Shown here piece after piece: positions 1-64,000 of a stretch of DNA of 64,000 nucleotides. The notes beneath the pieces are model-generated. The model did no database searches and was not told where the DNA came from. It was given only the letters and a program-made list of their open reading frames with translations. The stretch is from assembly GCF_003991155.1 (NCBI RefSeq), contig NZ_CP031293.1, one strand, 5' to 3'. Positions within the stretch are counted from its first letter, which is position 1; the number at the start of each line of letters is the position of its first letter. The translations under genes were made by a program, and so were the position numbers. This DNA comes from Escherichia coli (GTDB lineage Bacteria; Pseudomonadota; Gammaproteobacteria; Enterobacterales; Enterobacteriaceae).

Positions 1-315
1 ATGCCAGTAGGCGCGCGGACGAAAGTAAACCCACTGGTGATACCATTCGCGAGCCTCCGGATGACGACCGTAGTGATGAATCTCTCCTGGCGGGAACAGC
101 AAAATATCACCCGGTCGGCAGACAAATTCTCGTCCCTGATTTTTCACCACCCCCTGGCCGCGTATGGTGAGATTGAGAATATAACCCTTCATTCCCAGTG
201 GTCGGTCGATAAAAAAATCGAGATAACCGTTGGCCTCAATCGGCGTTAAACCCGCCACCAGATGGGCGTTAAACGAGTATCCCGGCAGCAGGGGATCATT
301 TTGCGCTTCAGCCAT
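1..315 (-). CDS. araC: AraC arabinose operon regulator, N-terminal 105 codons; C-terminal part lies beyond the window edge
   Basis: Reverse complement of 301-315 reads ATG GCT GAA GCG CAA (MAEAQ), continuing [17 protein letters not shown]; divergent from araB; not in the ORF track because no stop lies in the window. Confidence 0.9.
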
Positions 316-2354
<2,039 letters not shown>

Positions 2355-2364
2355 GGACACGACA

Positions 2365-3867
2365 ATGACGATTTTTGATAATTATGAAGTGTGGTTTGTA
2401 ATTGGCAGCCAGCATCTGTATGGCCCGGAAACCCTGCGTCAGGTGACGCAACATGCGGAACACGTTGTTAATGCACTGAATACAGAAGCGAAGTTGCCCT
2501 GCAAACTGGTGCTGAAACCGCTGGGCACCACGCCGGATGAAATCACCGCTATTTGCCGCGACGCGAATTACGACGATCGTTGCGCTGGTCTGGTGGTGTG
2601 GCTGCACACCTTCTCCCCGGCCAAAATGTGGATCAACGGCCTGACCATGCTCAACAAACCGTTGCTGCAATTCCACACCCAGTTCAACGCGGCGCTGCCG
2701 TGGGACAGCATCGACATGGACTTTATGAACCTGAACCAGACCGCGCATGGCGGTCGCGAGTTCGGCTTCATCGGCGCGCGTATGCGTCAGCAACATGCCG
2801 TCGTTACCGGTCACTGGCAGGATAAACAAGCCCATGAGCGTATCGGCTCCTGGATGCGTCAGGCGGTCTCTAAACAGGATACCCGTCATCTGAAAGTCTG
2901 CCGTTTTGGCGATAACATGCGTGAAGTGGCGGTCACCGATGGCGATAAAGTTGCCGCACAGATCAAGTTCGGTTTCTCCGTCAATACCTGGGCGGTTGGC
3001 GATCTGGTGCAGGTAGTGAACTCCATCAGCGATGGCGATGTTAACGCGCTGGTCGATGAGTACGAAAGCTGCTACACCATGACGCCTGCGACACAAATCC
3101 ACGGCGAAAAACGACAGAACGTGCTGGAAGCGGCGCGTATTGAGCTGGGGATGAAGCGTTTCCTGGAACAAGGTGGCTTCCACGCGTTCACCACCACCTT
3201 TGAAGATTTGCACGGCCTGAAACAGCTTCCTGGTCTGGCCGTACAGCGTCTGATGCAGCAGGGTTACGGCTTTGCGGGCGAAGGCGACTGGAAAACTGCC
3301 GCCCTGCTTCGCATCATGAAGGTGATGTCAACCGGTCTGCAGGGCGGCACCTCCTTTATGGAGGACTACACCTATCACTTCGAGAAAGGCAATGACCTGG
3401 TGCTCGGCTCCCATATGCTGGAAGTCTGCCCGTCGATCGCCGCAGAAGAGAAACCGATCCTCGACGTTCAGCATCTCGGTATTGGCGGTAAAGACGATCC
3501 TGCCCGCCTGATCTTCAACACTCAAACCGGTCCAGCCATTGTCGCCAGCCTGATTGATCTCGGCGATCGTTACCGTCTGCTGGTTAACTGCATCGACACG
3601 GTGAAAACACCGCACTCCCTGCCGAAACTGCCGGTGGCGAATGCGCTGTGGAAAGCGCAACCGGATCTGCCAACTGCTTCCGAAGCGTGGATCCTCGCTG
3701 GTGGCGCGCACCATACCGTTTTCAGCCATGCGCTGAACCTCAACGATATGCGCCAGTTCGCCGAGATGCACGACATTGAAATCACGGTGATTGATAACGA
3801 CACCCGCCTGCCAGCGTTTAAAGACGCGCTGCGCTGGAACGAAGTGTATTACGGGTTTCGTCGCTAA
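2365..3867 (+). CDS. araA: L-arabinose isomerase
   Basis: 500-aa ORF beginning [24 protein letters not shown]; 10 bp after araB. Confidence 0.97.
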
Positions 3868-3869
3868 GT

Positions 3870-3975
3870 AGCCGCATCAGGTGTGTAACGCCTGATGCGA
3901 CGCTGACGCGTCTTATCAGGCCTACACGCTGTGATTTTGTAGGCCGGATAAGCAAAGCGCATCCGGCATTGTTTT
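3870..3975. repeat. REP/BIME palindromic units between araA and araD
   Basis: GCCTGATGCGACGCTGACGCGTCTTATCAGGCCTAC followed by the inverted copy GTAGGCCGGATAAGC...GCATCCGGCA. Confidence 0.85.
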
Positions 3976-4035
3976 CCCCCTCGCCCCTCTGGGGAGAGGG
4001 CCGGGGTGAGGGGAAACGACCTCTCAGGAGTCAAC

Positions 4036-4731
4036 ATGTTAGAAGATCTCAAACGCCAGGTATTAGAAGCCAATTTGGCGCTGCCAAAACATAACCTGGT
4101 CACGCTCACATGGGGCAACGTCAGCGCCGTTGATCGCGAGCGCGGCGTCTTGGTGATCAAACCTTCCGGCGTCGATTACAACGTCATGACCGCTGACGAT
4201 ATGGTCGTGGTCAGCATCGAAACCGGTGAAGTGGTTGAAGGAACGAAAAAGCCCTCCTCCGACACGCCAACTCACCGGCTGCTCTATCAGGCATTCCCGT
4301 CCATTGGCGGCATTGTGCACACACACTCGCGCCACGCCACCATCTGGGCGCAGGCGGGTCAGTCGATTCCAGCAACCGGTACCACCCACGCCGACTATTT
4401 CTACGGCACCATTCCCTGCACCCGCAAAATGACCGACGCAGAAATCAACGGTGAATATGAGTGGGAAACCGGTAACGTCATCGTAGAAACCTTCGAAAAA
4501 CAGGGTATCGATGCGGCGCAAATGCCCGGCGTCCTGGTCCATTCTCACGGCCCATTTGCATGGGGCAAAAATGCCGAAGATGCAGTGCATAACGCCATCG
4601 TGCTGGAAGAGGTCGCTTATATGGGGATATTCTGCCGTCAGTTAGCGCCGCAGTTACCGGATATGCAGCAAACGCTGCTGGATAAACACTATCTGCGTAA
4701 GCATGGTGCGAAGGCATATTACGGGCAGTAA
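4036..4731 (+). CDS. araD: L-ribulose-5-phosphate 4-epimerase
   Basis: ORF-track frame 4006-4731; start placed at the internal Met of [32 protein letters not shown], giving 231 aa; class II aldolase/adducin family. Confidence 0.93.
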
Positions 4732-4734
4732 TGA

Positions 4735-4750
4735 CTGTATAAAACCACAG
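4735..4750. promoter_or_regulatory. LexA (SOS) box upstream of polB
   Basis: CTGTATAAAACCACAG fits CTG-N10-CAG, about 55 bp upstream of the polB start. Confidence 0.8.
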
Positions 4751-4761
4751 CCAATCAAACG

Positions 4762-4791
4762 AAACCAGGCTATAATCAAGCCTGGTTTTTT
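4762..4791 (+). terminator. Rho-independent terminator after araD
   Basis: AAACCAGGC / TATAATCAA / GCCTGGTTT hairpin followed by a T6 run. Confidence 0.75.
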
Positions 4792-4805
4792 GATGGAATT
4801 ACAGC

Positions 4806-7157
4806 GTGGCGCAGGCAGGTTTTATCTTAACCCGACACTGGCGGGATACCCCGCAAGGAACCGAAGTTTCCTTTTGGTTAGCGACGGACAACGGGCCGTT
4901 GCAGGTTACGCTTGCGCCGCAAGAGTCCGTGGCGTTTATTCCCGCCGATCAGGTTCCCCGCACCCAGCATATTTTGCAGGGTGAGCAAGGCTTTCGCCTG
5001 ACGCCGCTGGCGTTAAAGGATTTTCATCGCCAGCCGGTGTATGGCCTTTACTGTCGCGCCCATCGCCAGTTGATGAATTACGAAAAGCGCCTGCGTGAAG
5101 GTGGCGTTACCGTCTACGAGGCCGATGTGCGCCCGCCAGAACGCTATCTGATGGAGCGGTTTATCACCTCACCGGTGTGGGTCGAGGGTGATATACGCAA
5201 TGGCGCTATCGTTAATGCCCGTCTGAAACCGCATCCCGACTATCGTCCGCCGCTCAGGTGGGTTTCTATTGATATTGAAACCACCCGCCACGGTGAGCTG
5301 TACTGCATCGGCCTGGAAGGTTGCGGGCAGCGTATCGTTTATATGCTGGGGCCAGAGAATGGCGACGCCTCCGCGCTCGATTTTGAACTGGAATACGTCG
5401 CCAGTCGCCCGCAGCTACTGGAAAAACTCAACGCCTGGTTTGCGACTCACGATCCTGATGTGATCATCGGCTGGAACGTGGTGCAATTCGATCTACGAAT
5501 GCTGCAAAAACATGCCGAGCGTTATCGTATTCCGCTGCGGCTGGGGCGCGATAACAGTGAGCTGGAGTGGCGCGAGCACGGCTTTAAAAACGGCGTCTTT
5601 TTTGCCCAGGCCAAAGGGCGACTGATTATCGACGGTATCGAGGCGCTGAAATCCGCGTTCTGGAATTTCTCTTCATTCTCGCTGGAAACCGTCGCTCAGG
5701 AGCTATTAGGCGAAGGAAAATCTATCGATAACCCGTGGGATCGGATGGACGAAATTGACCGCCGTTTCGCCGAAGATAAACCTGCGCTGGCAACTTATAA
5801 CCTGAAAGATTGCGAGCTGGTCACCCAGATCTTCCACAAAACTGAAATCATGCCGTTTTTACTCGAACGAGCGACGGTTAACGGCCTGCCGGTAGACCGC
5901 CACGGCGGTTCGGTGGCAGCGTTTGGTCATCTCTATTTTCCCCGTATGCATCGCGCTGGTTATGTCGCGCCTAATCTCGGCGAAGTGCCGCCGCACGCCA
6001 GCCCTGGCGGCTACGTGATGGATTCGCGACCTGGGCTTTATGATTCGGTGCTGGTGCTGGACTACAAAAGCCTGTACCCGTCGATCATCCGCACCTTTCT
6101 GATTGATCCCGTCGGGCTGGTGGAAGGCATGGCGCAGCCTGATCCAGAGCACAGCACCGAAGGTTTTCTCGACGCCTGGTTCTCACGGGAGAAACATTGC
6201 CTGCCGGAGATTGTGACTAACATCTGGCACGGGCGCGATGAAGCCAAACGTCAGGGTAATAAGCCGCTTTCGCAGGCGCTGAAGATCATTATGAATGCCT
6301 TTTATGGCGTGCTTGGCACCACCGCCTGCCGCTTCTTCGATCCGCGCCTGGCGTCGTCGATCACCATGCGTGGTCATCAGATCATGCGGCAAACCAAAGC
6401 GTTGATTGAAGCGCAGGGCTACGACGTGATCTACGGCGATACCGACTCAACGTTTGTCTGGCTGAAAGGCGCACATTCGGAAGAAGAAGCGGCGAAAATC
6501 GGTCGTGCACTGGTGCAGCACGTTAACACCTGGTGGGCAGAAACGTTGCAACAGCAACGGCTGACCAGCGCATTAGAACTGGAGTATGAAACCCATTTCT
6601 GCCGTTTTCTGATGCCAACCATTCGTGGAGCCGATACGGGCAGCAAAAAGCGCTATGCCGGGCTGATTCAGGAGGGCGATAAACAGCGGATGGTGTTTAA
6701 AGGGCTGGAAACCGTGCGCACCGACTGGACGCCGCTGGCCCAGCAGTTTCAGCAGGAGCTGTACCTGCGTATCTTCCGCAACGAGCCATATCAGGAGTAC
6801 GTCCGCGAAACCATCGACAAACTGATGGCGGGCGAACTGGATGCGCGGCTGGTTTACCGTAAACGCCTTCGCCGTCCGCTGAGCGAATATCAGCGTAATG
6901 TGCCGCCTCATGTACGCGCCGCTCGCCTTGCCGATGAAGAAAACCATAAGCGCGGTCGCCCCTTGCAATATCAGAACCGCGGCACCATTAAGTACGTATG
7001 GACCACCAACGGCCCGGAGCCGCTGGACTACCAACGTTCACCACTGGATTACGAACACTATCTGACCCGCCAGCTACAACCCGTGGCGGAGGGAATACTC
7101 CCTTTTATTGAGGATAATTTTGCTACACTTATGACCGGGCAACTTGGGCTATTTTGA
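4806..7157 (+). CDS. polB: DNA polymerase II (family B)
   Basis: 783-aa ORF beginning [21 protein letters not shown]; contains the YGDTDS polymerase motif. Confidence 0.96.
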
Positions 7158-7320
7158 ACAAAAAAAGAGTTCGCCAGATACCATTTTGATGCGTGACGAA
7201 TGCTTTGCCATCCAGTACCATAGCGCCCTTTCCATTCCTGGACCTGAATAACACCACTACCTCATAAGCACGGTAGCGGGTGGTTATTGCCTGCAATTAA
7301 AGATATAGAGCCGAACACAT

Positions 7321-10227
7321 ATGCCTTTTACACTTGGTCAACGCTGGATCAGCGATACAGAAAGCGAATTGGGACTTGGAACCGTTGTCGCGGTGGATGC
7401 GCGAACTGTCACTTTACTTTTCCCATCTACTGGTGAAAACCGTCTGTACGCACGCAGTGATTCCCCCGTGACCCGCGTGATGTTCAACCCTGGTGATACC
7501 ATTACCAGCCATGACGGCTGGCAGATGCAAGTCGAAGAAGTAAAAGAAGAAAATGGCTTGCTGACCTATATCGGTACTCGCCTGGATACTGAAGAGTCCG
7601 GCGTAGCCCTGCGTGAAGTTTTCCTTGATAGCAAACTGGTGTTCAGCAAACCGCAGGACCGTCTGTTTGCCGGGCAGATTGACCGTATGGACCGCTTTGC
7701 GCTGCGTTATCGCGCGCGTAAGTATTCCAGCGAACAGTTCCGTATGCCGTACAGCGGCCTGCGCGGTCAGCGTACCAGCCTGATCCCCCATCAGCTCAAC
7801 ATCGCTCATGATGTTGGTCGCCGCCACGCGCCGCGCGTCCTGTTGGCTGACGAAGTGGGTTTAGGGAAAACCATTGAAGCCGGGATGATCCTGCATCAGC
7901 AACTGCTCTCTGGCGCTGCTGAACGTGTGCTGATTATCGTCCCGGAAACCTTACAGCATCAGTGGCTGGTAGAAATGCTGCGCCGTTTCAACCTGCGCTT
8001 TGCTCTGTTTGATGATGAGCGTTATGCCGAAGCTCAGCACGATGCTTACAACCCGTTCGACACCGAACAGCTGGTGATTTGCTCGCTGGATTTTGCCCGT
8101 CGTAGCAAACAGCGTCTGGAACATCTCTGTGAAGCCGAATGGGACCTGCTGGTGGTCGATGAAGCCCATCACCTGGTGTGGAGCGAAGATGCGCCGAGCC
8201 GCGAATATCAGGCCATTGAACAACTGGCAGAGCACGTGCCGGGCGTTCTGCTGCTGACCGCAACCCCGGAACAACTGGGGATGGAAAGCCACTTCGCCCG
8301 TCTGCGTCTGCTGGACCCGAACCGTTTCCACGATTTTGCGCAATTCGTTGAAGAGCAGAAAAATTATCGTCCGGTTGCGGACGCCGTTGCCATGCTGCTG
8401 GCAGGTAACAAACTGAGCAATGATGAACTGAACATGCTCGGTGAGATGATCGGCGAGCAGGATATCGAGCCGCTGTTGCAAGCAGCAAACAGCGACAGCG
8501 AAGATGCACAGAGCGCCCGTCAGGAGCTGGTTTCGATGCTGATGGATCGCCACGGCACCAGCCGCGTGCTGTTCCGTAACACGCGTAACGGTGTGAAAGG
8601 CTTCCCGAAACGCGAGCTGCACACCATTAAGCTGCCGCTGCCGACACAGTATCAGACGGCTATTAAAGTCTCCGGCATTATGGGCGCACGCAAAAGTGCG
8701 GAAGACCGCGCTCGCGATATGCTCTACCCGGAGCGTATTTATCAGGAATTTGAAGGTGATAACGCCACCTGGTGGAACTTCGATCCGCGCGTTGAGTGGC
8801 TGATGGGCTACCTGACCAGCCATCGCTCTCAGAAAGTGCTGGTGATCTGTGCCAAAGCTGCCACTGCGCTGCAACTGGAGCAGGTACTGCGCGAACGTGA
8901 AGGTATTCGCGCCGCGGTGTTCCACGAAGGCATGTCGATAATCGAACGTGACCGCGCTGCCGCCTGGTTTGCTGAAGAAGACACCGGTGCGCAGGTACTG
9001 CTGTGCTCGGAAATCGGTTCTGAAGGACGTAACTTCCAGTTCGCCAGCCACATGGTGATGTTTGACCTGCCATTCAACCCGGATCTGCTGGAGCAGCGTA
9101 TTGGGCGTCTGGATCGTATCGGCCAGGCGCACGATATTCAGATCCATGTGCCTTATCTGGAGAAAACTGCTCAGTCGGTGCTGGTGCGCTGGTATCACGA
9201 AGGTCTGGATGCATTCGAGCACACCTGCCCGACCGGACGCACTATTTACGATAGCGTATACAACGATCTGATTAACTATCTGGCTTCACCGGATCAAACC
9301 GAAGGCTTTGACGATCTGATCAAAAACTGCCGTGAGCAACATGAAGCGCTGAAAGCACAGCTGGAACAGGGTCGTGACCGCCTGCTGGAAATCCATTCCA
9401 ACGGTGGCGAAAAAGCCCAGGCACTGGCAGAAAGCATTGAAGAGCAGGATGACGATACCAACCTGATCGCCTTCGCCATGAATCTGTTCGATATTATCGG
9501 TATCAATCAGGACGATCGCGGCGACAACATGATCGTACTGACGCCGTCCGATCATATGCTGGTGCCGGACTTCCCTGGCTTGTCGGAAGATGGCATCACC
9601 ATCACCTTTGATCGTGAAGTGGCGCTGGCGCGTGAAGATGCGCAGTTTATTACCTGGGAACATCCGCTGATCCGCAACGGTCTGGATCTGATCCTTTCTG
9701 GCGATACCGGTAGCAGCACGATTTCACTGTTGAAAAACAAAGCGTTGCCGGTAGGTACGCTGTTGGTGGAACTGATTTACGTGGTCGAAGCCCAGGCTCC
9801 GAAGCAGTTGCAGCTCAACCGCTTCCTGCCACCGACGCCGGTACGTATGCTGCTGGATAAAAACGGCAACAACCTGGCGGCGCAGGTGGAGTTTGAAACC
9901 TTTAACCGTCAGCTTAACGCGGTTAACCGTCACACCGGCAGCAAACTGGTTAACGCCGTGCAGCAGGATGTTCACGCTATCCTTCAGCTGGGTGAAGCAC
10001 AGATCGAGAAATCTGCCCGTGCACTGATTGATGCCGCACGTAACGAAGCCGACGAAAAACTGTCTGCCGAGCTGTCTCGTCTGGAAGCTCTGCGTGCAGT
10101 GAACCCGAACATTCGTGACGACGAACTGACCGCCATTGAGAGCAACCGTCAGCAGGTAATGGAAAGCCTGGATCAGGCAGGCTGGCGTCTGGATGCCCTG
10201 CGTTTGATCGTTGTAACGCATCAGTAA
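7321..10227 (+). CDS. rapA: RNA polymerase-associated Swi2/Snf2 ATPase RapA (HepA)
   Basis: 968-aa ORF beginning [25 protein letters not shown]; Walker A LGKT and DEAH box. Confidence 0.96.
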
Positions 10228-10238
10228 CGGAGCCGAAA

Positions 10239-10898
10239 ATGGGGATGGAAAACTACAATCCACCGCAGGAACCCTGGTTGGTTATCCTGTATCAGGATGA
10301 CCATATTATGGTGGTCAACAAGCCGAGCGGTTTGTTGTCTGTGCCGGGTCGTCTGGAAGAGCACAAAGACAGCGTGATGACGCGCATTCAGCGTGATTAT
10401 CCGCAGGCAGAATCGGTGCATCGTCTGGATATGGCTACCAGCGGCGTGATTGTAGTGGCGCTGACCAAAGCCGCGGAGCGGGAGTTAAAACGCCAGTTCC
10501 GCGAGCGCGAGCCGAAAAAGCAGTATGTGGCCCGCGTCTGGGGGCATCCATCCCCTGCGGAAGGTCTGGTAGATCTGCCGCTGATTTGCGACTGGCCAAA
10601 CCGCCCGAAACAGAAAGTCTGTTACGAAACAGGTAAACCTGCGCAGACGGAATATGAAGTGGTGGAGTATGCGGCGGATAACACGGCAAGAGTGGTGTTA
10701 AAACCGATTACCGGGCGTTCGCATCAGTTGCGTGTGCATATGCTGGCGCTGGGTCATCCGATTCTCGGCGATCGTTTTTATGCATCACCAGAAGCGAGAG
10801 CAATGGCACCGCGTTTGTTGCTACATGCAGAGATGTTGACGATTACCCATCCGGCATATGGCAATAGTATGACGTTTAAAGCACCAGCGGATTTTTAA
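10239..10898 (+). CDS. rluA: Pseudouridine synthase RluA (23S U746 / tRNA U32)
   Basis: 219-aa ORF with the HRLD catalytic motif; immediately downstream of rapA. Confidence 0.95.
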   Translation: MGMENYNPPQEPWLVILYQDDHIMVVNKPSGLLSVPGRLEEHKDSVMTRIQRDYPQAESVHRLDMATSGVIVVALTKAAERELKRQFREREPKKQYVARVWGHPSPAEGLVDLPLICDWPNRPKQKVCYETGKPAQTEYEVVEYAADNTARVVLKPITGRSHQLRVHMLALGHPILGDRFYASPEARAMAPRLLLHAEMLTITHPAYGNSMTFKAPADF

Positions 10899-10921
10899 TA
10901 GTCACGCTGGCGAAGTTCGAT

Positions 10922-12196
<1,275 letters not shown>

Positions 12197-12225
12197 CAAC
12201 AGCGCCTGACGGCGCTGTGTCTGGC

Positions 12226-12288
<63 letters not shown>

Positions 12289-12294
12289 TGAAAC

Positions 12295-13110
12295 TTATTT
12301 AAACCCTTTCTGCTGTTTTATCAGCTCATAGGCCTGCTGAATTTCCTGCGCTTTCTGCTTCGCCATCTCCATCATCTCTGGCGGTAAACCTTTCGCCACC
12401 AACTTATCGGGATGGTGTTCACTCATCAGCTTACGGTAGGCACGTTTGATGGTGGTCGCATCATCCGTCGGCTTCACGCCCAGCACATTACAGGCATCTT
12501 CCAGCGTCGGGCCACGCTGGGTTTGTTGCCAGTTACCACCGCCAGATTGCTGCTGATAACCGCCGCCAAACTGCGCCCCGCCCTGCATCATGCGCAAAAA
12601 CTGGTCAAACTGGGCGCGGGAGATGCCTAACTCTTCGGCAATGACATACAGCACCGCCCGTTCATTCGGGTGCAGTGAACCATCAGCAAACGCCGCCTGA
12701 ATCTGGATCTCCAGAAACATACGAATTAAGTCAAAACGACCAAAGCAAACACTGCGAAACTGGCGCATCTTTTCGCGCAGCGGGTAATTGTCTGATTTTC
12801 CCACCCGGAACGCGTTTTGCGCCGCAGTACGGGAAGCGCCATGCAGGTTCATTCGGTCCATCAACTGGCTGGCGATATGAATATCAGCCTCCGTGACGCG
12901 ACCTTTGGATTTGGTTAAATGCCCCATCACTTCAAAAGTGGTGGCAAAAAACAGCGCCTGACGCTCACGCTGGTTGGCGAACCACGCCATTTTACGGCTA
13001 CGGGCTTTATCAAACATATGGCCAATTAACAGGCCTAACACTACGCCCCAAAAGCCGCCGCCCATCAGTAAGGCCACGGCCACGCCAATGATTTTTCCCC
13101 AATACTGCAT
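12295..13110 (-). CDS. djlA: DnaJ-like co-chaperone DjlA (inner membrane)
   Basis: ORF-track frame 12295-13155; start placed at [22 protein letters not shown], giving 271 aa; C-terminal J domain with HPD. Confidence 0.93.
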
Positions 13111-13364
13111 ATATTCCCCAAATCGACACACGGATATCAGGGCTATCTCCCACAATATAAAGGTGCTTTTACCGTTTTCCGGCTGCGGTCAATTGTGGGA
13201 CATCGCCTATAATTTGCATTATCATACCTGTCATTCAATGCCGTGCCTAACACCACTGACGCTATTCGGACAGGATTAACACTAGCGTAGAGATGACGAG
13301 TACGTTAGTCTCTGACCGTTTGTCACGCGCAACGTTACCGATGATGGAACAATAAAATCAACGT

Positions 13365-15722
13365 ATGAAAAAACGTATCCCCACTCTCCTGGCCACCATG
13401 ATTGCCACCGCCCTTTATAGTCAACAGGGACTGGCAGCCGACCTCGCCTCACAGTGCATGTTGGGCGTGCCAAGCTATGACCGTCCTCTGGTACAGGGCG
13501 ATACCAATGACTTACCCGTGACTATCAATGCTGACCACGCGAAAGGGGACTACCCGGATGACGCCGTGTTTACTGGCAGCGTGGATATCATGCAGGGTAA
13601 CAGCCGTCTGCAGGCCGACGAAGTGCAGCTCCATCAAAAAGAGGCACCAGGACAACCGGAGCCGGTACGTACCGTTGATGCGCTCGGTAATGTCCATTAC
13701 GACGATAACCAGGTGATCCTCAAAGGGCCGAAAGGCTGGGCGAATCTGAACACCAAAGATACCAACGTCTGGGAGGGTGATTACCAGATGGTGGGTCGCC
13801 AGGGTCGCGGTAAAGCGGACCTGATGAAACAACGTGGCGAAAACCGCTATACCATTCTGGATAACGGTAGCTTTACCTCCTGTCTGCCGGGTTCTGACAC
13901 CTGGAGCGTGGTAGGTAGCGAAATTATTCATGACCGCGAAGAACAAGTTGCGGAGATCTGGAACGCCCGCTTTAAGGTGGGTCCGGTACCGATCTTTTAT
14001 AGCCCCTATTTGCAGTTGCCGGTGGGTGACAAACGTCGCTCTGGTTTCTTGATCCCGAACGCCAAGTACACCACCACCAACTACTTTGAGTTCTACCTGC
14101 CGTATTACTGGAACATCGCGCCAAATATGGATGCCACCATCACGCCGCATTATATGCATCGTCGTGGCAACATTATGTGGGAAAACGAATTCCGTTATCT
14201 CACCCAGGCGGGCGCAGGCTTGATGGAACTGGACTATCTGCCTTCGGATAAAGTCTATGAAGATGAACATCCAGAAGATAGCAATTCACGCCGTTGGTTG
14301 TTCTACTGGCAACACTCCGGAGTGATGGATCAGGTTTGGCGCTTTAACATCGACTACACCAAAGTCAGCGACCCGACCTATTTCAATGATTTTGATAATA
14401 AATATGGTTCCAGTACCGATGGCTACGCCACGCAAAAATTCAGCGTGGGCTATGCGGTGCAGAACTTTGACGCCACGCTTTCGACTAAACAATTCCAGGT
14501 TTTTGATGATACCAGTGGCAACAGCTATGCCGCTGAACCGCAGTTAGACGTCAACTACTACCATAACGATCTCGGCCCGTTTGATACCCGTGTTTATGGT
14601 CAGGCAGTGCATTTTGTTAATACAAACAGCAATATGCCGGAGGCTACTCGCGTTCATCTGGAGCCGACGATCAACCTGCCGTTATCTAACACCTGGGGCA
14701 GTATCAATACCGAAGCGAAGCTGCTGGCGACCCATTATCAGCAGACCAATCTCGACTGGTATAACAGCAACCCACAAAACAATAAGCTGGCTGATTCTGT
14801 TAACCGCGTAATGCCGCAATTTAAAGTTGACGGCAAAATGGTCTTCGAACGTGATATGGAAATGCTGGCGCCGGGTTATACCCAAACGCTGGAGCCGCGC
14901 GCGCAATACCTGTATGTACCGTATCGCGATCAGAGCGACATCTATAACTACGACTCCTCCTTGCTGCAATCCGATTACTCGGGCCTGTTCCGGGACCGGA
15001 CTTATGGCGGTCTTGACCGTATAGCTTCCGCGAACCAGGTCACGACCGGTATCACAACTCGCGTATATGATGATGCAGCCGTTGAACGTTTTAATATTTC
15101 CGTTGGTCAAATCTACTATTTCACGGAGTCTCGCACTGGCGATGACAACATAACATGGGAGAATGACGACAAAACGGGCTCGCTGGTGTGGGCAGGCGAT
15201 ACTTACTGGCGTATCTCCGAGCGTTGGGGATTGCGTGGCGGGATTCAGTACGATACACGTCTGGATAACGTAGCGACCAGTAACTCCAGCATTGAATACC
15301 GTCGGGATGAAGACCGTCTGGTACAGCTGAATTACCGTTACGCCAGCCCGGAATATATTCAGGCTACGCTGCCTAAGTACTATTCCACAGCTGAGCAATA
15401 TAAGAATGGTATTTCACAGGTAGGTGCCGTCGCCAGCTGGCCAATTGCCGATCGTTGGTCAATTGTTGGGGCCTACTATTACGACACCAATGCGAACAAG
15501 CAAGCCGACTCTATGTTAGGTGTGCAATACAGCTCCTGCTGCTATGCAATTCGCGTCGGTTACGAGCGGAAGCTGAACGGTTGGGATAACGATAAACAAC
15601 ATGCGGTATATGACAACGCAATCGGCTTTAACATCGAACTTCGCGGCCTGAGCTCCAACTACGGTCTGGGTACGCAAGAGATGCTGCGTTCGAACATTCT
15701 GCCGTATCAAAACACTTTGTGA
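13365..15722 (+). CDS. lptD: LPS-assembly outer-membrane protein LptD (Imp/OstA)
   Basis: 785-aa ORF beginning [24 protein letters not shown] (signal peptide). Confidence 0.96.
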
Positions 15723-15774
15723 TTTGTTGATTTACCACGTAATCCGCAGTGCGGTTAATTGAAATGGAAAAAGT

Positions 15775-18868
<3,094 letters not shown>

Positions 18869-18870
18869 CG

Positions 18871-19248
18871 ATGATCAATTCGCCCCGAGTGTGTATTCAG
18901 GTTCAAAGCGTCTACATTGAGGCCCAATCTTCACCTGATAATGAACGTTACGTTTTTGCTTATACCGTAACCATACGCAATCTGGGGCGAGCGCCAGTGC
19001 AGTTGTTGGGGCGTTACTGGCTGATCACCAATGGCAATGGCCGTGAAACCGAAGTCCAGGGCGAAGGAGTGGTTGGCGTCCAGCCACTTATCGCGCCTGG
19101 CGAAGAGTACCAGTACACCAGCGGTGCAATCATTGAAACCCCGCTGGGCACCATGCAGGGTCACTACGAAATGATCGATGAAAATGGCGTCCCTTTCAGC
19201 ATCGACATTCCCGTATTCCGACTCGCCGTTCCCACACTCATTCATTAA
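18871..19248 (+). CDS. apaG: ApaG (DUF525) protein
   Basis: ORF-track frame 18817-19248; start placed at [15 protein letters not shown], giving 125 aa. Confidence 0.92.
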
Positions 19249-19254
19249 AAGAAT

Positions 19255-20103
19255 ATGGCGACATACCTTATTGGCGACGTTCATGGTTGTTACGATGAAC
19301 TGATCGCATTGCTGCATAAAGTAGAATTTACCCCTGGGAAAGATACCCTCTGGCTGACGGGCGATCTGGTCGCGCGCGGCCCGGGTTCGCTGGATGTTCT
19401 GCGCTATGTGAAATCCTTAGGCGACAGCGTACGTCTGGTGCTGGGCAATCACGATCTGCATCTGCTGGCGGTATTTGCCGGGATCAGCCGCAATAAACCG
19501 AAAGATCGCCTGACACCGCTGCTGGAAGCGCCGGATGCCGACGAGCTGCTTAACTGGCTGCGTCGCCAGCCTTTGCTGCAAATCGACGAAGAGAAAAAGC
19601 TGGTGATGGCCCACGCCGGGATCACGCCGCAGTGGGATCTGCAGACCGCCAAAGAGTGCGCGCGCGATGTAGAAGCGGTGCTGTCGAGTGACTCCTATCC
19701 CTTCTTCCTTGATGCCATGTACGGCGATATGCCAAATAACTGGTCACCGGAATTGCGGGGGCTGGGAAGACTGCGTTTTATCACCAACGCCTTTACCCGT
19801 ATGCGTTTTTGCTTCCCGAACGGTCAACTGGATATGTACAGCAAAGAATCGCCGGAAGAGGCCCCTGCCCCACTGAAACCGTGGTTTGCGATTCCTGGCC
19901 CCGTCGCTGAAGAGTACAGCATCGCCTTTGGTCACTGGGCATCGCTGGAGGGCAAAGGTACGCCGGAAGGTATTTACGCGCTGGATACCGGCTGCTGTTG
20001 GGGCGGGACATTAACCTGCCTGCGCTGGGAAGATAAACAGTATTTTGTCCAGCCGTCGAATCGGCATAAAGATATGGGTGAGGGAGAGGCGGCCGCGTCT
20101 TAA
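19255..20103 (+). CDS. apaH: Bis(5'-nucleosyl)-tetraphosphatase (symmetrical)
   Basis: 282-aa ORF beginning [16 protein letters not shown]; metallophosphatase GDxHG motif. Confidence 0.95.
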
Positions 20104-20127
20104 CGCTTTACCATTCAGGGAGGAATA

Positions 20128-20727
20128 ATGGCTGACTATTTTGAAATACGTGCTGATTACAATCAGCACACCATCACGGTTTATCAGGCTTACAATGATG
20201 CAATCGCTGACGTCGCCGTACGTGACGGGCGATTTGGCGCACCTTTTTCATTCAACCGCATGACCTGGATTAAACCCTCTTTTATGTGGATGATGGAGCG
20301 TAGCAACTGGGGACTGAAAAAAGATCAACAACGCATTCTCGCAATCCGAATCAAACGCACCTTCTTTGATACATTGCTGGAACAAGCGGTGCTAACCACG
20401 CCGGAAGCCCATGTCTATCCACATGCAGGAGTTTGGGAAACGTTATTTGCGCAAGCAAATGTATATGTTCAGTGGGACCCAGAACGCAGCATAAATGGCA
20501 AAAAACTGGAGCACCGATCATTACAGCTTGGTATTTCTCGTAACTTGATCAGTCAATTTAACGAAGACGCCATTGTTGCCATTGATGATCTGACGCCGCT
20601 GGTGCGAAAGTGTCATAACCTTTTGATAAACGGTAAAACAACACAGGCGAAATCCTTCCTGCCGCCAGAAAAAATTTATCCTGTTAGTGCAACTGCAAGA
20701 AAGGCTTGGGGAATGAAAAATTCCTGA
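20128..20727 (+). CDS. Hypothetical protein (199 aa), accessory, function unknown
   Basis: ORF with good SD (GGGAGG) 24 bp after apaH; about 45% GC, lower than neighbours; not part of the K-12 apaH–folA junction as I recall it. Confidence 0.6.
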   Translation: MADYFEIRADYNQHTITVYQAYNDAIADVAVRDGRFGAPFSFNRMTWIKPSFMWMMERSNWGLKKDQQRILAIRIKRTFFDTLLEQAVLTTPEAHVYPHAGVWETLFAQANVYVQWDPERSINGKKLEHRSLQLGISRNLISQFNEDAIVAIDDLTPLVRKCHNLLINGKTTQAKSFLPPEKIYPVSATARKAWGMKNS

Positions 20728-20762
20728 GACAAATACGCGCCTATTAAGCGGAAAATATCTAA

Positions 20763-21212
20763 GTGCGACAAATCAACGCCGGGCTTAATACCAGAGAAAT
20801 TATTCTGGAAATGATTGACGAAGCAGATGACCCCCCGTTTGCTGAGCAGCGAACCTGGCATCGCAGGCGAATCGCTTTTCTTTGTGAGTGCATCAGCGTT
20901 GCTGTCGACTACGGCTTCTTCTGTTCTGTCTCTCAGCAGTCAATAATGAACATAACCAGGATGGCTGAAGATGTATGGATAACAGAAAGTAAAACGACCC
21001 AACTCATTGATATCTGGCAGCAACTTAAGCAGCTTTATCCGCCAGAAACTATTCCCTATACCCAGCAGTTACCCGCTAAAGAATTGCTTGAACTGCTACT
21101 TTCCAGTCCTGACGATCTTCGAATAATTGAAATCCCTGACATCATCGGCGATGTTTTTGATGACCAAACCTGGATTCGATTATTCAAAAAACACTTTGCT
21201 GATGTTATCTAA
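20763..21212 (+). CDS. Hypothetical protein (about 133-149 aa), accessory, function unknown
   Basis: ORF-track frame opens at a GTG at 20763; the first in-frame ATG is at 20811 (MIDEADDPPF...); acidic; start codon uncertain. Confidence 0.5.
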   Translation: MRQINAGLNTREIILEMIDEADDPPFAEQRTWHRRRIAFLCECISVAVDYGFFCSVSQQSIMNITRMAEDVWITESKTTQLIDIWQQLKQLYPPETIPYTQQLPAKELLELLLSSPDDLRIIEIPDIIGDVFDDQTWIRLFKKHFADVI

Positions 21213-21528
21213 CTACGATGTGATGTGTAACAATCTAAAATACATCGCCAGACGACAGACCAAAAAGAAAGTATTTAGCAGATACTCAACATTCTGACTT
21301 CTGTACAGAAATAGCAGAGTTTAAAAACTTAAAATTTCCGGTACTCATCAGAGAAACATCCTGTTTCTTCTGCAAGTTCATTTAATGCCGAGATGGCATC
21401 CTCGTTTACTTCAGTCCACTGTAGAGTGGCTTGAGGGTTTAGACCTACGCAATGAGTGCGACTCACAAAATCGCGCTCACTGGTAAAATCAGACGTCTTA
21501 TCGTTCAATTTGTAGTCATAGCAAAAAC

Positions 21529-24054
<2,526 letters not shown>

Positions 24055-24062
<8 letters not shown>

Positions 24063-24585
24063 GATGTGCCTCCTGCCATTCCAGCAGACGTTGCTTATAG
24101 TGCCGCGCCTGCCCTTCGAGGGTTTCGTCGTCACAAATAAAGGTGCAGTGCATGGCAAACGGTGGCAGCCAGTTCAGCCCGCAGTAGATTGCCGTCGCCT
24201 GTAGCGGCTGTGACAGCACATCAAAGCCCGGATGCGCACCAATCTCAAAATGGCTTTCCCCGCCGCCGGTCGTCACCGCCCACAGCAAATGTTTGCCATG
24301 CAGCGCCGTACCGCCGTGACCGTAAGCCCAGCCGTGCGAGAAAACTTTATCGATCCAAAGTTTGAGGAGCGGTGGAATGCTGTACCACTGCATCGGGTGC
24401 TGCCAGACGATCAGATCGGCGCGAGACAGCGCCTCCTGCTCGGCGGCAATATCGATATTGAAGTCAGGATAGAGTTGATAAAGAGAGCGAATTTCGACGC
24501 CTTCCAGCGTCCTTGCCTGTTCAAGCATCCGTTTATTCGCATGGGAATGATGCGGATACGGATGCGCATAAATTATAAGAATCAT
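24055..24585 (-). CDS. kefF: KefC ancillary protein / quinone oxidoreductase KefF
   Basis: 176-aa ORF beginning [20 protein letters not shown]. Confidence 0.95.
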
Positions 24586-24692
24586 AGGTAGCCCGCGTGA
24601 TTACGCCTTTGTTTTCCCACAAAGTGTAGTCATATATTCACGCGGCTTATAGTCAATAATATTGATTCAGAAAAGAGAGAAATCTGAACAAA

Positions 24693-26024
24693 TTACCCCA
24701 TTCTCTGCCCGCGGATCGTCATATTGCTGGTCTGCGCCAGTGACATCCCTCGAGTCTCCGGGGCAAACGCTACGGAAATCAACAAGCCAAACAGCGAGAT
24801 ACCCGCCCCCATCAGCATGGTGCTACTGATGCCGTAATTATTGATAAAGATTGGCAGTGCCCAGGTCGAAACAATGGTGCCAATACGGCTTAAGGACATA
24901 ATCACGCCCACGGCAGAGGCGCGGATATCCGTCGGGAAGAGTTCATTAGGATAGAGCCACTGCAAATTACCCGGCCCACCGGAGAAAAAGGCATACACCG
25001 CAAATGCCATCACTACCAGCCAGATCCCCATATCCGGGATCAGCCCCAAAACCGCCAGCGCCAGCGTCATCATGGCAAAACTGCCAATCAACAATGGACG
25101 CCGTCCGGCAGTGTTTAGCCACAGCATCGGCGGAATACAGCCGAGCATAAAGAACAGGCTAATCACCACATTCCCCAGCGCCGCATTTTTGCCAACCCCC
25201 AATCCCAACAAACCAACGATTTGCGGGCCAAAGGTGTAAATGGCGAACATTGGGATCACCTGGCAGGTCCAGATGGCGGCAACAAACAGAACAAAAGGAA
25301 AATGGCGGCGATTAAACAGATCGCGAAAACGGGTTTGCTGCGGCTGCTCTTCCTCGAAAGCCACCGGTTCGCCAAACAGTTTGATCATCATCTCTTCGCA
25401 CTCTTTTACTCGCCCTTTGCGTAACAACCAGCGGGGAGATTCAGGCAGTTCGAATCGACCAATCAAAATCAACAAACAGGGGATCGCTGCGCTACCCAGC
25501 ATCCAGCGCCAGCCGCCTTCCACATCATAAAGCCAGTAACCGACCAGATCGGCGCAGGTCGCGCCGACATACCACATCGCGGCAATAAAGCTGATGGAAA
25601 ACGCCCGCTGACGGGTACTGGAGAACTCGGTGATCATTGAGGTGGCGATGGGATAATCTGCACCGATGACAATGCCGATGAGTACCCGCATCACTAACAG
25701 TTCGACGGGGGATGAGACAAACATCGTCGCCACCGATATCACGCCGATGGCGATGATATCGATGAGGAACATTTTGCGCCGTCCGACTTTATCGGAGATA
25801 TAGCCAAACAGCGATGTGCCAACGAACAGCCCGGCGAGCGTTCCCGCGCCCAGCAAGCCAATCCAGTCAGCGTCCAGTTTCAGCGCCGGAGTCAGTTGCT
25901 CCAGCGCCACGCCAATCATTACCAGTACATAACCATCCAGAAACGGACCACCGCTTCCCCACAGCAAAATGCGGCGGTGAATAGAGGAGAATTTGAGATC
26001 GTCAAAGTTTCTGGACGGTTGCAT
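24693..26024 (-). CDS. yaaU: MFS transporter YaaU
   Basis: 443-aa ORF with multiple TM segments; between kefF and fixX. Confidence 0.9.
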   Translation of the reverse strand: MQPSRNFDDLKFSSIHRRILLWGSGGPFLDGYVLVMIGVALEQLTPALKLDADWIGLLGAGTLAGLFVGTSLFGYISDKVGRRKMFLIDIIAIGVISVATMFVSSPVELLVMRVLIGIVIGADYPIATSMITEFSSTRQRAFSISFIAAMWYVGATCADLVGYWLYDVEGGWRWMLGSAAIPCLLILIGRFELPESPRWLLRKGRVKECEEMMIKLFGEPVAFEEEQPQQTRFRDLFNRRHFPFVLFVAAIWTCQVIPMFAIYTFGPQIVGLLGLGVGKNAALGNVVISLFFMLGCIPPMLWLNTAGRRPLLIGSFAMMTLALAVLGLIPDMGIWLVVMAFAVYAFFSGGPGNLQWLYPNELFPTDIRASAVGVIMSLSRIGTIVSTWALPIFINNYGISSTMLMGAGISLFGLLISVAFAPETRGMSLAQTSNMTIRGQRMG

Positions 26025-26081
26025 GGGTTATTCCTGTTTTTTGCAATGAGAGTCAGTGCGGCGTTACGTATCAAACCAACA

Positions 26082-26369
26082 TCAGCCGTAACGGAACTCC
26101 ACACCAAAGGTGCCGCGCGGGTATTCCCACTGTTCCAGCGCCGACCCCAGCCCCAGAATGCGACAGGTGCCGCACTCCAGACATCCGGCGTAATCGAAGC
26201 GCACACTGCCGTCATCCTGCTTCTTGTACAGACCTGCGGGGCACGCTTTCACCAGCAGCTCCAGCGCCTGTTTATCGGCATCGGCCTTCACAACAATGTG
26301 CGGATGCTCTTCATCGACATTGAATTTATTGACGCCCAGTTTGACGTCCACATTGACGGGAGAAGTCAT
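26082..26369 (-). CDS. fixX: Ferredoxin-like protein FixX
   Basis: 95-aa ORF with Cys cluster (CLECGTC); 4-nt overlap with fixC. Confidence 0.93.
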   Translation of the reverse strand: MTSPVNVDVKLGVNKFNVDEEHPHIVVKADADKQALELLVKACPAGLYKKQDDGSVRFDYAGCLECGTCRILGLGSALEQWEYPRGTFGVEFRYG

Positions 26370-27652
26370 AAAACGGTCACTCCTTTCATGCCATCCTTGA
26401 TCAGATTGATGAAGCCCACTTTCTTGCCGTGGCGGAGGATTTTCTTGCGCATCAGTTCCGGCGCACTGCCGTCAATGGTGAACAGGTCACGCGCCACGCC
26501 CACCGCCAGTTCCGGGTAGCCGTTAAACATGCGTGGGTTATCAAGGAACGCCGGTAGTTTCTGGTACATACGCATATCGCGCAGCGGGCCACTCTCAAGA
26601 TGCTGACGATATTCCGCGAGTTTTTGCTTACTGAAATCGTCGCTTTTCATCGCTGAAAGCACGGTTTTTGCTGCGGCTTCCCCGGCGGCAATCGCCAGAT
26701 CCATACCGCGAATGGTAAAACCGAGGTTCATACACATTCCGGCGGCATCACCGGCAATCAGTACGCCGTCACCGACCAGCTCCGGCAGCATGTTGATGCC
26801 TGCTTCCGGCACTACGTGAGCGGAATATTCCACCAGCTTGCCGCCTGCGATCAGCGGTGCAACGGCCGGATGTTGTTTGAAATCTTCCAGCATTTGCGGC
26901 ACCGATTTTTTCGCGTCATGCAGATGATGCAGACCACAAACCAACCCCAGCGACAGAGTGTTTTCATTGGTATAAAGAAAGCCGCCGCCCATCAGGCCAT
27001 CGGTGGGTGATCCCGCAAACAGGCAAGCCGCGCCCTGATTACCCTGCAACTGAAAACGGTCTTCGATAACCGACTTCGGTAACTCGATCAGTTCCTTCAC
27101 GCCAACCGCCACATCCGTCGGTTTAACGCGTTTTGCCATCCCCAGCTTTTCGGCAAGGATGGAATTCACCCCATCAGCAAGGATCACCGTTTTCGCTTCA
27201 ATCACATCGCCATCGGCTTCTACGCCAACAACTTTGCCATCGCGCTGTACGAGGTTATCGACGCGGATCCCGGTAATTAACTGCGCGCCCGCTTCCTCGG
27301 CCTGCTCCATCAGCCAGGCATCAAATTTACTACGCAAAACGGAGTAAGAACGCTGGGATGGCGAGGTTTCGTCGCCATTGCAGTAGTCCATAGTCATCGC
27401 TGACTTTTCCGTCATAAACGCGAGTTTTTCATGGGTGATCAGGCGTTCTACGGGGGCGGAGTCAGCGAAACCAGGAATAATGTGTTCCAGACTGTGGGCA
27501 TAGAGACGCCCGCCGGTGACGTTCTTGGCACCTGCGGAATTGCCTCGCTCGATAACTAACACTTGCGCACCTTCGCGGGCGAGCACCAGTGCGGCAACCG
27601 AACCGGCAAGCCCTGCACCGACGATGATGGCGTCAAAGATATCTTCGGACAT
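26366..27652 (-). CDS. fixC: Electron-transfer flavoprotein-quinone oxidoreductase FixC
   Basis: 428-aa ORF with N-terminal FAD-binding GAGLAG motif. Confidence 0.95.
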   Translation of the reverse strand: MSEDIFDAIIVGAGLAGSVAALVLAREGAQVLVIERGNSAGAKNVTGGRLYAHSLEHIIPGFADSAPVERLITHEKLAFMTEKSAMTMDYCNGDETSPSQRSYSVLRSKFDAWLMEQAEEAGAQLITGIRVDNLVQRDGKVVGVEADGDVIEAKTVILADGVNSILAEKLGMAKRVKPTDVAVGVKELIELPKSVIEDRFQLQGNQGAACLFAGSPTDGLMGGGFLYTNENTLSLGLVCGLHHLHDAKKSVPQMLEDFKQHPAVAPLIAGGKLVEYSAHVVPEAGINMLPELVGDGVLIAGDAAGMCMNLGFTIRGMDLAIAAGEAAAKTVLSAMKSDDFSKQKLAEYRQHLESGPLRDMRMYQKLPAFLDNPRMFNGYPELAVGVARDLFTIDGSAPELMRKKILRHGKKVGFINLIKDGMKGVTVL

Positions 27653-27702
27653 AAGAGCTCCCTGTCAGCAGCAGGGCCAAAATGCAGCCCTGCCAGAGTG
27701 GA

Positions 27703-28644
27703 TCAACGCGCTAAAGCTGCGGTCAGTGCCGGAAGGATCTTCACGGCGTCGCCAACAATGCCGTAATCCGCGTACTGGAAGATCGGCGCATTTTTATCTT
27801 TGTTGATGGCGAAAATGGTTTGCGACGCATTAGCGCCAACCATGTGCTGGATCTGCCCGGAGATCCCCACCGCCAGGTACAGTTCAGGTTTCAGCATCAG
27901 GTTGGAGATACCGACATAGCGTTCGTGCTCCATCCATTTTTCGTTTTCCGCCACCGGACGAGAACAGGCCAACTCCGCACCTATCGCCTTGCAAAGCTGT
28001 TCTGCCAGCGCAATGTTCTCTTTGCTGCCAATGCCGCGACCGACGCTGACCACCAGACGGGCTTTGTCGAGATCGACGCTGTTGCTCTGGCGCGCCTGGG
28101 TTGCCGTGCGGGTAATCGCCACAGCCGGAGCCTGCCACTCCACGGTGTGCGTTTCGCCAGTGCGTGACGCGTCTGGCTGAGCCACATCGAACGTGCCGCT
28201 GCTGATGGTCAGTACCGCATACGGCGTGGCAATGCGTTCTTCGCCAATCGCCAGACCGCCGTAAACCATGTGTTTCACTGTCGCTTTACCGTCCTGTACG
28301 CTGACGGTGCTGGCATCGTTAGACACCGCCGCTTTAAGGCGATAACCCAGTTTTGCTGCCAGTAATTTGCCGCGACGGGTGTTTGGCAACAGCACCAGAC
28401 CGTCTGCGCCGTGCTGGCGAATAGTGTCAGCCATGACACCGGCGTAATCTTCGATCATCCGCTCGTCCGGTTTGCCGCTTAATTTCCAGACATGATTAGC
28501 GCCGAGCTGGATTGCCTGTGCGCCGTCGGCATCATTGAGGACGAACGTGTTGATTTGATTAGCTAAAGCCTGCGCACCGTTCATCAGTTCCGGCAGACGA
28601 GAAGGGGTATCGCTGAATACCCAGACTTGAGAAAACGTGTTCAT
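27703..28644 (-). CDS. fixB: Electron transfer flavoprotein alpha-subunit homologue FixB
   Basis: 313-aa ORF; ETF alpha family. Confidence 0.95.
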
Positions 28645-28658
28645 AGCATCCCCTGTAA

Positions 28659-29429
28659 TTAAATGACTTTGCGAAGATTTTCAGCAAATGCGGCGATCTG
28701 TTCTTCGCCGTCGCCTTCAATCACGATGCGCTGACGCTCGCGCTGTTTCGGCGCGGCAACCTGTTGTTCTGACCAGGCTGCCTCTGCGTTAAAACCGATA
28801 TCCGCCGCCGACCATACCTGGACTGGCTTTTTCGCCGCGCCGAGAATGGCTTTCATCGAAGGAATTTGTGGGGAGTTGATATCAGTGGAAACAGCAACAA
28901 CCGCAGGCAGCGGAATGCTTAAGGTTTCGGTTTCATCTTCCAGTTCGCGCTCAACGGTGAGGGTATCTGCCGTCAGGGAGATAATTTTGCTGACGCCGTT
29001 AACTGCCGGAATATTGAGGATTTCGCCTACCAGCAAACCAACCTGCTGGGCATAAAGGTCGGAAGAACCATCGCCACAGAGGATCAAATCAAAGCCTGCT
29101 TTCTGGGCGGCTGCAGCCAGTGCGCTCGCCGTTTGTTGCGGCAGTGCCTGCTCGAACTGGTCATCAATCACCACAATCAGTTCATCCGGACCGCGCGATA
29201 GCACATCTTTACGCCCTTTGGCGTTGGTCAGGGCTTTACCGCCCACACTTAAGGCCGTCACCTGCCCCTCTGCTGCCTGTTGCTTTAGCTGGCAAGCCGC
29301 TTCAATAGCGTTGAGATCGTATTGGCTTATTTTGGCATCGGCTTTACTGAAGTCTAACGAACCATCAGCATTATTGACCGCAATATCCTGTTCATCAGGC
29401 ACGCACTTATAGCAAGTAATAATCTTCAT
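28659..29429 (-). CDS. fixA: Electron transfer flavoprotein beta-subunit homologue FixA
   Basis: ORF-track frame 28659-29492; start placed at [15 protein letters not shown], giving 256 aa. Confidence 0.93.
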
Positions 29430-31416
<1,987 letters not shown>

Positions 31417-31446
31417 TTAACCCCCAAAATATCAAGAGGTTGAAAG

Positions 31447-32589
31447 ATGGATTTTAATTTAAATGATGAGCAGGAACTGTTTGTCGCCGGTATCCGCGAA
31501 CTTATGGCCAGCGAAAACTGGGAGGCCTATTTTGCCGAGTGCGACCGTGACAGCGTCTACCCGGAACGTTTTGTCAAAGCACTGGCGGATATGGGGATCG
31601 ACAGTCTGCTGATCCCTGAAGAGCACGGTGGTCTGGACGCGGGGTTTGTGACTCTCGCCGCCGTGTGGATGGAGCTGGGACGTCTGGGGGCACCAACCTA
31701 TGTACTGTACCAGTTGCCGGGCGGGTTCAACACCTTCCTGCGCGAAGGCACACAAGAGCAGATCGACAAAATTATGGCTTTCCGCGGCACCGGTAAGCAG
31801 ATGTGGAACTCAGCGATTACCGAACCGGGCGCGGGCTCCGACGTGGGTAGCCTGAAAACGACTTATACCCGTAGAAATGGTAAGATTTATCTTAATGGTA
31901 GTAAGTGTTTTATTACCAGTAGCGCCTACACCCCGTACATCGTGGTGATGGCGCGCGACGGGGCTTCTCCGGACAAACCTGTCTACACCGAATGGTTTGT
32001 TGATATGAGCAAACCGGGCATCAAAGTGACCAAACTTGAAAAGCTCGGTCTGCGTATGGATAGCTGCTGTGAAATCACTTTTGACGACGTGGAACTGGAC
32101 GAGAAAGACATGTTCGGTCGGGAAGGTAACGGCTTTAACCGCGTCAAAGAAGAGTTCGACCATGAACGTTTCCTGGTAGCCCTGACCAACTACGGTACGG
32201 CGATGTGCGCCTTTGAAGATGCGGCGCGCTACGCCAACCAGCGTGTGCAGTTTGGCGAGGCTATTGGTCGTTTCCAGTTGATTCAGGAAAAATTCGCCCA
32301 CATGGCGATCAAATTAAACTCCATGAAAAACATGCTGTATGAAGCAGCGTGGAAAGCAGACAACGGCACCATCACCTCTGGCGATGCAGCGATGTGCAAA
32401 TACTTCTGCGCCAATGCGGCATTTGAAGTGGTGGATAGCGCAATGCAGGTGCTGGGCGGTGTCGGGATTGCGGGCAACCACCGCATCAGCCGCTTCTGGC
32501 GTGACCTGCGTGTAGACCGCGTTTCCGGAGGATCTGACGAAATGCAGATCCTGACGCTGGGTCGCGCGGTGCTGAAGCAATACCGCTAA
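31447..32589 (+). CDS. caiA: Crotonobetainyl-CoA reductase (acyl-CoA dehydrogenase family)
   Basis: 380-aa ORF beginning [19 protein letters not shown]. Confidence 0.95.
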
Positions 32590-32593
32590 GTCC

Positions 32594-32692
32594 GTGCGCT
32601 GCCTGATGCGACGCTGACGCGTCTTATCAGACCTACGGGAGCACGAATGTAGGCCGGATAAAGCGTTTACGCCGCATCCGGCAGTCATGCGC
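32594..32692. repeat. REP/BIME between caiA and caiB
   Basis: GCCTGATGCGACGCTGACGCGTCTTATCAGACCTAC ... GTAGGCCGGATAAAGCG...CGCATCCGGCA. Confidence 0.85.
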
Positions 32693-32699
32693 TACATAA

Positions 32700-33935
<1,236 letters not shown>

Positions 33936-34008
33936 ACGCGTGGCGTCAGTCAGCTTGCCTGACTAGCGCCCGCCCAATAACAAACGAACAAAAATGGATA
34001 GAGGTGCA

Positions 34009-35562
34009 ATGGATATCATTGGCGGACAACATCTACGTCAAATGTGGGACGATCTGGCGGACGTTTACGGTCATAAAACGGCGCTGATTTGTGAATCCAG
34101 CGGCGGAGTCGTTAACCGGTATAGTTATCTTGAGTTAAATCAGGAGATTAACCGCACGGCAAACCTGTTTTATACGCTGGGGATTCGCAAAGGCGACAAG
34201 GTTGCTCTACATCTCGACAACTGCCCGGAATTTATCTTTTGCTGGTTCGGGCTGGCAAAAATTGGCGCGATTATGGTGCCGATTAACGCCCGCCTGTTAC
34301 GCGAGGAAAGCGCGTGGATCCTGCAAAATAGCCAGGCGTGCCTGCTGGTGACCAGTGCGCAATTCTATCCCATGTATCAACAGATTCAGCAGGAAGATGC
34401 CACGCAGTTGCGGCACATTTGCCTGACAGATGTGGCACTTCCCGCTGATGATGGCGTGAGTTCGTTTACTCAACTGAAAAATCAACAACCTGCCACCTTG
34501 TGCTATGCACCGCCGCTATCGACTGACGATACGGCGGAAATTCTCTTCACCTCCGGCACTACCTCCCGACCGAAAGGTGTGGTGATTACCCATTACAACC
34601 TGCGCTTCGCTGGATATTACTCCGCCTGGCAGTGTGCACTGCGTGACGATGACGTCTACCTGACGGTAATGCCTGCGTTTCATATCGATTGCCAGTGTAC
34701 TGCGGCGATGGCGGCGTTTTCTGCCGGGGCCACCTTTGTGCTGGTCGAGAAATACAGCGCCCGCGCCTTCTGGGGACAGGTGCAGAAGTACCGCGCCACC
34801 ATTACCGAATGTATTCCGATGATGATCCGTACCTTGATGGTGCAACCGCCTTCTGCGAACGATCAGCAACACCGCCTGCGGGAAGTGATGTTTTATCTCA
34901 ACTTGTCGGCGCAGGAAAAAGACGCATTTTGTGAACGCTTCGGCGTTCGCTTGCTGACGTCTTATGGGATGACGGAAACCATTGTGGGCATTATCGGCGA
35001 TCGCCCTGGCGATAAACGGCGCTGGCCGTCGATTGGTCGGGCGGGCTTTTGCTACGAAGCGGAGATCCGCGACGATCACAATCGCCCGCTCCCGGCAGGT
35101 GAGATCGGTGAAATCTGTATTAAAGGCGTACCAGGGAAAACCATCTTCAAAGAGTATTTTCTCAACCCGAAAGCCACTGCGAAAGTGCTGGAAGCCGACG
35201 GCTGGCTACATACCGGCGATACCGGATACCGCGACGAAGAGGGCTTTTTTTATTTCGTCGATCGCCGCTGCAATATGATCAAACGCGGTGGCGAGAATGT
35301 CTCCTGCGTGGAGCTCGAAAATATCATCGCCACCCATCCAAAAATTCAGGATATCGTGGTTGTGGGAATTAAAGATTCGATACGCGATGAAGCCATCAAA
35401 GCATTTGTGGTGCTGAATGAAGGTGAAACATTGAGCGAAGAGGAATTTTTCCGCTTCTGCGAACAAAATATGGCGAAATTTAAAGTGCCCTCTTATCTGG
35501 AGATCAGAAAAGATCTGCCACGTAATTGCTCGGGGAAAATAATTAGAAAGAATCTGAAATAA
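34009..35562 (+). CDS. caiC: Crotonobetaine/carnitine-CoA ligase
   Basis: ORF-track frame 33994-35562; start placed at [16 protein letters not shown], giving 517 aa; AMP-binding motif [10 protein letters not shown]. Confidence 0.93.
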
Positions 35563-35670
35563 ATGAAACGGCAGGGAACTACCCTGCCAGCTAATAATCA
35601 CGCTCTAAAACAATATGCATTTTTTGCAGGGATGTTGTCGTCCCTGAAAAAGCAAAAATGGAGAAAAGGA

Positions 35671-36456
35671 ATGAGTGAATCATTACATCTGACCCGCAAT
35701 GGATCAATTCTGGAAATTACCCTTGATCGTCCAAAAGCGAATGCTATTGATGCAAAAACCAGCTTTGAAATGGGCGAAGTATTTCTAAATTTCCGTGACG
35801 ATCCGCAATTACGTGTCGCCATTATTACCGGTGCCGGAGAGAAATTCTTTTCCGCGGGCTGGGATTTAAAAGCGGCAGCAGAAGGCGAAGCACCGGATGC
35901 TGACTTTGGCCCGGGAGGTTTTGCGGGATTAACCGAAATTTTCAATCTCGACAAACCGGTCATCGCAGCTGTGAACGGCTATGCCTTTGGCGGCGGCTTT
36001 GAACTGGCGCTGGCGGCAGATTTTATTGTTTGTGCCGATAACGCCAGCTTCGCCCTACCGGAAGCCAAACTGGGCATCGTTCCTGACAGCGGCGGCGTGC
36101 TGCGTCTGCCGAAGATCCTGCCGCCTGCCATCGTCAATGAAATGGTGATGACCGGCAGACGAATGGGCGCAGAAGAGGCGCTGCGTTGGGGGGTAGTCAA
36201 CCGCGTGGTTAGCCAGGCGGAACTGATGGATAACGCCCGCGAACTGGCGCAGCAGCTGGTTAACAGCGCTCCGCTGGCGATTGCGGCGCTGAAAGAGATC
36301 TACCGCACCACCAGCGAAATGCCGGTAGAAGAAGCGTATCGCTATATTCGCAGCGGCGTGTTGAAAAACTATCCATCGGTTCTGCATTCGGAGGATGCCA
36401 TTGAAGGGCCGCTGGCGTTTGCCGAGAAGCGCGATCCAGTGTGGAAAGGACGTTAA
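35671..36456 (+). CDS. caiD: Carnitinyl-CoA dehydratase (crotonase fold)
   Basis: ORF-track frame 35563-36456; start placed at [25 protein letters not shown], giving 261 aa. Confidence 0.93.
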
Positions 36457-36461
36457 CAACC

Positions 36462-37052
36462 GTGAGCTATTACGCCTTTGAGGGGTTAATTCCGGTGGTT
36501 CACCCGACGGCGTTTGTCCATCCCAGTGCAGTCTTGATTGGCGATGTGATTGTGGGAGCCGGTGTCTACATCGGTCCACTCGCCTCACTGCGTGGTGACT
36601 ACGGGCGGTTGCTCGTGCAAGCGGGAGCCAATATTCAGGATGGCTGCATTATGCATGGCTACTGCGACACTGACACCATCGTTGGGGAAAACGGCCATAT
36701 CGGGCACGGAGCGATCCTGCATGGTTGTGTGATTGGTCGCGATGCACTGGTCGGGATGAACAGCGTGATTATGGATGGCGCGGTCATTGGCGAAGAGAGC
36801 ATTGTTGCCGCTATGAGCTTTGTCAAAGCGGGCTTTCGCGGCGAGAAACGCCAGTTGTTGATGGGTACGCCAGCCCGCGCTGTACGCAGCGTGAGTGACG
36901 ACGAGTTACACTGGAAACGGTTGAATACTAAAGAGTATCAGGATCTTGTCGGGCGCTGTCATGCATCGTTACATGAAACGCAACCACTGAGGCAAATGGA
37001 GGGAAATCGCCCCCGTTTGCAGGGGACGACGGATGTTGCGCCGAAACGGTAA
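36462..37052 (+). CDS. caiE: Carnitine operon protein CaiE (hexapeptide-repeat)
   Basis: GTG start giving [15 protein letters not shown], 196 aa; left-handed beta-helix repeats. Confidence 0.9.
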
Positions 37053-37057
37053 CATCG

Positions 37058-37145
37058 TCGGATGCGGCATAAACGCCTTATCCGACCTGGCTGGAGAGCA
37101 ACCGTAGGCCGGATAAGATGCGCCAGCATCGCATCCGGCGACCAG
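37058..37145. repeat. REP/BIME between caiE and caiF
   Basis: GATGCGGCATAAACGCCTTATCCGACC ... GTAGGCCGGATAAGATGCGCCAGCATCGCATCCGGCG inverted REP pair. Confidence 0.8.
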
Positions 37146-37170
37146 GTCGCACGGTATCATCGAAATGACA

Positions 37171-37566
37171 TTAACGACGCATACTCTTTGACAACATCAT
37201 CTGCCACTTCTGCTCGCGGTTAAGTTCCGTGAGCGGAACGGCAGGAATACGCGGCGTCTTTCTTACGCCGACTAATTTTTCCCGACTGTTATTGCGCAGG
37301 CGCGCGTAAATTTGCTCATCGATATCGACCACTTTAACCAGTCGCTGACACTGGCATCCCCGCCCTTCCAGCTTATTAGGGATCATCTTAACTTCGCAGC
37401 TTATTTCTGTGACTTCCGACAGAATATAAGTCAGGGTATTAACCGCCTTGCTGTGTTCAATATCGAAATGAATAGAGATCTCTCTTGCTATCACCCACCG
37501 ATTTTCAGCCATCATCCATTCGGCGATTAACAAGTAGAGTGGTTTTTCAACATATCCTTCACACAT
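37171..37566 (-). CDS. caiF: Transcriptional activator of the cai/fix operons
   Basis: ORF-track frame 37171-37671; start placed at MCEGYVEKPLYLLIAEWMMAENRW, giving 131 aa. Confidence 0.92.
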   Translation of the reverse strand: MCEGYVEKPLYLLIAEWMMAENRWVIAREISIHFDIEHSKAVNTLTYILSEVTEISCEVKMIPNKLEGRGCQCQRLVKVVDIDEQIYARLRNNSREKLVGVRKTPRIPAVPLTELNREQKWQMMLSKSMRR

Positions 37567-37826
37567 ACGAACTCCAGTTTCACAAATTAAAAGTCTGGCT
37601 ATGACTCGTTTTGAAGCAATTAAACAAGGCCATATTAAAATTGTGGATATATCGATAGTATGCAACTTCACCGTCGATAAGTGTGAGCTAAATCCTGCTT
37701 ATGTCATCAAAAATATCGATTCCCCAAAAGATTTACTTAATGGGCAAAAAAAACGGTCCTCATCAGAGAACCGTATTAGTTATTCGATCAAATTAGCGGA
37801 TGAAAAATATCCGCCATGACACGCTA

Positions 37827-40800
37827 TTATTTGATCTGCGCGTGCATTTCCTGCACCGAAATTACTTTTTCAGTCGCATCGGCATTCAGCGCCATCGCGG
37901 TAGCGAAACCACCGTTCAGGGTGGTGTCATAATGCACTTTATATTGCAGCGCACTGCGACGGATCACGCGGGAGTCTTCAATCGCACGACGGCCTGAGGT
38001 GGTGTTGATGATGTAGGTATATTCGCCATTCTTGATGCGGTCCTGAATGTGCGGACGGCCCTCATGCACCTTGTTTACCAGACGCGGATTGATACCCGCT
38101 TCGCCCAGCACAATCGCCGTGCCGTGGGTCGCATCCAGCTCGAAGCCCTGTTTCAGCAGTTTTGCCGCCAGGTCCACCACGCGTTCTTTGTCGCCTTCGC
38201 GCACGGAAAGCAGCGCACGACCGTGTTTCTTCATGGTGGAGTTGCTGCCCAGCTGCGCTTTGGCAAACGCTTCAGCGAAAGTGCGGCCCACGCCCATGAC
38301 TTCCCCGGTAGAGCGCATTTCTGGCCCTAACAGCGGGTCAACGCCCGGGAATTTATTGAACGGCAGCACCACTTCTTTCACCGAGTAGTACGGCGGGATA
38401 ACTTCTTTGGTTACGCCCTGCTCGGCCAGCGTTTTGCCTGCCATCACGCGCGCCGCCACTTTCGCCAGCGGTACGCCGGTGGCTTTGGAGACGAACGGAA
38501 CGGTACGCGCCGCACGCGGGTTAACTTCAATCAGGTAGACTTCGTTGTTTTTCACCGCAAACTGCACGTTCATCAGGCCGCGCACCTGCAATTCGAAGGC
38601 CAGTTTCTGCACCTGCTGGCGCATCACATCCTGAATTTCCTGACTTAAGGTGTAGGCTGGCAGAGAACATGCGGAGTCACCGGAGTGCACGCCCGCCTGC
38701 TCAATATGCTCCATGATGCCGCCAATCAGCACCATTTCGCCGTCGCAGATGGCATCCACGTCAACTTCTACTGCGTCATCAAGGAAGTGGTCCAGCAACA
38801 CTGGCGCATCGTTAGATACGCTGACCGCTGTCTGGAAGTAGCGACGCAGGTCAGCTTCGTCATAGACGATTTCCATCGCCCGACCGCCGAGAACGTAAGA
38901 CGGACGCACCACCAGCGGGTAGCCAATCTCTTTCGCTTTCTCAACCGCCATTTCGATGGTGGTAACGGTGGCGTTCGCCGGTTGTTTCAGTTTCAGACGC
39001 TCAACCGCATGCTGGAAGCGTTCACGGTCTTCCGCACGGTCGATGGCATCCGGGCTGGTACCGATAACCGGTACGCCAGCCGCTTCCAGCGCGCGCGCCA
39101 GTTTCAGCGGGGTCTGACCGCCGTACTGGACGATAACGCCTTTCGGCTTCTCAATACGCACAATTTCCAGCACGTCTTCCAGAGTTACCGGCTCGAAGTA
39201 GAGGCGATCGGAAGTGTCGTAGTCGGTAGAGACGGTTTCCGGGTTACAGTTAACCATAATGGTTTCGTAACCGTCTTCGCGCAGCGCCAGCGAGGCGTGT
39301 ACGCAGCAGTAGTCGAATTCGATACCCTGACCGATACGGTTCGGGCCGCCGCCGAGCACCATGATTTTTTCACGGTCGGTAGACGGATTCGCTTCGCACT
39401 CTTCTTCATAAGTGGAGTACATGTAAGCGGTGTCGGTGGCGAACTCTGCCGCACAGGTATCCACGCGCTTATAAACCGGGTGCAGGTCATACTGGTCGCG
39501 CAGCTTGCGGATTTCTGCTTCACGCACGCCCGCGAGTTTTGCCAGACGCGCGTCGGCAAAGCCTTTGCGTTTCAGCTGGCGCAGGAAGTCAGCGTTCAGG
39601 CCAGTGATGCCCACTTCTGCGACTTTCTCTTCCAGACGCACCAGCTCTTCAATCTGTACCAGGAACCAGCGATCAATGTTGGTCAAATTAAACACACCGT
39701 CTACAGACAGGCCCGCGCGGAAGGCATCAGCGATATACCAGATACGCTCTGCGCCTGCATCTTTCAGTTCGCGGCGAATTTTGGTCAGCGCTTCCGGATC
39801 ATCGAGGCTGACTTTCGGGTCGAAGCCAGTTGCGCCCACTTCCAGGCCGCGCAGCGCTTTTTGCAGGGATTCCTGCTGCGTGCGCCCAATCGCCATCACT
39901 TCGCCAACCGATTTCATCTGAGTGGTCAGACGGTCGTTCGCCCCGGCGAATTTCTCGAAGTTGAAGCGAGGAATTTTGGTGACCACGTAGTCGATGGACG
40001 GCTCGAAGGAGGCCGGAGTACGCCCGCCGGTGATGTCGTTCATCAGTTCGTCGAGGGTGTAACCCACCGCCAGTTTCGCCGCCACTTTAGCAATCGGGAA
40101 ACCGGTCGCTTTCGACGCCAGCGCCGAAGAACGCGACACGCGCGGGTTCATTTCGATAACAATCAGGCGACCGTTTTTCGGGTTCACCGCAAACTGGACG
40201 TTGGAACCGCCGGTTTCAACGCCGATTTCACGCAGCACCGCCATCGAGGCATTACGCATGATTTGATATTCTTTGTCGGTCAGCGTTTGGGCTGGCGCGA
40301 CAGTGATGGAGTCACCGGTGTGGATGCCCATCGCATCAAAGTTTTCGATAGAGCAGACGATGATGCAGTTGTCGTTTTTATCACGCACCACTTCCATCTC
40401 GTACTCTTTCCAGCCGATCAGCGACTCGTCAATCAGCAACTCTTTGGTCGGAGAGAGATCCAGACCGCGGGCGCAAATTTCTTCAAACTCTTCGCGGTTA
40501 TAAGCGATACCGCCACCGCTACCACCCATGGTAAAGGATGGGCGAATAATGCACGGGAAGCCCACGTCAGCGGCAACCGCCAGCGCTTCTTCCATGGTGT
40601 GCGCGATACCGGAACGCGCGGTTTCGAGGCCGATTTTCTTCATCGCTACGTCGAAACGGCGGCGGTCTTCTGCTTTATCAATCGCATCGGCAGTGGCACC
40701 AATCATGGTGACGCCGAACTCTTCCAGCACGCCCTGACGTTCCAGCTCCAGCGCGCAGTTCAGCGCCGTCTGACCGCCCATGGTTGGCAGCACCGCGTCC

Positions 40801-41048
40801 GGGCGCTCTTTTTCAATAATCTTGCGTACCACTTCCCAGTGAATCGGCTCGATGTAGGTTGCATCAGCCATTTCCGGGTCGGTCATGATGGTCGCAGGGT
40901 TAGAGTTCACCAGAATGACGCGGTAACCTTCTTCACGCAGGGCTTTACATGCTTGCGCGCCAGAGTAGTCAAACTCACACGCCTGACCGATAACAATCGG
41001 GCCCGCACCCAGAATCAGGATACTTTTTATATCTGTACGTTTTGGCAT
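37827..41048 (-). CDS. carB: Carbamoyl-phosphate synthase large subunit
   Basis: 1073-aa ORF beginning [33 protein letters not shown]; two ATP-grasp halves. Confidence 0.97.
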
Positions 41049-41065
41049 GGCTCTTTTACTCCTGA

Positions 41066-42214
41066 TTACTTAGCGGTTTTACGGTACTGCTCAATTAACG
41101 CGATAAAGTGGTCGAACAACGGCGCGGCGTCGTGTGGACCAGGGCTGGCTTCCGGGTGACCCTGGAAGCTGAACGCCGGTTTATCGGTGCGATGAATCCC
41201 CTGTAACGTACCGTCGAACAGGGATTTATGTGTGACACGCAGGTTTGCAGGTAATGTTGCTTCGTCCACCGCAAAACCGTGGTTCTGGGCGGTGATCATC
41301 ACCACGTTTTTCTCAACATCTTTAACCGGATGGTTGCCGCCGTGGTGACCAAATTTCATTTTGATGGTCTTCGCACCGCTCGCCAGCGCCAGCAGCTGAT
41401 GACCGAGACAGATGCCGAATACCGGAATATCGGTTTCGAGGAATTTCTGGATGGCGGTAATGGCGTAATCGCACGGGGCCGGGTCGCCAGGACCGTTGGA
41501 GAGGAAGATGCCGTCCGGATTCATTTTCAGCACATCTTCCGCAGAAGTTTGTGCCGGAACGATGGTCAGTCGACAACCTCTATCCACCAGCATACGTAGG
41601 ATGTTGCGCTTGGCACCAAAATCATAAGCCACGACGTGGAACGGCAGCTCGTCTTCTTTCTTCGCTTCTGGCAGGCCGCCGGTCAGCGTCCAGCTCCCTT
41701 GTGTCCAGCTATACGTTTCTGCGGTGGTCACTTCTTTTGCCAGATCCATGCCGTTCAGACCTGGGAACGCGCGGGCTTTTTCTAACGCCAGCGCCGCATC
41801 CGGGTTATCGCCCGCGATAATGCAGCCATTCTGTGCGCCTTTCTCGCGCAGTAAACGCGTCAGCTTACGAGTATCGATATCAGCAATCGCCACGATGTTA
41901 TGGCGCTTCAGGTAAGAAGAGAGGTCTTCGGTATTACGGAAGTTGCTGGCAATCAGCGGCAGGTCGCGAATCACCAGACCTTGTGCATGTACCTGAGAAG
42001 ATTCTTCATCGGCGTCATTAGTGCCGACATTGCCAATATGGGGATAAGTAAGAGTAACGATTTGACGAGAATAGGAAGGATCAGTGAGGATTTCTTGATA
42101 ACCGGTCATTGAAGTATTGAAAACGACTTCCCCAACCGCCGAACCTGTTGCCCCTATGGCCCGACCGTGAAACTGGGTTCCGTCTTCCAGAACCAATAGC
42201 GCTGACTTAATCAA
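41066..42214 (-). CDS. carA: Carbamoyl-phosphate synthase small (glutaminase) subunit; TTG start
   Basis: ORF-track frame extends to 42241; start placed at the TTG giving (M)[20 protein letters not shown], 382 aa; SD GGAGGG upstream. Confidence 0.93.
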
Positions 42215-42225
42215 AACACCCTCCA

Positions 42226-42264
42226 GAGAATATTCACTCACTTTATTTGCATATTAATTCACAA
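42226..42264 (-). promoter_or_regulatory. carAB P2 promoter with tandem ArgR (ARG) boxes
   Basis: Minus strand reads TGTGAATTAATATGCAAATAAAGTGAGTGAATATTCTCTGGAGGG immediately upstream of the carA TTG; two TnTGAAT-N8-ATTCAnA-like boxes. Confidence 0.8.
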
Positions 42265-42587
42265 TGATGACGTAAATCAATGCAAATCTGCTTACCGACG
42301 AATTTCTGGCAAACGGCGGCATTCTGGAGATATGGGCGCTAAAAGTCAACTTAATGGCGGGATTTTTTATATTATTTTGTGGCTCATGCATGTTTTACAG
42401 GCATTAAGCGACAAAAAGATCATATAACATGTTCTGGAAAACGCTTGCGCAGCAAGAAGATTGCATGAAATCAAAATGAGCAGAAAAAAGTGGACCAAAT
42501 GGTCAAAATTTACATTAAAACAACAAAAACAGAATGCAAAACATGTAATTTTCGGCATTTGCATTAAATTTAAAAGCATAACACTAA

Positions 42588-42620
42588 AAATAAAAGGGCC
42601 AAAAATTAAAGCCCTTTATA
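42588..42620 (-). terminator. Rho-independent terminator downstream of dapB
   Basis: Minus strand AAGGGC-TTTAATTTTTG-GCCCTT hairpin followed by a T-run. Confidence 0.65.
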
Positions 42621-42669
42621 TTCAATGAATTAAATGTGTTATTTTTGCATCACTATACATATTTTGTGG

Positions 42670-43506
<837 letters not shown>

Positions 43507-43657
43507 TTAATTTGCATAGACCGTTTTCAGAGTAACCAGCGCATCGCTACGCCGCCAGCCAAAAACGCTGATAATTAGAAATTAATGATAAACAGGGAGG
43601 GATATCAGTGAAAGGCATGAGTCGATGAATGACTGCATGCCGATAACATGTGACAGG

Positions 43658-44572
43658 TTACGACGCCAGAGCCAGCACCTCAGCCACCCACTGCTGGAAA
43701 CCTTTCACATCCAGATCCAGCGCCACCTGCACGTTTGCAGGTTTACTCAGGCAACCATCAATATCAACAACCGTAGTACCTGAGGTAAATTCACCCTGAG
43801 TTTCCACCGCCACAAAACACGGTTTGAGAGTGAACAAGTCTGGGCGCACCAGCCAGGCGATAGCGCAGAGATCGTGCATACGCAGACCGCTTTGCATACT
43901 GCCGCTACGGTAGTGGCTAAACAGGGCGTGCAACATTTTCCCGGTACGATTCAACTCCGGCAAAGTAGCGAGATAGTCAGGAGTTAATATTGCCTGATTG
44001 GTGACATCCAGACCGCACATAACGATTTCGATGCCGCTACGGAAGACACAGGCTGCCGCTTCTGGATCGGCAGCGATATTAAACTCGGCGTTTGGTGTAC
44101 AGTTGCCGCGACCAGCAGAACCGCCCATGATCACCAGACGACGAATATACTGTTTACATTCCGGGCATTGTGAAAGTAACAGCGCAATATTGGTTAACGG
44201 GCCGATGGCCACCAGGGTAACAGGCTCTGGTGCACGCATCAGGGCATCACGAATCGCCAGAAATGCGGGTTTGTCCAGTGGGCTTCTGTTGTGCTCGACA
44301 AAGTCGTAGCCAGCCATTCCCGATTCACCGTGCACAGATGCTGCATTACGCGGTGCGCGTACCAGCGGCACAGCGGCTCCCTGGGCAAGCGGAATATCCA
44401 CATTCCAGAAATGCAGCAGTTGCAGGGCGTTGCGGGTCGTTTTCTCTACCGAAACATTACCCGCGACAGTGGTCATCAGTTGCAGATCGAGTTCGGGGGC
44501 AAAAATCGCGGCGGCAATGGCAACAGCATCGTCAATGCCGGGGTCTGTATCGAGGAAGATAGGTAAACGCAT
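43658..44572 (-). CDS. rihC: Non-specific ribonucleoside hydrolase RihC
   Basis: 304-aa ORF beginning [22 protein letters not shown] (IU-nucleoside hydrolase DxDxxxDD motif). Confidence 0.95.
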
Positions 44573-44637
44573 GTTTTCTCCATAAAAAATGCCGGTAACA
44601 AGACCGGCATTTTCGCATAACTTAGGCTGCTAATGAC

Positions 44638-45588
44638 TTAATCGACTTCACGAATATCGACACGCAGCTCTTTCGGCACTTCGAAAACAATGTTTTCTTC
44701 ACGGCCTTCCAGCGGAATGGCTTCACCACCGCCCAGCTGCTGCAAACGTGCCACCACATTCTGCACCAGAATATCCGGAGCCGATGCGCCCGCAGTCACG
44801 CCGACGCATTTAACCTCTTTCACCCACTCTTCCTGGATATCTTTCGCATCGTCAATCAAAAACGCGCGTTTGCCCATACGCTGGGCCAGCTCCGCCAGAC
44901 GGTTGGAGTTGGAGGAGTTTTTCGAACCGACCACCAGCACCACTTCCGCCTGTTCTGCCAGGGCGCGTACTGCTTCCTGACGGTTAGTCGTGGCGTAGCA
45001 GATGTCATCTTTGCGCGGACCGACAATTTTCGGGAAACGTTTACGCAGCGCGTCGATCACATCAGACGTGTCATCCACCGACAGCGTGGTTTGGGTCATA
45101 AAGGAGAGCTTCTCTTCGTTTTTGACCGTCAGTTTCCACACATCGTCTGGCGATTCGACCAGATACATTCCCCCTTCCGGGTTACTGTACTGGCCCATCG
45201 TACCTTCCACTTCCGGGTGCCCGGCGTGGCCGATGAGAATAGATTCTTCGCCACGGCGACTGGCGCGGGCGACTTCCATATGCACTTTGGTCACCAGCGG
45301 GCAGGTGGCGTCGAATACCGTTAAATCACGGCTTTTCGCTTCGTTACGTACCGCCTGAGAAACACCGTGTGCGGAGAAAATCAGGATCGCGCCGTCCGGT
45401 ACTTCGCTAATCTGCTCAATAAAGATAGCCCCACGCTCGCGCAGGCTATCGACCACGTAGCGGTTATGCACCACTTCGTGACGGACATATATCGGTGCGC
45501 CGTAAATGGCCAGCGCGTTTTCAACAATGCTGATAGCGCGGTCTACCCCGGCACAAAAACCACGCGGGTTGGCCAACAGGATCTGCAT
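44638..45588 (-). CDS. ispH: 4-hydroxy-3-methylbut-2-enyl diphosphate reductase
   Basis: ORF-track frame 44638-45672; start placed at [19 protein letters not shown], giving 316 aa. Confidence 0.95.
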
Positions 45589-45589
45589 G

Positions 45590-46039
45590 TTACGCCTCCA
45601 GTGCCGGATCGATTTCCAGCACTTCAATATCAAAATGAACGGTCTGCCCGGCCAGCGGATGGTTGAAATCAACGGTAATAGAGTCGCCGTTAATTTCGCG
45701 GATCACGCCAGGCATCTCACTGCCATCCATTGCGGTAAAAAGCATGATTGCGCCAATTTCTGGCTCGCCTGCATCCATAAATTCACGGCGGGAGAAGTAC
45801 TGAATCAGGTCCGGTGACGGCACGCCAAACGCCGCATCGGGCTCCAGCGTGAAAGTGGTTTTATCGCCCACTTTCAGCCCCAGCAGGTGTTGCTCCAGCC
45901 CTTCAGAAAGAGAAGCATCGCCCAGGCGGAACAGTGCCGGTTTACCGTTGTTGCGGGTAGACTCGGCGGTGGTGCCATCGTCGAGTTTTAGCGTGAAGTG
46001 CACCAGGACGGCGCTATTGCTCTGTACAGATTCAGACAT
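45590..46039 (-). CDS. fkpB: FKBP-type peptidyl-prolyl cis-trans isomerase FkpB (SlpA)
   Basis: 149-aa ORF beginning [24 protein letters not shown]. Confidence 0.95.
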
Positions 46040-46067
46040 GCAGGTTTGCTCTTATTTTTGAGGATTT

Positions 46068-46120
46068 TTGCCGGATGCGGCCTACGATTTCGCAGCAATC
46101 TGTAGGCTGCATCCGGCAGG
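46068..46120. repeat. REP-like inverted repeat between fkpB and lspA
   Basis: GCCGGATGCGGCCTACGATTTCGCAGCAATCTGTAGGCTGCATCCGGCA. Confidence 0.7.
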
Positions 46121-46125
46121 GTTTA

Positions 46126-46620
46126 TTATTGTTTTTTCGCTTTAGAAGGTAAAAAACCTTCCAGCACAATCAGTGCCGCACCGACACAAATGGCAGTATC
46201 GGCAAGGTTGAAGGTGGCGAAGTGCCAGTCGCCGACGTAGAAGTCGATCATATCGACAACGAAGCCGTGCCACAGGCGGTCGAACAGGTTGCCCAGTGCG
46301 CCGCCAATAATCAGCGCGTAAGCGATATTGTTTAGCTTCTGCGTGGCCTTCGAGCGATACATCATCACTGCCAGGATCACGCTAATACCAATCGCAATAC
46401 CGGCAAAGAACCAACGCTGCCAGCCGCCGCTATCGGCAAGGAAACTAAACGCCGCGCCATAGTTACGCGCATAATGCAGATTAAGCGACGGGAACAGCGG
46501 GACCGTATCCCCCAGAGCAAAGTTCTGGAGGATCAGGTATTTGCTGCCCAGATCGATAATCAGCACGACTACCACCAGCCACAGCCAGCGTAGCCCTGTT
46601 GAACAGATCGATTGACTCAT
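46126..46620 (-). CDS. lspA: Lipoprotein signal peptidase (signal peptidase II)
   Basis: 164-aa ORF; 1-nt overlap with ileS. Confidence 0.95.
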
Positions 46621-49436
46621 CAGGCAAACTTACGTTTTTCACCGTCACCGGCGACGTTGCTGACACAGCGGCCGCAGATTTCTGCGTGTTCCGCCACCTT
46701 GCCGACATCCTGGGTGTAGTGCCAGCAGCGTGGGCACTTCTCACCTTCGGCTTTACTCAACGCGACTTTCAGCCCTTTGAGTACTTCGCTCTGCTGAGCA
46801 TCAGCAGGTGCATCGTTATAGTCTGCAACGGTAGCGCCGGAGGTCAACAGGACAAATCGTAATTCATCGCCCAGCGCGGTCAGTTTCGCCGCCAGTTCCG
46901 GTTCTGCATACAAGGTTACTGCCGCTTCCAGCGAGCCACCCACTTTCTTGTCGGCACGCGCTTGCTCAATGACTTTGTTCACTTCGCCACGCACTTTCAA
47001 CAGCTCGTCCCAGAACGCATCGTTCATTGCTTCACTGTCTGCCAGACCAAACAGGCCTTCGTACCACTCACCGGTGAAGACGTATTTTTCACGTTCGCCC
47101 GGCAGGTAGCCCCACACTTCATCAGCGGTGAAGGAGAGGATTGGTGCCATCCAGCGCACCAGCGCTTCTGCGATGTGATACAGCGCAGTCTGGCAGCTAC
47201 GACGCGCCACACTGTCCGCTTTGGCGGTGTACTGACGGTCTTTGATGATGTCGAGGTAGAAGGAACCCATTTCAACGGAGCAGAAGCGCATCAGACGCTG
47301 TACCACTTCGTGGAAATCGTATGCTTCGTACGCCTTGAGGATGTCTTCCTGTGCCGCTTTTGCACAACCTACGGCCCAGCGATCCAGTACCACCATCTCT
47401 TCCGGTTTCACCATATCTTTTGCCGGATCAAAACCGTTCAGGTTTGCCAGCAGGAAGCGCGCGGTGTTACGGATACGACGATAGCTGTCGGCAGCACGTT
47501 TCAGGATCTCGTCAGAAACGGCCATTTCACCGGTGTAGTCAGTTGATGCCACCCACAGACGCAGAATATCCGCGCCGAGTTTGTTCATCACGTCCTGCGG
47601 CGAAACGGTGTTGCCGATAGATTTAGACATCTTGCGACCCTGACCATCTACGGTAAAGCCGTGGGTCAGTACCTGACGATACGGCGCTTTGCCTTTCATC
47701 GCGGTGGAGATCATCAGGGAAGACATGAACCAACCACGGTGTTGGTCAGAACCTTCCAGATACATGTCCGCTGCGTGACCAGCAAATTCCGGACGCACGT
47801 CAACAACAGAAGAGTGGGTAGATCCGGAGTCAAACCATACGTCGAGAGTATCCGGCACTTTCACGTACTGATCAGCTTCATCTCCGAGGATCTCTTTCGC
47901 ATCGAGATCCCACCACGCCTGGATGCCATCAACTTCAACGCGTTTTGCCACTTCTTCCATCAGTTCGAGGGTACGCGGATGCAGCTCTTCCGTGTCTTTA
48001 TGCACGAACAGTGACATCGGTACGCCCCAGGTGCGCTGACGGGAGATACACCAGTCAGGACGGTTAGCAACCATCGACTCGATACGCGCCTGGCCCCAGT
48101 CCGGGATCCACTGCACGCCTTTGATCTCTTTCAGTGACTGCGCACGCAGACCTTTCTGATCCATGCTGACGAACCACTGCGGCGTCGCGCGGAAGATGAT
48201 CGGCGTTTTGTGACGCCAGCAGCACGGATAGCTGTGCTGCATTTTCTCAACGTGCAACAGCGCGCCTTTTTCCTGCAGCAGCGCAACAACGATATCGTTC
48301 GCTTTGAAAACGTTCACGCCATCCAGCGTCGGGTAAGTACCCGGCAGATAAGTGCCGTCCGGGCCAACCGGGTTAGCGGTTTCCAGGCCGTATTTCTGAC
48401 CGATCACATAGTCGTCCGGGCCGTGGCCAGGCGCGGTGTGAACGGCACCGGTACCGGCATCCAGGGTAACGTGATCGCCGAGGATTGCCGGAACGTCGAA
48501 GCCCATAAACGGATGGGTAAAGCGCAGCAGCTCAAGCTCCGCACCTTTTACCGTGCCGAGAATGGTGTAATCGGTCACGCCGATACGCTGCATTACGCTT
48601 TCAACCAGATCTTTCGCCAGAATCACGGCCTGACCGTCGATCTGCACCAGCGCATAGTCGAAATCAGGTGCAATAGAGATTGCGCGGTTGGCAGGCAGAG
48701 TCCACGGCGTAGTGGTCCAGATCACCAGCGAGATTGGGCCGTTAACGTTGCTTACGGCAAATTTTGCTTTCAGTGCATCCTGATCGACCGCCTGGAAAGC
48801 GACGTCGATGGACGGAGAAGTTTTGTCGTAATACTCAACTTCCGCTTCTGCCAGTGCAGAACGGCAGTCAACGCACCAGTGCACCGGCTTCGCGCCTTTG
48901 TGCAGGTGACCGTTGCCGATGATTTTGCCCAGCGCGCGGATGATGTTGGCTTCAGTTTTGAAGTCCATGGTCAGGTACGGGTGCGACCAGTCGCCCAGCA
49001 CGCCCAGACGGATAAAGTCTTTGCGCTGACCGTCAACCTGGGTCGCAGCGTATTCGCGGCACTTGGCGCGGAACTCAGCGGCGGTGAATTTCTCCCCCGG
49101 CTTACCGTATTCTTGCTCTACTTTCAGCTCGATCGGCAGACCATGGCAGTCCCAGCCAGGCACATACGGCGAGTCATAACCGGAAAGCCCTTTGGACTTC
49201 ACGATAATGTCTTTCAGAATCTTGTTAACCGAGTGACCAATATGAATGCTGCCATTCGCATAAGGAGGGCCATCATGCAGAATGAAGGTTTTTTTGCCTT
49301 TTTTAGCCGCACGGATGATGCCGTACAGATCATCATCAGTCCAACGCGCCAGCATTCCCGGTTCGCGCTTGGCGAGATCGCCACGCATCGGGAACCCTGT
49401 TTCCGGCAAATTCAGGGTTGATTTATAGTCACTCAT
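46620..49436 (-). CDS. ileS: Isoleucyl-tRNA synthetase
   Basis: 938-aa ORF with HIGH (HIGH at [11 protein letters not shown]) and KMSKS motifs. Confidence 0.97.
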
Positions 49437-49478
49437 CAGATTCTCGGTTCCGTGTTTCGGTTTGATTACATAACAGGC

Positions 49479-50420
49479 TTAAGCCGGTTTTGTTAGCCCA
49501 AAAAATTCGCGGGCGGTTAATTCATCACGCGCAATCTGCGCTTTCAGTTCGTCCAGCGACGCAAATCGCTGCTCATTGCGTATTTTTTTACGCAGCACTA
49601 CTTGTATATGGCGACCGTAAAGGTCCATTGCAACATCTAACAAATGCACTTCCAGCTGCTGGCGAATACCGGCAACCGTTGGGCGTGTTCCGATGTTTGC
49701 CACGCCGGGTAACGGCTTTTCACCGAGGCCCAGCACTTCTACCGCATAAACCCCTTTCACCGGGGAAACCTGACGGCGTAGCGGTACATTCGCCGTCGGG
49801 AAACCTATAGTGCGCCCTAATTCATCACCGTGGACTACACGCCCGGAGATGGCAAACGGGTGCCCCAGTAAACTTTCTGCCAGAGCCAGATTGTCATCCG
49901 CCAGCGCCTGACGCACGGCGGTGCTGCTGATACGCACGCCACCTTCGCAAAAAGTTTGCGTACTGGTGATATCGAAGCCGTATTCCATGCCCGCTTTCTG
50001 TAATAACAAGAAATCGCCTTCACGACCAGCGCCAAAGCGGAAATCGTCACCTACGGCAAGAAATTTTACCCGCAAGTGCCTCACCAGAAGATCACTGATG
50101 AAGTTTTGCGCGGTTAACGCCGCAAAACGCCTGTCAAAACGCACGCACAGCACGTAATCAACGCCACACTCTGCAAGGTAACGCAGTTTTTCCCGCAGCC
50201 GGGTCAGCCGTGCCGGGGCTTTATCAGTAGCAAACAGTTCCAGTGGTTGAGGTTCAAAAAGCATCACCATCACCGGTAAGTTGCGCTTGCGCCCTTCTTC
50301 CTGCAAGCCCTGTAACAGCGCGCGATGACCGCGATGCACGCCGTCGAAATTACCAATAGTCAGCACACACCCTTCTTGCGGGGCCTGGCTGAGATTATGT
50401 ATGCCGCGTATCAGCTTCAT
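49479..50420 (-). CDS. ribF: Bifunctional riboflavin kinase / FMN adenylyltransferase
   Basis: 313-aa ORF beginning MKLIRGIHNLSQAPQEGCVLTIGNFDGVHRGH. Confidence 0.96.
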   Translation of the reverse strand: MKLIRGIHNLSQAPQEGCVLTIGNFDGVHRGHRALLQGLQEEGRKRNLPVMVMLFEPQPLELFATDKAPARLTRLREKLRYLAECGVDYVLCVRFDRRFAALTAQNFISDLLVRHLRVKFLAVGDDFRFGAGREGDFLLLQKAGMEYGFDITSTQTFCEGGVRISSTAVRQALADDNLALAESLLGHPFAISGRVVHGDELGRTIGFPTANVPLRRQVSPVKGVYAVEVLGLGEKPLPGVANIGTRPTVAGIRQQLEVHLLDVAMDLYGRHIQVVLRKKIRNEQRFASLDELKAQIARDELTAREFFGLTKPA

Positions 50421-50727
50421 GTCTGGCTCAAAACAGTGAAAATCGTCCGAGTATACCTTGTACAGCGGTCAAGGTTAACCGGCGATTGAGTACCGAAATC
50501 AGAAAGAAGTGGCTTTTCATTGCCATGGCGCAAATCACGGGAAGAAACTGACCGCCTGCTGCAATTTTTATCGCGGAAAAGCTGTATTCACACCCCGCAA
50601 GCTGGTAGAATCCTGCGCCATCACTACGTAACGAGTGCCGGCACATTAACGGCGCTTATTTGCACAAATCCATTGACAAAAGAAGGCTAAAAGGGCATAT
50701 TCCTCGGCCTTTGAATTGTCCATATAG

Positions 50728-51012
<285 letters not shown>

Positions 51013-51037
51013 TTGCCAATTTGCTGAAGCTTTGTGA

Positions 51038-51066
51038 AAAAGCCCGCGCAAGCGGGTTTTTTTATG
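51038..51066 (+). terminator. rpsT rho-independent terminator
   Basis: AAAAGCCCGCGCAAGCGGGTTTTTTTA. Confidence 0.85.
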
Positions 51067-51419
51067 CCTGCACGCCTGGAAATTTCAAATGAAAGGCATA
51101 TCTCTTTTACTTATTTCTGCCGCCATATATTTCCCCAAGTATAAAACATTTAACATTTCATCATAAAAGTTAAAATGTTTTATTCTCTGATAAAACGTGA
51201 ACTGCATAACAAAATACAGAGAAACAAAGCCAAAAACGAATTAACGCAAACTTAAAACGAAAAATTATAATTGTCGCCATCACTCTCCTTAACTAACCTC
51301 ATTCCCACAACGTTGTTTAAATCATTAATAAATATGCATTAAGGAAAGTCAGTATGTATTTGCTTAGAAAATAAAAGCTTTTTTTCTGAGACAGGCATTC
51401 TTGTTCTGGAGAGAATATA

Positions 51420-52793
51420 ATGAGTTCCGTCATTGAAACTACTCAATCAACTTCATCCGATTCCTTACCTTTAATACAGCGGATTAGCTACGGCTCACTG
51501 GATGTTGCCGGTAATCTGCTCTACTGTTTTGGCTCTACCTACATTCTTTATTTCTACACCGACGTAGCAGGGATTAGTCTGGCGGTTGCAGGCATAATCC
51601 TACTGCTGGCGCGCATTGTAGACGGTATTGATGCGCCAGTGTGGGGAATCATTATCGATAAAACCCATTCGCGTTATGGAAAATGCCGTCCATGGTTTTT
51701 ATGGTTACCATTACCTTTTGCTGTATTTAGTGCGCTTTCTTTCTGGTCACCCGATATCAGCATGACAGGGAAAGCTGTTTATGCAGCAATATCGTACATG
51801 TTAGCCAGCATTCTGTTCACTGGGTTGAATACACCATTAAGCGCTATATTACCGCTGATGACGCTGTCACCAAAGGAACGCCTGGTATTAAACTCATATC
51901 GCATGACTGGTGGGCAAATTGGCGTACTATTAATGAATGCGACAGCATTGCCATTGGTCGCTTTCCTTGGTAATGGTAACGATAAAGCAGGCTTTATATA
52001 TACTGCCATAGTCTTTGCCGTAATATCCTGTGCCTTAACGTTGTTTGCCTTTAAAAATATTCGCGAACTGGATACCGATAAAATACAGCAAGAACCACGA
52101 CTGCCGATGAAAAAGAGTTTTTCGGCAATGAAAGGGAACTGGCCGTGGCTCCTGATGGTAGTGGCGAACCTTATCTTCTGGATTGCCCTACAGCAGCGCA
52201 ACACTACTATTGTTTACTATTTAACCTACAATCTGGATCGCAAAGATCTGGTCCCGCTGGTTAACAGCCTCGCCACCATTCAGATCCTGTTTATCATTGC
52301 CATTCCGTTCTTCAGTCGCTATCTCACCAAAACCTGGATTTGGATTACCGGGCTGCTGGTTGCGATGTTAGGCGGGGGCCTCATGTGGCTGGCTGCCGAC
52401 AGCATCCCTTTGATGATCGCCGCCTGGGTACTCGCCAATATCGGCAGCGGTATCGCCTGTTCTATGCCTTTCGCGATGCTCGGTTTCGCCGTTGACTTTG
52501 GTCGCTGGAAAACCGGCATTAAAGCTACCGGCATTCTGATCGCCTTCGGCAGCACCTTCTGCATCAAGATGGGCAGTGGTATCGGTACAGCTTTCGCTGC
52601 CTTTATTATGGACAGCTTTGGTTATATCCCCAACCAACAACAGACGGCTGCGGGGTTGGAAGGTATCAGCCTGGCATTTATCTGGGTCCCTGCGCTGCTC
52701 TTTGCTCTCGCGGCTGTACCACTGCTCTTCTTTCGCCAGTATGAAGCGATGGAAGGTCGTATCCAACACGATCTGCAAGCCCACAATCGTTGA
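51420..52793 (+). CDS. GPH-family (glycoside-pentoside-hexuronide:cation symporter) sugar transporter, accessory
   Basis: 457-aa polytopic ORF with MelB/YicJ-like N-terminus; not part of the K-12 rpsT–nhaR region as I recall it. Confidence 0.8.
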   Translation: MSSVIETTQSTSSDSLPLIQRISYGSLDVAGNLLYCFGSTYILYFYTDVAGISLAVAGIILLLARIVDGIDAPVWGIIIDKTHSRYGKCRPWFLWLPLPFAVFSALSFWSPDISMTGKAVYAAISYMLASILFTGLNTPLSAILPLMTLSPKERLVLNSYRMTGGQIGVLLMNATALPLVAFLGNGNDKAGFIYTAIVFAVISCALTLFAFKNIRELDTDKIQQEPRLPMKKSFSAMKGNWPWLLMVVANLIFWIALQQRNTTIVYYLTYNLDRKDLVPLVNSLATIQILFIIAIPFFSRYLTKTWIWITGLLVAMLGGGLMWLAADSIPLMIAAWVLANIGSGIACSMPFAMLGFAVDFGRWKTGIKATGILIAFGSTFCIKMGSGIGTAFAAFIMDSFGYIPNQQQTAAGLEGISLAFIWVPALLFALAAVPLLFFRQYEAMEGRIQHDLQAHNR

Positions 52794-52832
52794 ATTTAAT
52801 CAACATGCCACTTGCTCCTGGGAGGAACAATT

Positions 52833-54872
52833 ATGTCGTTTATTAAGCAAGATCCCCACCGTCTGGTCTGGCAACAAGACGATCGTTATCTCTGGATTGA
52901 AGCCTGGGGCGAAAACAGCTTACGCGTGCGAAGCGGCCGCCATTTACCGGTAATGCGCAATGAAAACTGGGCGTTAACTCAGGATCCTGGCGATGCTGTC
53001 GCTCATATCACCTGGGATGAAAAACAGGCAACGCTGAGAAATGGTAAAATCACTGCCATCGTAAATCTTCAGGGCCAGCTCTCTTTCTGGCGTAATGATG
53101 ATAAATGCCTGCTGCAAGAGTTCTGGCGTCAACGTGGCGAAATTGGTGAAGATGAGTCAGCACACGGCCAATATGTGAGCGCTCTTAATCTACAGGCCCG
53201 TGAATTCAAGCCTATTCCTGGCGGGAAATTTACGATTAAGGCACGATTTGAAGCCAACGATGGCGAGAAACTCTTTGGCATGGGTCAGTATCAGCAACCA
53301 AACCTGGATTTAAAAGGTTGCATGCTGGAGCTGGCACAACGTAACTCGCAGGCTTCTGTTCCCTTCCTGCTATCAAATCAGGGTTATGGTTTTCTGTGGA
53401 ATAACCCAGCAATTGGCCGCGTCACCTTCGCGCAAAACGGTACGGAATGGGTAGCAGAAGTCAGTGAACAACTGGACTACTGGATCACTGCGGGCGATAC
53501 TCCGGCTGAGATCAGTGAAGCCTATGCACGAGTAACCGGTACGCCACCGATGATGCCTGATTACGCAATGGGGTTCTGGCAATGCAAGCTTCGCTATCGT
53601 AATCAACAAGAATTGTTAGAAGTCGCACGCGGCTACAAGCAACGCAATCTTCCGATCTCGGTGATTGTCATCGATTTCTTCCATTGGCCGAATCAGGGTG
53701 ACTGGATGTTCGATCTGCGTGACTGGCCCGATCCCGATGCGATGATCGCCGAATTAAAAGAAATGGGTATCGAACTGATGGTTTCATTCTGGCCTACCGT
53801 AGATAACCGTACCGAGAGTTATCGGGAGATGAAAGAAAACGGCTGGCTAGTCCACACCGAGCGTGGTTTGCCTATCAATATGGATTTCCTTGGCAACACC
53901 ACGTTCTTTGATGCGACACATCCTGGCGCACGGGAATATGTCTGGAACAAAGCCAAACGCAATTATTACGATAAAGGCGTGAAACTGTTCTGGCTGGATG
54001 AAGCCGAGCCAGAGTTCGGTGTTTACGATTATGACAACTATCGTTACTACGCAGGGCCAGTGCTGGAAGTCGGTAATATCTATCCGCGTATGTACGCCAA
54101 AACGTTCTTCGATGGCATGCAGGCAGCCGGAGAAAAGCAGGTGATCAATTTGCTACGCTGCGCCTGGGCCGGTAGTCAGAAATATGGTGCCCTGGTGTGG
54201 TCAGGCGATATCCACTCCTCCTTCCGTTCTCTGCGCAATCAGTTTGCTGCGGGGCTGAACATGGGAATTGCCGGGATCCCGTGGTGGACGACGGATATTG
54301 GCGGTTTCCACGGTGGCAACATACATGATCCAAAATTTCATGAACTGCTTATTCGCTGGTTCCAGTGGGGGGTATTCAGCCCAGTAATGCGTTTACATGG
54401 CAACCGCGACCCGCAAGTTTTGCCTGAACAACCCTATCGTGATGGCATCGCACAATGTCCGACTGGCGCGCCGAATGAAGTCTGGAGCTATGGTGAAGAA
54501 ACCGGTGAAATTCTCACTTCCTGCCTGCAGTTGCGTGAGAAGCTGAAACCTTATATCAGTAAAATTATGGCTGAGACGCACGAGAAGAACAGCCCGGTAA
54601 TGCGCACGATGTTCTTTGAGTTTCCAGACCAGGCAGAAAGCTGGAATATTTATGATCAGTACTGCTTTGGCCCGGACCTTCTCGTTGCCCCTGTAATGCA
54701 CGAAGGTACACGTTCACGTGATGTCTGGTTGCCTGCCGGAGAGACATGGATCGATTTTTATACCCATGAACACTACGCGGGTGGGCAAAAGCTTCATCAT
54801 TGCGCGCCGCTGCACCAGATACCGGTATTCATTCGTGAGAAAGGGAAATATCGCCAGTTATTACCCGTTTAA
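52833..54872 (+). CDS. Glycoside hydrolase family 31 (alpha-glucosidase / alpha-xylosidase-like), accessory
   Basis: ORF-track frame 52812-54872; start placed at the ATG after SD GGGAGGA (MSFIKQDPHRL); GH31-like FWLDEAEPE and WSGDI segments; 19 bp after the transporter. Confidence 0.8.
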   Translation: MSFIKQDPHRLVWQQDDRYLWIEAWGENSLRVRSGRHLPVMRNENWALTQDPGDAVAHITWDEKQATLRNGKITAIVNLQGQLSFWRNDDKCLLQEFWRQRGEIGEDESAHGQYVSALNLQAREFKPIPGGKFTIKARFEANDGEKLFGMGQYQQPNLDLKGCMLELAQRNSQASVPFLLSNQGYGFLWNNPAIGRVTFAQNGTEWVAEVSEQLDYWITAGDTPAEISEAYARVTGTPPMMPDYAMGFWQCKLRYRNQQELLEVARGYKQRNLPISVIVIDFFHWPNQGDWMFDLRDWPDPDAMIAELKEMGIELMVSFWPTVDNRTESYREMKENGWLVHTERGLPINMDFLGNTTFFDATHPGAREYVWNKAKRNYYDKGVKLFWLDEAEPEFGVYDYDNYRYYAGPVLEVGNIYPRMYAKTFFDGMQAAGEKQVINLLRCAWAGSQKYGALVWSGDIHSSFRSLRNQFAAGLNMGIAGIPWWTTDIGGFHGGNIHDPKFHELLIRWFQWGVFSPVMRLHGNRDPQVLPEQPYRDGIAQCPTGAPNEVWSYGEETGEILTSCLQLREKLKPYISKIMAETHEKNSPVMRTMFFEFPDQAESWNIYDQYCFGPDLLVAPVMHEGTRSRDVWLPAGETWIDFYTHEHYAGGQKLHHCAPLHQIPVFIREKGKYRQLLPV

Positions 54873-54892
54873 AGGACATCGTTTGTTCATTA

Positions 54893-54925
54893 GCACGCCC
54901 CGTATATAGCGGGGCGTGAGTTTTA
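54893..54925. terminator. Bidirectional terminator between the GH31 gene and nhaR
   Basis: ACGCCCC-GTATATAG-CGGGGCGT hairpin with flanking A/T runs. Confidence 0.7.
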
Positions 54926-54929
54926 ATAT

Positions 54930-55835
54930 CTATCGTGAGGCGGGAGAAAACAACGAAGAATAATCCGTATTGCAGATTCGCTGTACCGCCGGGTGCTGAA
55001 TCATCCGCTCAGCAAAAATAGCATGGTACTCTTCCATCACATTTTCGACGCGACCAATTTCTACGACAGTTTTATCGGCATAAAAGTCATATGCATAAAG
55101 CGTTGGGGCAACGAAGATTGCATTGTGCATCGCACCAAAAGCTTTCATCAACGCGGCATCATCAAACTCGCCGAGGATTTCTACGTTTAATCCCTGGGAG
55201 TTAAACCAGTTAAGCAATTTGCGCCCTAACATTGAACGTCGCCCAGGAATCAAAAGCCGCCGTTCTTCCAGACAAGCCGGGAACGGTTTTTCCGGTGGTG
55301 GATTTGTACACCAGAAACTCACGCCACATTCGCCAATTCTCACGGAGAACAGACCTTCCTGCTGCGTAGAATCTATCGGACAGTCGGAAATGATCATATC
55401 CAGTTTATGCTGACTTAATTGCTCCAGCAGCATTTCGTGGGTGGATTCGAAGCAGCGAAGATGAATCGGCTCGCCTTCTACCACTGCGGCGTTAAGTACG
55501 CTACTGACCAGGCGTTTAGAAAGTGCATCAGCCACGCCAACGTCAAACAATAAATTGGATTCTTTGCGATAGTTCACGATATCCAGCATTTCCTGGCTTA
55601 AGGTGAACATTTTATCGGCATAGCGATAGACCAGCTCTCCCAGCTCGCTGGGTTCGAGACCACGTCCCTTGCGCTTAAATAATTTGCCTTGCAGGCGCTC
55701 TTCCAGCGCCCGAATCTGTCCGGTAATGGTTTGTGGTGTTAAATAAAGCGCCTCCGCTGCGCCAACCACGGAACCTTCTTTATAGACATGCCAGAAGTAA
55801 TACAAGTGGTTGTAATTGATATGAGACATGCTCAT
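54930..55835 (-). CDS. nhaR: LysR-type regulator of nhaA
   Basis: ORF-track frame 54930-55853; start placed at [30 protein letters not shown], giving 301 aa. Confidence 0.95.
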
Positions 55836-55894
55836 TTCTCTCCCTGATAACAATGAAAAGGGAGCCGTTTATGGCTCCCCGGTAAACCGTCCTG

Positions 55895-57061
55895 TCAAAC
55901 TGATGGACGCAAACGAACGCGTAACCAGCTGTATCCAATTACCGCCGAAGAGATAGAACCGACCAGGATACCGAGTTTCGCCCAGTTAATCAGTTCTGGA
56001 TCTACGCTACCAAAGGCAAGGCTGGCAATAAAGATAGACATAGTAAAACCGATACCGCACAGGATCCCCACCGCCATAATTTGCTGATAAGTCGTTCCCT
56101 CAGGCAGATGCGCCAGTTTCAAACGCAGCGCCAACCAGCAGAACAGACTAATACCCAGTGGCTTGCCAATCAGCAAACCGGCGATGATCCCTAATGGCAG
56201 AATGGAGGTCAGGCCATCCAGCGTCACGCCTTGCAGAGATACCCCCGCATTGGCAAACGCAAACAGCGGCAAAATCAGATATGCCACCCACGGATGCAAA
56301 ACATGCTCCAGACGTTTAGCCGGAGAGCGCCCATGCTTCTCTTTTAACGGAATAAAGAAGCCGACAATGACGCCAGCCAGGGTTGCATGGACACCTGATT
56401 TCAACACCGCTGTCCACAGTACCACGCCAACCAGAATATAAACGCCCGTGCGACGAACACCACAGATATTCAGTACCGCGAGTACCGCAATTGCTACAGC
56501 CGCGACGCCAAGAGAGGCCATCGATAAGTCATTAGTGTAGAACAATGCGATGATAATGATGGCCCCAAGATCGTCGATAATAGCCAGAGCCATCAAAAAG
56601 ATCTTCAGCGCTAACGGAACACGACTTCCCAATAGCGCCAGCACACCAAGTGCAAAAGCAATGTCAGTAGCCGCCGGGATCGCCCACCCTTCGCGGGTAA
56701 TCGGATCGGCATAGTTAAAGGCCAGATAGAGCAATGCCGGCACAATCATCCCACCAATAGCGGCGATAACTGGAAATGCGGCCTGGCGTAAGCTGGCTAG
56801 CGATCCTTGCATCAGTTCACGTTTAACTTCCAGACCGACTAACAGGAAAAATACCGCCATCAGCGCGTCATTTATCCATAACAGCATGTTTTTGTTGATT
56901 TCGAGTGAACCAACCCGGAGCTGAACCGGCGTCTCCAGAAAGTCGTGATACCATCCACTGGTTGCGCCGCTATTGGCCATAATCATCGCCAGGATAGCGG
57001 CAATGATAAGAATAATGCCTCCCGAGGCATCACTGCTAAAGAATCGATGCAGATGTTTCAC
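55895..57061 (-). CDS. nhaA: Na+/H+ antiporter NhaA
   Basis: 388-aa ORF beginning [31 protein letters not shown]. Confidence 0.96.
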
Positions 57062-57312
57062 TTTTTATTTCTCTTTCAGGTGAATAGATCGTTTTTACTA
57101 TTTTACCCCGCACGAATCATCGTTAAAATCAGATTATAGTGTAGGAATAATTCGTTTTTTACGAACCATTGAAGGATTTGTGCCATCAGCGATGAGATGA
57201 GTTTTTGACGGCTGTAAGCGCTCACGAGTGACCCTAAGCCCTGATAATCATAGCTTAAGGTCAGGATTTCTGAGGGATTAATTAGGAAAAGTAATAATAA
57301 AATCGCACTGTG

Positions 57313-58557
57313 CTATAGCTGTTTATTCCAGAGATGCTTGAAAATATCTAATGTTGAGACAACATTGGCAGGCGACATTCGGTTTAATGAGGGTAGAAAG
57401 GGATGAGCCTCCAGGAAGTTGATAAAACGAGTCGCGCTTGCTAACGTCGAATACCGCATTTCATTTGCTTTCTTGTTTCCTGTAAGGTTACAAACAGCCA
57501 TTGAATAATCACGGGCGGAAAATGTACGCCAAACATTATTTCTCACGCCACCACTCAAAAACAACCGCGGCGGCGTATCATAATGAGTCGTTTTCTCGCC
57601 GCGTTCTTTCACAAATGAAATATGGCACCGGCCTTGATGAATATGCTGTAAATTAGCCATTAGACAACCGCCTAATATAAAGCACTCGTGATCAAGGTAG
57701 TGTTGAATATTTATAGAATATGCTTCAGTCAGTGCTCTAACCAGTTCAAAATGGCGATACGCCGGAAGAACCGGTTTCACCAGCATCCCCGGATCGTTTT
57801 GATGTAATATCGCCCGACCATAATCAATATCAAATAAGGTATCACGCCGCATAGTAAGTAACTCCTTGCGTTGTACGTGATGCGCCAGTGTCCCTGGAGA
57901 CAAACGCTCTTCATAACTTGATGCATATTGATAATGCGACTCTACCGCTGATGAAGAATAATTTGTTGAAATAGCGACGACTCTACCGCTTTGTTCTTCT
58001 GCGGTAACAAGACTATAAAGATAGTTGTTACTACCGTTAAACTTTACGCGAAAAGCGCGGGTAGATAGAGAAATATCAGAAGCAGAAGAGTATTGGCAAC
58101 TTTCTTTATAGTTTACTTCCCGGGCTAGTTTCATCAACTCACGGTTAAGCCCTGTGCTATTAAGAAGTAATAATTTACGGATATCTGCAAGTGAAGCACC
58201 TTGATCAATCATCAATGCTAAATGTGTTCTTCGCGGCGTTGTATTTACATGATCCAGAGTGATAAAAGTTCTGGAACAATGATGACAATACATTCTCCTC
58301 TGCCCCTGAGCTGAATAGCCATACTTTTTCAGAGATGTGCTTCCGCAAGCTGGACATTGTGAAACCACCCCTCTCCATGAATGATTAACACGATTACGAT
58401 AAATATTAAGAGATCGTTCAGATATCACAGGAAACAAGTAACCGCATTCCCGACATAAAATATTTTTGCCTTGTGCAATATAATCCTGGCTATTCAACAA
58501 CCCCAGGTTTTTGCATCCTGGTGTTTTGCAACAATCAACATTTACGTTGGTAAACAT
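57313..58557 (-). CDS. Hypothetical Cys-rich protein with two N-terminal zinc-ribbon-like CxxC pairs (InsA-like finger), accessory
   Basis: ORF-track frame 57313-58593 (426 aa); start placed at the internal ATG with SD AGGGAG (MFTNVNVDCCKTPGC...), giving 414 aa; CRECG, CPACGSTSLKKYGYSAQGQRRMYCHHCSRTF; no CxxxCxxC radical-SAM motif. Confidence 0.6.
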   Translation of the reverse strand: MFTNVNVDCCKTPGCKNLGLLNSQDYIAQGKNILCRECGYLFPVISERSLNIYRNRVNHSWRGVVSQCPACGSTSLKKYGYSAQGQRRMYCHHCSRTFITLDHVNTTPRRTHLALMIDQGASLADIRKLLLLNSTGLNRELMKLAREVNYKESCQYSSASDISLSTRAFRVKFNGSNNYLYSLVTAEEQSGRVVAISTNYSSSAVESHYQYASSYEERLSPGTLAHHVQRKELLTMRRDTLFDIDYGRAILHQNDPGMLVKPVLPAYRHFELVRALTEAYSINIQHYLDHECFILGGCLMANLQHIHQGRCHISFVKERGEKTTHYDTPPRLFLSGGVRNNVWRTFSARDYSMAVCNLTGNKKANEMRYSTLASATRFINFLEAHPFLPSLNRMSPANVVSTLDIFKHLWNKQL

Positions 58558-58686
58558 ATTCACTCCCTGCGAATACCCGGATATTATCGTCATATGTCAA
58601 AGAAAAGAACCTGATTCAATGTGTAACATTGAATCAGGCGGGCATAGCCCTGAAAGGCATACATTACATTTATTATGGTTATCAGA

Positions 58687-60180
58687 TTAGCCCCAGGTTA
58701 CCGCTTCCGGTTTATCACCTCTGGCTTTCATTAATGAATCATTATCAATATCGGCTTTATACTTTAAGAACTTACCATACATTTGTTTTTCAATGTCTGG
58801 ATTTTTACCTATCTGATTAATGGTCTCAAAACGATCGGTTTTGAGGTTGTATAGGTACTTTGGCTTATTGTTACGATCGATGATCATTTTCCAGTCACCA
58901 TCACGTATCGCCCATTCGTCGGTTGGATCATCCTGGAATGGCATGTCAATTCCGAAGATTAATGGCTTTTCACGTTTTAGCGCTTTGTTCTCAAGGACAG
59001 GAACCAACGATTCGCCATCAAAAGTGCGGTCTGTCGGTAATTTGAAGTTCATCATTTTCGCCAGCGTAGGCATCCAGTCCAGCCCATAAACAGGCGTATC
59101 TGAAACCATTCCCTTTGGAAGATGCTTTCCGTATTTAATAATCGCCGGAACACGGATGCCACCTTCCCAGAGATTATCCTTGCGACCACGTAATCCATCA
59201 GTTTCCCCTGCCAAATTCAGTTCATAAACTTTACGTGCTTCACGGGTTACTGGGCCGTTATCACTGGTAAAAATAACGATGGTGTTATCTTCTTCACCCA
59301 TCGCTTTGATTTTATCCAGTACTTTTCCAACCTGAGCATCCAGATAACTGATGTTGGCATAATATTCTCCTGGACCACGCCAGGGTTTATCCGCCCAGTC
59401 GCCATAAAATAAATCAGGATGCTGCTTCTGATATTCGCTCATATATTGTGAGTACATGTCGAGGTATTTTTTGGGCGAAGCCAGGGGACTGTGCACTTCG
59501 GTAAAAGCGACATAAAGGAAGAAAGGCTTACTGTCCTTTTTGTTATCCAACCAGTTGACGACTTCCGAACTGACATACTCACCACTCATTTTATCGGAAC
59601 GTGGTGTGGGTTGCCCGTTACGCAACCAGCCCGTTGGATAGACCATGCCAAAACGGGGACGCTCCTTCGCATTATCCAGAGTAGCGTCGGTAACAAAACC
59701 CGCCGTATTAACCAGTGAGTAATCAAAGCCCATATCTTTTGCCTGCGGCTGATCGGTGCGATCGCCGCCTGCATTCAGATGCAGCTTACCCATCATGGCC
59801 GTGTCGTACCCTTGCGCTTTGAGTAGATTAGCAATCGTGAGTTCATTACGCCCTAATGCCACATCTTTTCCCGTTGGGATCCATGAGCGTATGCCGGTAC
59901 GAAATGGCATCCGCCCTGTTAATAGTCCCGCCCGTGAAGGAGAACTTAAGGGGGCAGGTGCATAATAGTCGGTAAATTTGACGCCTTCCTGGGCAAGCCT
60001 GTCTATATTGGGCGTTTTAACGATCTGATGTCCATATGTTGCCAAATCACCATAGCCTAAATCATCCGCCATAATGATGACTAAATTGGGTTGTTTAGTT
60101 TCGGCGGCTACGGCTGGATTAAAAGCATTCCCTGTGCAAACTGCAAGGCCGATCAAACTGGCCATTAATGTTTTCTGCAT
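58687..60180 (-). CDS. Ser-type sulfatase (periplasmic), accessory
   Basis: ORF-track frame 58687-60216; start placed at MQKTLMASLIGLAVC (signal peptide), giving 497 aa; sulfatase signature SSPSRAGLLTGR with Ser at the formylglycine position; IIMADDLGYGD N-terminal motif. Confidence 0.85.
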   Translation of the reverse strand: MQKTLMASLIGLAVCTGNAFNPAVAAETKQPNLVIIMADDLGYGDLATYGHQIVKTPNIDRLAQEGVKFTDYYAPAPLSSPSRAGLLTGRMPFRTGIRSWIPTGKDVALGRNELTIANLLKAQGYDTAMMGKLHLNAGGDRTDQPQAKDMGFDYSLVNTAGFVTDATLDNAKERPRFGMVYPTGWLRNGQPTPRSDKMSGEYVSSEVVNWLDNKKDSKPFFLYVAFTEVHSPLASPKKYLDMYSQYMSEYQKQHPDLFYGDWADKPWRGPGEYYANISYLDAQVGKVLDKIKAMGEEDNTIVIFTSDNGPVTREARKVYELNLAGETDGLRGRKDNLWEGGIRVPAIIKYGKHLPKGMVSDTPVYGLDWMPTLAKMMNFKLPTDRTFDGESLVPVLENKALKREKPLIFGIDMPFQDDPTDEWAIRDGDWKMIIDRNNKPKYLYNLKTDRFETINQIGKNPDIEKQMYGKFLKYKADIDNDSLMKARGDKPEAVTWG

Positions 60181-60199
60181 AATTATTCCCTGATGAAAA

Positions 60200-60961
60200 T
60201 TAGAAATCATAACCAAGCATATAAATCATTTGATCGCCAAAACCATCGTAGCCCAACTTATTATCGAAATAACGCCACGTCACACTGGCTTTCCAGCGAG
60301 GATAGAACTTCCAGGCCACTGTTAAACCGCCATTTAGCCCATTCCGACCAAATTGTTGTTCCGCATAGGCATCATTTCTGTCCAGTTCTATTTCATTCCA
60401 GTTAGATAAAACAAATTTTTCGTCAAATAACGTAAAAGGTAATACTGCTGTCCAGCCAACAACATAACCATTCCAGCCATTTGTTTGTCCATATTTGGCT
60501 GAGACGTAGTCTCCAGATTGATTATGCAATCCAATATACGGTTTAAAAAACCCCCATGAACCATTCCAGCCGAGGTAGCCCAAACCATAAAACATATCAA
60601 GATCGTCACCCCATGAGTTATCCCATTGACCATAGATCTTGCCAAAGAAAGTCATATTGGAGTCAAAGAGTCTGACATGTGTCATAGCAGAAACGGTATG
60701 ATTACGCCCCGCTACGGCATGGTTAAGCACATTGCTTTCATAAAATGAGTAAAACTCGGCTTCTTTAAAATTCACACCAAAGTCTGCAGTCACTTTCCAT
60801 ACTTCACCACGATGAGTGTTAACGAAGCCACTATTCCAGTCAGCATAACCTGCATTTATTGAGCCAAAGGAACCTTTATATTCTAATGAAGAATATGCAG
60901 GAAGGTGATAGAAAATCGTTGTCAGGGCACACGCAATAAGAAGCCGTCTTTTGGCAGACAT
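60200..60961 (-). CDS. Tsx-like outer-membrane beta-barrel channel, accessory
   Basis: 253-aa ORF with signal peptide, W/Y/G/N-rich alternating segments, C-terminal aromatic (…LGYDF) typical of OM beta-barrels; resembles the Tsx C-terminus (…VGYNF). Confidence 0.65.
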   Translation of the reverse strand: MSAKRRLLIACALTTIFYHLPAYSSLEYKGSFGSINAGYADWNSGFVNTHRGEVWKVTADFGVNFKEAEFYSFYESNVLNHAVAGRNHTVSAMTHVRLFDSNMTFFGKIYGQWDNSWGDDLDMFYGLGYLGWNGSWGFFKPYIGLHNQSGDYVSAKYGQTNGWNGYVVGWTAVLPFTLFDEKFVLSNWNEIELDRNDAYAEQQFGRNGLNGGLTVAWKFYPRWKASVTWRYFDNKLGYDGFGDQMIYMLGYDF

Positions 60962-61469
60962 ATAATATGCTCTCCATTCATTGTTTTTATGGTTCCATAG
61001 AAATCAATACATCAGATAATTCATTTTGATTAAGAACGACTCAGAAAGTATATTTAAAGGTGAATGGCAAAGCGTGATGGAGATCGCAGATTACTTTTAC
61101 CCCCGGGTGTGGAGGTATCGTGTTTCAAAAAATGTGTCGATTTTAAATATCACTCATTGATTTATAAACATTTTTCCTCACAAAAAGAAAATTCAATTCT
61201 GTACAAGAATATTTTGTATCTTCTATTACTTTCTCCAGTAATAACTCACCATTCAGGCATAACTTAAACCTCTTGTTCATAATCTCAACTTTTGTAAATG
61301 AAAACGCACATAAGAGTTAAAATAAACAATGTACTAAAGATTGATTACGCAAAAATGCGAGGCGTCTTCAGGATTAGAATCGATAAAACAGAATGGGTTA
61401 AAGAGAGCGATATAATAGCGGCGGGTGCTTGAGGCTGTCTGTCTCAGGCATTAGCTGAACGGCAGATAG

Positions 61470-61540
61470 AGAAAAGCCCCGAGTGATATTTTACCATCAA
61501 CCCGAGGCCCCCTATATGCAGAACACATGTAGAGTGCCTC
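61470..61540 (-). ncRNA. sokC: Putative SokC antisense RNA (approximate)
   Basis: Placed by analogy with hok/sok loci, where Sok is antisense to the mok translation-initiation region; boundaries not determined from the sequence. Confidence 0.3.
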
Positions 61541-61725
61541 TTACTGACCGTAAGGTCAAGGAGAAGAGAGCAATGAAGCAGCATAAGGCGATGATTGTCG
61601 CCCTGATCGTCATCTGTATCACCGCCGTAGTGGCGGCGCTGGTAACGAGAAAAGACCTCTGTGAGGTTCACATCCGAACTGGCCAGACGGAGGTTGCTGT
61701 TTTCACGGCTTACGAATCCGAGTAA
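61516..61725 (+). CDS. mokC: MokC, regulatory ORF overlapping hokC
   Basis: ORF-track frame 61483-61725; Met at MQNTCRVPLTDRKVKEKRA, running into the Hok frame. Confidence 0.7.
   Translation: MQNTCRVPLTDRKVKEKRAMKQHKAMIVALIVICITAVVAALVTRKDLCEVHIRTGQTEVAVFTAYESE
61573..61725 (+). CDS. hokC: HokC small membrane toxin (type I toxin-antitoxin)
   Basis: MKQHKAMIVALIVICITAVVAALVTRKDLCEVHIRTGQTEVAVFTAYESE, 50 aa; Hok/Gef family. Confidence 0.88.
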   Translation: MKQHKAMIVALIVICITAVVAALVTRKDLCEVHIRTGQTEVAVFTAYESE

Positions 61726-61828
61726 GAGCAACGGCGGGGAGTGATCCCCGCCACTTTACAGGTGCTCGCATATCTTCAACGCACCCTATTTTTACCCTGG
61801 CCTGCCCACGGGCAGGCTTTTGGGGAGG

Positions 61829-62959
61829 TTAGCGAGTCAGGTCGTCAAAAAACTTCTTCACACCATCAAAGAAGCTCTTTGAACGCGGGCTGTTGTGCTC
61901 ACCGGTTGGGCCACCGAAGCTTTCCTGCAGCTCTTGCAGCAGCTGTTTCTGCTTCTCGTTCAGGCCTACCGGTGTTTCGACGACAACGCGGCACAGCAAA
62001 TCACCCTGTGCGCCACCGCGGACAGACTTGACGCCTTTACCGCGCATACGGAACAGCTTACCGGTCTGGGTTTCGCCAGGCACTTTCAGTTTGACGCGAC
62101 CATCAAGGGTCGGTACTTCGATTTCGCCACCCAGCGCCGCCATAGCGAAGTTGATCGGGACTTCGCAATAGAGGTTGTTGCCTTCACGCTCGAAAATCGG
62201 GTGCTGTTTAACCTGAACCTGAACGTACAGATCGCCTGCCGGTGCGCCATGCTCGCCCGCTTCACCTTCGCCCGCAAGACGGATGCGGTCTCCAGTGTCC
62301 ACCCCTGCCGGGATTTTAACGGACAGCGTTTTGCTGCGCTCAACACGACCATGACCATGACATTTGTTGCACGGATCTTTGATCAGCGTACCGCGGCCCT
62401 GACAGTGTGGACAGGTCTGCTGCACGGCAAAGAAACCCTGGCGCATCTGCACCTGACCAGAACCATGACAGGTCGGACAGGTCTGCGGCTGTGTACCTGG
62501 TTTTGCACCGCTACCGTGGCAAACGTCACACTCTTCCAGAGTCGGAATGCGGATCTCTTTGGTCACGCCACGTACAGCTTCTTCGAGGGTGAGCTCCATG
62601 TTATAGCGTAAATCAGCACCGCGCGCCGCACGTTGACGACCACGTCCGCCGCCAAAAATATCGCCGAAAACGTCACCAAAAATATCGCTGAAGTCTGCGC
62701 CGCCGCCAAAACCGCCGCCGCCCATGCCGCCTTGCTCAAACGCAGCATGACCATACTGATCGTATGCCGCACGTTTTTGCGAGTCGGTCAGAACTTCATA
62801 AGCTTCCTTGATCTCTTTAAATTTCGCCTCGGCCTCTTTGTCACCCTGGTTACGGTCCGGGTGGTATTTCATGGCCAGGCGTTTGTAGGCCTTTTTGATT
62901 TCACGCTCTTCCGCTGTTTTGGAAACGCCTAAAATCTCGTAATAATCTTGCTTAGCCAT
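61829..62959 (-). CDS. dnaJ: Chaperone DnaJ (Hsp40)
   Basis: ORF-track frame 61829-62989; start placed at [35 protein letters not shown], giving 376 aa; G/F region and CxxCxGxG zinc fingers. Confidence 0.97.
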
Positions 62960-63047
62960 CTTTTTTAAATTGCCCCTAGATGAATGCACGGGCGGAGAGG
63001 AAATTCCCCTTCGCCCGTGTCAGTATAATTACCCGTTTATAGGGCGA

Positions 63048-64000
63048 TTATTTTTTGTCTTTGACTTCTTCAAATTCAGCGTCGACAACATCGTCATCTT
63101 TCGCGTTGTTTGCAGAAGCATCAGCACCGGCAGTCTGCTGCTGGGCATGTTGCTGCTGGGCGATTTCCATCAGTTTCTGGGAAACCTGTGCCAGTTCCTG
63201 CATTTTCGCTTCGATAGCGGCTTTGTCTTCACCTTTCAGAGCAGTTTCCAGTGCAGTCAGTGCAGACTCGATAGCAGTTTTGTCGTCAGCCGGCAGTTTG
63301 TCGCCCGCTTCTTCAACCTGCTTACGGGTGCTGTGCAGCAGATGGTCGCCCTGGTTGCGAGTCTGTACCAGCTCTTCAAACTTACGGTCAGCTTCGGCGT
63401 TAGCTTCTGCGTCGCGTACCATTTTCTGGATTTCATCTTCGTTCAGACCAGAAGAAGCCTTGATGGTGATCTTCTGCTCTTTACCGCTGTTTTTATCTTT
63501 CGCGGAAACGTGCAGGATACCGTCAGCATCGATATCGAAGGTAACTTCGATCTGCGGCATGCCGCGCGGTGCCGGGTTGATACCATCCAGGTTGAACTGA
63601 CCCAGAGATTTGTTATCAGCCGCACGTTTACGTTCACCCTGCAGCACGTGGATGGTTACCGCAGACTGGTTGTCTTCAGCGGTAGAGAACACCTGGCTGT
63701 GCTTGGTCGGGATAGTGGTGTTTTTCGCGATCAGCGTCGTCATCACACCGCCCATGGTTTCGATACCCAGAGACAGCGGGGTAACGTCCAGCAGCAGTAC
63801 GTCTTTCACGTCACCAGTCAGAACACCACCCTGAACAGCAGCACCGATTGCTACAGCTTCGTCCGGGTTAACGTCTTTACGCGGCTCTTTACCAAAGAAT
63901 TCAGCAACTTTCTTCTGAACCATTGGCATACGAGTCTGACCACCAACGAGGATAACGTCGTCGATATCAGATACGGACAGGCCAGCGTCCTGCAGTGCAA
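63048..64000 (-). CDS. dnaK: Chaperone DnaK (Hsp70), C-terminal part; 5' end lies beyond the window
   Basis: ORF ends …[18 protein letters not shown]; frame continues to the window edge. Confidence 0.95.

Follow-up and report, generated by a model that had tools for sequence, protein, structure and literature searches.

An empty IS621 target in the REP between araA and araD of Escherichia coli matches the occupied rluA-djlA site and is used in other genomes

The DNA analyzed here, referred to as the window, is a stretch of 64,000 nucleotides from Escherichia coli that carries araB (654-2354), araA (2365-3867), araD (from about 4037), polB, rapA, rluA (10239-10898), a copy of the insertion sequence IS621, and djlA on the minus strand. 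Inside the arabinose operon, in the spacer that runs from the araA stop codon (3867) to the beginning of araD (about 4037), lies a Y-type REP hairpin (3890-3921, plus strand) with arms at 3890-3903 and 3908-3921. It is followed by CTAC and then by its BIME partner, an inverted Z-type REP (3936-3970, minus strand), which pairs with the hairpin as an inverted copy at 3938-3952. An extragenic imperfect palindrome of about 35 nt, then CTAC, with an inverted Z-type REP beside it, is the arrangement shared with the Y-type REP/BIME elements of E. coli. Just 5' of the araD start, a GC-rich imperfect palindrome (3974-4016, no strand assigned) reads TTCCCCCTCGCCCC ... GGGGTGAGGGGAAA; it is missing from the K-12-like spacer allele, and we take it to resemble the boxC repeat family of E. 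coli. The spacer is polymorphic, as evidenced by comparison of the window (3867-4036) with two other genomes (L002, 2595-4157, and L010): the window allele has one BIME unit and the GC-rich palindrome, whereas other strains have two or three tandem BIME units of 85 bp and no palindrome. Among 5,426 complete E. coli genomes, the window's spacer allele is covered to at least 80% in about 2,853.

About 7 kb away, downstream of rluA, IS621 occupies 11004-12282 on the plus strand. The CT core stands at both of its edges, at 11002-11003 and again at 12281-12282, and if the core is counted once the element is 1279 bp long. The element is 100% identical to copies annotated as "IS110-like element IS621 family transposase," and its intact open reading frame (11196-12176, plus strand) predicts a recombinase of 326 amino acids. 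By its length, its recombinase, its CT flanks, and a left-end bridge RNA with target- and donor-binding loops, it is an IS621. The insertion abuts the 3' end of a REP-pair element downstream of rluA (10923-11003, plus strand), the last 9 nt of which, ATCAGGCCT at 10995-11003, make up the left target and core; the right flank of the occupied target, ACACG, resumes at 12283-12287 (plus strand) across the junction. A full-length Rfam match to naRNA4 covers 10923-11002 and stops one base short of the IS621 junction. naRNA4 is a REP-derived nucleoid-associated RNA. Elsewhere in the window, Rfam matches above the gathering score are a sok antitoxin RNA of a hok/sok-type locus (61423-61575), the ES003 sRNA (42262-42314), and tpke11 (62960-63037).

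The original prediction was that the araA-araD REP, which reads ...gacgcGTCTTATCAGGCCTACACGctgtg..., shares 21 nt with the site that IS621 occupies at rluA-djlA. The match is exact: GCGTCTTATCAGGCCTACACG stands at 3908-3928 on the plus strand, is the sole exact copy in the 64-kb window, and has an expected number of 0 in shuffled sequences. It even extends to 22 nt (3907-3928, plus strand), which equal 10987-11003 joined to 12283-12287, the rebuilt pre-insertion site. For the 21-mer the correct join is 10988-11003 with 12283-12287, one base away from the start first given (10989). The rebuilt empty site is not hypothetical, because 300 nt of it match NZ_CP033635.1 at 300 of 300 positions, and it is covered to at least 80% in 3,178 of the 5,426 genomes. 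Within the shared stretch, the 11-nt IS621 target ATCAGGCCTAC lies at 3915-3925 on the plus strand, with the left target at 3915-3921, the CT core at 3922-3923 (target positions 8 and 9), and the right target at 3924-3925; it overlaps the 3' arm of the hairpin and the CTAC that follows. In this genome it is empty.

Positions 3907-3928 are the 3' arm of an ordinary Y-type REP plus the flanking CTAC, and there is nothing unusual about them. As many as 18 of the 21 nt of GCGTCTTATCAGGCCTACACG equal the Y-REP consensus, and one REP query of Durrant et al. ends in GCGTCTTATCAGGCCTACG (PMC11208160). The 21-mer also occurs in at least 13 entries of the natural target list of Durrant et al. 2024 (PMC11208160). 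We had expected the exact 21-mer to be common everywhere and dropped that idea, since only 5 stretches turned up when species-representative genomes were scanned, among them unrelated REPs in Citrobacter, Pseudocitrobacter, and other Escherichia. The exact 21-mer is thus uncommon, although its 18-nt REP part is still consensus. To judge by the sequences, the identity is above random chance, yet it is family resemblance among REPs.

What IS621 would read in such a site is set by its bridge RNA. The bridge RNA region of the window copy (11018-11195, plus strand, 178 nt) folds more stably than shuffled sequences (z = -3.9). At gathering thresholds, Rfam found no bridge-RNA family match in the left end of the element and only naRNA4 on the adjacent REP, so we placed the guides by comparing the left end with the bridge RNA as published and with canonical copies. 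The left target guide (LTG) is AUCGGGCCU (DNA ATCGGGCCT) at 11067-11075, and the extended right target guide (RTG) is UGCGUAG (TGCGTAG) at 11092-11098. Both guides are identical to those of canonical IS621; the five changes in the left end relative to the canonical element, which include element positions 74, 79, 81, and 99, all lie outside them.

Work by Durrant et al. provides the rule against which the site can be read. The IS621 loop encodes ATCGGGCCTAC; the natural target reads ATCAGGCCTAC instead, so that position 4 forms an rG:dT pair, and a 3-nt extension, GCA, that pairs with the UGC 5' of the RTG marks the most favored sites (PMC11208160). Against the window's guides, the araA-araD 11-mer matches at 10 of 11 positions and has the rG:dT wobble at position 4, as expected of an IS621 target. 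The optional match to the extended RTG is lacking, since the flank is ACG rather than GCA (1 of 3 positions), and the same holds at rluA-djlA. Because the window copy has canonical guides, the two sites match equally well; the araA-araD site and the rebuilt rluA-djlA site receive identical scores. The "perfect match" first claimed is therefore perfect between the two sites but not against the guide, given the wobble and the 1 of 3 extension positions. Likewise, of the 21-nt identity proposed as a targeting match, the bridge RNA reads only 11 nt, or up to 14, and the rest is REP consensus.

Other REP sequences in the window had been put forward as mismatched decoys with diverged cores, at 32594-32692 and 37058-37145. 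Both do contain sequence changes, but these are not core changes. In the Y-REP between caiA and caiB, 32626-32636 on the plus strand reads ATCAGACCTAC, in which the CT core is intact and the change is a G to A at left-target position 6; the sequence TTATCCGACCTGG does occur, near 37078-37090. Missing from the list were three minus-strand Z-type arms of sequence ATCCGGCCTAC, with C at target position 4, at 3939-3949 (within the BIME partner of the araA-araD REP), 32649-32659, and 37104-37114.

To survey natural occupancy, we queried the 5,426 complete E. coli genomes with chimeric junctions, in each of which a unique 150-nt flank running up to the core CT was joined to 150 nt from the left end of IS621. 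A genome was counted as occupied if one place covered at least 80% of the junction query, which requires that the IS abut that particular flank. IS621 itself is present in 2,244 of the 5,426 genomes. Altogether it occupies 13,172 places, and the genomes that have it carry a median of 5 and at most 28. Only 17 of the 13,172 places are on plasmids, and the window's exact IS621 variant (at least 99% identity) is a minority, with 41 records.

The survey, which the original prediction had proposed, found IS621 at the araA-araD REP (ATCAGGCCTAC, 3915-3925, plus strand) in 27 genomes. The rluA-djlA REP that is occupied in the window (ATCAGGCCTAC) is occupied in 171, and the caiA-caiB Y-REP, empty here, in 53. 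None of the 5,426 genomes gave a junction with IS621 at any of the three ATCCGGCCTAC arms. These genome counts are not counts of independent insertion events, because most occupied genomes probably inherited their insertion. At caiA-caiB, the one junction read from the 53 genomes (L003) has the perfect left flank ATCAGGCCT, which, like the lack of insertions at the Z-type arms, supports the guide-based reading. In view of that junction, the window's caiA-caiB "decoy" is a single-base variant of a site that IS621 does use in other genomes.

The most direct evidence for use of the araA-araD site comes from strain MEW (NZ_CM192120.1), which has the same spacer allele as the window and carries IS621 between the equivalents of 3923 and 3924. 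The left junction reads ...GACGCGTCTTATCAGGCCT/TGTATTATCC..., that is, ...ATCAGGCCT/TGTATT..., and the right junction reads ...ACAGTATCT/ACACGCTGTGATTTTGTAGG..., that is, ...ACAGTATCT/ACACGCTGTG..., so that CT stands on both sides of the element, as expected of insertion at the dinucleotide. On each side of the insertion, 45 nt of flank are identical to the window, and in the left-end bridge-RNA region the MEW element and the window copy differ by one base. The araA-araD REP is, then, a genuine and currently empty IS621 target, used in MEW at the same CT of the same allele. The rluA-djlA spacer of MEW consists of other DNA and lacks the REP target. It contains a transposase fragment and a gene annotated as UDP pyrophosphate phosphatase (L011, 7028-8443), without the REP pair; this is a different insertion or island at that locus. 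Target immunity was considered as a cause of the empty araA-araD site and rejected for want of support; MEW, with no REP target at rluA-djlA, is uninformative about double occupancy.

In the 26 further genomes with IS621 between araA and araD, the element lies in a paralogous REP of an expanded allele, and in at least 25 of them the junction match spans 384 nt rather than 300. Two were read (L002 and L010). Both have two to three tandem 85-bp BIME units, with IS621 in the second REP (REP2), flanked by ATCAGGCCT on the left and ACGCG on the right. REP1 reads ATCTGGCCTAC, with T at position 4, and is empty, as is REP3, which is present in one of the two genomes and reads ATCAGGCCTACACG. The flank of REP2, GCG, matches the extended RTG at 2 of 3 positions, and that of REP3, ACG, at 1 of 3. 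The IS621 copies at REP2 in L002 and L010 are identical over 1279 bp, while araA differs at 23 of 1,503 positions and the number of BIME units differs too, a pattern that suggests either that IS621 inserted here more than once or that the region was transferred by recombination. MEW and REP2 together represent at least two insertion events between araA and araD; further events may have occurred, or recombination may have moved the region.

A further comparison is available within a genome that has the window's flanks, E. coli 2016C-3878 (NZ_CP029747.1), in which IS621 is found at about 8 places. A second copy in this strain, 3' of ybiT (1293127-1294405), sits in ATCAGGCCTACGCA, a full 14-nt match that includes the extended RTG; its junction, ...CCTACGCA, matches at 3 of 3 extension positions. 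Its sequence and that of the window copy disagree at 26 positions, all of them outside the first 200 and the last 110 or so nucleotides. The full match at ybiT and the use of REP2 over REP3 are consistent with a preference for the extended RTG, as published, although so few cases cannot establish it.

We propose that the araA-araD REP could receive IS621 just as the equivalent rluA-djlA site 7 kb away has done, and that it is empty through the rarity of transposition; we put the probability of this reading at about 0.9. Under the rule of Durrant et al., the 11-nt ATCAGGCCTAC within 3907-3928 would be recognized by the IS621 bridge RNA, the GUAG of the RTG would pair with the top-strand CTAC, and recombination would take place at the CT core. 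Transposition would be rare relative to the number of equivalent sites in the genome. When wild-type IS621 was introduced into BL21(DE3), 173 genomic insertion sites were recovered, of which 129 were ATCAGGCCTAC, and 96.2% of insertions were in matching sites (PMC11208160). With about 8 places in this strain and at least 129 usable ATCAGGCCTAC sites in BL21(DE3), emptiness is the default. For the same reason, the "natural within-window test" of guide-RNA targeting that had been envisaged is no test, as one empty site tests nothing. The IS621 copies in this strain are probably active, and the emptiness of the site most likely reflects sampling rather than protection.

A first alternative is that the site matches the guide but is disfavored, either by selection, if an insertion here is polar and cuts araD off from the araBAD promoter, or by local context such as transcription or the state of the hairpin. 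Cells deficient in araD are arabinose sensitive. The position of the target inside the operon, from the araA stop at 3867 to araD at about 4037, is in keeping with such a cost, as are the lower occupancy (27 versus 171 genomes) and the occupation of the window's own allele in just 1 of the approximately 2,850 genomes carrying it. Nevertheless, 27 complete genomes tolerate IS621 between araA and araD, the tolerant backgrounds include araA genes that differ by 1.5% alongside identical IS copies, and genome counts are confounded by phylogeny. Because occupancy at araA-araD is lower than at rluA-djlA, some site-specific disadvantage is possible, but we consider it unlikely to be the explanation for the empty site. 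A broader version, which we hold only tentatively and would sooner doubt than accept, is that the several-fold differences in natural occupancy among equally matching sites (171, 53, and 27), together with the presence of IS621 in REP2 but not in REP1 or REP3 of the tandem BIMEs read, reflect a real site-level landscape, shaped by extended pairing, REP/BIME context, and selection on operon polarity, beyond phylogenetic sampling.

A second alternative, which we regard as very improbable, is that the site was formerly occupied and lost its IS621 by precise, scarless excision, making the window a revertant. Recombination of the IS110 type is conservative, and Durrant et al. demonstrated programmable excision (PMC11208160); the perfectly intact target in the window would fit such a history. 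There is, however, no positive evidence for it, an intact target is equally expected if the site was never used, and most genomes with the window allele are empty. The idea that the 21-nt identity is mere REP-family resemblance in a site unusable by IS621 can draw on the 18 of 21 consensus nucleotides and on the presence of the 21-mer at unrelated REPs in other genomes, but it is refuted by the MEW insertion at the exact position, and the REP consensus and the IS621 target are one sequence by the design of the element.

The targeting of REPs by IS621 and its guide rule are already known, and the finding reported here is real but ordinary. REP targeting was described by Choi, Ohta, and Ohtsubo (2003, J Bacteriol 185:4891, as cited in PMC1525189), and Durrant et al. 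2024 set out the guide rule along with its tolerance of mismatches and the use of sites across the genome (PMC11208160). The araA-araD site agrees with these known targets in its 11-nt motif within a REP, its CT core, and its orientation. Because Durrant et al. mapped 173 sites, the insertion-site test suggested at the outset had already been published. In their supplement, the window's occupied rluA-djlA site and its bridge RNA variant are included (seq783 and target_seq831), while the araA-araD site was not found among the entries listed of the natural target lists (PMC11208160). Other elements, IS1397 and ISKpn1 of the IS3 family, also insert specifically into enterobacterial REPs (PMC1525189). 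They share REP targeting with IS621 but belong to a different transposase family. Their recognition is probably protein based rather than guide-RNA based, and they probably insert at a different point in the palindrome.

To this knowledge, the present analysis makes a small addition, namely, natural use of the araA-araD site as documented in complete genomes (MEW and 26 others). The outcome of the survey agrees with the published bridge-RNA rule, offers little beyond confirmation, and raises no new mechanistic question. The junction query, moreover, is a simple way to survey IS621 site occupancy in public genomes. For IS621 in E. coli, a target predicted from sequence alone proves to be used in nature with single-nucleotide precision, while near-miss REP arms go unused.

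Follow-up and report, generated by a model that had tools for sequence, protein, structure and literature searches.

In the LexA-repressed promoters of the gamma-proteobacterial SOS regulon, like those of recA, uvrA, sulA, umuDC and dinB, one CTGT-N8-ACAG operator overlaps the core promoter; they are repressed by occlusion and relieved of repression by RecA-stimulated cleavage of LexA. The promoter of Escherichia coli polB (dinA), the gene for DNA polymerase II, belongs with these and yet stands apart from them in three respects: its operator occupies -48 to -33, at the upstream edge of the promoter, instead of covering the -10 element or the start, its LexA box is a relatively poor match to the consensus (13/20), and the promoter is nested in the terminator of the preceding operon, araBAD. 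This nesting was reportedly already described in 1990-91, in the original polB/dinA papers that gave the polB sequence. The terminator resembles canonical intrinsic terminators in its GC-containing stem of 9-11 bp, its loop of 7-9 nt, a run of six U residues and an upstream A-tract, but unlike them has a loop and a 3' arm that double as the -10 element and the start of the next gene. At this same locus in K-12, RegulonDB/EcoCyc catalogue the polB promoter, its LexA box and a rho-independent terminator of araBAD. The polB transcription start there is at 65803.

The layout, the transcription start, the LexA box and the terminator are therefore already known E. coli biology, and the start can be found in public genome-wide tables. 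A literature search on the araBAD terminator and polB returned only strain genotypes or papers in which polymyxin B is abbreviated PolB. Only two points in what follows are modestly new: across genera the hairpin is retained conditionally, and its 5' arm is conserved independently of the hairpin. No new question of any size is opened. The locus nonetheless serves as a compact textbook case in which two signals share their bases. It illustrates how a highly inducible catabolic operon can be kept from driving a DNA-damage polymerase, and how a downstream gene escapes a terminator when its transcription starts within the terminator 3' arm; the comparison between species provides a clean natural control that separates the terminator and promoter functions. 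There is also a practical side: araBAD or araD deletions, which are frequent among laboratory strains, and engineering of the ara locus can modify the LexA box, 5' arm or -10 element or take them out altogether, and hence would change polB expression. Our reading, held with high confidence, is that this is a dual-use region in which the intrinsic terminator of araBAD is nested with the LexA-controlled promoter of polB.

The araD-polB locus

The window, by which we mean the whole stretch of 64,000 nucleotides analysed here, is E. coli DNA: its segment from about 4400 to 5200 is 100% identical to several non-K-12 strains, in which the genes are annotated araD and polB, and is present in 5400 of 5426 complete genomes. 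This segment aligns with MG1655 without gaps and in the opposite orientation, such that the K-12 coordinate equals 70586 minus the window coordinate. The genes around the region of interest are the following.

654-2354: araB (list of open reading frames)
2365-3867: araA (list of open reading frames)
4036-4731, plus strand: araD, L-ribulose-5-phosphate 4-epimerase, last gene of araBAD (open reading frame, K-12 and RefSeq annotation)
4806-7157, plus strand: polB, DNA polymerase II, 783 aa, with a GTG start at 4806 (open reading frame and annotation)
7321-10227: rapA (list of open reading frames)

The araD translation opens with MLEDLKRQ at 4036 and ends at a TAA stop (4729-4731), and PF00136 and PF03104, both DNA polymerase B domains, are present in polB homologues. 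The araD-polB gap of 74 bp is the same length as in K-12 (65781-65854), from which it differs by no indels and three substitutions (4775, 4798 and 4801). The first of these, A in the window versus C in K-12, falls at the fifth position of the -10 hexamer and gives the window the consensus TATAAT where K-12 has TATACT, with otherwise no difference of substance from K-12 polB. No Rfam family matched between 4500 and 5000 at E <= 1. The original prediction had placed the araD stop at 4731, a LexA box at 4735-4750, a hairpin at 4762-4791 and the polB start at 4806, and all four coordinates are correct when checked against the sequence.

As a side observation, the spacer between araA and araD (3868-4035) is made of REP-type palindromes and is 116 nt shorter than that of K-12, which has extra tandem copies; in their place the window has a GC-rich CCCCTCTGGGGAGAGGGCCGGGGTGAGGGG element. 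Some Enterobacter loci (e.g., L031, L034 and L038) have similar elements in the interval from araD to the LexA box.

The signals in and around the gap, which the following sections take up in turn, are listed here with promoter positions relative to the polB transcription start.

4735-4750: LexA operator CTGTATAAAACCACAG, -48 to -33 (sequence, conservation)
4748-4753, plus strand: inferred -35 hexamer CAGCCA, -35 to -30, with a 17-bp spacer, matching TTGACA at 3/6 positions
4751-4761: spacer from operator to hairpin, 11 bases of 0.05-0.4 bits, kept in length and variable in sequence
4762-4770, plus strand: terminator 5' arm AAACCAGGC, also promoter -21 to -13 (G-14, C-13)
4771-4779, plus strand: terminator loop
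4771-4776, plus strand: -10 hexamer TATAAT (TATACT in K-12), -12 to -7, inside the terminator loop
4780-4788, plus strand: terminator 3' arm GCCTGGTTT, running into the U-tract of six T at 4786-4791; together also polB -3 to +9
4783 (K-12 65803), plus strand: polB transcription start, the T of GCC-T-GG (two independent published genome-wide maps)
4783-4805, plus strand: polB 5' UTR of 23 nt, UGGUUUUUUGAUGGAAUUACAGC (sequence)

The LexA operator

The box CTGTATAAAACCACAG has what is expected of a LexA-type operator, a 16-bp palindromic CTGT-N8-ACAG core with an A/T-rich centre. Extended to the 20-mer GACTGTATAAAACCACAGCC (4733-4752), it shares 13 of 20 positions with the LexA consensus TACTGTATATATATACAGTA, and a search with the 20-mer consensus gave no match within 3 mismatches. 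The bare CTGT-N8-ACAG pattern occurs twice in the 64-kb window versus 0.69 expected, a count of two or more being reached in 17 of 100 shuffles, and, taken alone, is not significant against chance. Its second copy, CTGTGACTTCCGACAG at 37407-37422, lies within a 166-aa minus-strand open reading frame, has a G/C-rich centre and is most likely a chance match.

Could the motif ahead of polB be a functionless coincidence as well? The expected frequency, the clearly non-functional copy at 37407 and the imperfect fit to the consensus all lend themselves to that argument, but conservation already refutes it, and we consider it practically dismissed. We compared 80 polB loci obtained from a scan that took one genome per species, with PolB proteins 78-97% identical and sequences aligned by the -10 anchor; they span Escherichia, Citrobacter, Salmonella, Enterobacter, Klebsiella, Raoultella, Kosakonia, Kluyvera, Lelliottia, Pluralibacter and other genera, and a protein homologue search for more distant Enterobacterales yielded only relatives of at least 84% identity and nothing beyond the 80 loci. 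The motif CTGTAYAAAANNNCAG is found at a fixed position in all 80, across more than 15 genera, with 1.8-2.0 bits in its CTGT and CAG columns. Moreover, in E. coli EC42405 (L082), where a 1.4-kb insertion (1070-2490) separates araD from polB, the upstream DNA has been replaced and homology to the window restarts only at the 5' arm, yet the 20-nt spacing is preserved, with a different, Citrobacter-like LexA-box allele, CTGTACAAAATATCAG. Finally, polB is listed as an SOS regulon gene in a review, and published expression data record its SOS induction, with a rise of up to 2.4 log2-fold after ciprofloxacin. We hold the LexA box to be real because of this conservation and published biology, and not because the pattern is rare.

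The araBAD terminator

A perfect 9-bp inverted repeat, AAACCAGGC (4762-4770) and GCCTGGTTT (4780-4788), begins 31 nt past the TAA of the co-directional araD, where the terminator of the operon would be expected, and leads directly into a run of six T, the arrangement that defines an intrinsic terminator. Its RNA folds at -16.2 kcal/mol, with 11 pairs and a 7-nt loop (z = -5.3), and none of 200 shuffled sequences folded as well. A -16 kcal/mol stem followed by U6 predicts efficient termination, and the ara transcript is predicted to be released at 4791 +/- 2 (about 4789-4793); the 3'-end tables of Adams et al. (2021) hold no araD 3' end and, in this region, only an internal polB site.

A simple terminator scan reported the hairpin on the minus strand only. 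It missed the plus-strand hairpin because the stem it builds runs on into the T-run, and we therefore regard the minus-strand-only call as an artefact, the plus-strand fold being the stronger (-16.2 versus -15.4 kcal/mol). The antisense strand (4788-4762, minus) does fold, at the latter energy and with an interrupted T-run (TTTCGTTT), and was called terminator-like by the scan; no antisense gene needs a terminator there. Both hairpin arms contain a Dcm site, CCAGG at 4765-4769 in the promoter spacer and CCTGG at 4781-4785 spanning the transcription start.

The polB promoter and its start site

The start of polB has been mapped twice. SMRT-Cappable-seq assigns operon b0060, that is, polB alone, a start at 65803 on the reverse strand (Yan et al., 2018; PMC6131387, Supplementary Data 2), and an independent map gives the same position with a 23-nt 5' UTR (Kim et al., 2012; PMC3415461, Table S1), listing the sequence upstream of it as GACTGTATAAAACCACAGCC...GGCTATACTCAAGCCT. 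In Klebsiella pneumoniae the start is one base further along the equivalent arm, after ...AACCAGGCTATAATCAGGCCT-G, with a 24-nt 5' UTR (PMC3415461). Read counts in that study are low, 2 in E. coli and 4 in Klebsiella (PMC3415461), as expected since polB is repressed; the ROSE supplement has no polB entry. U is an unusual start base, and the true start could be the G at 4784. In the window, 65803 corresponds to 4783, inside the terminator 3' arm and 33 nt past the LexA box, so that the 3' arm covers polB -3 to +6 and the U-tract +4 to +9. The proposal that the polB promoter overlaps the 3' end of the ara transcript is thereby supported: the main start lies within the terminator and not upstream of the LexA box within araD.

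TATAAT precedes this start by 7 nt, within the range of 5-9 nt at which a -10 element is expected. No recognisable -35 element stands 16-18 bp further upstream, CAGCCA matching the consensus at only 3/6 positions; its first three bases are the last three of the LexA box, at the promoter-proximal edge, so that operator and promoter overlap by 3 bp. A consensus promoter scan of 4300-5300 called no promoter, which follows from the weak -35 given that the scan demands at least 4/6 matches in this hexamer, and we reject the empty scan as evidence of absence. Promoters with a weak -35 are common, and their membership of the sigma-70 class is unaffected. With so weak a -35, the polB promoter must rely on its -10 and the context upstream of it. 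The leader has a weak Shine-Dalgarno-like GGA (4795-4797) and is without significant structure (fold z -1.1); the weak -35, the weak ribosome-binding site and the GTG start fit a low basal level of Pol II.

A -10 of the form TATA[A/C]T is invariant in the 80 loci, the polymorphism at 4775 being the sole variation: this strain and 70 of the 80 species have TATAAT, and K-12, E. whittamii and 8 others have TATACT. Sigma-S prefers the TATACT form of the -10, together with C at -13 and a dispensable -35. From -14 to -4, K-12 reads GCTATACTCAA, which resembles a sigma-S-preferred -10; most genera and the window have TATAAT, and direct use of this promoter by sigma-S is putative. According to published work cited in a review, full expression of polB requires RpoS, a positive regulator, and such a dependence would fit the K-12 -10, GCTATACT.

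A second start assigned to polB, at K-12 65946 (window 4640, inside araD), is supported by 2 reads and would give a 166-nt leader (PMC3415461). A possible -10, GATATT, lies ahead of it at 4626-4631, and, if the start is real, its RNA would run for about 150 nt from the 3' end of araD through the LexA box into the terminator. Together with the co-directional arrangement of araD and polB, 74 bp apart, this start might suggest that the hairpin is a leaky leader attenuator, with polB expressed mainly by read-through from araBAD or from within araD, and LexA acting as a roadblock. We judge this very unlikely. The start with the 23-nt leader is in both maps, and SMRT-Cappable-seq gives polB as a single-gene operon, listing no transcript from 65946 (PMC6131387). 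An invariant TATAAT at a fixed distance from both the LexA box and the mapped start is the signature of a promoter, and the stability of the stem with its U6 tract argues for efficient termination in place of leakage. The 4640 start, moreover, leaves the picture of a terminator nested with a promoter unchanged, because its transcripts would meet the terminator.

One sequence, two signals

How the same bases might serve both signals can be sketched from their layout. As RNA transcribed from araBAD, 4762-4791 would form the stem-loop with its six U residues, an intrinsic terminator that ends the ara transcript and would shield polB from arabinose-induced transcription. As double-stranded DNA, the same bases would constitute the core of the polB promoter, the loop supplying the -10 and the 5' arm the spacer, in which the G-14/C-13 context would suit sigma-70 and sigma-S alike. 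Since polB mRNA starts in the 3' arm and is without the 5' arm, it cannot form the terminator.

A LexA dimer bound at -48 to -33 would cover the poor -35 and, we infer, exclude RNA polymerase sterically; in the SOS response, RecA-stimulated LexA cleavage would relieve this repression of polB. Transcripts of the ara operon would cross the operator and the promoter and end at about +9, so the ara and polB RNAs would overlap by some 9-10 nt (about 4783 to 4792). It is possible that polymerases arriving from the induced ara operon transiently hinder polB initiation or displace LexA. We also weighed UTP-sensitive reiterative transcription along the T-run (+4 to +9) and set it aside, as G-G at +2/+3 should hold the nascent RNA in place; it is further disfavoured by the loss of the T-run in several hairpin-less lineages.

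Conditional retention of the hairpin

Loci where araD is no longer the upstream neighbour allow the two functions to be told apart. We call a locus araD-adjacent when the araD stop lies at most 150 nt from the LexA box, as in 55 loci, with either 0-20 nt or 40-140 nt of REP-like repeats between them. The hairpin and T-run are intact in 54 of these 55, as against 7 of 20 loci with araD further off, behind another gene or a longer spacer (Fisher p = 8e-9, uncorrected for phylogeny). Six or more lineages have lost the hairpin: Salmonella, the Citrobacter freundii group, C. sedlakii, Pseudocitrobacter, the Phytobacter group and UBA5654. Superficieibacter (L028) has lost the hairpin too and stands outside these counts, no araD being found upstream. 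In every hairpin-less locus, the LexA box and the -10 persist. The stem is kept with araD and thus acts like the terminator of araBAD, while the promoter is kept everywhere and does not depend on the stem.

Two types of gene are interposed where araD is displaced. One encodes a DUF4751 protein on the opposite strand (Salmonella and Citrobacter; L009, L012, L017 and L024); the other encodes a co-directional DUF218 protein (L019, L040 and L068) and ends 5-38 nt before the LexA box or overlaps it. Pseudocitrobacter and Phytobacter have lost the hairpin despite a co-directional gene directly upstream, which indicates that insulation is not universally required. Covariation in the stem is limited to one clean compensatory change from A-T to G-C (L071) and a few G-U pairs, and is uninformative because the stem is otherwise nearly invariant.

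The insertion in EC42405 mentioned above carries three genes on the opposite strand, one of the SMI1/KNR4 family and two hypothetical. There, araD has acquired a different terminator, and the araBAD-type hairpin ahead of polB is retained; this strain shows the same modularity of terminator and promoter within a species.

From the LexA box to the -10 there are 20 nt in 79 of 81 sequences, the other 2 having 21 nt, and the sequence of the 11 bases between operator and hairpin is free to vary, a combination of fixed length and free sequence that is expected from promoter-operator geometry.

Conservation of the 5' arm beyond pairing

The two arms of the hairpin are not equally conserved. AACCAGG in the 5' arm carries 1.7-2.0 bits versus 1.1-1.8 bits for the 3' arm, and in the 14 loci without a functional hairpin AACCAGG is complete (7/7) in 12, while the 3' arm falls to 2-6 of 7 matching positions.

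The 5' arm is conserved beyond the needs of pairing, and the 9-bp inverted repeat is perfect and has the -10 at its centre, which invites the thought that the palindrome acts chiefly at the level of DNA, either as an operator bound by a dimeric regulator or by forming a cruciform, dependent on supercoiling, over the -10 and polB start, with termination incidental. This appears highly improbable, because a U6 tract after a stem that begins 31 nt past a stop codon is the canonical terminator layout, and, for an operator with two half-sites in particular, because the 3' arm decays exactly where araD is non-adjacent whereas the 5' arm stays. The 5' arm block probably has a sequence-specific role of its own in the promoter.

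Several explanations for the asymmetry of the arms were considered and set aside. Dcm methylation or a bias from very-short-patch repair was rejected as the cause, since both arms had CCWGG. A sigma-54 element in the 5' arm and loop has the GG-N10-GC spacing in its favour, but agrees with the consensus at just 5 of 12 positions and loses its GC where the 3' arm decays. In a comparison by hand of the 5' arm and loop with sigma-E and IHF motifs, neither fitted.

More tentatively, and in our estimation rather doubtfully, AAACCAGG (4762-4769, about -22 to -14) may be a cis-element of the polB promoter that came first, with the araBAD terminator secondary, its complementary 3' arm having evolved around the pre-existing promoter. 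Such an element might be an RNA polymerase contact that offsets the LexA-buried -35, a determinant of sigma-S selectivity, or the site of another regulator. Between two Salmonella subspecies, the spacer differs at 8 of its 11 positions while AAACCAGGTTATAAT is identical.

Follow-up and report, generated by a model that had tools for sequence, protein, structure and literature searches.

Results

Three elements lie between apaH and folA

The window analyzed here is a stretch of 64,000 nucleotides from Escherichia coli (contig NZ_CP031293.1, assembly GCF_003991155.1). It contains the core gene run pdxA-rsmA-apaG-apaH, in which apaH is the last gene, and a non-core segment (20104-21528) that separates apaH from folA. 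The original prediction for this segment, made from the letters alone, was that two co-directional ORFs are inserted right behind apaH, that the first has a strong Shine-Dalgarno sequence, and that both are AT-richer than their surroundings; the coordinates and the Shine-Dalgarno sequence agree with our map (Table 1). The GC content of ORF1 and ORF2 is indeed 0.45 and 0.44, compared to 0.54-0.57 for apaH, rsmA, and folA and 0.52 for the whole window, and GC3 is 0.44-0.45 versus 0.57-0.64 in the same core genes. The segment is more than a two-gene insert, however; a third element, a decayed ccdA gene (ccdA') on the minus strand, lies next to folA.

Table 1 Features of the apaH–folA junction in the window.
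Feature	Position	Strand	Description	Source
apaH	19255..20103	+	core gene, left boundary	ORF list; RefSeq annotation, strain 2016C-3878 (100% identical)
spacer, 24 bp	20104..20127	+	GGAGGA Shine-Dalgarno at 20119-20124	sequence; terminator scan
ORF1	20128..20727	+	199 aa, ATG start, full-length DUF4291, pI 9.3	
spacer, 35 bp	20728..20762		in-frame TAA at 20760-62 directly before ORF2 start	sequence; blastn of L026
ORF2	20763..21212	+	149 aa from GTG, pI 4.55; 133 aa if read from the internal ATG at 20811	
AT-rich non-coding spacer, 116 bp	21213..21328		GC 0.37-0.41 in windows spanning it	composition
ccdA'	21329..21508	-	59 codons, TTG start; RefSeq: 45 aa from GTG at 21466	Pfam; ccdO157 comparison; RefSeq annotation
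folA	21529..22008	-	core gene, right boundary; stop codon 20 bp from ccdA' ORF	ORF list; RefSeq annotation

In a repeat search, neither direct nor inverted repeats turned up around the segment as marks of an insertion. In the promoter and terminator scan, counts were within the expectation from shuffled sequence and no signal of either kind exceeded chance; neither the apaH–ORF1 interval nor the region behind folA contained a convincing candidate. Because the apaH–ORF1 interval contains no terminator-like site, ORF1 is probably co-transcribed with apaH, most likely by read-through from the apaH operon. In the spacer behind ORF2, tblastn with CcdB detected no ccdB remnant, the signal scan no terminator, and the Rfam scan no RNA family, with nothing near gathering scores.

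ORF1 is a full-length DUF4291 protein under purifying selection

ORF1 matches the Pfam family DUF4291 (PF14124) with an E value of 2.2e-68, residues 6-184 covering model positions 1-180 of 180. In the original prediction, neither protein resembled a family that could be named from sequence alone; ORF1 does belong to a named family, ORF2 to an unnamed one. DUF4291 has 7,795 matches, and most members are standalone proteins of 196-201 aa like ORF1. Their identity to ORF1 is 67% in Listeria and 55-60% in Bacteroidota, with a mean column identity of 58%. Within ORF1, non-synonymous changes are far below the neutral expectation (p = 3e-9), and a dN/dS of 0.08-0.12 indicates strong purifying selection. 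No toxin-delivery or trafficking domain is present in ORF1, whose DUF4291 domain fills residues 6-184 of 199. None of the three proteins of the segment (ORF1, ORF2, and ccdA') matched a family in PADLOC-DB 2.0 at E <= 1, and searches against NCBIfam and PHROGs yielded nothing significant.

DUF4291 is defined by the motifs QA[YF], WIK, and [AS]IQ (PMC12522546). In ORF1 these correspond to Q20-A21-Y22, W47-I48-K49, and S131-L132-Q133, the third reading S-L-Q rather than [AS]-I-Q; an alignment of 47 sequences shows no variation at Q20, A21, W47, K49, or Q133. The family was earlier predicted to be an atypical ADP-ribosyltransferase (ART) family, probably with protein substrates, and docking predicted NAD+ binding (PMC12522546).

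The nearest solved structure to ORF1 is the RNA-modifying toxin RhsP2

By structure comparison, ORF1 has an ART fold, and the nearest solved structure is clearly RhsP2 (PDB 7RT7), rather than exotoxin A or RES. The C-terminal toxin domain of RhsP2, a T6SS toxin of Pseudomonas aeruginosa, is an RNA 2'-OH ADP-ribosyltransferase. The likeness is one of fold; sequence identity between RhsP2 and ORF1 is ~10%, with no sequence-level match. When PDB chain sequences were searched with ORF1, with ORF2, and with a profile of DUF4291, nothing matched even at E = 10.

The putative active sites differ. Canonical ART triads read H-Y-E or R-S-E, and that of RhsP2 reads R-Y-E (R1490, Y1524, and E1576). The RhsP2 triad would correspond to Q / W-x-K / Q in ORF1, a comparison drawn from the published motif assignment and from conservation. 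By that assignment, the motif III position, where the catalytic Glu is predicted, is an invariant Gln in DUF4291; in RhsP2, the E1576Q mutation inactivates the enzyme (PMC12340436). E119, within QWDPE, is also invariant and lies on the neighboring strand, and it may be an alternative catalytic residue. The context differs as well: RhsP2 is fused to an Rhs module and has RhsI2 as its partner, whereas ORF1 has neither an Rhs or other delivery module nor an RhsI2-like partner, and there is a natural genome that tolerates it on its own. In its putative lack of the canonical catalytic Glu within an ART fold, DUF4291 would be like Tpt1/KptA, whose action on RNA using NAD+ might extend to DUF4291 by analogy.

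DUF4291 genes lie among NAD/ADP-ribose genes in some bacteria

In a Chryseobacterium cluster, the gene order is NrtR-NADAR-...-DUF4291-PARG-DUF2971-SIR2-ARH-KptA, and in a Prevotella-type contig it is NrtR-NADAR-NADAR-ARH-DUF4291-...-ARH-KptA-ARH. Published neighborhood statistics agree with this link to NAD and ADP-ribose, and report KptA, which co-occurs with DUF4291 in such NrtR-headed clusters, in 10% of neighborhoods (PMC12522546). The association is patchy: most Streptomyces loci have no NAD/ADP-ribose gene within 3.5 kb of DUF4291, the copy of Streptomyces adustus has SIR2 nearby, and when the eraser genes of one locus (L010) were considered as recurrent neighbors, only SIR2 recurred, once. 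Such NAD/ADP-ribose neighbors, found in some other phyla, are missing around the E. coli copy, which is otherwise a typical member. Elsewhere, DUF4291 lies inside an Rhs toxin/orphan locus (Enterobacter sp. Bisph1) and among small genes that follow one another on one strand (Runella); at the apaH–folA junction it is accompanied by an immunity-type gene, a PRiA4_ORF3 gene, and the ccdA' relic.

ORF2 is a truncated member of a family found in immunity arrays

ORF2, which is acidic as originally predicted, belongs to a tiny, unnamed family of 23 members. Full-length relatives, among them the Superficieibacter protein, have 189-249 aa and a CxxC...CxxC N-terminus; the E. coli protein is N-terminally truncated, so that the zinc-ribbon-like segment is gone, and the allele in the window also stops 6 codons early through a CAA/CAG to TAA change. 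Despite its truncation, ORF2 is under purifying selection (non-synonymous deficit, p ~1e-5). By homology to a modeled relative (P0008), ORF2 is predicted to be all-helical. In a fold search with P0008, the immunity protein SsdAI was among the two best matches; RhsI2 was absent from the top 60, and we therefore rejected ORF2 as the cognate immunity protein of an RhsP2-like toxin.

The full-length relatives in Bacteroidota lie in low-GC (0.33-0.36), co-directional orphan toxin-immunity arrays (L011-L018 and L044), together with Imm5/11/12/17/43/44/45, Imm-NTF2, SUKH, and PoNi genes; a further locus (L019) is a shorter run containing Imm45. Four loci (L015, L017, L018, and L044) have a tyrosine recombinase immediately upstream. 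Recombinase and array resemble the rAID-1 arrays of Bacteroidales (Ross et al, 10.1101/471110) in layout; the definition of rAID-1 calls for an XerD-like recombinase with at least 44% identity to BF9343_RS08045. In contrast, the E. coli ORF2, from Enterobacteriaceae, stands by itself between two core genes in truncated form, with no recombinase and no array. No cognate toxin of the ORF2 family was found in any genomic context examined.

ccdA' is the relic of a toxin-antitoxin cassette

The third element matches only the C-terminal half of the Pfam CcdA model (positions 39-71 of 71; E 3e-8). It is 48% identical to residues 13-77 of ccdO157-type CcdA, with a 14-residue gap, so that relative to this protein it lacks the N-terminal 12 residues and 14 internal residues, and it has no N-terminal DNA-binding part; it keeps the C-terminal CcdB-binding-type segment, and its last 29 residues resemble ccdO157 CcdA. 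The ccdO157 system occupies the same chromosomal site (Mine et al, 2009), whereas ccdA' has neither ccdB nor a promoter region; tblastn with ccdO157-type and F-plasmid CcdB across 20000-21700 gave nothing better than E = 1. Because the identity is only 48%, ccdA' belongs to a different ccd lineage. It has no Shine-Dalgarno sequence, no promoter space, and no detectable selection, and is probably inert. The 'CcdA family antitoxin' annotation here is thus a relic of a ccd toxin-antitoxin cassette, most likely what remained after the loss of ccdB.

The segment is an old, accessory occupant of a variable junction

Queried alone, the segment has matches in 543 of 5,426 complete E. coli genomes (~10%), 536 of them full length, and another 2,026 genomes have ccdA-ccdB at the apaH–folA junction instead. 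In K-12 and HS, the two core genes are 77 bp apart (PMC7232551), consistent with the gap under 100 bp given for K-12 in the original prediction and with the segment being accessory. Carriers of the DUF4291 copy include O26, O103, and O111 STEC. The folA-apaH junction is a published hypervariable hotspot where decay has been documented (Mine et al, 2009, as described in PMC3184786 and PMC7232551), and we see IS1-mediated deletions there. The E. coli matches on 'plasmids' are no sign of mobility: two, in records of 0.4-1.3 Mb, are probably chromosomal, and another is an IS-mobilized folA fragment.

ORF1 and ORF2 are open in three alleles that are up to ~6% diverged, and also in E. whittamii. The arrangement of apaH and DUF4291 is collinear in Superficieibacter, where synonymous sites are saturated relative to Escherichia. 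This saturation rules out a recent transfer between the two genera and, together with the collinearity, shows that the segment was acquired long ago.

ORF1 and ORF2 also occur separately

In Escherichia sp. MOD1-EC7003 (L026), an intact DUF4291 gene, 94% identical to ORF1, stands alone next to folA, with no ORF2. Conversely, an enterobacterial contig (L003) carries a full-length ORF2 homolog and no DUF4291. An ORF2-like neighbor was found at 0 of 16 more distant DUF4291 loci; the DUF4291 genes of Listeria (67% identical), Chryseobacterium, and Prevotella (57-59%) have no such neighbor. Since each gene occurs without the other in related bacteria, they are not an obligate pair. In a blastn comparison with the window, the homology of the MOD1-EC7003 junction stops ~6 bp into the 35-bp spacer behind ORF1, which marks this spacer as a module boundary. 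Boundaries between modules, and the parts in every combination, are found in nature. The order of DUF4291 followed by ORF2 is nevertheless kept in Escherichia and Superficieibacter despite saturated synonymous sites, and the basic ORF1 and acidic ORF2 are complementary in charge; a kept order and complementary charge would also be expected of a functional pair.

Discussion

On balance, and with about even confidence, we favor reading the segment as an allele of the hypervariable folA-apaH junction in which three independent modules form a mosaic rather than one operon-like system. The absence of a delivery domain, the conservation across phyla, the low dN/dS, the invariant Gln, and the existence of ORF1 without ORF2 argue that ORF1 is not a classic toxin. 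We envisage an intact, selectively kept, non-secreted protein with an RhsP2-like ART fold, a basic surface, and a non-canonical Q / W-x-K / Q site, which might bind NAD+ or ADP-ribose and have RNA as its target, either at the 2' position or at its phosphate ends. It would be a non-toxic processing or repair-type enzyme that needs no ORF2, with Tpt1/KptA as the nearest analogy. The NrtR-headed clusters and the reversal of RhsP2 marks by PARG (PMC11833690) speak for the link to NAD and ADP-ribose; the patchiness of the gene association and the published preference for protein substrates speak against this reading. The relatives in Imm arrays and the purifying selection suggest that ORF2 is of the immunity type, an orphan acidic helical bundle that may bind an incoming interbacterial toxin.

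A more specific version of this idea is tentative. DUF4291 might be an RNA-directed ART-fold repair or eraser enzyme with RNA binding like that of the RhsP2 fold and a Glu-less site that strips or converts 2'-linked ADP-ribose or phosphate adducts, or reversibly caps phosphate ends. Together with NADAR, ARH, PARG, and KptA in NrtR-controlled batteries, it would provide enzymatic immunity against nucleic-acid-targeting toxins, and ORF2 would represent a new immunity family with a zinc ribbon and a helical bundle.

It is conceivable, at a similarly low level of confidence, that the three parts belong together as antidotes: a protective DUF4291 (countering ADP-ribosylating or RNA-damaging toxins by enzymatic immunity or by repair) gathered with an orphan immunity gene and an antitoxin fragment at a hotspot that accumulates defensive orphans. 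The NrtR batteries that include DUF4291 consist mostly of erasers (NADAR twice, ARH three times, and PARG) plus KptA, and the Bisph1 and Runella loci and the neighbors at the junction itself fit this picture. So does the finding that PARG reverses the marks made by RhsP2, bacterial PARGs acting as enzymatic immunity against it (PMC11833690). However, this account overlaps with the mosaic explanation; what chiefly sets it apart is an assumed selective logic shared by the three parts. In addition, ccdA' is probably inert, and Tpt1 is the sole ART fold with known eraser chemistry.

The original prediction pointed to cassettes of the toxin/immunity or anti-phage kind. In its strongest form, this would make ORF1 an intracellular RNA-acting ART toxin and ORF2 a protein that binds it and occludes the basic face of its active site, in the manner of RhsI2 and RhsP2, a toxin-immunity or TA-like pair that we consider unlikely, slightly more so than the grouping of antidotes. 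The parts are of the conflict type, given an ART fold whose nearest match is a bactericidal toxin, an ORF2 family at home in immunity arrays with SsdAI among its two best fold matches, and the CcdA relic. The conserved toxin-then-immunity order, the opposite charges, and the retention of ORF2 by selection after its truncation are in keeping with a pair, and the lone ORF2 homolog in L003 could reflect the loss of a toxin while its immunity gene was kept. Against it stand the solitary DUF4291 of MOD1-EC7003 and the distant copies that lack an ORF2-like neighbor, the disparity between thousands of DUF4291 members and 23 in the ORF2 family, the Gln where a catalytic Glu is expected, the missing RhsI2 match, and a conservation across phyla that is untypical of toxins; nor is there a delivery domain or a PADLOC match.

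That the segment is a functionless residue of old hotspot insertions on its way to the 77-bp state of K-12 is very improbable: the truncation and nonsense change in ORF2, the fragmentary ccdA', the decay documented for this junction, and the IS1-mediated deletions would fit, but the open frames in diverged alleles and in E. whittamii and the non-synonymous deficits disfavor it for both ORFs, as does the full-length match of ORF1 to its Pfam model.

DUF4291 is a large, strongly conserved family that occurs not only in thousands of bacterial species but also in many fungi and invertebrates. The folA-apaH hotspot and the ART-like nature of DUF4291 were already published; our analysis adds that, among solved structures, the RNA-targeting toxin RhsP2 in particular is its closest relative and that a DUF4291 gene can stand in a genome without an antidote. 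For annotation, the present evidence does not warrant labeling the locus a toxin/immunity or defense cassette. ORF2 points to an unnamed immunity-type family common to Bacteroidota immunity arrays and Enterobacteriaceae. The E. coli version of DUF4291, found in ~10% of strains directly behind apaH, lends itself to easy genetic and biochemical testing, and if the repair or eraser reading is true, it would be a tractable model.

Three elements between apaH and folA

The 1,425 bp that separate the apaH stop (20103) from the folA stop (21529) contain two co-directional genes, ORF1 and ORF2, at the coordinates of the original prediction, together with a minus-strand ORF, ccdA', that its description of a two-gene insert had overlooked. 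RefSeq labels the three as DUF4291 domain-containing protein, hypothetical protein, and type II toxin-antitoxin system CcdA family antitoxin. As predicted, ORF1 has a strong Shine-Dalgarno sequence (GGAGGA), and both ORFs are AT-richer than their core neighbors, with a GC of 0.45 (ORF1) and 0.44 (ORF2) compared to 0.54-0.57 in flanking genes; GC3 is 0.44-0.45 compared to 0.57-0.64. ORF2 is indeed acidic (calculated pI 4.55) and ORF1 is basic (9.3).

Features of the apaH-folA segment and of comparison loci
Locus	Feature	Coordinates	Strand	Description
Window	pdxA, rsmA, apaG, apaH		+	ORF list and RefSeq annotation
Window	ORF1	20128-20727	+	199 aa
Window	ORF2	20763-21212	+	149 aa counted from GTG
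Window	ccdA' ORF	21329-21508	-	59 codons
Window	folA, kefC		-	ORF list and RefSeq annotation
Chryseobacterium lactis (L010)	NrtR-headed cluster	226-10594		NrtR-NADAR-2OG-...-DUF4291-PARG-DUF2971-SIR2-ARH-...-KptA
Prevotella-type contigs (L047/L048)	NrtR-headed cluster	1742-9541
Prevotella-type contig	DUF4291 context			WYL-NrtR-...-NADAR-NADAR-ARH-DUF4291-x-ARH-KptA-ARH
Listeria	DUF4291 context			histidine phosphatase, then DUF4291 directly
Streptomyces adustus	DUF4291 context			SIR2 near DUF4291
Enterobacter sp. Bisph1 (L042)	DUF4291 within Rhs locus	1060-7512
Runella defluvii (L043)	DUF4291 fusion	2976-4037		353 aa
Superficieibacter electus (L008)	DUF4291 and ORF2-family genes	5001-6457
Superficieibacter electus (L007/L008)	PRiA4_ORF3-family gene	6558-7178	-	206 aa
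Escherichia sp. MOD1-EC7003 (L026)	DUF4291-folA spacer	1295-1430
Plasmid pPK5074-69kb (L021, NZ_CP072804.1)	ORF2 fragment, ccdA', folA	3248-6363
EF7-18-58 chromosome (L020, NZ_CP068591.1)	ccdA'-folA	1759-3233

With the segment as sole query, 543 of 5,426 complete E. coli genomes match (536 at full length), including one allele group of 63 genomes at least 99% identical to the window and another of 477 at ~96.5% identity, O26:H11, O103, and O111 strains among them. ccdA-ccdB occupies the same junction in another 2,026 genomes (37%); the remaining ~53%, taken as a whole, carry neither cassette. The plasticity of the folA-apaH junction is already on record (Mine et al. 2009, as cited in PMC3184786 and PMC7232551). 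The segment is not universal and, as expected, is absent from K-12: in K-12 and HS the junction measures 77 bp (PMC7232551).

ORF1 is a DUF4291 protein

From sequence alone, neither protein had resembled a family that could be named. ORF1 is a full-length DUF4291 protein (Pfam PF14124, E 2e-68); for ORF2, Pfam, NCBIfam, and PADLOC scans gave no match. DUF4291 is a large, unusually conserved family (7,795 matches at E < 1e-10; mean column identity 58% in the alignment). ORF1 is 93-99% identical to homologs in other Escherichia species, 81% in Superficieibacter, 67% in Listeria costaricensis, 55-60% in Bacteroidota, 49-53% in Streptomyces plasmid records, and 42-48% in actinomycete genome loci; its dN/dS of 0.08-0.12 indicates purifying selection, stronger than on ORF2.

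A 2025 survey predicts that DUF4291 is an atypical ADP-ribosyltransferase (ART) with motifs QA[YF], WIK, and [AS]IQ, in neighborhoods enriched in TetR, NUDIX, Macro, ARH, and Tpt1 (PMC12522546). The AlphaFold model of ORF1 is confident (pLDDT 94.9). A structure search placed exotoxin A (5.7), TreTu (5.4), and ParT/RES (5.3) behind the top match, RhsP2 (PDB 7RT7); Foldseek returned the same top match (E 1e-4, probability 1.0, TM 0.69-0.71) and no second significant one. RhsP2 has an R-Y-E triad and ADP-ribosylates the 2'-OH of structured RNA, and its E1576Q mutant is inactive (PMC12340436). By the published motif assignment, DUF4291 has the invariant residues Q20, W47/K49, and Q133 at these positions, so canonical ART catalysis seems doubtful. 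ART-fold enzymes that lack the catalytic Glu do exist, such as Tpt1.

Elsewhere, the L010 and L047/L048 clusters hold NADAR, PARG, three ARH, SIR2, a DUF2971 ART-like gene, KptA/Tpt1, DUF4291, and several unannotated ORFs, and look like a multi-enzyme battery reversing ADP-ribosylation. Hydrolases of the PARG class undo RhsP2 marks and can serve as enzymatic immunity (PMC11833690). In Enterobacter sp. Bisph1, a DUF4291 gene (46% identical, opposite orientation) is flanked on one side by an Rhs protein with a downstream small ORF and on the other by an orphan C-terminal piece of an Rhs protein, accompanied by a small ORF with TPRs. In Runella defluvii, DUF4291 makes up the C-terminal half of a 353-aa fusion whose N-terminal region is helical and weakly HEAT-like; the gene belongs to a series of nine small co-directional ORFs that includes DUF3885.

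ORF2 and its relatives

The ORF2 family is tiny, with 6 representatives in 1.84 billion proteins and 23 members in a profile search of 5.8 billion. Full-length members (189-249 aa) have in common an N-terminal CxxC...CxxC segment, an invariant W-H-x-R-R core (WHRRRI in enterobacterial members), an invariant Phe three positions on, and, toward the C-terminus, the motif W..L..KHF. The proteins of Escherichia (149 or 155 aa) begin where residue 36-42 would lie in a full-length member, right after an in-frame TAA, and so have lost the zinc-ribbon-like part. At the end of the window's ORF2 (21207-21212), a TAA replaces the majority CAA or CAG and removes the last 6 codons (149 aa versus 155 aa, ...ADVIQLRCDV). 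In spite of truncation, purifying selection acts on ORF2 (dN/dS 0.16-0.24, p ~1e-5 versus neutrality).

Except in Dysgonomonas (L045/L046), all distant relatives with visible context lie in low-GC (0.33-0.36) co-directional arrays that hold Imm5, Imm11, Imm12, Imm17, Imm43, Imm44, Imm45, and Imm-NTF2 as well as SUKH/SMI1_KNR4, PoNi, and DMP19 genes, with a tyrosine recombinase directly upstream in four loci (L015, L017, L018, L044). This matches the architecture of rAID-1 orphan-immunity clusters (recombinase-associated acquired interbacterial defence), which are such arrays with an upstream recombinase (10.1101/471110).

ORF1 and ORF2 are separable

The proposal that ORF1 and ORF2 form a toxin-immunity pair is favored by their complementary charges and by the gene order in Superficieibacter, where DUF4291 and then a full-length ORF2 homolog (218 aa) directly follow apaH. 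It is weakened, however, by natural counter-examples. In L026, nothing but a 127-bp spacer with a hairpin separates an intact DUF4291 (94% identical) from folA, and homology to the window stops ~6 bp past the ORF1 stop; the enterobacterial contig L003 carries a lone full-length ORF2 homolog between apaH and folA. The genes are therefore separable both ways, and DUF4291 is tolerated without ORF2. Around 16 DUF4291 genes of greater divergence, the ORF2-family HMM likewise gave no hit. The suggestion of an anti-phage module is not supported: PADLOC matched the segment proteins to no known anti-phage system.

The hairpin in the L026 spacer is long and perfect (GGGCTGTCTCTTGATCAG ... CTGATCAAGAGACAGCCC) and occupies exactly the position of the ORF2-ccdA' block in E. 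coli; it may represent a terminator or an element of the REP/MITE kind.

ccdA' and the history of the junction

Of the 71 positions in the Pfam CcdA model, ccdA' covers only 39-71 (E 3e-8). Compared to residues 13-77 of CcdA of the type found in ccdO157, the chromosomal toxin-antitoxin system of this junction, it is 48% identical with a 14-residue gap; conservation is good over the last 29 residues. The ORF begins 20 bp from the folA stop and lacks a recognizable Shine-Dalgarno or promoter, and tblastn detected no trace of ccdB at the segment. Its dN/dS (0.27-0.52, very few changes) is indistinguishable from neutral. We treat ccdA' as a relic from another ccd lineage.

apaH and DUF4291 align without a break in collinearity to Superficieibacter (77.6% over 1,488 bp), synonymous sites of DUF4291 are saturated (pS 0.78), at least to the degree of the core neighbors (0.56-0.69), the three-ORF layout recurs in E. 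whittamii, and close relatives among species-representative genomes are confined to Escherichia and Superficieibacter. From these comparisons we infer that the apaH-DUF4291 arrangement is probably old and has been repeatedly lost or replaced. If the low GC reflects horizontal acquisition, as suggested, the insertion is not a recent event in this strain. DUF4291 and ORF2 retain a low GC3 (0.42-0.49 in both genera) despite saturated synonymous divergence, where amelioration to the host GC3 of ~0.6 would be expected after such long residence.

In S. electus, a PRiA4_ORF3-family gene adjoins folA in the place held by the ccdA relic in E. coli and is another variable passenger of the junction. On pPK5074-69kb, a 69-kb IncY plasmid, the captured chromosomal block lies between IS1 and IS26 and adjoins blaTEM-1. 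In the chromosome of strain EF7-18-58, ccdA'-folA encodes this FolA allele too (WP_130560492.1) and abuts the same IS1, with aldB and yiaW upstream, not apaH. The plasmid block may be a mobilized chromosomal folA; if so, it could be relevant to trimethoprim via gene dosage.

We read the segment as a mosaic in which three modules of conflict type have come together at a known hotspot. In the reading we favor, DUF4291 would be a non-toxic RNA/ADP-ribose-processing ART-fold enzyme, ORF2 a truncated, putative orphan immunity-type protein, and ccdA' a probable relic.

Follow-up and report, generated by a model that had tools for sequence, protein, structure and literature searches.

The AT-rich tail of the apaH-folA insert of Escherichia coli probably represents a relic of a chromosomal ccdAB islet

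The window, i.e. the whole stretch of 64,000 nucleotides that was analysed, is a segment of an E. coli chromosome with the gene order surA-pdxA-rsmA-apaG-apaH, followed by an insert (20104-21528) and then by folA-kefC. Strain 2016C-3878 was found to be 100% identical to the window across 20050-21600. The insert has a G+C content of 43.4% and carries two genes on the plus strand, one for a DUF4291 protein (20128..20727; Pfam PF14124, E 1.9e-68) and one hypothetical ORF without a family match (20763..21212). The rest of it, a tail of 316 bp (21213-21528), lies between this ORF and folA, the dihydrofolate reductase gene, which is annotated on the minus strand at 21529..22008. The right edge of the tail, 21528, is the last base ahead of the folA stop codon (21529-21531). 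The left edge is specific to the lineage of the window. A CAA to TAA nonsense change in codon 150 of the hypothetical ORF (21210-21212) leaves 149 aa here; in most alleles the ORF reaches 21230, 18 nt further, and encodes 155 aa. Positions 21213..21230 (plus strand) therefore hold what are elsewhere its last 6 codons, as judged from the annotations of four other alleles (L004-L007, 468-nt CDS), translations and alignment. The same ORF has a stop at W32 in another allele (L012), and some E. albertii genomes (L008, L009) have a shorter version or no call for it.

The first-pass annotation had described the tail as AT-rich and free of ORFs of at least 60 aa on either strand, and both points hold (39.6% G+C against 52.0% for the whole window, and nothing of that length in the ORF list). 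It had also proposed a search for short ORFs, which we ran. Lowering the cut-off to 20 aa exposed a 59-aa ORF on the minus strand (21329..21508, TTG start, TAA stop), one codon below the 60-aa threshold, with folA directly upstream on the same strand. The remaining small ORFs in the tail (31-56 aa) gave no support to the short toxin-like peptide gene that had been suggested. The label "non-coding" is thus right in that no ORF reaches 60 aa, but misleading in that the tail holds a recognisable remnant of a protein gene. On the minus strand the tail can be divided into 9 nt after the folA stop (21520..21528), an 11-nt stretch discussed below (21509..21519) and the 59-codon frame; a 98-bp spacer (21231..21328) separates the frame from the hypothetical ORF, and the two are convergent.

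RefSeq gives the product of this frame, in every allele that we fetched, as "type II toxin-antitoxin system CcdA family antitoxin", in either a 59-aa or a 45-aa version. The shorter version runs over 21329..21466 from a GTG start, and the protein annotated for the frame in strain 2016C-3878 is WP_077249139.1. The Pfam CcdA profile (PF07362) matched with 34.3 bits (gathering score 22.4, E 3.2e-8), over profile positions 39-71 of 71 only. BLASTP aligned the 59-aa product with the 77-aa CcdA from a ccdAB strain at 47% identity (E 6e-19), with one 14-residue gap. The nearest relatives among 1.84 billion representative proteins were of the CcdA_O157 type and have the ETGCFSDEYRxF end in common. The NCBIfam equivalog model for CcdA of the F-plasmid type (NF010264, cut-off 100 bits) matched neither the 59-aa nor the 45-aa product, a model on which even intact CcdA_O157 scores only 38.9 bits. 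Judged by its sequence, the frame at 21508..21329 is a ccdA antitoxin remnant.

Preservation differs between the two parts of the protein. The C-terminal segment, which would bind CcdB, is kept, with 22 of 31 residues (71%) identical to CcdA_O157, and ends in the subfamily motif ETGCFSDEYRKF. The N-terminal part is less preserved (12 of 33 residues identical), and the ribbon-helix-helix domain for DNA binding and dimerisation is not intact, as the Pfam match does not include profile positions 1-38. The founding member of the family, CcdA of the F plasmid (72 aa), has the same arrangement, a ribbon-helix-helix domain at the N-terminus followed by a disordered C-terminal segment that binds CcdB. 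W35, N39, G54, F56, D58 and R61 of the reconstructed remnant were invariant across seven aligned CcdA proteins, F CcdA included. Overall identity to F CcdA is only 21%, and the latter is autoregulated, paired with CcdB and active in plasmid addiction, whereas the remnant has none of these properties.

We compared the tail with intact ccdAB and with other remnant alleles, an alignment of strains having been proposed earlier as a check, and could map the missing spacer, the vestigial start of ccdA and the further lesions. The site is occupied by an intact ccdAB pair in about 37% of complete E. coli genomes: ccdA (77 aa) follows folA on the same strand in exactly this position, and ccdB (104 aa) borders on apaH. 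This ccdO157 system, which we confirmed in two loci (L002, L016), resembles the remnant in site, strand, position directly downstream of folA, Pfam CcdA family and C-terminal motif. The remnant differs in having no ccdB and no promoter/operator stretch, in its frameshifted start and in the loss of 14 codons; nucleotide identity between the two rises from 53% in the 5' part of ccdA to 74% in the 3' part, with third positions near saturation. Intact alleles have a folA-ccdA spacer of about 85 nt (in L002 folA ends at 2187 and ccdA starts at 2101), which is where the ccd promoter and operator would lie. This stretch is absent from the window, where DNA alignment leaves only the 9 nt at 21520..21528.

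The vestigial 5' end of ccdA (21509..21519) was recognised by DNA and codon-level alignment. Its start, at 21519-21517, reads ATG ACT ACA AA, compared with ATG ACT GCA AAA in intact ccdA. A 1-nt deletion shifts this start out of frame, so that it reads M-T-T-N-stop, with the open frame starting again from an overlapping TTG. Most other alleles have AGG in place of the vestigial ATG. With the 1-nt gap restored, the codon alignment became collinear with CcdA residues 1-33. In addition, 14 codons (TVALNAELKKHAAT in CcdA_O157) have been deleted from the ribbon-helix-helix domain, and its beta-strand VTVTVD has become SDFTSE. An O157-type ccdA allele (P0016, a 59-aa variant of CcdA_O157) independently lacks 18 codons, in frame, right after ...AGLN. 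The near coincidence with the 14-codon deletion suggests that this part of ccdA may be prone to deletion.

Of ccdB we found no ORF and no similarity at the DNA or protein level in 21213-21328, and the next gene is the convergent hypothetical ORF. When the 116 nt past the ccdA stop were aligned with ccdB_O157, the fraction of shuffled sequences that scored at least as high as the observed one was 0.83 (local) and 0.31 (semi-global). A resemblance seen by eye (FLYRSQN and FTVYRSRGRN) was considered as a ccdB remnant in the spacer and rejected, the alignments being like those of shuffles and no Pfam match appearing at E<=10. The spacer at 21231-21328 likewise gave no Rfam match, unusual folding, terminator, Pfam match or homologue elsewhere in E. 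coli genomes. The tail as a whole probably represents a pseudogene relic of a chromosomal ccdAB islet that once lay between folA and apaH, followed by a short anonymous spacer.

The first-pass annotation had taken the tail for a boundary remnant of the inserted cassette, which might contain a degraded mobility gene or a small RNA. A degraded remnant is indeed present, but it probably belongs to another element and not to the end of a DUF4291 cassette. Nothing like a transposase or an integrase was seen in the tail, the degraded gene being the ccdA antitoxin. As for RNA, a search of the tail with Rfam 15 in E-value mode gave matches at chance level only (best overlap 20.2 bits against a gathering score of 98), folding energies on the two strands were like those of shuffled sequence (z -0.22 and -0.61), and no terminator of the hairpin-plus-U-run kind was found on either strand. 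No promoter-like site was found on the minus strand of the tail. The only one on the plus strand (21462-21489) was dropped as a candidate promoter, the number of such sites lying within chance (5 found, 3.3 expected).

These results bear on whether the tail acts as RNA, be it as a long folA 3' UTR that affects stability, as the source of a 3'-UTR-derived sRNA or as a buffer between the convergent transcripts of folA and of the DUF4291-hypothetical operon. REP elements can stabilise 3' ends. One occurs in the folA 3' flank of "empty" alleles (PMC3184786), and some 3'-end element may be needed there; in the window no terminator-like structure for folA precedes the tail. Divergence of the tail (3.7-4.7%) is also not above the synonymous divergence of its neighbours (6-9% in the DUF4291 gene, 11-13% in the hypothetical ORF). 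Weak constraint on the tail may be present, though the counts are small and the synonymous estimates inflated by transition bias. Against an RNA role, apart from the Rfam, folding and terminator searches, substitutions were found evenly spread over ORF and spacer, and we regard such a role as highly improbable. Under the preferred reading, of a relic followed by spacer, folA is the only plausible source of transcription into the remnant. A scan of the minus strand from the folA stop to 20750 gave no terminator-like site. With none ahead of the tail, the folA transcript must extend into it.

The ccdO157 islet between folA and apaH has reportedly been described in E. coli O157:H7 and many other strains by Wilbaux et al. 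2007 and Mine et al. 2009 (Genetics 181:1557). The latter are said to distinguish four states of the folA-apaH region: a REP sequence, ccdO157 with its variants, a piece of DNA with a remnant, and, more rarely, such a piece with an insertion sequence in the remnant. The third is said to be a large piece that carries a remnant of the ccdA_O157 antitoxin and ORFs of unknown function. We take the window to be apparently this third state, and L012 to resemble the fourth. As far as we can judge, nothing essential distinguishes the window from that class, both having a ccdA remnant and two ORFs of unknown function. Since the remnant is annotated by PGAP and its allele class was apparently described earlier, the feature is already known. 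In L012 (1-125), one E. coli assembly, a repeat without RefSeq annotation, possibly an IS end or a MITE, breaks the remnant after about codon 22. This repeat is present in about 2,200 E. coli genomes, at 5 copies per genome in the median and 27 at most.

Among 5,426 complete E. coli genomes, 535 contained the tail at a coverage of at least 80%. A further group of about 2,029 matched only a conserved 77 nt of ccdA at about 80% identity, which corresponds to the ccdO157 type. In the more distant BLAST matches the ccdAB strains were likewise aligned only over query bases 125-201, i.e. 21337-21413, inside ccdA. The region can be sorted into alleles without any ccdA (about 53%, REP or "empty" alleles included), ccdO157-type alleles (about 37%) and remnant alleles (about 10%). 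The first of these fractions fits the figure, given in the part of PMC3184786 that quotes Mine et al., of about half of several hundred isolates with a REP sequence at folA-apaH. The region has been described as plastic, with a REP sequence, ccdO157 or defective ccd genes (PMC3184786, PMC7232551, PMC7167474), and ccdO157 as undergoing a degenerative process within E. coli (PMC2654758). The same remnant architecture was found in E. albertii and E. whittamii. ApaH has 282 aa in the ccdAB and DUF4291 alleles, where a GGAGAG insertion lies near the apaH 3' end (20075-20103), and 280 aa in the empty/REP allele; its C-terminus thus co-varies with the occupant of the intergenic site.

We next asked how the remnant is related to ccdO157. 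Relative to ccdA_O157, third codon positions are identical at 37.5% in the 5' part and 57% in the 3' part, compared with 61% and 83% for codon positions 1 and 2. As third positions are far less identical than the other two, most of the divergence would have arisen while both genes were under selection. By this measure the remnant is not a recent deletion derivative of a ccdO157 allele but comes from a long-separated ccd lineage. We have looked for an intact member of that lineage in three ways, none of which revealed one. A word-indexed search returned remnant alleles only. An exhaustive search of representative proteins gave O157-type or more distant CcdA as the nearest full-length sequences. 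A scan for an exact pattern in one genome per species gave two matches, the intact ccdAB locus of an E. coli record and the E. whittamii remnant. The nearest CcdA that is not of the O157 type (P0018) comes from an unrelated metagenomic context.

The other parts of the insert appear to have histories of their own. In a metagenome-derived enterobacterium (L018, ENA ERZ28630793) whose core genes are 78-83% identical to those of the window, a 189-aa homologue of the hypothetical ORF (5001-5570, 55% identical) stands alone between apaH and folA, without ccdA and without the DUF4291 gene. It has an extra N-terminal CxxC...CxxC segment that is absent from the Escherichia version, suggesting that the hypothetical ORF has long resided at the site and has lost its N-terminal part in Escherichia. 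This solitary homologue points to the insert being a mosaic and not one cassette.

The insert also differs much less between species than its surroundings do. Between the window and E. albertii (L010) or E. whittamii (L017), synonymous divergence is 0.21-0.34 in kefC, folA, apaH and apaG. The DUF4291 gene has only 0.06-0.08 and the hypothetical ORF 0.12-0.13, and the raw divergence of the tail is 0.037. Because the insert is far less diverged than the core genes, the allele has crossed species boundaries well after speciation. Remnant, hypothetical ORF and DUF4291 gene travel together as one folA-apaH allele, presumably spread by homologous recombination in the flanking core genes. The first-pass annotation had named a lack of transcription and of conservation beyond random expectation as what would refute its view. 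The tail does show such conservation, across three Escherichia species, and it is conservation by recent shared ancestry and not by selection on the ORF.

Joint travel of this kind could also mean that a single foreign piece brought in the DUF4291 gene, the hypothetical ORF and the ccdA fragment together. The three parts always co-occur, in the 535 E. coli genomes as well as in E. albertii and E. whittamii; all three have similarly low divergence between species, and the G+C content of each is below that of the flanks. However, the position and orientation of the remnant are those of intact ccdA, with its start within a few bases of the junction after TAAGTTT, and the ccdAB and DUF4291 alleles have a common 282-aa apaH 3' end. 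The hypothetical-ORF homologue alone at the site in another enterobacterium and the different levels of divergence of the hypothetical ORF, the DUF4291 gene and the tail also speak against one import. We therefore consider a single cassette unlikely, and less likely than a relic left in place, in favour of which speak the common junction and orientation and the solitary homologue.

To see whether the remnant frame is under selection, we counted the changes that segregate among six alleles (five from E. coli, one from E. albertii). There were 10 nonsynonymous and 3 synonymous changes, i.e. a per-site ratio of 0.91 from a test that comprises only 13 changes. Such a count is improbable if the true ratio were 0.1 or less (P = 2.4e-4) or 0.2 or less (P = 0.012), and compatible with a ratio of 1. 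At the same loci the ratios were 0.05 for folA and 0.04 for apaH. Purifying selection is clear for the DUF4291 gene (pN/pS 0.12), which sets it apart from its neighbours in the insert; the hypothetical ORF (0.31) may also be decaying in places. We also considered whether these neighbours form a defence system; the idea was rejected, as PADLOC gave no match for the DUF4291 protein, the hypothetical-ORF homologue or the remnant, and no model was matched.

Disrupted alleles of the remnant were found in the public protein collection and in assemblies, one with a frameshift (P0009) and others with insertions of a multi-copy repeat (P0013, P0014, L012). The 59-codon frame is open in every complete allele that was aligned (five, plus E. 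albertii and E. whittamii), which carries little weight, as chance alone would mostly keep 180 nt open at about 4% divergence. An in-frame ATG is lacking, and so is a convincing Shine-Dalgarno sequence. Given the ratio of 0.91, the disrupted alleles and the lack of a promoter, ATG or Shine-Dalgarno sequence of its own, the frame is most likely a non-functional relic. This reading is tempered by the small number of alleles, by the survival of precisely the toxin-binding part, and by a tail divergence no greater than that of synonymous sites next to it.

In F-plasmid CcdA the C-terminal 36-41 residues or so are enough to bind and neutralise CcdB. The remnant could on that basis be read as an orphan antitoxin with an anti-addiction role: translated at a low level from folA read-through, its CcdB-binding segment would neutralise the CcdB of an incoming or displaced ccd system, so that, for example, a resident ccdAB allele could be replaced by recombination without post-segregational killing. 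What is kept is precisely the part that corresponds to Pfam profile positions 39-71, it is better preserved than the N-terminal part, and its end is nearly identical to that of active CcdA_O157. The remnant shares the strand of folA and starts 9-20 nt past its stop, with no intervening terminator-like site, and in the lineage of the window the succession of folA stop, ATG..TGA and overlapping TTG (aTTGa) might allow termination-reinitiation. The allele has moreover spread over three species. For Erwinia chrysanthemi an anti-addiction role of the chromosomal ccd is established (PMC2654758), and orphan antitoxins have been discussed as anti-addiction modules (PMC7354431).

The substitution ratio, however, gives no sign of purifying selection, and several changes fall inside the binding segment itself (T/N32, V/A34, L/F45, G/E50, and C/F51 in P0006). 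The frame lacks the expression signals named above, the ATG that would serve for coupling is AGG in most alleles, and frameshifted and insertion-disrupted alleles persist. Protection would also rarely be needed, as ccdO157 is reported to be unable to prevent large deletions or to stabilise a plasmid (PMC2654758). The orphan antitoxins catalogued in enterobacteria, such as those in a Klebsiella pneumoniae survey (PMC7354431), likewise consist of an antitoxin ORF without an adjacent toxin, in surroundings that reveal decay from a canonical pair, but they are mostly full-length, whereas the remnant is truncated, has no upstream promoter stretch and shows neutral substitution. Overall we think an anti-addiction role very unlikely. 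A narrower form of the idea, in which the peptide would serve as a "passport" that neutralises CcdB and lets the DUF4291-type allele overwrite ccdAB alleles without killing the recipient, appears to us slightly less likely still. If true, it would help to explain why the allele has passed among the three species, E. coli, E. albertii and E. whittamii.

A non-functional relic thus remains the preferred reading, and the comparisons above suggest the following course of decay. A ccd system of the CcdA_O157 subfamily, from a long-separated lineage, would have followed folA directly and in the same orientation. It would have lost the toxin gene ccdB completely, and a deletion would have removed the upstream promoter/operator stretch, so that the former ccdA start now lies only 9 nt past the folA stop. 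Loss of 1 nt would have broken that start, and 14 codons would have been deleted within the N-terminal DNA-binding domain. The result would be the present 59-codon frame, which mainly encodes the C-terminal CcdB-binding segment, is probably in neutral drift and most likely inactive, and could reach the RNA level only within an extended 3' end of the folA mRNA. Both the sequence of these losses and the lack of expression of the remnant are what we infer from the state of the locus.

Part of this region has also been captured by plasmids. Captured blocks of chromosomal DNA were found in NZ_CP072804.1 (L013, pPK5074-69kb, 5046-6243) and NZ_MG252036.1 (L014, pSW2367-1, 5263-8519), both multi-resistance plasmids of E. 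coli, one IncY and one IncF/N/R. In both the block lies between IS1 and IS26, beside blaTEM-1, and contains folA, the ccdA remnant and part of the hypothetical ORF, with kefC-kefF as well on one of the two plasmids. The plasmid FolA differs from that of the window by P21L, H45N and H114Y, the first of which is a known trimethoprim-resistance change. The remnant on the plasmid block points to a donor chromosome with the DUF4291-type allele. Plasmid-borne folA has been mentioned without details of the block (PMC11171581).

Relative to what was already known, the separate ccd lineage, the exchange with E. albertii and E. whittamii, the mosaic insert and the plasmid capture are minor additions. 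The significance for biology at large is little and the practical uses are modest. A 60-aa ORF threshold can hide a recognisable pseudogene that is one codon short. The remnant is a handy marker of one of the three folA-apaH allele classes, and it tags the chromosomal origin of the P21L/H45N/H114Y folA copies on multi-resistance plasmids, in blocks bounded by IS1 and IS26. For the ccd family, the locus would offer a snapshot of how a chromosomal toxin-antitoxin system decays, the toxin going first and regulation next, while the toxin-binding end of the antitoxin lingers. The movement of the allele between species, together with an age at the level of ccdA that would be above that of any of the species, may be of interest for work on recombination hot spots and on the population genetics of toxin-antitoxin systems.

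Follow-up and report, generated by a model that had tools for sequence, protein, structure and literature searches.

Translation of carA at a UUG codon behind a tandem ArgR operator in the carAB control region of Escherichia coli

Two questions arise at the 5' end of carA in Escherichia coli: which codon starts the gene, and what are the palindromes that lie directly upstream. This study addressed both in a stretch of 64,000 nucleotides of E. coli DNA (contig NZ_CP031293.1), hereafter called the window, in which the longest open reading frame at the locus (41066-42241, minus strand, 391 amino acids) opens nine codons upstream of a TTG codon. An original prediction, made from the sequence and covering 42212-42264, that is, one base upstream of ARG box 1 through the last base of the TTG, had proposed that carA starts at this TTG. 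The results support a carA start at TTG 42214-42212 and identify the two upstream boxes as the ArgR operator of promoter P2. We assign a probability of about 97% to the reading as a whole, in which the locus is the known carAB control region with a TTG start and an ArgR operator at P2. The coordinates of the features are collected in Table 1.

Table 1. Features of the carAB control region and adjoining genes in the window
Feature	Position	Strand	Description
carA initiation codon TTG (UUG)	42212..42214	-	K-12 position 29651
Shine-Dalgarno sequence GGAGGG	42219..42224	-	spacer of 4 nt to the TTG (5 nt counted from GGAGG, 42224-42220)
Unused in-frame GTG	42239..42241	-	27 nt upstream of the carA TTG; start of the longest open reading frame
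carA coding sequence	41066..42214	-	382 codons plus stop
carB, large subunit gene	37827..41048	-	
ARG box 2 AGTGAGTGAATATTCTCT	42225..42242	-	+6 to +23 of the P2 transcript
ARG box 1 TGTGAATTAATATGCAAA	42246..42263	-	-16 to +2 of P2; covers the -10 region and start point
Promoter P2	42247..42280	-	start point ~42247, placed 67 nt downstream of that of P1
Candidate P2 -10 TAATAT	42256-42251	-	putative hexamer
Candidate P2 -35 TTGATT	42280-42275	-	putative hexamer
ES003 RNA (Rfam RF02750)	42262..42314	-	53 nt, 5' end of the P1 transcript
Promoter P1	42308..42349	-	-35 TTGACT, 17-bp spacer, -10 CAGAAT; promoter scan
GATC site	42421-42418	-	
PUR-box-like sequence GCGCAAGCGTTTTCCA	42435..42450	-	pattern match
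RUT box TTGACCATTTGGTCCA (RutR site)	42491..42506	-	within the published footprint

Both domain content and operon context identify the gene product as the small subunit of glutamine-hydrolysing carbamoyl-phosphate synthase. CarA matched the PDB chains 1cs0_B, 1bxr_B, and related chains with an E value of about 1e-259 over residues 1-382, and the TIGR01368 profile scored 507 bits against a cutoff of 307. The CPSase small-chain N-terminal domain (PF00988) and the class-I glutamine amidotransferase domain (PF00117) were detected at 180 and 195 bits, respectively. The carB gene starts 17 nt past the carA stop codon, with carA immediately upstream in the same operon, and the minus-strand gene order (ileS, lspA, fkpB, ispH, rihC, dapB, carA, carB) is that of K-12 in reverse. 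A 751-nt stretch around the carA start matched 5425 of 5426 complete E. coli genomes, several of them at 100%.

Elsewhere in the window, the ispH open reading frame (44638-45672, minus strand) begins with a TTG, 28 codons before what we take to be the true start of that gene, and the longest frame thus over-extends ispH. Three small RNAs scored above their Rfam gathering scores, namely the sok antitoxin RNA (sokC; 61423-61575, plus strand, 117 bits), naRNA4 (10923-11002, plus strand, 77 bits), and tpke11 (62960-63037, minus strand, 70 bits), and such matches are expected in this part of the E. coli chromosome.

Read 5' to 3' on the minus strand, the start region runs TGTGAATTAATATGCAAA-TAA-AGTGAGTGAATATTCTCT-GGAGGG-TGTT-TTG-ATT-AAG. 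No in-frame ATG lies between the upstream TAA stop codon and the carA TTG, and the earliest start codon in this frame is a GTG, at which a longest-ORF reading would begin a 391-residue CarA carrying the additional residues MSEYSLEGV. The original prediction had described this upstream start as an ATG located 27 bp before the TTG and adding nine residues; the distance and the residues were correct, whereas the codon is GTG. Transcripts from P1 do include the GTG, with a leader of 73 nt. By contrast, its ribosome-binding context is poor. The 20 nt preceding the TTG were calculated to pair with the anti-Shine-Dalgarno tail of 16S rRNA at -9.8 kcal/mol, a value beyond the first percentile of the 20-mers in the window, whereas the 20 nt preceding the GTG yielded +0.4 kcal/mol, which amounts to no Shine-Dalgarno sequence. 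The GTG also sits within ARG box 2 and, with the start points taken from the literature, follows the 5' end of the P2 mRNA by only 6 nt. The TTG, in turn, is homologous to residue 1 of the protein, follows a Shine-Dalgarno sequence at a functional spacing, and has no better in-frame alternative.

The annotated and published starts agree with this assignment. The RefSeq coding sequence of carA begins at the TTG in K-12 (29651) and also in an E. coli genome that matches the window exactly. A 2018 review of carAB gives TTG as the initiation codon of carA (PMC6245113), and positions in the region have been numbered from "the TTG initiation codon" (PMC2952853).

The N-terminus of the protein was compared with known structures and family profiles. 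In the PDB, the chains of the E. coli small subunit have MIKSALL at their N-terminus and correspond to residues 10-391 of the long open reading frame, and the TIGR01368, NF009475, and PF00988 profiles start 2-6 residues after the TTG, none of them spanning the nine-residue extension. MSEYSLEGV thus falls outside every PDB chain and family profile that was found, which argues against the GTG and bears out the proposal that the extra residues are not part of the conserved N-terminus. Incomplete files from three N-terminomics studies (TRAINSPOTTER 2026, Giess et al. 2017, and the 2024 mBio riboproteogenomics study) contained no entry for CarA (P0A6F1) and no N-terminal peptide of it; given these files, and since the media used may have repressed carAB, this absence is uninformative.

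An alignment of CarA orthologues had been named as a check in the original prediction. A scan of species-representative genomes returned 80 loci ranging from Citrobacter to Vibrio, with no Salmonella among them; 78 were usable and, together with the window, made up a set of 79 genomes spanning Enterobacterales and Vibrionaceae. The results revealed that the start-codon column is TTG in 79/79 genomes, with no lineage changed to ATG or GTG, and that GGAGG stands at a fixed 5-nt spacer from the TTG in 78 of the 79. Neither the codon at -27 nor the frame that follows it is kept in this way. At -27, 48/79 genomes have a start codon (GTG, ATG, or TTG), a figure that could be taken to favor the upstream start, but the other 31 have a non-start codon, with TGA in 7 and GCG, TCG, CTG, CCG, and others elsewhere, and an upstream in-frame start is wholly missing in 18 of the 79. 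Across the same set, between 47 and 52 nt separate ARG box 1 from the TTG, so that the segment between -27 and the TTG carries indels that are not multiples of three and are incompatible with coding.

The partial conservation of the GTG has another source. In the genomes that retain the GTG, the TG of this codon belongs to the TGA(A/G)T half-site of ARG box 2, and the upstream GTG is kept by the operator half-site, not by coding. Taken together, these results effectively refute the GTG as the main start, and we consider it very improbable. A start-like codon can therefore be conserved as part of a repressor site and not through translational use, and a longest-ORF rule applied here would misplace the carA start by nine codons.

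The abstract of Piette et al. 1984 reportedly gave the carA start as "UUG or AUU" and left the alternative open. The AUU in question (42211-42209) directly follows the UUG and has the same Shine-Dalgarno sequence at an acceptable distance, 7-8 nt before it. What counts against it is that AUU initiates very poorly in E. coli. Published maps of initiating ribosomes in K-12, whose sequence is identical here, list carA at 29651 with INRI-seq peaks in 5/5 replicates in vitro and with an in vivo Ribo-RET signal that has a value of 421.9 and is flagged TRUE (Table S2 of PMC9825163). Initiating ribosomes are thus mapped to the UUG in these tables at a resolution of +/-3 nt, the tolerance of peak assignment in both Ribo-RET and INRI-seq, and peaks of this width fit AUU and UUG alike and alone cannot separate the two. 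The comparison across genomes does separate them. Codon 2 varies among ATT, ATA, AAT, AGT, AGC, ACA, ACT, AAA, and TTT in the 79 genomes (encoding I, N, S, T, K, or F) while the TTG is invariant, which favors the UUG over the adjacent AUU. Later literature (PMC6245113, PMC2952853) and RefSeq also settle on TTG, and initiation at the AUU accordingly has a very small probability in our estimate.

The same ribosome data bear on positions further upstream. In the passage of Table S3 of PMC9825163 that covers carA, the non-annotated initiation sites comprise a single row, a CTG at -12, and nothing at -27, which speaks further against the GTG. [quoted passage not shown] The corresponding codon in other genera is CTG, TTG, TCG, CCG, or TAG, and the CTG is probably not a real start. 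The upstream GTG, the CTG at -12, and the ATT at +3 were all rejected as carA starts on the basis of Shine-Dalgarno energy and lack of conservation. The TTG behind GGAGGG, as originally proposed, is thereby upheld by RefSeq, the carAB review (PMC6245113), the N-termini of the PDB chains, initiation mapping, and conservation across 79 genomes, and the checks made yielded no evidence contradicting it.

We next consider the palindromes upstream of the TTG. Compared with the consensus WNTGAATWWWWATTCANW, ARG box 1 has 1 mismatch and is the best match in the 64-kb window, and ARG box 2 has 3 mismatches. The gap between these two 18-bp boxes is exactly 3 bp (42245-42243), which yields a phasing of 21 bp and a unit of 39 bp. 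The proposal that two ArgR boxes stand immediately upstream of the start and overlap the promoter therefore held, with the pair spanning -16 to +23 of P2. In its palindromes, its 2-3 bp spacing, its overlap with the core promoter, and its conservation at orthologous loci, the pair has the properties of an ArgR operator.

Individual matches of this kind could be chance palindromes in AT-rich DNA with no operator function. The window does contain many single boxes at 3 mismatches or fewer. Their number was 11 compared with an expectation of 6.6, a count of 11 was attained in 9 of 100 shuffled sequences, and box 2 taken alone has 3 mismatches. The phased pair behaves differently. With a total of 4 mismatches at 21-bp phasing it is unique in the window, the runner-up pair having 9, and it was equalled neither in 200 Markov simulations covering the whole window nor in 3000 simulations at AT-rich intergenic composition. 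A tandem pair with 3-6 total mismatches was found 48-52 nt upstream of the TTG in 69/69 Enterobacterales sequences, among which the box 1 core TGAATTAATATGCA is nearly invariant; the pair in Vibrionaceae is weaker, with 6-11 total mismatches. The K-12 operator, moreover, has the same sequence, and reports on it include footprinting, operator mutations, and a 50-fold repression (PMC6245113). The reading as chance palindromes is already refuted by these published K-12 experiments, and we regard it as scarcely credible.

In the K-12 system, one arginine-bound ArgR hexamer binds the two 18-bp boxes, 3 bp apart, in a cooperative manner; mutations in the boxes relieve repression, P2 is repressed about 50-fold, and ArgR and RNA polymerase are mutually exclusive at P2 (PMC6245113). 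ArgR binding and arginine repression at the boxes in the window would follow by transfer from these reports on the identical sequence. One passage of the same review places the ARG boxes in partial overlap with the P2 -35 element (PMC6245113), whereas the coordinates derived here place them on the P2 -10 region, the start point, and the early leader (-16 to +23). This small discrepancy stems from imprecise wording or from the promoter having been assigned differently.

The promoter positions were obtained in two ways. A consensus promoter scan detected P1 but not P2, the hexamers of which fall below the scan threshold, and P2 was placed by the distances reported in the literature. P1 is reported to start 100 nt upstream of the TTG (PMC2952853), which corresponds to the G at 42314 with the initially transcribed sequence GTTTGCC, and a transcription start mapped at K-12 29551 agrees with this position (PMC4676190). 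The start points of P1 and P2 are 67 nt apart (PMC6245113). A terminator scan found no intrinsic terminator in the intergenic region, a result that fits the statement in the literature that attenuation is not involved. The PUR-box-like sequence is presumably the PurR site of the carAB control region. A PUR box has been described in this region (PMC6245113), and the RutR footprint extends from -268 to -296 relative to the TTG (PMC2952853).

The 5' end of the P1 transcript also matches an Rfam family. ES003 scored 87.4 bits against a gathering score of 37; it begins at the P1 start, and its 3' end lies 1-2 nt inside ARG box 1. In K-12, ES003 corresponds to 29551-29603 and is down-regulated 133-fold in stationary phase (PMC4676190). 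The RNA could be a fragment of the leader, or it could arise through pausing or a roadblock at the ArgR-occupied operator.

On the basis of these findings, the control region most probably works as already described for K-12, with the anatomy, conservation, and statistics computed in this study and with ArgR binding and the promoter start points taken from the K-12 literature. Tandem promoters would produce two mRNAs, P1 (~42314) one with a 100-nt leader and P2 (~42247) one with a 33-nt leader, and P1 would be controlled by pyrimidines and P2 by arginine. Arginine-bound hexameric ArgR on the two boxes would cover -16 to +23 of P2, so that P2 would be shut off by the exclusion of RNA polymerase. 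In both mRNAs, GGAGG(G) at 42224-42219 positions the ribosome, and initiation occurs at the UUG, 5 nt beyond GGAGG, where the initiator tRNA reads UUG as fMet to give the 382-residue CarA (MIKSALL...).

In the genomes compared, a weak UUG persists without exception in two bacterial orders. The comparison across the 79 genomes revealed that codons 2-16 of carA (42167-42211, minus strand) show the lowest synonymous variation of the gene, with a codon entropy of 0.67 bits compared with 1.17 bits gene-wide. Among 280 windows of 12 columns each, the first, in which the invariant start-codon column is included, has the lowest entropy. The low synonymous variation at codons 2-16 suggests a constraint on the mRNA adjoining the UUG start. 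A more speculative idea is that the UUG is under selection rather than merely tolerated, and serves as a translational throttle or regulatory point. Its basis is the invariance in 79/79 genomes, though a single T-to-A change would give AUG, together with the strong Shine-Dalgarno sequence and the constrained codons 2-16. If this idea were true, the conserved UUG might set the output of CarA or make initiation sensitive to the fidelity of initiation factors. We consider it unlikely on present evidence, and the same doubt attaches to the accompanying possibility that ES003 arises from P1 polymerase stalling at the ArgR-occupied boxes.

The features described above were compared with known systems. 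Other non-AUG starts in E. coli combine a near-cognate codon, the initiator tRNA, and a strong Shine-Dalgarno sequence, as carA does. In infC, the AUU start serves autoregulation, whereas the weak start codon of carA is not known to have a regulatory role. The carAB operon of Salmonella typhimurium was reportedly studied by Kilstrup et al. 1988 and Lu et al. 1992. [quoted passage not shown] The other Enterobacteriaceae in the 79-genome set share the same TTG, Shine-Dalgarno sequence, and box layout.

The closest comparison is with K-12 itself. The differences between the window and K-12 comprise 22 intergenic substitutions, all of them at -210 to -444 (42424-42658) with a cluster at 42553-42585, and three replacements in CarA, namely A167T, V284I, and E372A. 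These far-upstream substitutions are located within or close to the DNA to which the literature attributes contacts by IHF and PepA. No difference from K-12 occurs between -209 and +60 of the start codon, and the two sequences share the TTG, the Shine-Dalgarno sequence, the ARG boxes, the P1 GTTTGCC, the GATC site, the PUR box, and the RUT box. The K-12 carAB promoters, ArgR operator, and TTG start are said to have been described by Piette et al. 1984 and Charlier et al. 1988, 1992. Because the control region is identical over -209 to +60, the K-12 control-region experiments apply directly to the window. The TTG start of carA is already known from RefSeq and the literature, and the locus is the same system as that of K-12, not a relative of it.

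Follow-up and report, generated by a model that had tools for sequence, protein, structure and literature searches.

A predicted accessory alpha-xyloside utilization operon between rpsT and nhaR in Escherichia coli

Between rpsT and nhaR, the 64,000-nucleotide stretch of Escherichia coli DNA analyzed here (contig NZ_CP031293.1; hereafter, the window) carries two genes in tandem, one for a GPH-family sugar:cation symporter and one for a family 31 glycoside hydrolase (GH31). We consider it likely that they form a functional operon for the use of alpha-D-xylosides, alongside the yicJ-yicI system of the core genome. The unit is an ordinary accessory sugar-utilization operon, whose genes already carry the generic labels “MFS transporter” and “glycoside hydrolase family 31 protein” in RefSeq annotation of hundreds of E. 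coli genomes. In the mechanism we propose, the symporter would import a small alpha-xyloside (a disaccharide or glycoside) on a cation gradient, most likely of protons, and the cytoplasmic GH31 enzyme, a retaining hydrolase with D389 as predicted nucleophile and D459 as predicted acid/base, would release D-xylose and an aglycone for central metabolism. The probable start of transcription is the AT-rich stretch that follows the rpsT terminator, and its probable end is the hairpin before nhaR (Table 1).

Table 1. Features of the rpsT-nhaR interval and its flanks, in window positions
Feature	Position	Strand	Remarks
rpsT (30S ribosomal protein S20)	50749..51012	+	left flank; open reading frame list and RefSeq annotation at matching loci
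rpsT terminator hairpin	51036..51063	.	A-tract upstream, U-tract downstream; bidirectional in form
Upstream/leader region of the operon	51067..51419	+	AT-rich, 31% GC
CRP-like site (candidate)	51196-51211		CGTGAACTGCATAACA; match with 2 mismatches; conserved across genera
-10-like TATAAT (candidate)	51266-51271		block conserved across genera
Conserved block (candidate)	51361-51390		TGCTTAGAAAATAAAAGC...TTTTTCTGAG; upstream alignments
Shine-Dalgarno GGAGA for symporter	51408-51412		upstream alignments
GPH-family (TC 2.A.2) sugar:cation symporter, 457 aa	51420..52793	+	predicted alpha-xyloside importer
Intergenic spacer, 39 nt	52794..52832	+	Shine-Dalgarno GGGAGG at 52820-52825
GH31 glycoside hydrolase, 679 aa, cytoplasmic	52833..54872	+	predicted alpha-xylosidase, MeXyl31 (GH31_4) type
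Catalytic nucleophile D389 (WLDEAEP)	53997-53999	+	codon checked
Acid/base D459 (WSGDI)	54207-54209	+	codon checked
Terminator-like hairpin, GH31/nhaR convergent gap	54894..54918	+	terminator scan and folding
nhaR (LysR-type activator)	54930..55829	-	right flank; open reading frame list and RefSeq annotation at matching loci

An earlier, sequence-only reading had described an intact two-gene unit at this place, and so it is: both open reading frames within positions 51067-54929 are intact, lie on the plus strand, and are flanked by hairpins. For the GH31 gene we used the ATG start at 52833, as in RefSeq; the longest open reading frame would begin at a TTG at 52812. The spacer between the two genes is 39 nt long, has GGGAGG as ribosome-binding site, and gave no hit in the terminator scan, which fits a single transcript. 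On the left, the rpsT hairpin folds at -17.3 kcal/mol (z -3.6) and is conserved in an alignment of four genera. On the right, a GC-rich, 10-bp hairpin lies 12 nt away from the stop codon of nhaR (54930); its folding energy on the plus strand is -21 kcal/mol (z -5.6), against -18 kcal/mol on the minus strand. It had been taken for a bidirectional terminator; the hairpin is real enough, but the short U-tract that follows the stem (AGUUUUAAUAU) occurs on the plus strand only, the nhaR strand having CUAAUGAAC in its place, and the claim of bidirectionality is right only in part.

Membership of the downstream protein in GH31, as the earlier reading had proposed, is borne out by three Pfam domains above their gathering thresholds. 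The TIM barrel (PF01055) scores 269.9 bits (cutoff, 23.5; E = 4.5e-80), and PF21365 (96.4 bits) and PF13802 (31.7 bits) cover the domains on either side of it, of which the N-terminal one is a beta-sandwich. The catalytic aspartates, whose possible absence that reading had raised, are both present: D389 and D459 occur without exception in 17 homologs and are the same in MeXyl31, an enzyme of known structure. D459 aligns with D482 of YicI, and D389 corresponds to YicI D416 when the GVxxFxxD motif is matched by eye, the BLAST gap being misplaced there. The N terminus has no signal-peptide-like stretch.

The closest solved relatives of the enzyme point to its probable activity. Against MeXyl31 (PDB 5ZN6) it aligns over its full length with 1035 bits and 428/664 identical residues (64%), and the next best PDB matches (6DRU, 7KMP, 5JOU, and 2XVG), which include the GH31_4 members CjXyl31A and BoGH31, are alpha-xylosidases too. 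MeXyl31 has been placed in GH31_4 and described as an alpha-xylosidase that acts on pNP-alpha-xyloside (PMC10792220). By this resemblance the 679-aa protein is predicted to be a MeXyl31-type GH31_4 enzyme, and alpha-xylosidase (EC 3.2.1.177) is its most likely activity.

The symporter belongs to the GPH family (TC 2.A.2), in agreement with the earlier assignment. It matches MFS_2 in Pfam (E = 1.4e-77) and scores 363.8 bits on TIGR00792 (gph; cutoff, 231.35), with residues 21-453 covering profile positions 1-435 of 437, and it aligns end to end with MelB structures. It falls below the cutoff of the MelB model NF007749 (224 bits; cutoff, 456). Its cation-site motif reads R-I-V-D-G-I-D-A-P versus R-I-W-D-A-I-N-D-P in MelB, which places the second carboxylate one position off relative to the MelB pattern D55/N58/D59.

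Neither gene is a copy of its yicJI counterpart. We considered and rejected a yicJI duplicate, since the proteins are only 29% (YicJ) and 25% (YicI) identical and both fall below the equivalog cutoffs: the symporter scores 173.6 bits on NF008526 (cutoff, 836; YicJ itself, 1056) and the hydrolase 246 bits on NF007940 (cutoff, 606; YicI itself, 1433). With dN/dS at about 0.03, the duplicated pseudogene that the sequence-only reading had allowed for is likewise set aside.

Gene neighborhoods bear on the substrate of both proteins. Each of two transporter types is found with each of two hydrolase types, giving all four combinations. The window-type transporter accompanies a MeXyl31-type GH31 in E. 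coli and at locus L096, and a YicI-equivalog alpha-xylosidase at loci L092 and L097, whose enzymes share 58-59% identity with YicI (that of L092 reaches 1247 bits on NF007940). A YicJ-like transporter accompanies a MeXyl31-type GH31 in Rahnella, Mixta, Enterobacter, Phytobacter, and Pseudescherichia, and K-12 pairs YicJ with YicI. Among the closest transporter relatives outside Enterobacteriaceae (59-62% identity), a GH31 partner is found in 3/4 cases; two of these partners are YicI-type, one a bona fide NF007940 equivalog. Together with the 64% identity to characterized MeXyl31, these neighborhoods narrow the predicted substrate class to alpha-D-xylosides, and the transporter is predicted to be an alpha-xyloside importer.

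The same architecture of importer and cytoplasmic GH31 could also serve an alpha-glucoside, alpha-galactoside, or other alpha-glycoside. GH31 comprises many specificities, and the enzyme's sub-threshold scores on NCBIfam alpha-glucosidase models (221 and 200 bits) come close to its alpha-xylosidase score of 246 bits. Some transporter relatives at 51-59% identity are partnered with GH36, GH127, and GH172 enzymes, and thus no one specificity holds for the whole transporter subfamily. Nevertheless, we regard this alternative as distinctly improbable, given that all five of the best solved relatives are alpha-xylosidases and that the nearer transporter relatives mostly keep GH31 partners. The residues after active-site D281 also argue against it: they are F-F, aligned with C-F in YicI, and not the I-D that Okuyama et al. 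are said to have described in 2006 as typical of alpha-glucosidases.

Within the preferred alpha-xyloside reading, the identity of the natural substrate deserves separate consideration. Good activity of MeXyl31, and likewise of AxyC, a fungal enzyme of GH31_4, is confined to the artificial substrate pNP-alpha-xyloside; isoprimeverose and xyloglucan oligosaccharides are poor substrates for both, and we dropped isoprimeverose as the predicted substrate on account of the poor activity reported for MeXyl31. A system redundant with YicJ-YicI, sharing its natural substrate of isoprimeverose or xyloglucan oligosaccharides, seems unlikely to us, even though the bacterial GH31_4 enzymes CjXyl31A, BoGH31, and Xanthomonas XylS are reported to be specific for xyloglucan oligosaccharides and the gut is rich in plant xyloglucan fragments. 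MeXyl31, the closest characterized enzyme, is reported to have no preference for either substrate, and the window enzyme lacks the PA14 insert linked to large-oligosaccharide binding (679 aa versus 955-1020 aa). Moreover, the unit is under strong purifying selection, with dN/dS of 0.03-0.06 over both genes (0.03-0.04 for the GH31 gene) at dS >1 against three orthologs. As 99% of E. coli genomes have yicJI, the retention of the unit under such selection speaks for a role distinct from that of yicJI.

We surveyed 5426 complete E. coli genomes and found the unit in 639 (approximately 12%), the pandemic lineage ST131 included, always on the chromosome and never on a plasmid. The order rpsT, transporter, GH31, nhaR recurs in Citrobacter rodentium, C. 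werkmanii, C. youngae, a further Citrobacter sp., and Superficieibacter, and the unit occupies the same position in a Salmonella-like contig (L007, probably Salmonella). As alternative cargo the site may hold IS1, espX1 with a fimbrial operon, or nothing; K-12 has IS1A and a 138-nt fimbrial pseudogene remnant, much as the earlier reading had stated. Two allele classes exist in E. coli, with dS of approximately 1.1-1.2 over the left two-thirds of the unit versus 0.044 in neighboring ribF; recombination with a distant relative is therefore the probable source of one allele at least. One otherwise identical strain carries ISApl1 within its GH31 gene.

The unit does not look like a mobile genomic island: the open reading frame list shows no mobility genes (integrase or transposase) within 51067-54929, no repeats are apparent at its borders, and the same site is occupied in related genera. 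A recent insertion of an islet in this strain would account for the patchy presence in E. coli, the 31% GC upstream region, the alternative cargo of the hotspot, and the divergence between allele classes; we nonetheless give it only a small chance, as the gene order is identical across the genera above, plasmid copies are absent, and both coding regions have 48-50% GC, close to the window average of 52%. The simplest history consistent with these comparisons would have the unit ancestral at rpsT/nhaR in the Escherichia/Citrobacter group, lost or replaced in most E. coli, with alleles exchanged by homologous recombination.

Decay is the least probable reading of all. The Salmonella LT2 counterparts of the two genes are presumably STM0041 and STM0042, the former encoding the GH31 protein. 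One paper names STM0041 among hydrolase genes accumulating truncations in Paratyphi A. This, the ISApl1 insertion, and the lack of both a linked regulator and a promoter detected by scanning are what a cryptic or decaying remnant would lead one to expect. However, this strain and hundreds of other genomes have both frames undamaged, the catalytic residues are invariant, and dN/dS stays at 0.03-0.06; we therefore rejected this explanation in favor of a functional operon.

No regulator is encoded in the upstream region or in any other part of the unit, which would leave control to global factors: CRP is one candidate, through a weak but conserved site that resembles its own, and silencing by H-NS is plausible. 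Two alignments of the orthologous upstream sequence, with 4 and 8 members, reveal short blocks conserved across genera (Table 1), which we treat as candidate regulatory elements. The CRP-like site is a weak lead: by count, such matches in the window are no better than chance (19 found versus 25 expected), and only conservation of its left half-site across genera keeps it alive. The promoter scan reported no sigma-70-like promoter upstream of the transporter, and an Rfam scan of 50600-55100 returned nothing near gathering score. Two further candidates were discarded. A mini-ORF, MYLLRK (51354-51374), appeared conserved as a leader peptide in 4 sequences but found no support in 8 orthologous regions, where the Citrobacter species lack the start codon and Superficieibacter lacks the block. 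The other is a hairpin in the leader, GCUUAGAAA...UUUCUGAG: it forms in E. coli and C. werkmanii, but the minimum-energy structure of C. rodentium does not contain it, and its z-scores (-0.4 to -0.7) fall short of significance. With no regulator and 31% GC upstream, the operon may go unexpressed in most conditions.

The matter is mostly one of housekeeping: two generic RefSeq labels become a testable prediction, namely, a second system for alpha-xyloside uptake and hydrolysis, of MeXyl31 (GH31_4) type. E. coli would also offer a convenient genetic host for finding the natural substrate of the MeXyl31 enzyme clade, and the rpsT/nhaR locus serves as an example of a small replacement hotspot. More speculatively, MeXyl31-type cytoplasmic enzymes with dedicated importers are shared, at 56-64% identity, by gut Enterobacteriaceae and Lachnospiraceae/Oscillospiraceae. 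It is conceivable, if doubtful, that they target a specific alpha-xyloside other than isoprimeverose, which may come from the host, as an alpha-1,3-linked xyloside of O-glucose glycans or matriglycan, or from the diet, as an alpha-xylosyl glycoside of plants. If so, this would be a new nutrient niche separating lineages such as ST131 from other E. coli.

Comparison with known systems places the unit among several related arrangements. In Firmicutes (Lachnospiraceae/Oscillospiraceae), an orthologous GH31 gene (56-62% identity) also lies immediately downstream of a dedicated sugar importer. There, however, uptake is by a binding-protein-dependent ABC system, with genes for a histidine kinase and an AraC-type response regulator nearby and often for a second GH31 paralog and a DUF624 membrane protein too, none of which belongs to the E. 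coli unit. XylP of Lactiplantibacillus pentosus was reportedly found by Chaillou et al. in 1998 to transport isoprimeverose, from an operon under XylR control. The xylP-xylQ pair, like the E. coli unit, joins a GPH-type transporter to a GH31 alpha-xylosidase (XylQ is cited as such; PMC12144081), and YicI/XylQ-type enzymes partner the 59% relatives of the window-type transporter; XylQ itself, though, falls in the YicI clade and not the MeXyl31 clade. MeXyl31, from a soil metagenome (PDB 5ZN6/5ZN7), shares with the window enzyme its length, three-domain architecture, and the motifs WLDEAEP and WSGDI, but it came from a fosmid library. Finally, yicJ-yicI of K-12, which encodes a putative xyloside transporter and a GH31 alpha-xylosidase, is a distant paralog of the unit: the hydrolases (679 versus 772 aa) are 25% identical and the transporters 29%, YicI lies in another alpha-xylosidase clade, and a core system (99% of genomes) stands against an accessory one (12%). 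The resemblance in gene order that the earlier reading had pointed out holds all the same, with a GPH transporter first and a GH31 enzyme second on the same strand across a short gap, and the two systems share both protein families and the predicted logic of import followed by cytoplasmic alpha-xyloside hydrolysis.

A two-gene unit, comprising a transporter gene and a glycosidase gene, lies between rpsT and nhaR on the E. coli chromosome, where the gene order is ileS(-), ribF(-), yaaY(-), rpsT(+), the unit, nhaR(-), nhaA(-). The sequence-only reading had described this unit as intact downstream of the rpsT terminator, and both plus-strand reading frames in 51067-54929 are indeed uninterrupted. 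Inspection of the sequence and a terminator scan revealed no terminator in the gap between the two genes. The same reading had placed a bidirectional terminator before nhaR; a hairpin is present there, but its short U-tract is found on the plus strand only, and the bidirectional part of the claim does not hold.

Features of the rpsT-nhaR interval and neighbouring segments (window coordinates)
Feature	Position	Strand	Description
rpsT terminator hairpin	51036-51063		A-tract before, U-tract after; -17.3 kcal/mol, z -3.6
CRP-like site (candidate)	51196-51211		left half TGTGA/CGTGA conserved
AAAAACGAATTAACGCAA block			conserved in upstream alignment
TATAAT/GATAAT element	51266-51275		with invariant AATTG
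TTAACTA block			conserved in upstream alignment
Mini-ORF MYLLRK	51354-51374		overlaps leader block in E. coli
Leader block	51361-51390		TGCTTAGAAA..TTTTTCTG, also TGCTTAGAAAATAAAAGC...TTTTTCTGAG; ~30-60 nt 5' of transporter start
Transporter ORF	51420-52793	+	457 aa, intact
GPH signature motif RIVDGIDAP	51618-51644		transporter residues 67-75
Transporter-GH31 spacer			39 nt; GGGAGG ribosome-binding site
GH31 ORF	52833-54872	+	679 aa from RefSeq ATG, intact; longest ORF from TTG at 52812
Hairpin 3' of GH31 stop	54894-54918		10 bp, GC-rich; -21 kcal/mol, z -5.6; 12 nt from nhaR stop codon
426-aa ORF	57313-58593	-	RefSeq: hypothetical
Sulfatase-family protein and OmpK ORFs	58687-60961	-	identified by position in 100%-identical L004 (strain 2016C-3878)

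The family assignments made earlier for both genes are borne out by profile searches. The first gene product matches Pfam MFS_2 (E 1.4e-77) and scores 363.8 bits against the GPH family model TIGR00792 (cutoff 231), falls well under the curated cutoffs for YagG, the glucuronide transporter, MelB, and YicJ, and aligns end to end with MelB crystal structures. The second carboxylate of its GPH signature motif is shifted by one position, reading D-G-I-D-A-P against D-A-I-N-D-P in MelB and D-A-I-S-D-P in YicJ, a change that may bear on cation coupling. The 679-aa protein contains all three GH31 domains. [quoted passage not shown] Because the N-terminus, read directly from the sequence, contains no hydrophobic stretch resembling a signal peptide, the enzyme is predicted to be cytoplasmic.

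The closest solved relative of the hydrolase is MeXyl31 itself (PDB 5ZN6), with 64% identity (428/664 positions) and a score of 1035 bits across residues 9-672. The solved structures ranked next likewise belong to alpha-xylosidases (A. niger 6DRU, 7KMP, B. ovatus 5JOU, and C. japonicus 2XVG), and E. coli YicI follows these structures with only 166 bits. On indirect evidence, the window enzyme very probably belongs to subfamily GH31_4, in which MeXyl31 was placed by the laboratory that characterised it (PMC10792220). MeXyl31 is described there as cleaving pNP-alpha-D-xylopyranoside well but not isoprimeverose or the oligosaccharides of xyloglucan, and so far unrecognised alpha-xylosyl substrates probably exist for enzymes of this kind (PMC10792220).

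Gene neighbourhoods provide independent support for the predicted alpha-xyloside substrate class, as all four pairings of two transporter types with two hydrolase types were found. The window-type transporter accompanies a MeXyl31-type GH31 in the window, Citrobacter, Superficieibacter, and the metagenomic contig L096 (62% and 56% identity), and at 59% identity it accompanies a YicI-type alpha-xylosidase at two further loci, L092 and L097. The enzymes at these two loci are both 58-59% identical to YicI, and that of L092 scores 1247 bits against NF007940 (cutoff 606). Conversely, a YicJ-like transporter (48% to YicJ; best NCBIfam match NF008526) is paired with a MeXyl31-type GH31 in Rahnella, Mixta, Enterobacter, Phytobacter, and Pseudescherichia, and K-12 combines YicJ with YicI. 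The simplest common denominator of these four pairings is alpha-xylosides. Transporter relatives at 51 to 59% identity have GH36, GH127, or GH172 enzymes as partners, so transporter specificity drifts within the subfamily.

Among the Firmicutes, the orthologous GH31 gene lies directly 3' of a binding-protein ABC importer in ~45/68 loci, with a linked histidine kinase and AraC-type response regulator upstream of the importer. Since at every locus type an importer is coupled to the GH31 enzyme with few or no other hydrolases, the arrangement points to a small substrate that requires a single cleavage. In 14 Firmicutes loci (among L021-L090; e.g., L041 +1 and L083 +1), a further paralogue from this GH31 clade (~689 aa) is located near the first, directly after it in 7, and the tandem enzymes hint that the substrate contains two distinct alpha-xylosidic linkages. 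A DUF624 membrane protein follows in 9 of the loci.

Both genes are under strong purifying selection, with dN/dS of 0.03-0.06 at dS > 0.5-1 in comparisons with a second E. coli allele, a Salmonella-like contig, and C. rodentium. Together with the intact frames, this rules out the possibility, raised earlier, that the unit is a pseudogene. In strain 2016C-3878, otherwise 100% identical to the window, the IS30-family element ISApl1 splits the GH31 gene (L004 8858-9937, ~ window 54560), providing a natural knockout and a possible control strain.

The unit is present in 639/5426 complete E. coli genomes, chromosomal in every case; 73 carry the window allele (>= 99% identity) and 566 an allele ~87% identical to it, of which ST131 strains such as JJ1886 are typical carriers. 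Because yicJI is found in 5393/5426 of these genomes, the unit is an extra system rather than a replacement. The same arrangement (rpsT, transporter, GH31, nhaR) is also seen in C. rodentium, C. werkmanii, C. youngae, Citrobacter sp. FP75, Superficieibacter electus, and the Salmonella-like contig (L007), and the simplest history suggested by this recurrence is that the unit is ancestral at the site. Other E. coli strains differ here: the site is empty in NU14, with ~95 bp between the genes (L003 2314-2408); K-12 contains IS1A and a fimbrial pseudogene remnant, the gene's final 138 nt (L002 2620-3470), much as the sequence-only reading had stated; and in O157:H7 the interval holds espX1, which encodes a T3SS effector, with a four-gene chaperone-usher fimbrial operon (L091 4521-10945). 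The rpsT-nhaR interval is a replacement hotspot.

In the comparison with strain 2547 (L001), the two E. coli allele classes make up a mosaic with a breakpoint inside the GH31 gene. From the rpsT terminator to ~53680 (51000-53680 compared), nucleotide identity is ~83% with dS of 1.1-1.2, and across 53680-55480 it is 93-99% with dS of 0.28; for scale, dS of the neighbouring ribF is 0.044. The two E. coli alleles are still closer to each other than either is to the Salmonella-like contig or to C. rodentium. Homologous recombination therefore probably brought in at least one allele segment from a distant relative outside the sampled genomes.

Further accessory DNA is found beside nhaA. A 426-aa ORF has no Pfam match, and all that can be recognised in it is an N-terminal zinc-binding domain of the IS1/IS1595 type (NCBIfam NF050000, E 3.5e-9). 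In the window and in strains 2547 and 2016C-3878 this ORF is located between nhaA and a sulfatase gene, and it adjoins nhaA in NU14; K-12 and O157 have mokC at this position. The adjacent sulfatase-OmpK segment is absent from K-12. Beyond nhaA, the Salmonella-like contig encodes a sulfatase, a radical-SAM/SPASM maturase, and an arylsulfotransferase.

The region upstream of the transporter spans 353 bp at 31% GC, and inspection of its ORFs revealed no encoded regulator. Aligning eight orthologous upstream regions revealed a few conserved blocks amid unalignable DNA. The leader block is kept in E. coli, Citrobacter, and the Salmonella-like contig; it could form an 8- to 9-bp hairpin, which is not significant (z ~ -0.4), and the overlapping mini-ORF is not conserved, as Citrobacter species lack its start codon. 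CRP-pattern matches were fewer than expected (19 against 25), a promoter scan found nothing upstream of the transporter, and an Rfam search of 50600-55100 gave no match. These blocks are at best weak candidates for regulatory elements, none being individually significant.

The unit is an ordinary accessory sugar-utilisation operon, which RefSeq already annotates generically in hundreds of genomes ("MFS transporter", "glycoside hydrolase family 31 protein"). We considered whether it duplicates yicJI and rejected this, as in direct comparison the GH31 enzyme is only 25% identical to YicI, and the transporter 29% identical to YicJ; the resemblance to yicJ-yicI noted earlier is therefore that of an analogue. 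The yicJ-yicI pair and L. pentosus xylP-xylQ both work as a GPH importer with a cytoplasmic GH31 alpha-xylosidase, as predicted for the unit, which itself lies outside both orthologous groups.

Follow-up and report, generated by a model that had tools for sequence, protein, structure and literature searches.

Three genes lie between nhaA and hokC in some Escherichia coli genomes and are missing from others, which raises the question of what this block does and how it came to be there. We examined it within a window of 64,000 nucleotides of E. coli DNA (GCF_003991155.1, NZ_CP031293.1), the window being the whole stretch analysed. A sequence-only reading had described the genes, a Tsx-like porin, a sulfatase and a zinc-ribbon protein, as an accessory island for the uptake and desulfation of a sulfated substrate, for example host-derived sulfated glycans, and our analysis partly supported it. 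The locus is an ordinary and known one with two modestly interesting twists, and we think it probable that it represents what remains in Escherichia of an old enterobacterial cluster for the use of sulfate esters, with the mechanism and history proposed below.

Boundaries and Distribution of the Block

The locus is arranged as follows:
55895-57061, nhaA, flank of the three-gene block
57299-61346, variable block (indel), from alignment with a K-12-like empty site
57313-58557, minus strand, zinc-ribbon protein gene, 414 aa from the annotated ATG
58687-60180, minus strand, sulfatase gene, 497 aa from the ATG, predicted periplasmic S1 sulfatase
60200-60961, minus strand, porin gene, 253 aa, Tsx/OmpK family
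61483-61725, mokC/hokC, flank of the three-gene block

The three co-directional minus-strand genes are indeed present, and Pfam and NCBIfam matches bear out the identities given to them. The interval first assigned to the island, 57062-61480, contains the block, but the true indel covers only 57299-61346: blastn homology with the empty-site strain 08-00022 stops at 57298 and restarts at about 61347-61350, and the remaining 57062-57298 and 61347-61480 are flank common to all E. coli, outside the indel. The block is 4.05 kb long, with 41.7% GC against 52.0% for the whole window, and at empty sites an unrelated, AT-rich stretch of about 125 bp stands in its place, with no more similarity to the island than shuffled controls have. 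As had been claimed, it is absent from K-12-like genomes and accessory within the species: counting it as present when at least 80% of the island was carried, we found it in 1271 of 5426 complete E. coli genomes (23%), always chromosomal and in single copy. This presence/absence survey, which the sequence-only reading had itself proposed, does not reveal a core locus deleted only in K-12, as O157:H7 Sakai, for example, also lacks the block. All three genes are under strong purifying selection, with dN/dS values of 0.02-0.12 despite dS values of 0.45-1.25 (0.03-0.06 for the porin between Escherichia alleles and 0.02-0.03 for the sulfatase).

The variable presence of the locus is not novel, having been published as that of a "putative cerebroside sulfatase" module (Lescat et al., 2014, PLoS One; PMC4182557). 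[quoted passage not shown] What the present analysis adds is the loss of the gene for a radical-SAM sulfatase maturase (anSME), the Cys-to-Ser switch in the sulfatase, the conserved gene order in other genera and the character of the third gene.

A Sulfatase without an Adjacent Maturase

The sulfatase matches Pfam PF00884 over profile positions 1-300 of 301 (E=1.3e-58, 199 bits against a GA of 25) and has a Sec signal peptide with predicted cleavage between NPAVA and AE. The S1 family is marked by two signatures, (C/S)-x-P-S-R-x-x-x-L-T-G-R and G-Y-x-T-x-x-x-G-K-x-H, and both can be read in the translation, as SSPSRAGLLTGR and GYDTAMMGKLH, with the metal and catalytic residues kept. The first of them contains the residue that is the precursor of formylglycine:
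59944-59946, minus strand, formylglycine-precursor codon 79 of the sulfatase, AGT (Ser), in the motif S-S-P-S-R

The six Escherichia lineages that we examined (the F allele of the window, the B2 allele, strain MOD1-EC7003 of a cryptic clade, E. whittamii and two copies from E. albertii) all have the motif SSPSR with AGT and lack an anSME gene; in all 20 non-Escherichia copies with a readable motif it is CSPSR, with Cys encoded by TGT or TGC. The same genes, in the same order and at the same dnaJ-nhaA site, occur in at least six other genera (Salmonella, Citrobacter, Klebsiella, Kosakonia, Phytobacter and UBA3516), where the sulfatase gene is usually followed by an anSME gene and then by the zinc-ribbon gene; the protein encoded at the Salmonella locus scores 534 bits with TIGR03942, "anaerobic sulfatase maturase" (cutoff 349). 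The sulfatase-anSME pair of these orthologous loci is not found in the window: the next gene lies just 129 bp past the sulfatase stop, the block has no gene for a maturase, and a tblastn search of the whole window with the Klebsiella anSME detected no remnant (best E=3.7). A periplasmic S1 sulfatase with an adjacent radical-SAM anSME is likewise the arrangement of ydeN-ydeM, aslA-aslB and Klebsiella atsA-atsB, as it is of the orthologous Salmonella, Klebsiella and Citrobacter clusters; the Escherichia block differs from those pairs in lacking the maturase and in having a Tsx-type porin and a transposase-derived protein besides. Both the missing cognate anSME and the Ser-type motif had been overlooked in the sequence-only reading.

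We propose that the Escherichia ancestor deleted the anSME gene and that the precursor residue became Ser through a single TGT-to-AGT change. With no cognate anSME and a Ser-type motif, the Escherichia sulfatase would depend on a maturase encoded elsewhere, for which YdeM is the most likely candidate and AslB the alternative. K-12 YdeN is itself of the Ser type (SGPSR) and adjoins YdeM, the two forming a predicted Ser-type formylglycine pair, although its identity to the block sulfatase is only 26%. YdeM is 44% identical to the anSME of the Klebsiella locus, and its gene is present in 5334 of 5426 E. coli genomes (98%), while orthologues beyond E. coli and Shigella are sporadic and only about 65-70% identical. 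We know of no established route for the maturation of a Ser-type sulfatase in E. coli. The maturation systems have been described as incompletely understood (PMC8379841); ydeM and ydeN share a transcript, and in mice a gut-adapted mutant showed raised ydeM expression (PMC10878103). If YdeM or AslB converts the residue, the enzyme should be active chiefly where those maturases are produced, in anaerobic, gut-like settings.

Alternatively, Ser79 could stay unmodified, and the protein could act as a weak or altered hydrolase with a serine nucleophile, in the manner of alkaline phosphatase, or it could serve to bind a sulfated ligand in the periplasm. The loss of anSME and the change from Cys to Ser in the same lineage would fit such a role, and the very low dN/dS shows that the cell still has some use for the protein. 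Moreover, a metagenomic Ser-type S1 sulfatase was active when produced in E. coli and in vitro, with no obvious maturase, activity without formylglycine being one hypothesis of its authors (PMC8379841). The block enzyme also has a structure, PDB 3ED4 ("arylsulfatase", E. coli), which is the same protein (492 residues aligned, 1110 bits) with an N-terminus that agrees with the B2 allele; it is an unpublished New York SGX structural genomics entry. In the literature it appears only as a molecular-replacement model, and it was classed among "mutants" lacking the metal-sulfate contact (PMC9063841), a grouping which may mean that the Ser was unmodified in the laboratory-made protein. Nevertheless, S-x-P-S-R-x-x-x-L-T-G-R and the metal and catalytic residues are unchanged, as expected if anSME recognition and formylglycine chemistry are in use. 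Ser-type formylglycine sulfatases are, besides, a well-established class, of which YdeN-YdeM is a predicted example, and we regard an unmodified Ser79 as unlikely.

The Porin, Its Operon and a Proposed Mechanism

The porin matches Pfam PF03502 (Channel_Tsx; E=1.3e-13, 51.7 bits against a GA of 27.2) and so resembles Tsx, a channel for nucleosides, and Vibrio OmpK in family membership and in size, but the match to the Tsx profile covers residues 104-253 only. An N-terminal signal peptide, MSAKRRLLIACALTTIFYHLPAYS, and an aromatic C-terminal end, GYDF, can be read in the translation. The protein is labelled "outer membrane protein OmpK" in RefSeq; its score with NCBIfam PRK11528, 120.4 bits, lies below the cutoff of 282, and it is therefore a paralogue of that equivalog and not a member. 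A search by sequence detected no solved relatives of the porin. The porin stop and the sulfatase ATG are 19 bp apart, the porin being first in an operon with the sulfatase, and four elements accompany the pair:
58599-58639, minus strand, intrinsic-terminator-like stem-loop with T-run, 48 nt past the sulfatase stop
61047-61052, TATACT hexamer, 20 nt downstream of the CRP-like box
61073-61088, minus strand, 16-bp palindromic box TGCGATCTCCATCACG, CRP-like (TGNGA-N6-TCAC), 127 nt upstream of the porin ATG
61122-61128, conserved YTGAMAC box, 40 nt upstream of the CRP-like box

A terminator scan gave the stem-loop a 14-pair stem, a 3-nt loop and the tail TCTTTTCTTT. Its stem is kept in an RNAalifold consensus of 9 taxa, with both sides changed at 6 of the 12 main-stem pairs, and Salmonella, Klebsiella and Kosakonia have the element in the same position, ahead of their anSME gene. 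This anatomy suggests that porin and sulfatase form one transcription unit, which the conserved terminator-like hairpin would close and separate from the downstream gene or genes. At the other end, the CRP-like box is the only strongly conserved block in the porin upstream regions of 10 aligned loci. All 16 promoter regions of the locus that were compared in the different genera have one such box, among them those that serve the sulfatase separately in Salmonella and Citrobacter; the bare pattern occurs in the window at chance level (19 matches against 25 expected) and is not significant on its own. Lying at about -41 relative to the TATACT hexamer, the box suggests catabolite control, and the arrangement is shared with small, substrate-specific outer-membrane channels of catabolic loci, which are likewise the first gene of their unit with a CRP-like box upstream.

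According to the mechanism that we favour, a small sulfated compound would cross the outer membrane through the Tsx/OmpK-type channel and have its sulfate removed in the periplasm by the Sec-exported S1 sulfatase, as family and signal peptide indicate. The product, the sulfate or both would then be taken in via housekeeping transporters, because the block itself has no inner-membrane transporter. Uptake and desulfation, as initially suggested, is the most economical mechanism for the locus, but nothing points specifically to sulfated glycans. The closest solved homologues after 3ED4 scatter over sulfatase types at similar E-values (human steryl-sulfatase, GalNAc-6-sulfatase, carrageenan sulfatases and arylsulfatase A; about 1e-54 to 1e-46), and the neighbours of the cluster in Salmonella and Citrobacter are two flanking arylsulfate sulfotransferase genes and a UshA-like nucleotidase gene.

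Those two sulfotransferase genes could instead indicate that the system scavenges sulfur, freeing the sulfate of aromatic sulfate esters when cells are starved of it, and serves neither carbon catabolism nor glycan foraging. Sulfur-scavenging systems to which it may be likened are those of Klebsiella or Pseudomonas atsA. The presence of aryl- and steryl-sulfatases among the nearest solved homologues, and the lack in the block of an inner-membrane transporter or a downstream catabolic gene, are in keeping with such a role. However, the only conserved cis-element is CRP-like and stands in a class II position, which suggests catabolite rather than CysB/Cbl control, weak as that assignment is, and sulfur scavenging seems to us improbable.

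A Transposase-Derived Third Protein

The 414-aa protein has two Cys4 zinc ribbons (C10/C15/C35/C38 and C68/C71/C91/C94), an IS1 InsA-like helix-turn-helix at about residues 108-155 and, in a confident model, a C-terminal RNase-H-like domain (about 160-414) resembling DDE transposases and integrases. Residues 80-111 match the IS1/IS1595 Zn-binding domain NF050000 (37.1 bits, cutoff 28). With IS1 InsA and IS1595-family transposases the protein shares a Cys4 ribbon followed by a helix-turn-helix and the DDE-like C-terminal fold; it differs from them in a further zinc ribbon at its N-terminus and in keeping one syntenic position from genus to genus. With transpos_IS1 it reaches 30.6 bits against 100, over profile positions 1-83 of 199 only, and with the IS1249 model 19 bits against a cutoff of 300, and no Pfam DDE domain was found in it. 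The DDE triad, whose positions were placed by secondary structure and not by residue-level superposition, is not conserved: the beta1 acidic residue is present in 16 of 49 members, the residues after beta4 are K-P-V with an invariant Pro, and only E291 is kept. An active IS1/IS1595 insertion sequence was rejected, as the scores fall far below transposase cutoffs and there are no conserved DDE, inverted repeats, extra copies or variable location. Among the PADLOC defence models, porin and sulfatase had no match and the third protein only one at E=0.008, confined to the zinc-ribbon stretch.

The gene occupies one place per genome in 1281 genomes and the same position in six genera, and a homologue with 33% identity is found elsewhere on the chromosome (locus L034) within the same module of porin, sulfatase and anSME genes. 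Remoter homologues stand divergently beside a nucleoside-catabolism operon and a 5'-nucleotidase gene, a placement that is typically seen in local regulators. The zinc ribbon named in the sequence-only reading stands, and the regulatory role attached to it is plausible: the protein, with its degenerate RNase-H-like transposase core, is most likely an exapted transposase acting as a locus-specific DNA-binding regulator. It may instead have a catalytic role, since R238, P262 and H269 of the RNase-H-like domain are invariant and H290 and E291 nearly so.

History of the Block in Escherichia

Finally, a horizontally acquired island, brought by a mobile element of which the zinc-ribbon gene would be the transposase remnant, is very unlikely: low GC, patchy distribution in E. 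coli, the transposase-like third protein and the horizontal transfer proposed for the region by Lescat et al. (PMC4182557) speak for it, but the cluster is syntenic at dnaJ-nhaA in at least six genera, the block has no integrase, tRNA, target-site duplication or terminal inverted repeats (flanking repeats, inverted or direct, do not exceed chance), and the transposase-like gene is single copy, without a conserved DDE, under purifying selection and sulfatase-linked even at 33% identity. Alleles of the block are 10-20% apart within E. coli, and the B2 and E. whittamii alleles share 95-97% identity, which indicates that inter-species recombination moved alleles; exchange by homologous recombination fits this better than a foreign insertion. 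The remnant of an ancestral cluster that we prefer would have been lost as a whole in most E. coli lineages, after the loss of anSME, and kept by B2 and by phylogroup F, to which IAI39 and IAI39-like strains such as that of the window belong. The block of IAI39 is 99.2% identical to that of the window, which carries an MFS and GH31 gene pair at the place of the fimbrial and espX1 modules of IAI39.

The sulfatase block and its boundaries

The window represents the dnaK-dnaJ-mokC/hokC ... nhaA-nhaR region of E. coli, in an orientation reversed with respect to K-12. The sequence-only reading had placed a porin, a sulfatase and a zinc-ribbon protein gene on the minus strand between nhaA and mokC/hokC; the three genes are indeed there, as matches in Pfam, NCBIfam and RefSeq attest, and their annotation was correct:

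55895-57061, nhaA, flanking the three-gene block
57313-58557, minus strand, third gene, with an IS1/IS1595-type zinc-binding domain (414 aa; NCBIfam 37.1 bits against a cutoff of 28)
58687-60180, minus strand, S1 sulfatase gene (497 aa; Sec signal peptide; Pfam Sulfatase, E=1.3e-58)
60200-60961, minus strand, Tsx/OmpK-family outer-membrane channel gene (253 aa; Pfam Channel_Tsx, E=1.3e-13; RefSeq "outer membrane protein OmpK")
61483-61725, mokC/hokC, flanking the block on the opposite side

The porin and sulfatase genes are 19 bp apart. The interval originally drawn around the block (57062-61480) does contain the three genes, but alignment with strain 08-00022, a K-12-like genome in which the site is empty, placed the indel at 57299-61346 (4.05 kb) and identified the outer 237 bp on the nhaA promoter side and 134 bp on the sokC/mokC side as shared flank. 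The GC content of the block is 41.7%, versus 52.0% for the window. At the empty site, about 125 bp of AT-rich DNA stand in place of the block, and similarity between this filler and the block was undetectable. From the stop of the third gene (57313) to the nhaA promoter region, that is, in window 57062-57312, we found no terminator-like site, so read-through into nhaA is possible in block-bearing strains.

The block is a real variable module of ordinary gene types, and it has been published before. Lescat et al. (PMC4182557) described low GC content, repeated gains and losses along the tree and the presence of every module in IAI39; its presence or absence is therefore not new. The sulfatase corresponds to PDB 3ED4, an unpublished structural-genomics entry (alignment of 1110 bits) whose N-terminus matches the allele of phylogroup B2. 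A search of the literature on the Salmonella orthologues (STM0034-37), the Nissle 1917 sulfatases and bacterial domesticated transposases returned nothing relevant to the locus.

Prevalence and alleles in E. coli

Counting as carriers those genomes with at least 80% of the block, we found it in 1271 of 5426 complete E. coli genomes, in agreement with the accessory status first proposed for it, and in every carrier it is single copy and chromosomal. O157:H7 Sakai does not have it. By identity to the window, the copies form at least three sequence classes.

Sequence classes of the block in E. coli, by identity to the window
At least 95%: 223 genomes, including IAI39 (phylogroup F), at 99.2%
90-95%: 132 genomes; PMV-1, APEC O2:K1:H4
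80-90%: 926 genomes; ST131, LF82

When window 54930-61346 was compared with related loci, the nearest relatives of the window allele were IAI39 and the cryptic-clade strain MOD1-EC7003, while the B2 allele (porin, sulfatase and zinc-ribbon gene) showed 95-97% identity to E. whittamii and only 80-90% to the window allele. At this locus, alleles within the species have diverged from each other at least as far as from E. albertii (dS 0.45-1.25), which points to allele exchange between Escherichia species. With this pattern, the transfer between lineages for which Lescat et al. argued at nhaAR is extended to the sulfatase module. Strain TCM3e1 (NZ_CP066806.1) matches the window at 100% identity over the block, but its block carries an insertion of the IS4-like ISVsa5, and the annotation splits the sulfatase in two; IS insertion is thus another way in which the locus can be inactivated.

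Ancestry outside Escherichia

Homologs of the third protein were found only in Enterobacteriaceae, at 53-96% identity. These genes also occur at the dnaJ ... nhaA position of Salmonella, Citrobacter, Klebsiella, Kosakonia, Phytobacter, Kluyvera and one uncultured enterobacterium, so that a retained ancestral sulfatase locus fits better than an acquired island. Judging from synteny, the cluster is ancestral and has been lost by most E. coli, and "foreign island" is the wrong label. As for a mobile-element origin, searches for terminal inverted repeats, for duplicated target sequence and for the scar of a deletion gave matches at chance level only. There is no integrase or tRNA at the block, and a defense island can be dismissed, as PADLOC returned no matches.

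Most of these genera have a fourth gene, coding for a radical-SAM/SPASM protein, between the sulfatase and the zinc-ribbon gene; its Salmonella copy passes the NCBIfam model "anaerobic sulfatase maturase" with 534 bits against a cutoff of 349 (anSME hereafter).

Loss of the maturase and the Cys-to-Ser switch

Every Escherichia copy that we examined (the window/F allele, the B2 allele, the cryptic-clade strain, two E. albertii and E. whittamii) has three genes only, with just 129 bp from the sulfatase stop to the next start, and a tblastn search with the Klebsiella anSME found no remnant of this gene in the window. In the Escherichia copies the formylglycine-precursor residue is Ser79 (codon AGT, motif SSPSR, window 59944-59946). 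In the non-Escherichia copies with a readable motif it is Cys in 20 of 20 (TGT/TGC, CSPSR), including four that also have no anSME. The simplest history would be one T-to-A change and one deletion, both common to the genus. Independent losses of anSME also occurred outside Escherichia, in Klebsiella spallanzanii, Phytobacter massiliensis, Kluyvera intermedia and Klebsiella oxytoca (loci L023-L026), and as these copies are still Cys-type, losing the maturase is not enough to impose the change to Ser. The genes of the block are not decaying. When the window, B2 and E. albertii alleles are compared (dS 0.45-1.25), dN/dS is 0.03-0.06 in the porin gene and 0.02-0.03 in the sulfatase gene, and it reaches 0.08-0.12 in the third; both sulfatase signatures, together with the metal and catalytic residues, are intact.

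Ser-type S1 sulfatases require an anSME (AtsB-type maturation). In K-12, the gene for YdeN, a Ser-type enzyme (SGPSR), precedes that for YdeM, and YdeM shares 44% identity with the maturase of the Klebsiella locus; ydeM is present in 5334 of 5426 E. coli genomes, and YdeM is the obvious E. coli candidate for maturing the sulfatase of the block. Within the ST95/B2 lineage, to which UTI89 belongs, the block was found in PMV-1 and APEC O2:K1:H4. In UTI89, ydeM is a fitness gene in a cystitis Tn-seq experiment (PMC8767336), and elsewhere ydeMN was found to be co-transcribed and ydeM up-regulated in a gut-adapted mutant in mice (PMC10878103). How E. coli matures its sulfatases is only partly understood, and in one case E. 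coli yielded an active Ser-type sulfatase with no obvious maturase (PMC8379841). Given the Ser-type precursor, the wide distribution of ydeM and this literature on ydeM, maturation in trans is plausible but unproven. We also considered that the zinc-ribbon protein might be the unidentified "third" formylglycine system of E. coli and discarded the idea: K-12 does not have the block yet reportedly still matures Cys-type sulfatases, as judged from aslB/ydeM mutants, and in other genera the protein co-occurs with anSME.

A third protein of probable transposase origin

The N-terminus of the third protein contains two Cys4 ribbons (C10/C15/C35/C38 and C68/C71/C91/C94), the second of which, with the helix-turn-helix after it, corresponds to positions 1-83 of the IS1 transposase profile (the DNA-binding part of InsA). 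An AlphaFold model based on close homologs was poor (pLDDT 58.9). A profile search of 1.8 billion representatives provided more distant full-length relatives, and with these added the model reached a pLDDT of 92.2 and a pTM of 0.92. The canonical triad is not conserved in the family: 16 of the 49 members have the beta1 acidic residue, the post-beta4 position reads K-P-V, its Pro being invariant, and of the triad only E291 is kept, while R238 and H269 are invariant and H290, Y246 and W343 nearly so. Its single copy, lack of inverted repeats and constant position across genera identify the gene as a transposase-derived host gene and not an insertion sequence.

A 33%-identical homolog lies inside the same porin-sulfatase-anSME module at another chromosomal site (locus L034) and a 28%-identical one abuts anSME; the linkage to the sulfatase is thus deep. 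More distant members (loci L014 and L033; P0083 and P0094) are divergent from a deoB/PNP/nucleoside-permease operon and from a gene for a UshA-like 5′-nucleotidase. From the deep sulfatase linkage and from this divergent placement, which is classic for a local regulator, we infer that the third protein is the regulator of the locus. The zinc-ribbon/RNase-H-like family may constitute a wider class of uncharacterized regulators. CRP-like TGTGA-N6-TCACA sites were also seen in the intergenic regions that the distant members share with the nucleoside-catabolism and 5′-nucleotidase genes. A phase-variation switch in which the RNase-H-like protein would invert a promoter was rejected, as the promoter region has no flanking inverted repeats.

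Putative regulatory elements

The following elements were located on the minus strand of the block:

58639-58599, stem-loop followed by a T-run, 48 nt past the sulfatase stop, conserved in nine taxa
58640-58665, TATGCC-N5-GGGC-N3-GCCC, just upstream of the terminator stem
61088-61073, 16-bp palindrome TGCGATCTCCATCACG of the form TGNGA-N6-TCAC, the sole strongly conserved block upstream of the porin
61122-61128, YTGAMAC box

Compensatory changes affect 6 of the 12 main-stem pairs of the terminator, which precedes anSME wherever anSME exists. Its conservation indicates that porin and sulfatase form one unit and the downstream gene or genes another. The TATGCC-N5-GGGC-N3-GCCC element occurs in all genera; it is conserved beyond what a terminator needs and could belong to a 3′UTR-derived RNA or be bound by a protein.

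Upstream of the porin, the palindrome is preceded at 40 bp by the YTGAMAC box and followed 20 nt downstream by a TATACT hexamer, a spacing that would center it near −41. One TGNGA-N6-TCAC box is present in each of 16 promoter regions of the locus (16/16), including those of the separately transcribed Salmonella and Citrobacter sulfatase genes. It resembles a CRP site but, as a bare pattern, occurs at chance frequency in the window, and its conservation is the sole support for it. In 10 of the 16 promoter regions the palindrome has the YTGAMAC box upstream of it at a constant distance of 39-40 bp; this box may be the operator for the locus regulator.

Substrate and significance

Besides 3ED4, the nearest solved structures are steryl-sulfatase, arylsulfatase A, GalNAc-6-sulfatases and carrageenan sulfatases, all with similar E-values; no subfamily stands out, and we abandoned this route to a substrate. 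Neither an inner-membrane transporter nor a downstream catabolic gene is encoded in the block. The clusters of Salmonella and Citrobacter lie among two arylsulfate sulfotransferase genes and a gene for a UshA-like periplasmic nucleotidase, a context suggestive of aromatic sulfate esters no less than of glycans.

Two points inferred computationally add interest to the locus, namely the genus-wide loss of the maturase with a Cys-to-Ser change under purifying selection, and the transposase-derived third component. On both points we tentatively propose a history that we regard as possible though rather doubtful in its entirety: an exapted IS1/IS1595-like transposase would have been fixed throughout the history of the Enterobacteriaceae as the dedicated transcription factor of the sulfatase locus, its dead RNase-H-like core being reused for ligand sensing or oligomerization, and, separately, the ancestor of Escherichia would have deleted anSME and switched Cys to Ser, the sulfatase thereby becoming a client of YdeM. 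If true, this would give transposase exaptation a rare and clean bacterial example, in the form of a conserved, single-copy protein of transposase origin attached to a metabolic operon. The locus also offers a natural experiment on sulfatase maturation, with a Cys-type enzyme and a private maturase in some genera versus a Ser-type enzyme without any in Escherichia, and this contrast between orthologs bears on how E. coli makes formylglycine.

The block is one difference between the B2/F extra-intestinal lineages and K-12-like strains, and the neighboring nhaAR is tied to virulence. If the sulfatase works in the gut or the urinary tract, about a quarter of E. coli genomes, ST131, ST95 and LF82 among them, would be able to use a sulfated compound of host or dietary origin that is off-limits to K-12.

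Finally, a two-gene module coding for an MFS_2 sugar transporter and a GH31 glycoside hydrolase lies between rpsT and nhaR (window 51420-54872, plus strand), where IAI39 and Sakai have a fimbrial operon and espX1. This module, missing from the five-module list of Lescat et al., is present at its locus in 638 of 5426 genomes, in two divergent classes (at least 99% identity in 73, 80-90% in 566).

Follow-up and report, generated by a model that had tools for sequence, protein, structure and literature searches.

Gene organization of the dnaJ-nhaA region

The DNA analysed here (the window) is a stretch of 64,000 nucleotides of an Escherichia coli chromosome, in which the genes follow one another in the order dnaK, dnaJ, mokC/hokC, Tsx/OmpK-like porin, sulfatase, the gene under study, nhaA and nhaR. 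The porin gene, the sulfatase gene and the gene under study constitute a three-gene block (57302..61343, no strand assigned), the limits of which are the breakpoints of presence and absence among E. coli genomes. The first gene of the block (60200..60961, minus strand) encodes an outer-membrane channel of the Tsx/OmpK family, Tsx representing a family of nucleoside channels. The periplasmic sulfatase of 497 amino acids (58687..60180, minus strand) is encoded by the best-conserved gene of the block, with identities of 70-89%. The residue at its formylglycine position (amino acid 79, codon 59944-59946) is a serine and not a cysteine.

The gene under study (57313..58557, minus strand) encodes a protein of 414 amino acids, registered in RefSeq as WP_001361352.1. 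The open reading frame taken from the first ATG (58593) covers positions 57313-58593 of the minus strand and corresponds to 426 amino acids, whereas RefSeq uses the second ATG, at 58557. This second ATG is almost certainly the true start, because of the RefSeq usage, of the N-terminal "MF" found in 29 of 29 close homologues and of the ribosome-binding site and start context CGCAGGGAGTGAATATGTTT, which are kept between genera (the upstream ATG is not). The ribosome-binding site itself is the motif GGGAG at 58563..58567 (minus strand). Residues are numbered below according to the 414-amino-acid form. The earlier note had reported an open reading frame at 57313-58593 with the motifs CCKTPGC, CRECG and CPACGSTSLKKYGYSAQGQRRMYCHHCSRTF; the frame and the three motifs are all present.

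RefSeq names WP_001361352.1 [quoted passage not shown], and the names given to its relatives in databases vary from "cytoplasmic protein" to "IS1 family transposase" and even "lactate dehydrogenase". Our literature search found nothing on the protein, including in PMC4182557, where the block is merely labelled as the "putative cerebroside sulfatase" region. The family is uncharacterised.

Directly after the stop codon of the sulfatase gene lies a 14-bp GC-rich hairpin followed by a run of T (58599..58639, minus strand), which is kept in every genus. The sequence of its stems varies between genera while the pairing is kept, and it looks like an intrinsic terminator or an attenuator. Since the hairpin is conserved, the porin and sulfatase genes on one hand, and the gene under study (together with a radical-SAM gene where there is one) on the other hand, probably belong to separate or attenuated transcription units. 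The hairpin was also considered as a scar left by deletion of the radical-SAM gene; as it occurs in all genera and is ancestral, this explanation was rejected.

Upstream of the porin gene, phylogenetic footprinting reveals two elements that are conserved in all genera. Block 1 is the sequence ACACATTTTTTGAAACAC (consensus ACATTTTnTGAnAC; 61120..61137, minus strand), centred at about -88.5. Block 2 is the sequence TCTGCGATCTCCATCACG (61073..61090, minus strand), a degenerate copy of the palindrome TGTGAT-N6-ATCACA. Its centre lies at about -41.5 if the putative -10 element is TATACT (61047-61052, minus strand). The perfect form of the palindrome occurs once in each of seven loci, from Kosakonia, three Phytobacter species, UBA3516 and the L008/L009 lineage. 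Both blocks are kept where the porin gene is inverted (Salmonella) or where the cluster has moved (Atlantibacter). Block 2 is probably a CRP-type site of catabolite control, which is the simplest reading because canonical CRP-type sites also stand in the promoter regions beside distant members of the protein family. For the same reason, we did not retain the palindrome as the operator of the protein itself. The most promising candidate operator is block 1. The resemblance of the promoter blocks to the ends of IS1 is at chance level.

N-terminal zinc modules and homology with InsA

The N-terminal part of the protein contains two zinc modules of four cysteines each. The first one comprises amino acids 10-38 (C10, C15, C35 and C38; 58444..58530, minus strand). 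It is modelled as a small three-stranded ribbon and has no profile match of its own. The second one, a zinc ribbon at amino acids 68-99 (C68, C71, C91 and C94; 58261-58356, minus strand), lies within a larger module homologous to InsA (amino acids 64-145; 58123..58368, minus strand), which is supported by profile matches and by the structural model. In an alignment of 43 family sequences, with identities down to 16%, the eight cysteines are invariant or nearly so. In the predicted structure the second ribbon is followed by a three-helix region resembling a helix-turn-helix (HTH), of which the putative recognition helix (amino acids 134-145) shows moderate conservation in the close clade.

The earlier note had recognized an InsA-like zinc ribbon from the spacing of the cysteines and had suggested profile searches. 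These searches place the N-terminus with the IS1 InsA-type zinc domain, at a level well above chance. The NCBIfam model NF050000 (IS1/IS1595 N-terminal zinc domain) matches the protein with 37.1 bits for a cutoff of 28 (E-value 3.5e-9). It is matched by 33 of the 43 family members, the IS1 transposase model is matched too, and the Pfam family Zn_ribbon_InsA is matched by 15 of the 43. With hhalign, comparison to InsAB' of IS1A from E. coli K-12 gives a probability of 96.4% and an E-value of 1.1e-9, residues 64-145 of the protein being aligned with residues 4-88 of InsA. As this alignment spans InsA 4-88, the homology extends beyond the spacing of the cysteines to the whole of InsA, ribbon and helix-turn-helix included. 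InsA is the DNA-binding repressor of IS1. The protein thus has a recognised DNA-binding domain as judged from these sequence comparisons, and no search placed it among characterised enzymes that have nothing to do with DNA binding by zinc ribbons.

A C-terminal RNase H-like domain without the D-D-E triad

A HMMER search of 1.8 billion representative sequences recovered full-length relatives of the protein at 21-43% identity. Clustered at 50% identity, the family comprises at least 115 clusters. Some weaker matches of the deep search, made of several stretches (P0140, P0148, P0157 and others), were rejected as full-length relatives, as they consist of tandem InsA-like ribbons and are uninformative on the C-terminal domain. 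Beyond the N-terminus, no sequence-profile match was obtained in Pfam, NCBIfam, PDB sequences, PADLOC or PHROGs. A first AlphaFold model, built from the alignment of 29 sequences of the close family, had a pLDDT of 53.9 and was uninterpretable between residues 201 and 364. It was superseded by the model built from the 43-sequence alignment, which includes the distant relatives and has a pLDDT of 91.1 and a pTM of 0.91. The latter predicts a C-terminal RNase H-like domain of the transposase/integrase type (amino acids ~158-414; 57316..58086, minus strand), the core fold of which resembles the solved structures of IS256/Mutator and other DDE transposases. The earlier note had seen no obvious DDE or radical-SAM signature in this part of the protein. 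This is correct at the level of the sequence, and the predicted structure nevertheless displays a transposase-type fold there.

The residues N199, Y211, R238, P262, H269, F270, H286, H290, E291, W343 and N411 of the C-terminal domain are conserved across the family. No column of the 43-sequence alignment contains an invariant or conserved aspartate. In the column of strand beta-1 (T166) where DDE enzymes have their first aspartate, the residue is threonine or serine (33 and 8 sequences, respectively). The column after the strand 258-260 is a proline in 42 of 43 sequences, and E291 is the sole universally acidic column (glutamate in 39 sequences, aspartate in 4). The lost D-D-E positions were mapped by the order of the strands in the secondary structure and by column statistics, not by structural superposition; whatever the exact mapping, at most one acidic position is conserved in the alignment. 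The D-D-E triad being lost from the core, canonical transposition chemistry is no longer possible. Within the protein, conservation is highest in this former catalytic domain. It holds a His/His/Glu cluster (H286, H290 and E291, plus H269), which could equally mark a non-canonical active site. A correspondence proposed by eye between the IS1 motif MTDGWPLY and the family motif VKPVLPAY, by which the second aspartate would have become P262 and E291 would be the glutamate of IS1, was abandoned, since hhalign gives a probability of 0.4% and uses a different register. The C-terminal domain is absent from the domain databases searched here, with neither a Pfam family nor a curated NCBIfam model for it, and it is described in none of the papers found.

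Distribution and domestication

The position between dnaJ and nhaA is common to Escherichia, Salmonella, Citrobacter, Klebsiella, Phytobacter, Kluyvera and Kosakonia. Within Escherichia, the gene is found at this site in at least three species. It is single-copy in each of 16 species, and its dN/dS ratio within Escherichia (0.096-0.122) indicates purifying selection. Of 5426 complete E. coli genomes, 1271 carry the block 57302-61343, which is thus absent from about 77%. Genomes devoid of the block have in its place about 113 bp of unrelated sequence; the breakpoints are clean and show no IS scar. Two old alleles of the block exist in E. coli, with nucleotide identities of about 88% and 97-100%. 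The simplest history suggested by these sequences is that the block was ancestral and was then repeatedly lost in most E. coli lineages.

The search for inverted repeats around the block, which the earlier note had suggested, yielded no terminal pair but only weak pairs inside the coding sequences of nhaA or hokC. Carriage of the gene by plasmids or phages was rejected: close matches of this kind are database entries of chromosomes or bacterial contigs that had been placed in a collection where they do not belong, and the other apparent plasmid or phage matches are distant paralogues in chromosomal-type contexts. The gene was already fixed in the chromosome, in a single copy and under selection, before the divergence of the enterobacterial genera, and has remained so. 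Its single copy, purifying selection, lack of terminal repeats and identical dnaJ-nhaA site in seven genera strongly support a domesticated transposase, not a remnant marking the acquisition of an island. Of the two possibilities raised in the earlier note, the mobile-element remnant is thus not supported, in view of the shared site, the absence of an IS scar and the purifying selection. The other one was a regulator of the sulfatase/porin operon that arose by domestication of a transposase. Here the derivation and the domestication are strongly supported (InsA ribbon and HTH, RNase H-like fold without DDE, single copy, synteny, dN/dS of ~0.1), and the part concerning regulation of the operon is plausible from the gene neighbourhood across the family.

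Genomic context of close and distant relatives

At dnaJ-nhaA in the seven genera, the block is composed of the Tsx-like porin gene, the sulfatase gene, usually a radical-SAM maturase gene, and then the gene under study, which always comes directly after the sulfatase gene or the radical-SAM/SPASM gene. The latter is a separate neighbouring gene in other genera. In the eight examined loci without it (four from Escherichia and one each from K. spallanzanii, K. oxytoca, P. massiliensis and Kluyvera intermedia), the gene under study is kept in all cases. In this close clade it ends a cluster of co-directional genes and is not divergently transcribed. Atlantibacter has kept the order porin, sulfatase, radical-SAM and InsA-like protein at another chromosomal site, with a protein identity of 33%, and a radical-SAM/SPASM gene also adjoins a relative of 29% identity. 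The four-gene order of Atlantibacter and the radical-SAM adjacency at 29% identity both argue for a functional linkage.

The distant relatives (21-29% identity) adjoin genes of nucleoside or nucleotide scavenging and are often transcribed divergently from them. One distant relative is divergent from a deo-type operon and one from the genes of NupC and a nucleoside phosphorylase (PNP). Genes of UshA-like 5'-nucleotidases are divergent from distant relatives in Proteus, E. coli KE47 and Salmonella. The relatives from Vibrio and Salinivibrio are located directly downstream of a PNP/DeoD gene. Several distant relatives occur without any sulfatase.

Proposed role and alternative explanations

A catabolic gene and a DNA-binding protein arranged as a divergent pair are the classic signature of a dedicated regulator. 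The divergent catabolic gene pairs and the intact InsA-type DNA-binding head make regulation the best reading, and we propose, with a probability of about one half, that this former transposase now regulates transcription of the scavenging genes next to it. According to this proposal, the ribbon and HTH would bind DNA sequence-specifically, and the regulated genes would be those of the Tsx-like porin and the sulfatase, together with that of the radical-SAM maturase in genomes that have it. The operator candidate would be block 1, the neighbouring palindrome being more likely a CRP-type site. The former catalytic domain would serve as a module of oligomerisation and/or small-molecule sensing, with the conserved residues Y211, R238, H269, H286, H290, E291 and W343. 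Several points count against regulation: the clearest conserved palindrome (block 2) looks like a CRP site, the promoter blocks resemble IS1 ends no more than by chance, the gene of the close clade ends a co-directional cluster and is not divergently transcribed, and the best-conserved domain carries the His/His/Glu cluster, which could be a non-canonical active site. More tentatively, and at clearly less than even odds, the protein may be the founding member of an unrecognised gammaproteobacterial family of transcription factors derived from a DDE transposase. Its IS1-type ribbon and HTH would recognise the operator, and its former catalytic pocket (H269, H286, H290 and E291) would sense a nucleoside-related or sulfated metabolite. 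The different clades would control deo, nupC, PNP or ushA-like genes and, in the Enterobacteriaceae, a porin-sulfatase module.

The conservation of the C-terminal domain, which exceeds that of the rest of the protein, and the retention of H269, H286, H290 and E291 would also fit a protein that is still an enzyme acting on nucleic acids, cutting or rearranging DNA or RNA by means of a non-canonical His/Glu site in its RNase H-like domain. Such an enzyme might process DNA at specific sites under the guidance of the ribbon and HTH, or might be a nuclease feeding nucleotide salvage. We consider this main alternative unlikely: threonine or serine occupies the position of the first aspartate in strand beta-1, cytoplasmic polymers are not the substrates of the neighbouring scavenging enzymes (these are periplasmic or act on nucleosides), the surroundings of the locus show no DNA segment that is inverted or excisable, and we know of no RNase H-fold nuclease that works with a single acidic residue. 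Much less probable still is an accessory or maturation factor of the sulfatase, taking part in formylglycine formation or in export, either with the radical-SAM maturase or in its place. It would account for the position of the gene, which in the close clade always neighbours the sulfatase gene or a radical-SAM gene, for its retention in eight of the examined loci without a radical-SAM gene and for the richness in cysteines. These cysteines, however, build two structural Cys4 zinc modules and no CxxxCxxC or SPASM motif, the architecture is that of a DNA-binding transposase, distant members occur without a sulfatase, and the protein has no signal peptide whereas the sulfatase is periplasmic.

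The explanation to which we give the least weight is that of a mobile-element gene, either the active transposase of an unrecognised IS or the decaying remnant of a horizontal acquisition. In its favour, relatives are called "IS1 family transposase" in several databases, and the block, whose presence varies among E. coli genomes, is AT-rich compared to its flanks. This explanation is largely refuted by the single copy at an orthologous position in seven genera, the absence of terminal inverted repeats and of an IS scar at the breakpoints, the dN/dS of ~0.1, the lack of a conserved D-D-E triad and a score of 30.6 bits with the IS1 transposase model, the cutoff of which is 100. As to the apparent plasmid and phage matches, they come from chromosomal DNA that was filed wrongly or from distant paralogues whose surroundings are of chromosomal type.

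The transcription regulator is our preferred reading. The architecture and the domestication of the protein are well supported, while its function is what we infer. The capture of transposases as host regulators is well documented in eukaryotes, with few clear bacterial cases. The present protein is an old, conserved and single-copy domestication of the DDE type in genera that have been studied very thoroughly and to which many pathogenic E. coli, Salmonella and Klebsiella belong. Recognition of the family would correct the names of misnamed relatives. It would also provide accessory nucleotide-scavenging genes and an uncharacterised porin-sulfatase locus, which may matter in the gut, with a candidate regulator.

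Comparison with known families and systems

Residues 64-145 of the protein are homologous to the whole of InsA (Cys4 ribbon and helix-turn-helix), and its domain order, a DNA-binding head followed by an RNase H-fold core, is the same as in InsAB' of IS1. Unlike IS1, it has neither D-D-E triad, frameshift, terminal repeats nor extra copies. Unlike InsAB' (232 amino acids), it has 414 amino acids, with an additional N-terminal zinc module and about 120 additional C-terminal residues. The IS1 transposase model NF033558, which gives the score of 30.6 bits mentioned above, is aligned to the protein only over positions 1-83 of its 199. Comparison of the C-terminal domain to InsB with hhalign gives a probability of 0.4%, that is, no detectable similarity, and the Pfam family DDE_Tnp_IS1 has no match in the protein.

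The predicted RNase H-like core resembles solved members of the IS256/Mutator group, for example ISCth4 (PDB 6xg8), and by sequence the N-terminal module groups with the zinc-binding heads of the IS1 InsA type and of IS256 variants. In contrast to the IS256/Mutator transposases, with which it shares 6-9% identity, the protein shows no profile-level match over the catalytic domain (neither with Pfam Transposase_mut nor with the NCBIfam models of IS256), does not conserve the triad and is not mobile. The model NF048019 reaches 18.8 bits for a cutoff of 150, in distant members only and over the N-terminus. By full-length model score, triad, terminal repeats and mobility, the protein falls outside the IS families.

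PADLOC gave no meaningful match, and the sole PHROG match is a 90-amino-acid InsA-like transposase ribbon. No radical-SAM CxxxCxxC motif and no SPASM motif or domain was found in the protein with Pfam, with NCBIfam or in the sequence itself, its cysteines belonging to the two Cys4 ribbons.

The promoters of nucleoside scavenging (tsx, deo, nupC and cdd) are under control of the CytR/DeoR type together with CRP. The blocks 1 and 2 contain no recognisable CytR/DeoR operator consensus, and the fold of the protein is unrelated to the LacI and DeoR families. On the other hand, the genes found around the protein family (Tsx-family channel, deo genes, NupC, PNP and 5'-nucleotidase) are those of the CytR/DeoR systems, and the CRP-type sites and the two conserved elements that precede the porin gene, separated by about 47 bp, resemble CytR/DeoR-CRP promoters.

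Domesticated transposases acting as host DNA-binding factors are well known in eukaryotes, and in bacteria they are represented by the TldR repressors derived from TnpB. Unlike TldR, the protein derives from a DDE-type transposase with an InsA-like head and not from the RNA-guided TnpB, and it has no guide RNA; set beside TldR-type cases, its function is one that we infer from context alone. With TldR and the eukaryotic cases it has in common that DNA recognition is kept while catalysis is lost, that the gene is fixed in the host in one copy and is under purifying selection, and that it is linked to particular host operons.

Sulfatase formylglycine position and absence of the maturase gene

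In the E. coli sulfatase, the formylglycine position (residue 79, codon 59944-59946) is occupied by a serine. The sequence APAPL-S-SPSR was found in all three readable Escherichia sulfatases (E. coli, the homologous locus L011 and E. albertii), and all the non-Escherichia sulfatases have a cysteine (APAPL-C-SPSR). The comparison covered loci L005, L002, L008, L012, L024, L027-L030 and L032. The rest of the Escherichia sulfatase is strongly conserved, with 88-89% identity to the Klebsiella and Salmonella proteins.

The gene coding for the radical-SAM/SPASM maturase, located between the sulfatase gene and the gene of the zinc-ribbon protein in other genera, is absent from the blocks of K. spallanzanii, P. 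massiliensis, Kluyvera intermedia and K. oxytoca, and also from that of Escherichia, which combines the serine-type sulfatase with the absence of the maturase. The cysteine is kept in the four other species devoid of the maturase. Blocks without the gene (L027, L028, L029 and L030) were compared with blocks that contain it (L005, L002, L008 and L032). Since no recognisable remnant of the gene was detected in the 170-330-bp junctions of the maturase-less blocks, the comparison suggests that the maturase gene was lost cleanly and several times independently.

A strong hairpin followed by a T-run is localized directly 3' of the sulfatase stop codon (58599-58639, minus strand). This element is common to all genera, and its stems vary in sequence from one genus to another with preservation of the pairing (equivalent junctions in L002, L005, L008, L010-L012, L027-L030 and L032). 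The hairpin is probably an ancestral terminator or attenuator inside the gene cluster.

Organization of the block

In Salmonella and some Citrobacter (L002-L004 and L023-L025), the porin gene points in the opposite direction to the sulfatase gene, and the block is larger and includes two additional arylsulfotransferase genes and one 5'-nucleotidase-type gene. Within E. coli, the block (57302-61343) is represented by two old alleles, one about 88% and the other 97-100% identical to the window at the nucleotide level (E. coli matches H18-H22 versus H17). It is occasionally interrupted by insertion sequences (ISVsa5 or IS3 in the matches H1-H3), and the empty site of K-12 is occupied by IS421/IS186. 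Elsewhere in the window, an ORF of 686 residues lies downstream of nhaR (52812-54872, plus strand); the corresponding gene of strain 2016C-3878 adjoins an ISApl1 insertion and bears the annotation "TIM-barrel domain-containing protein", marked as truncated.

Two elements separated by about 47 bp are phylogenetically conserved upstream of the porin gene, at 61120-61137 (distal) and 61073-61090 (proximal), both on the minus strand. The proximal element is a CRP-like palindrome centred near -41.5, whose TGTGA and TCACA cores are 8 bp apart (an unusual spacer) and which is degenerate in Escherichia.

A second family member

Relatives of the zinc-ribbon protein (57313-58557, minus strand) are misnamed "IS1 family transposase", and the Salinivibrio member (L043, 5968-7434) is wrongly named "lactate dehydrogenase". 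Several PLSDB "plasmids" of 0.8-4.9 Mb are chromosomal DNA, as is an 80-kb record containing katG, metF and metL, and several "phage" records are bacterial contigs.

Some E. coli and Salmonella possess a second family member between metF and metL, displaying 26% identity to the zinc-ribbon protein in E. coli KE47 (WP_001309893.1; L040, 8156-9286) and 22% in Salmonella (L039, 6986-8110). The genes of this paralogue and of a UshA-like 5'-nucleotidase form a divergent pair, and their intergenic region of about 130 bp contains both a perfect CRP core and, just 5' of the paralogue start, the conserved inverted repeat CAACGA-N10-TCGTTG.
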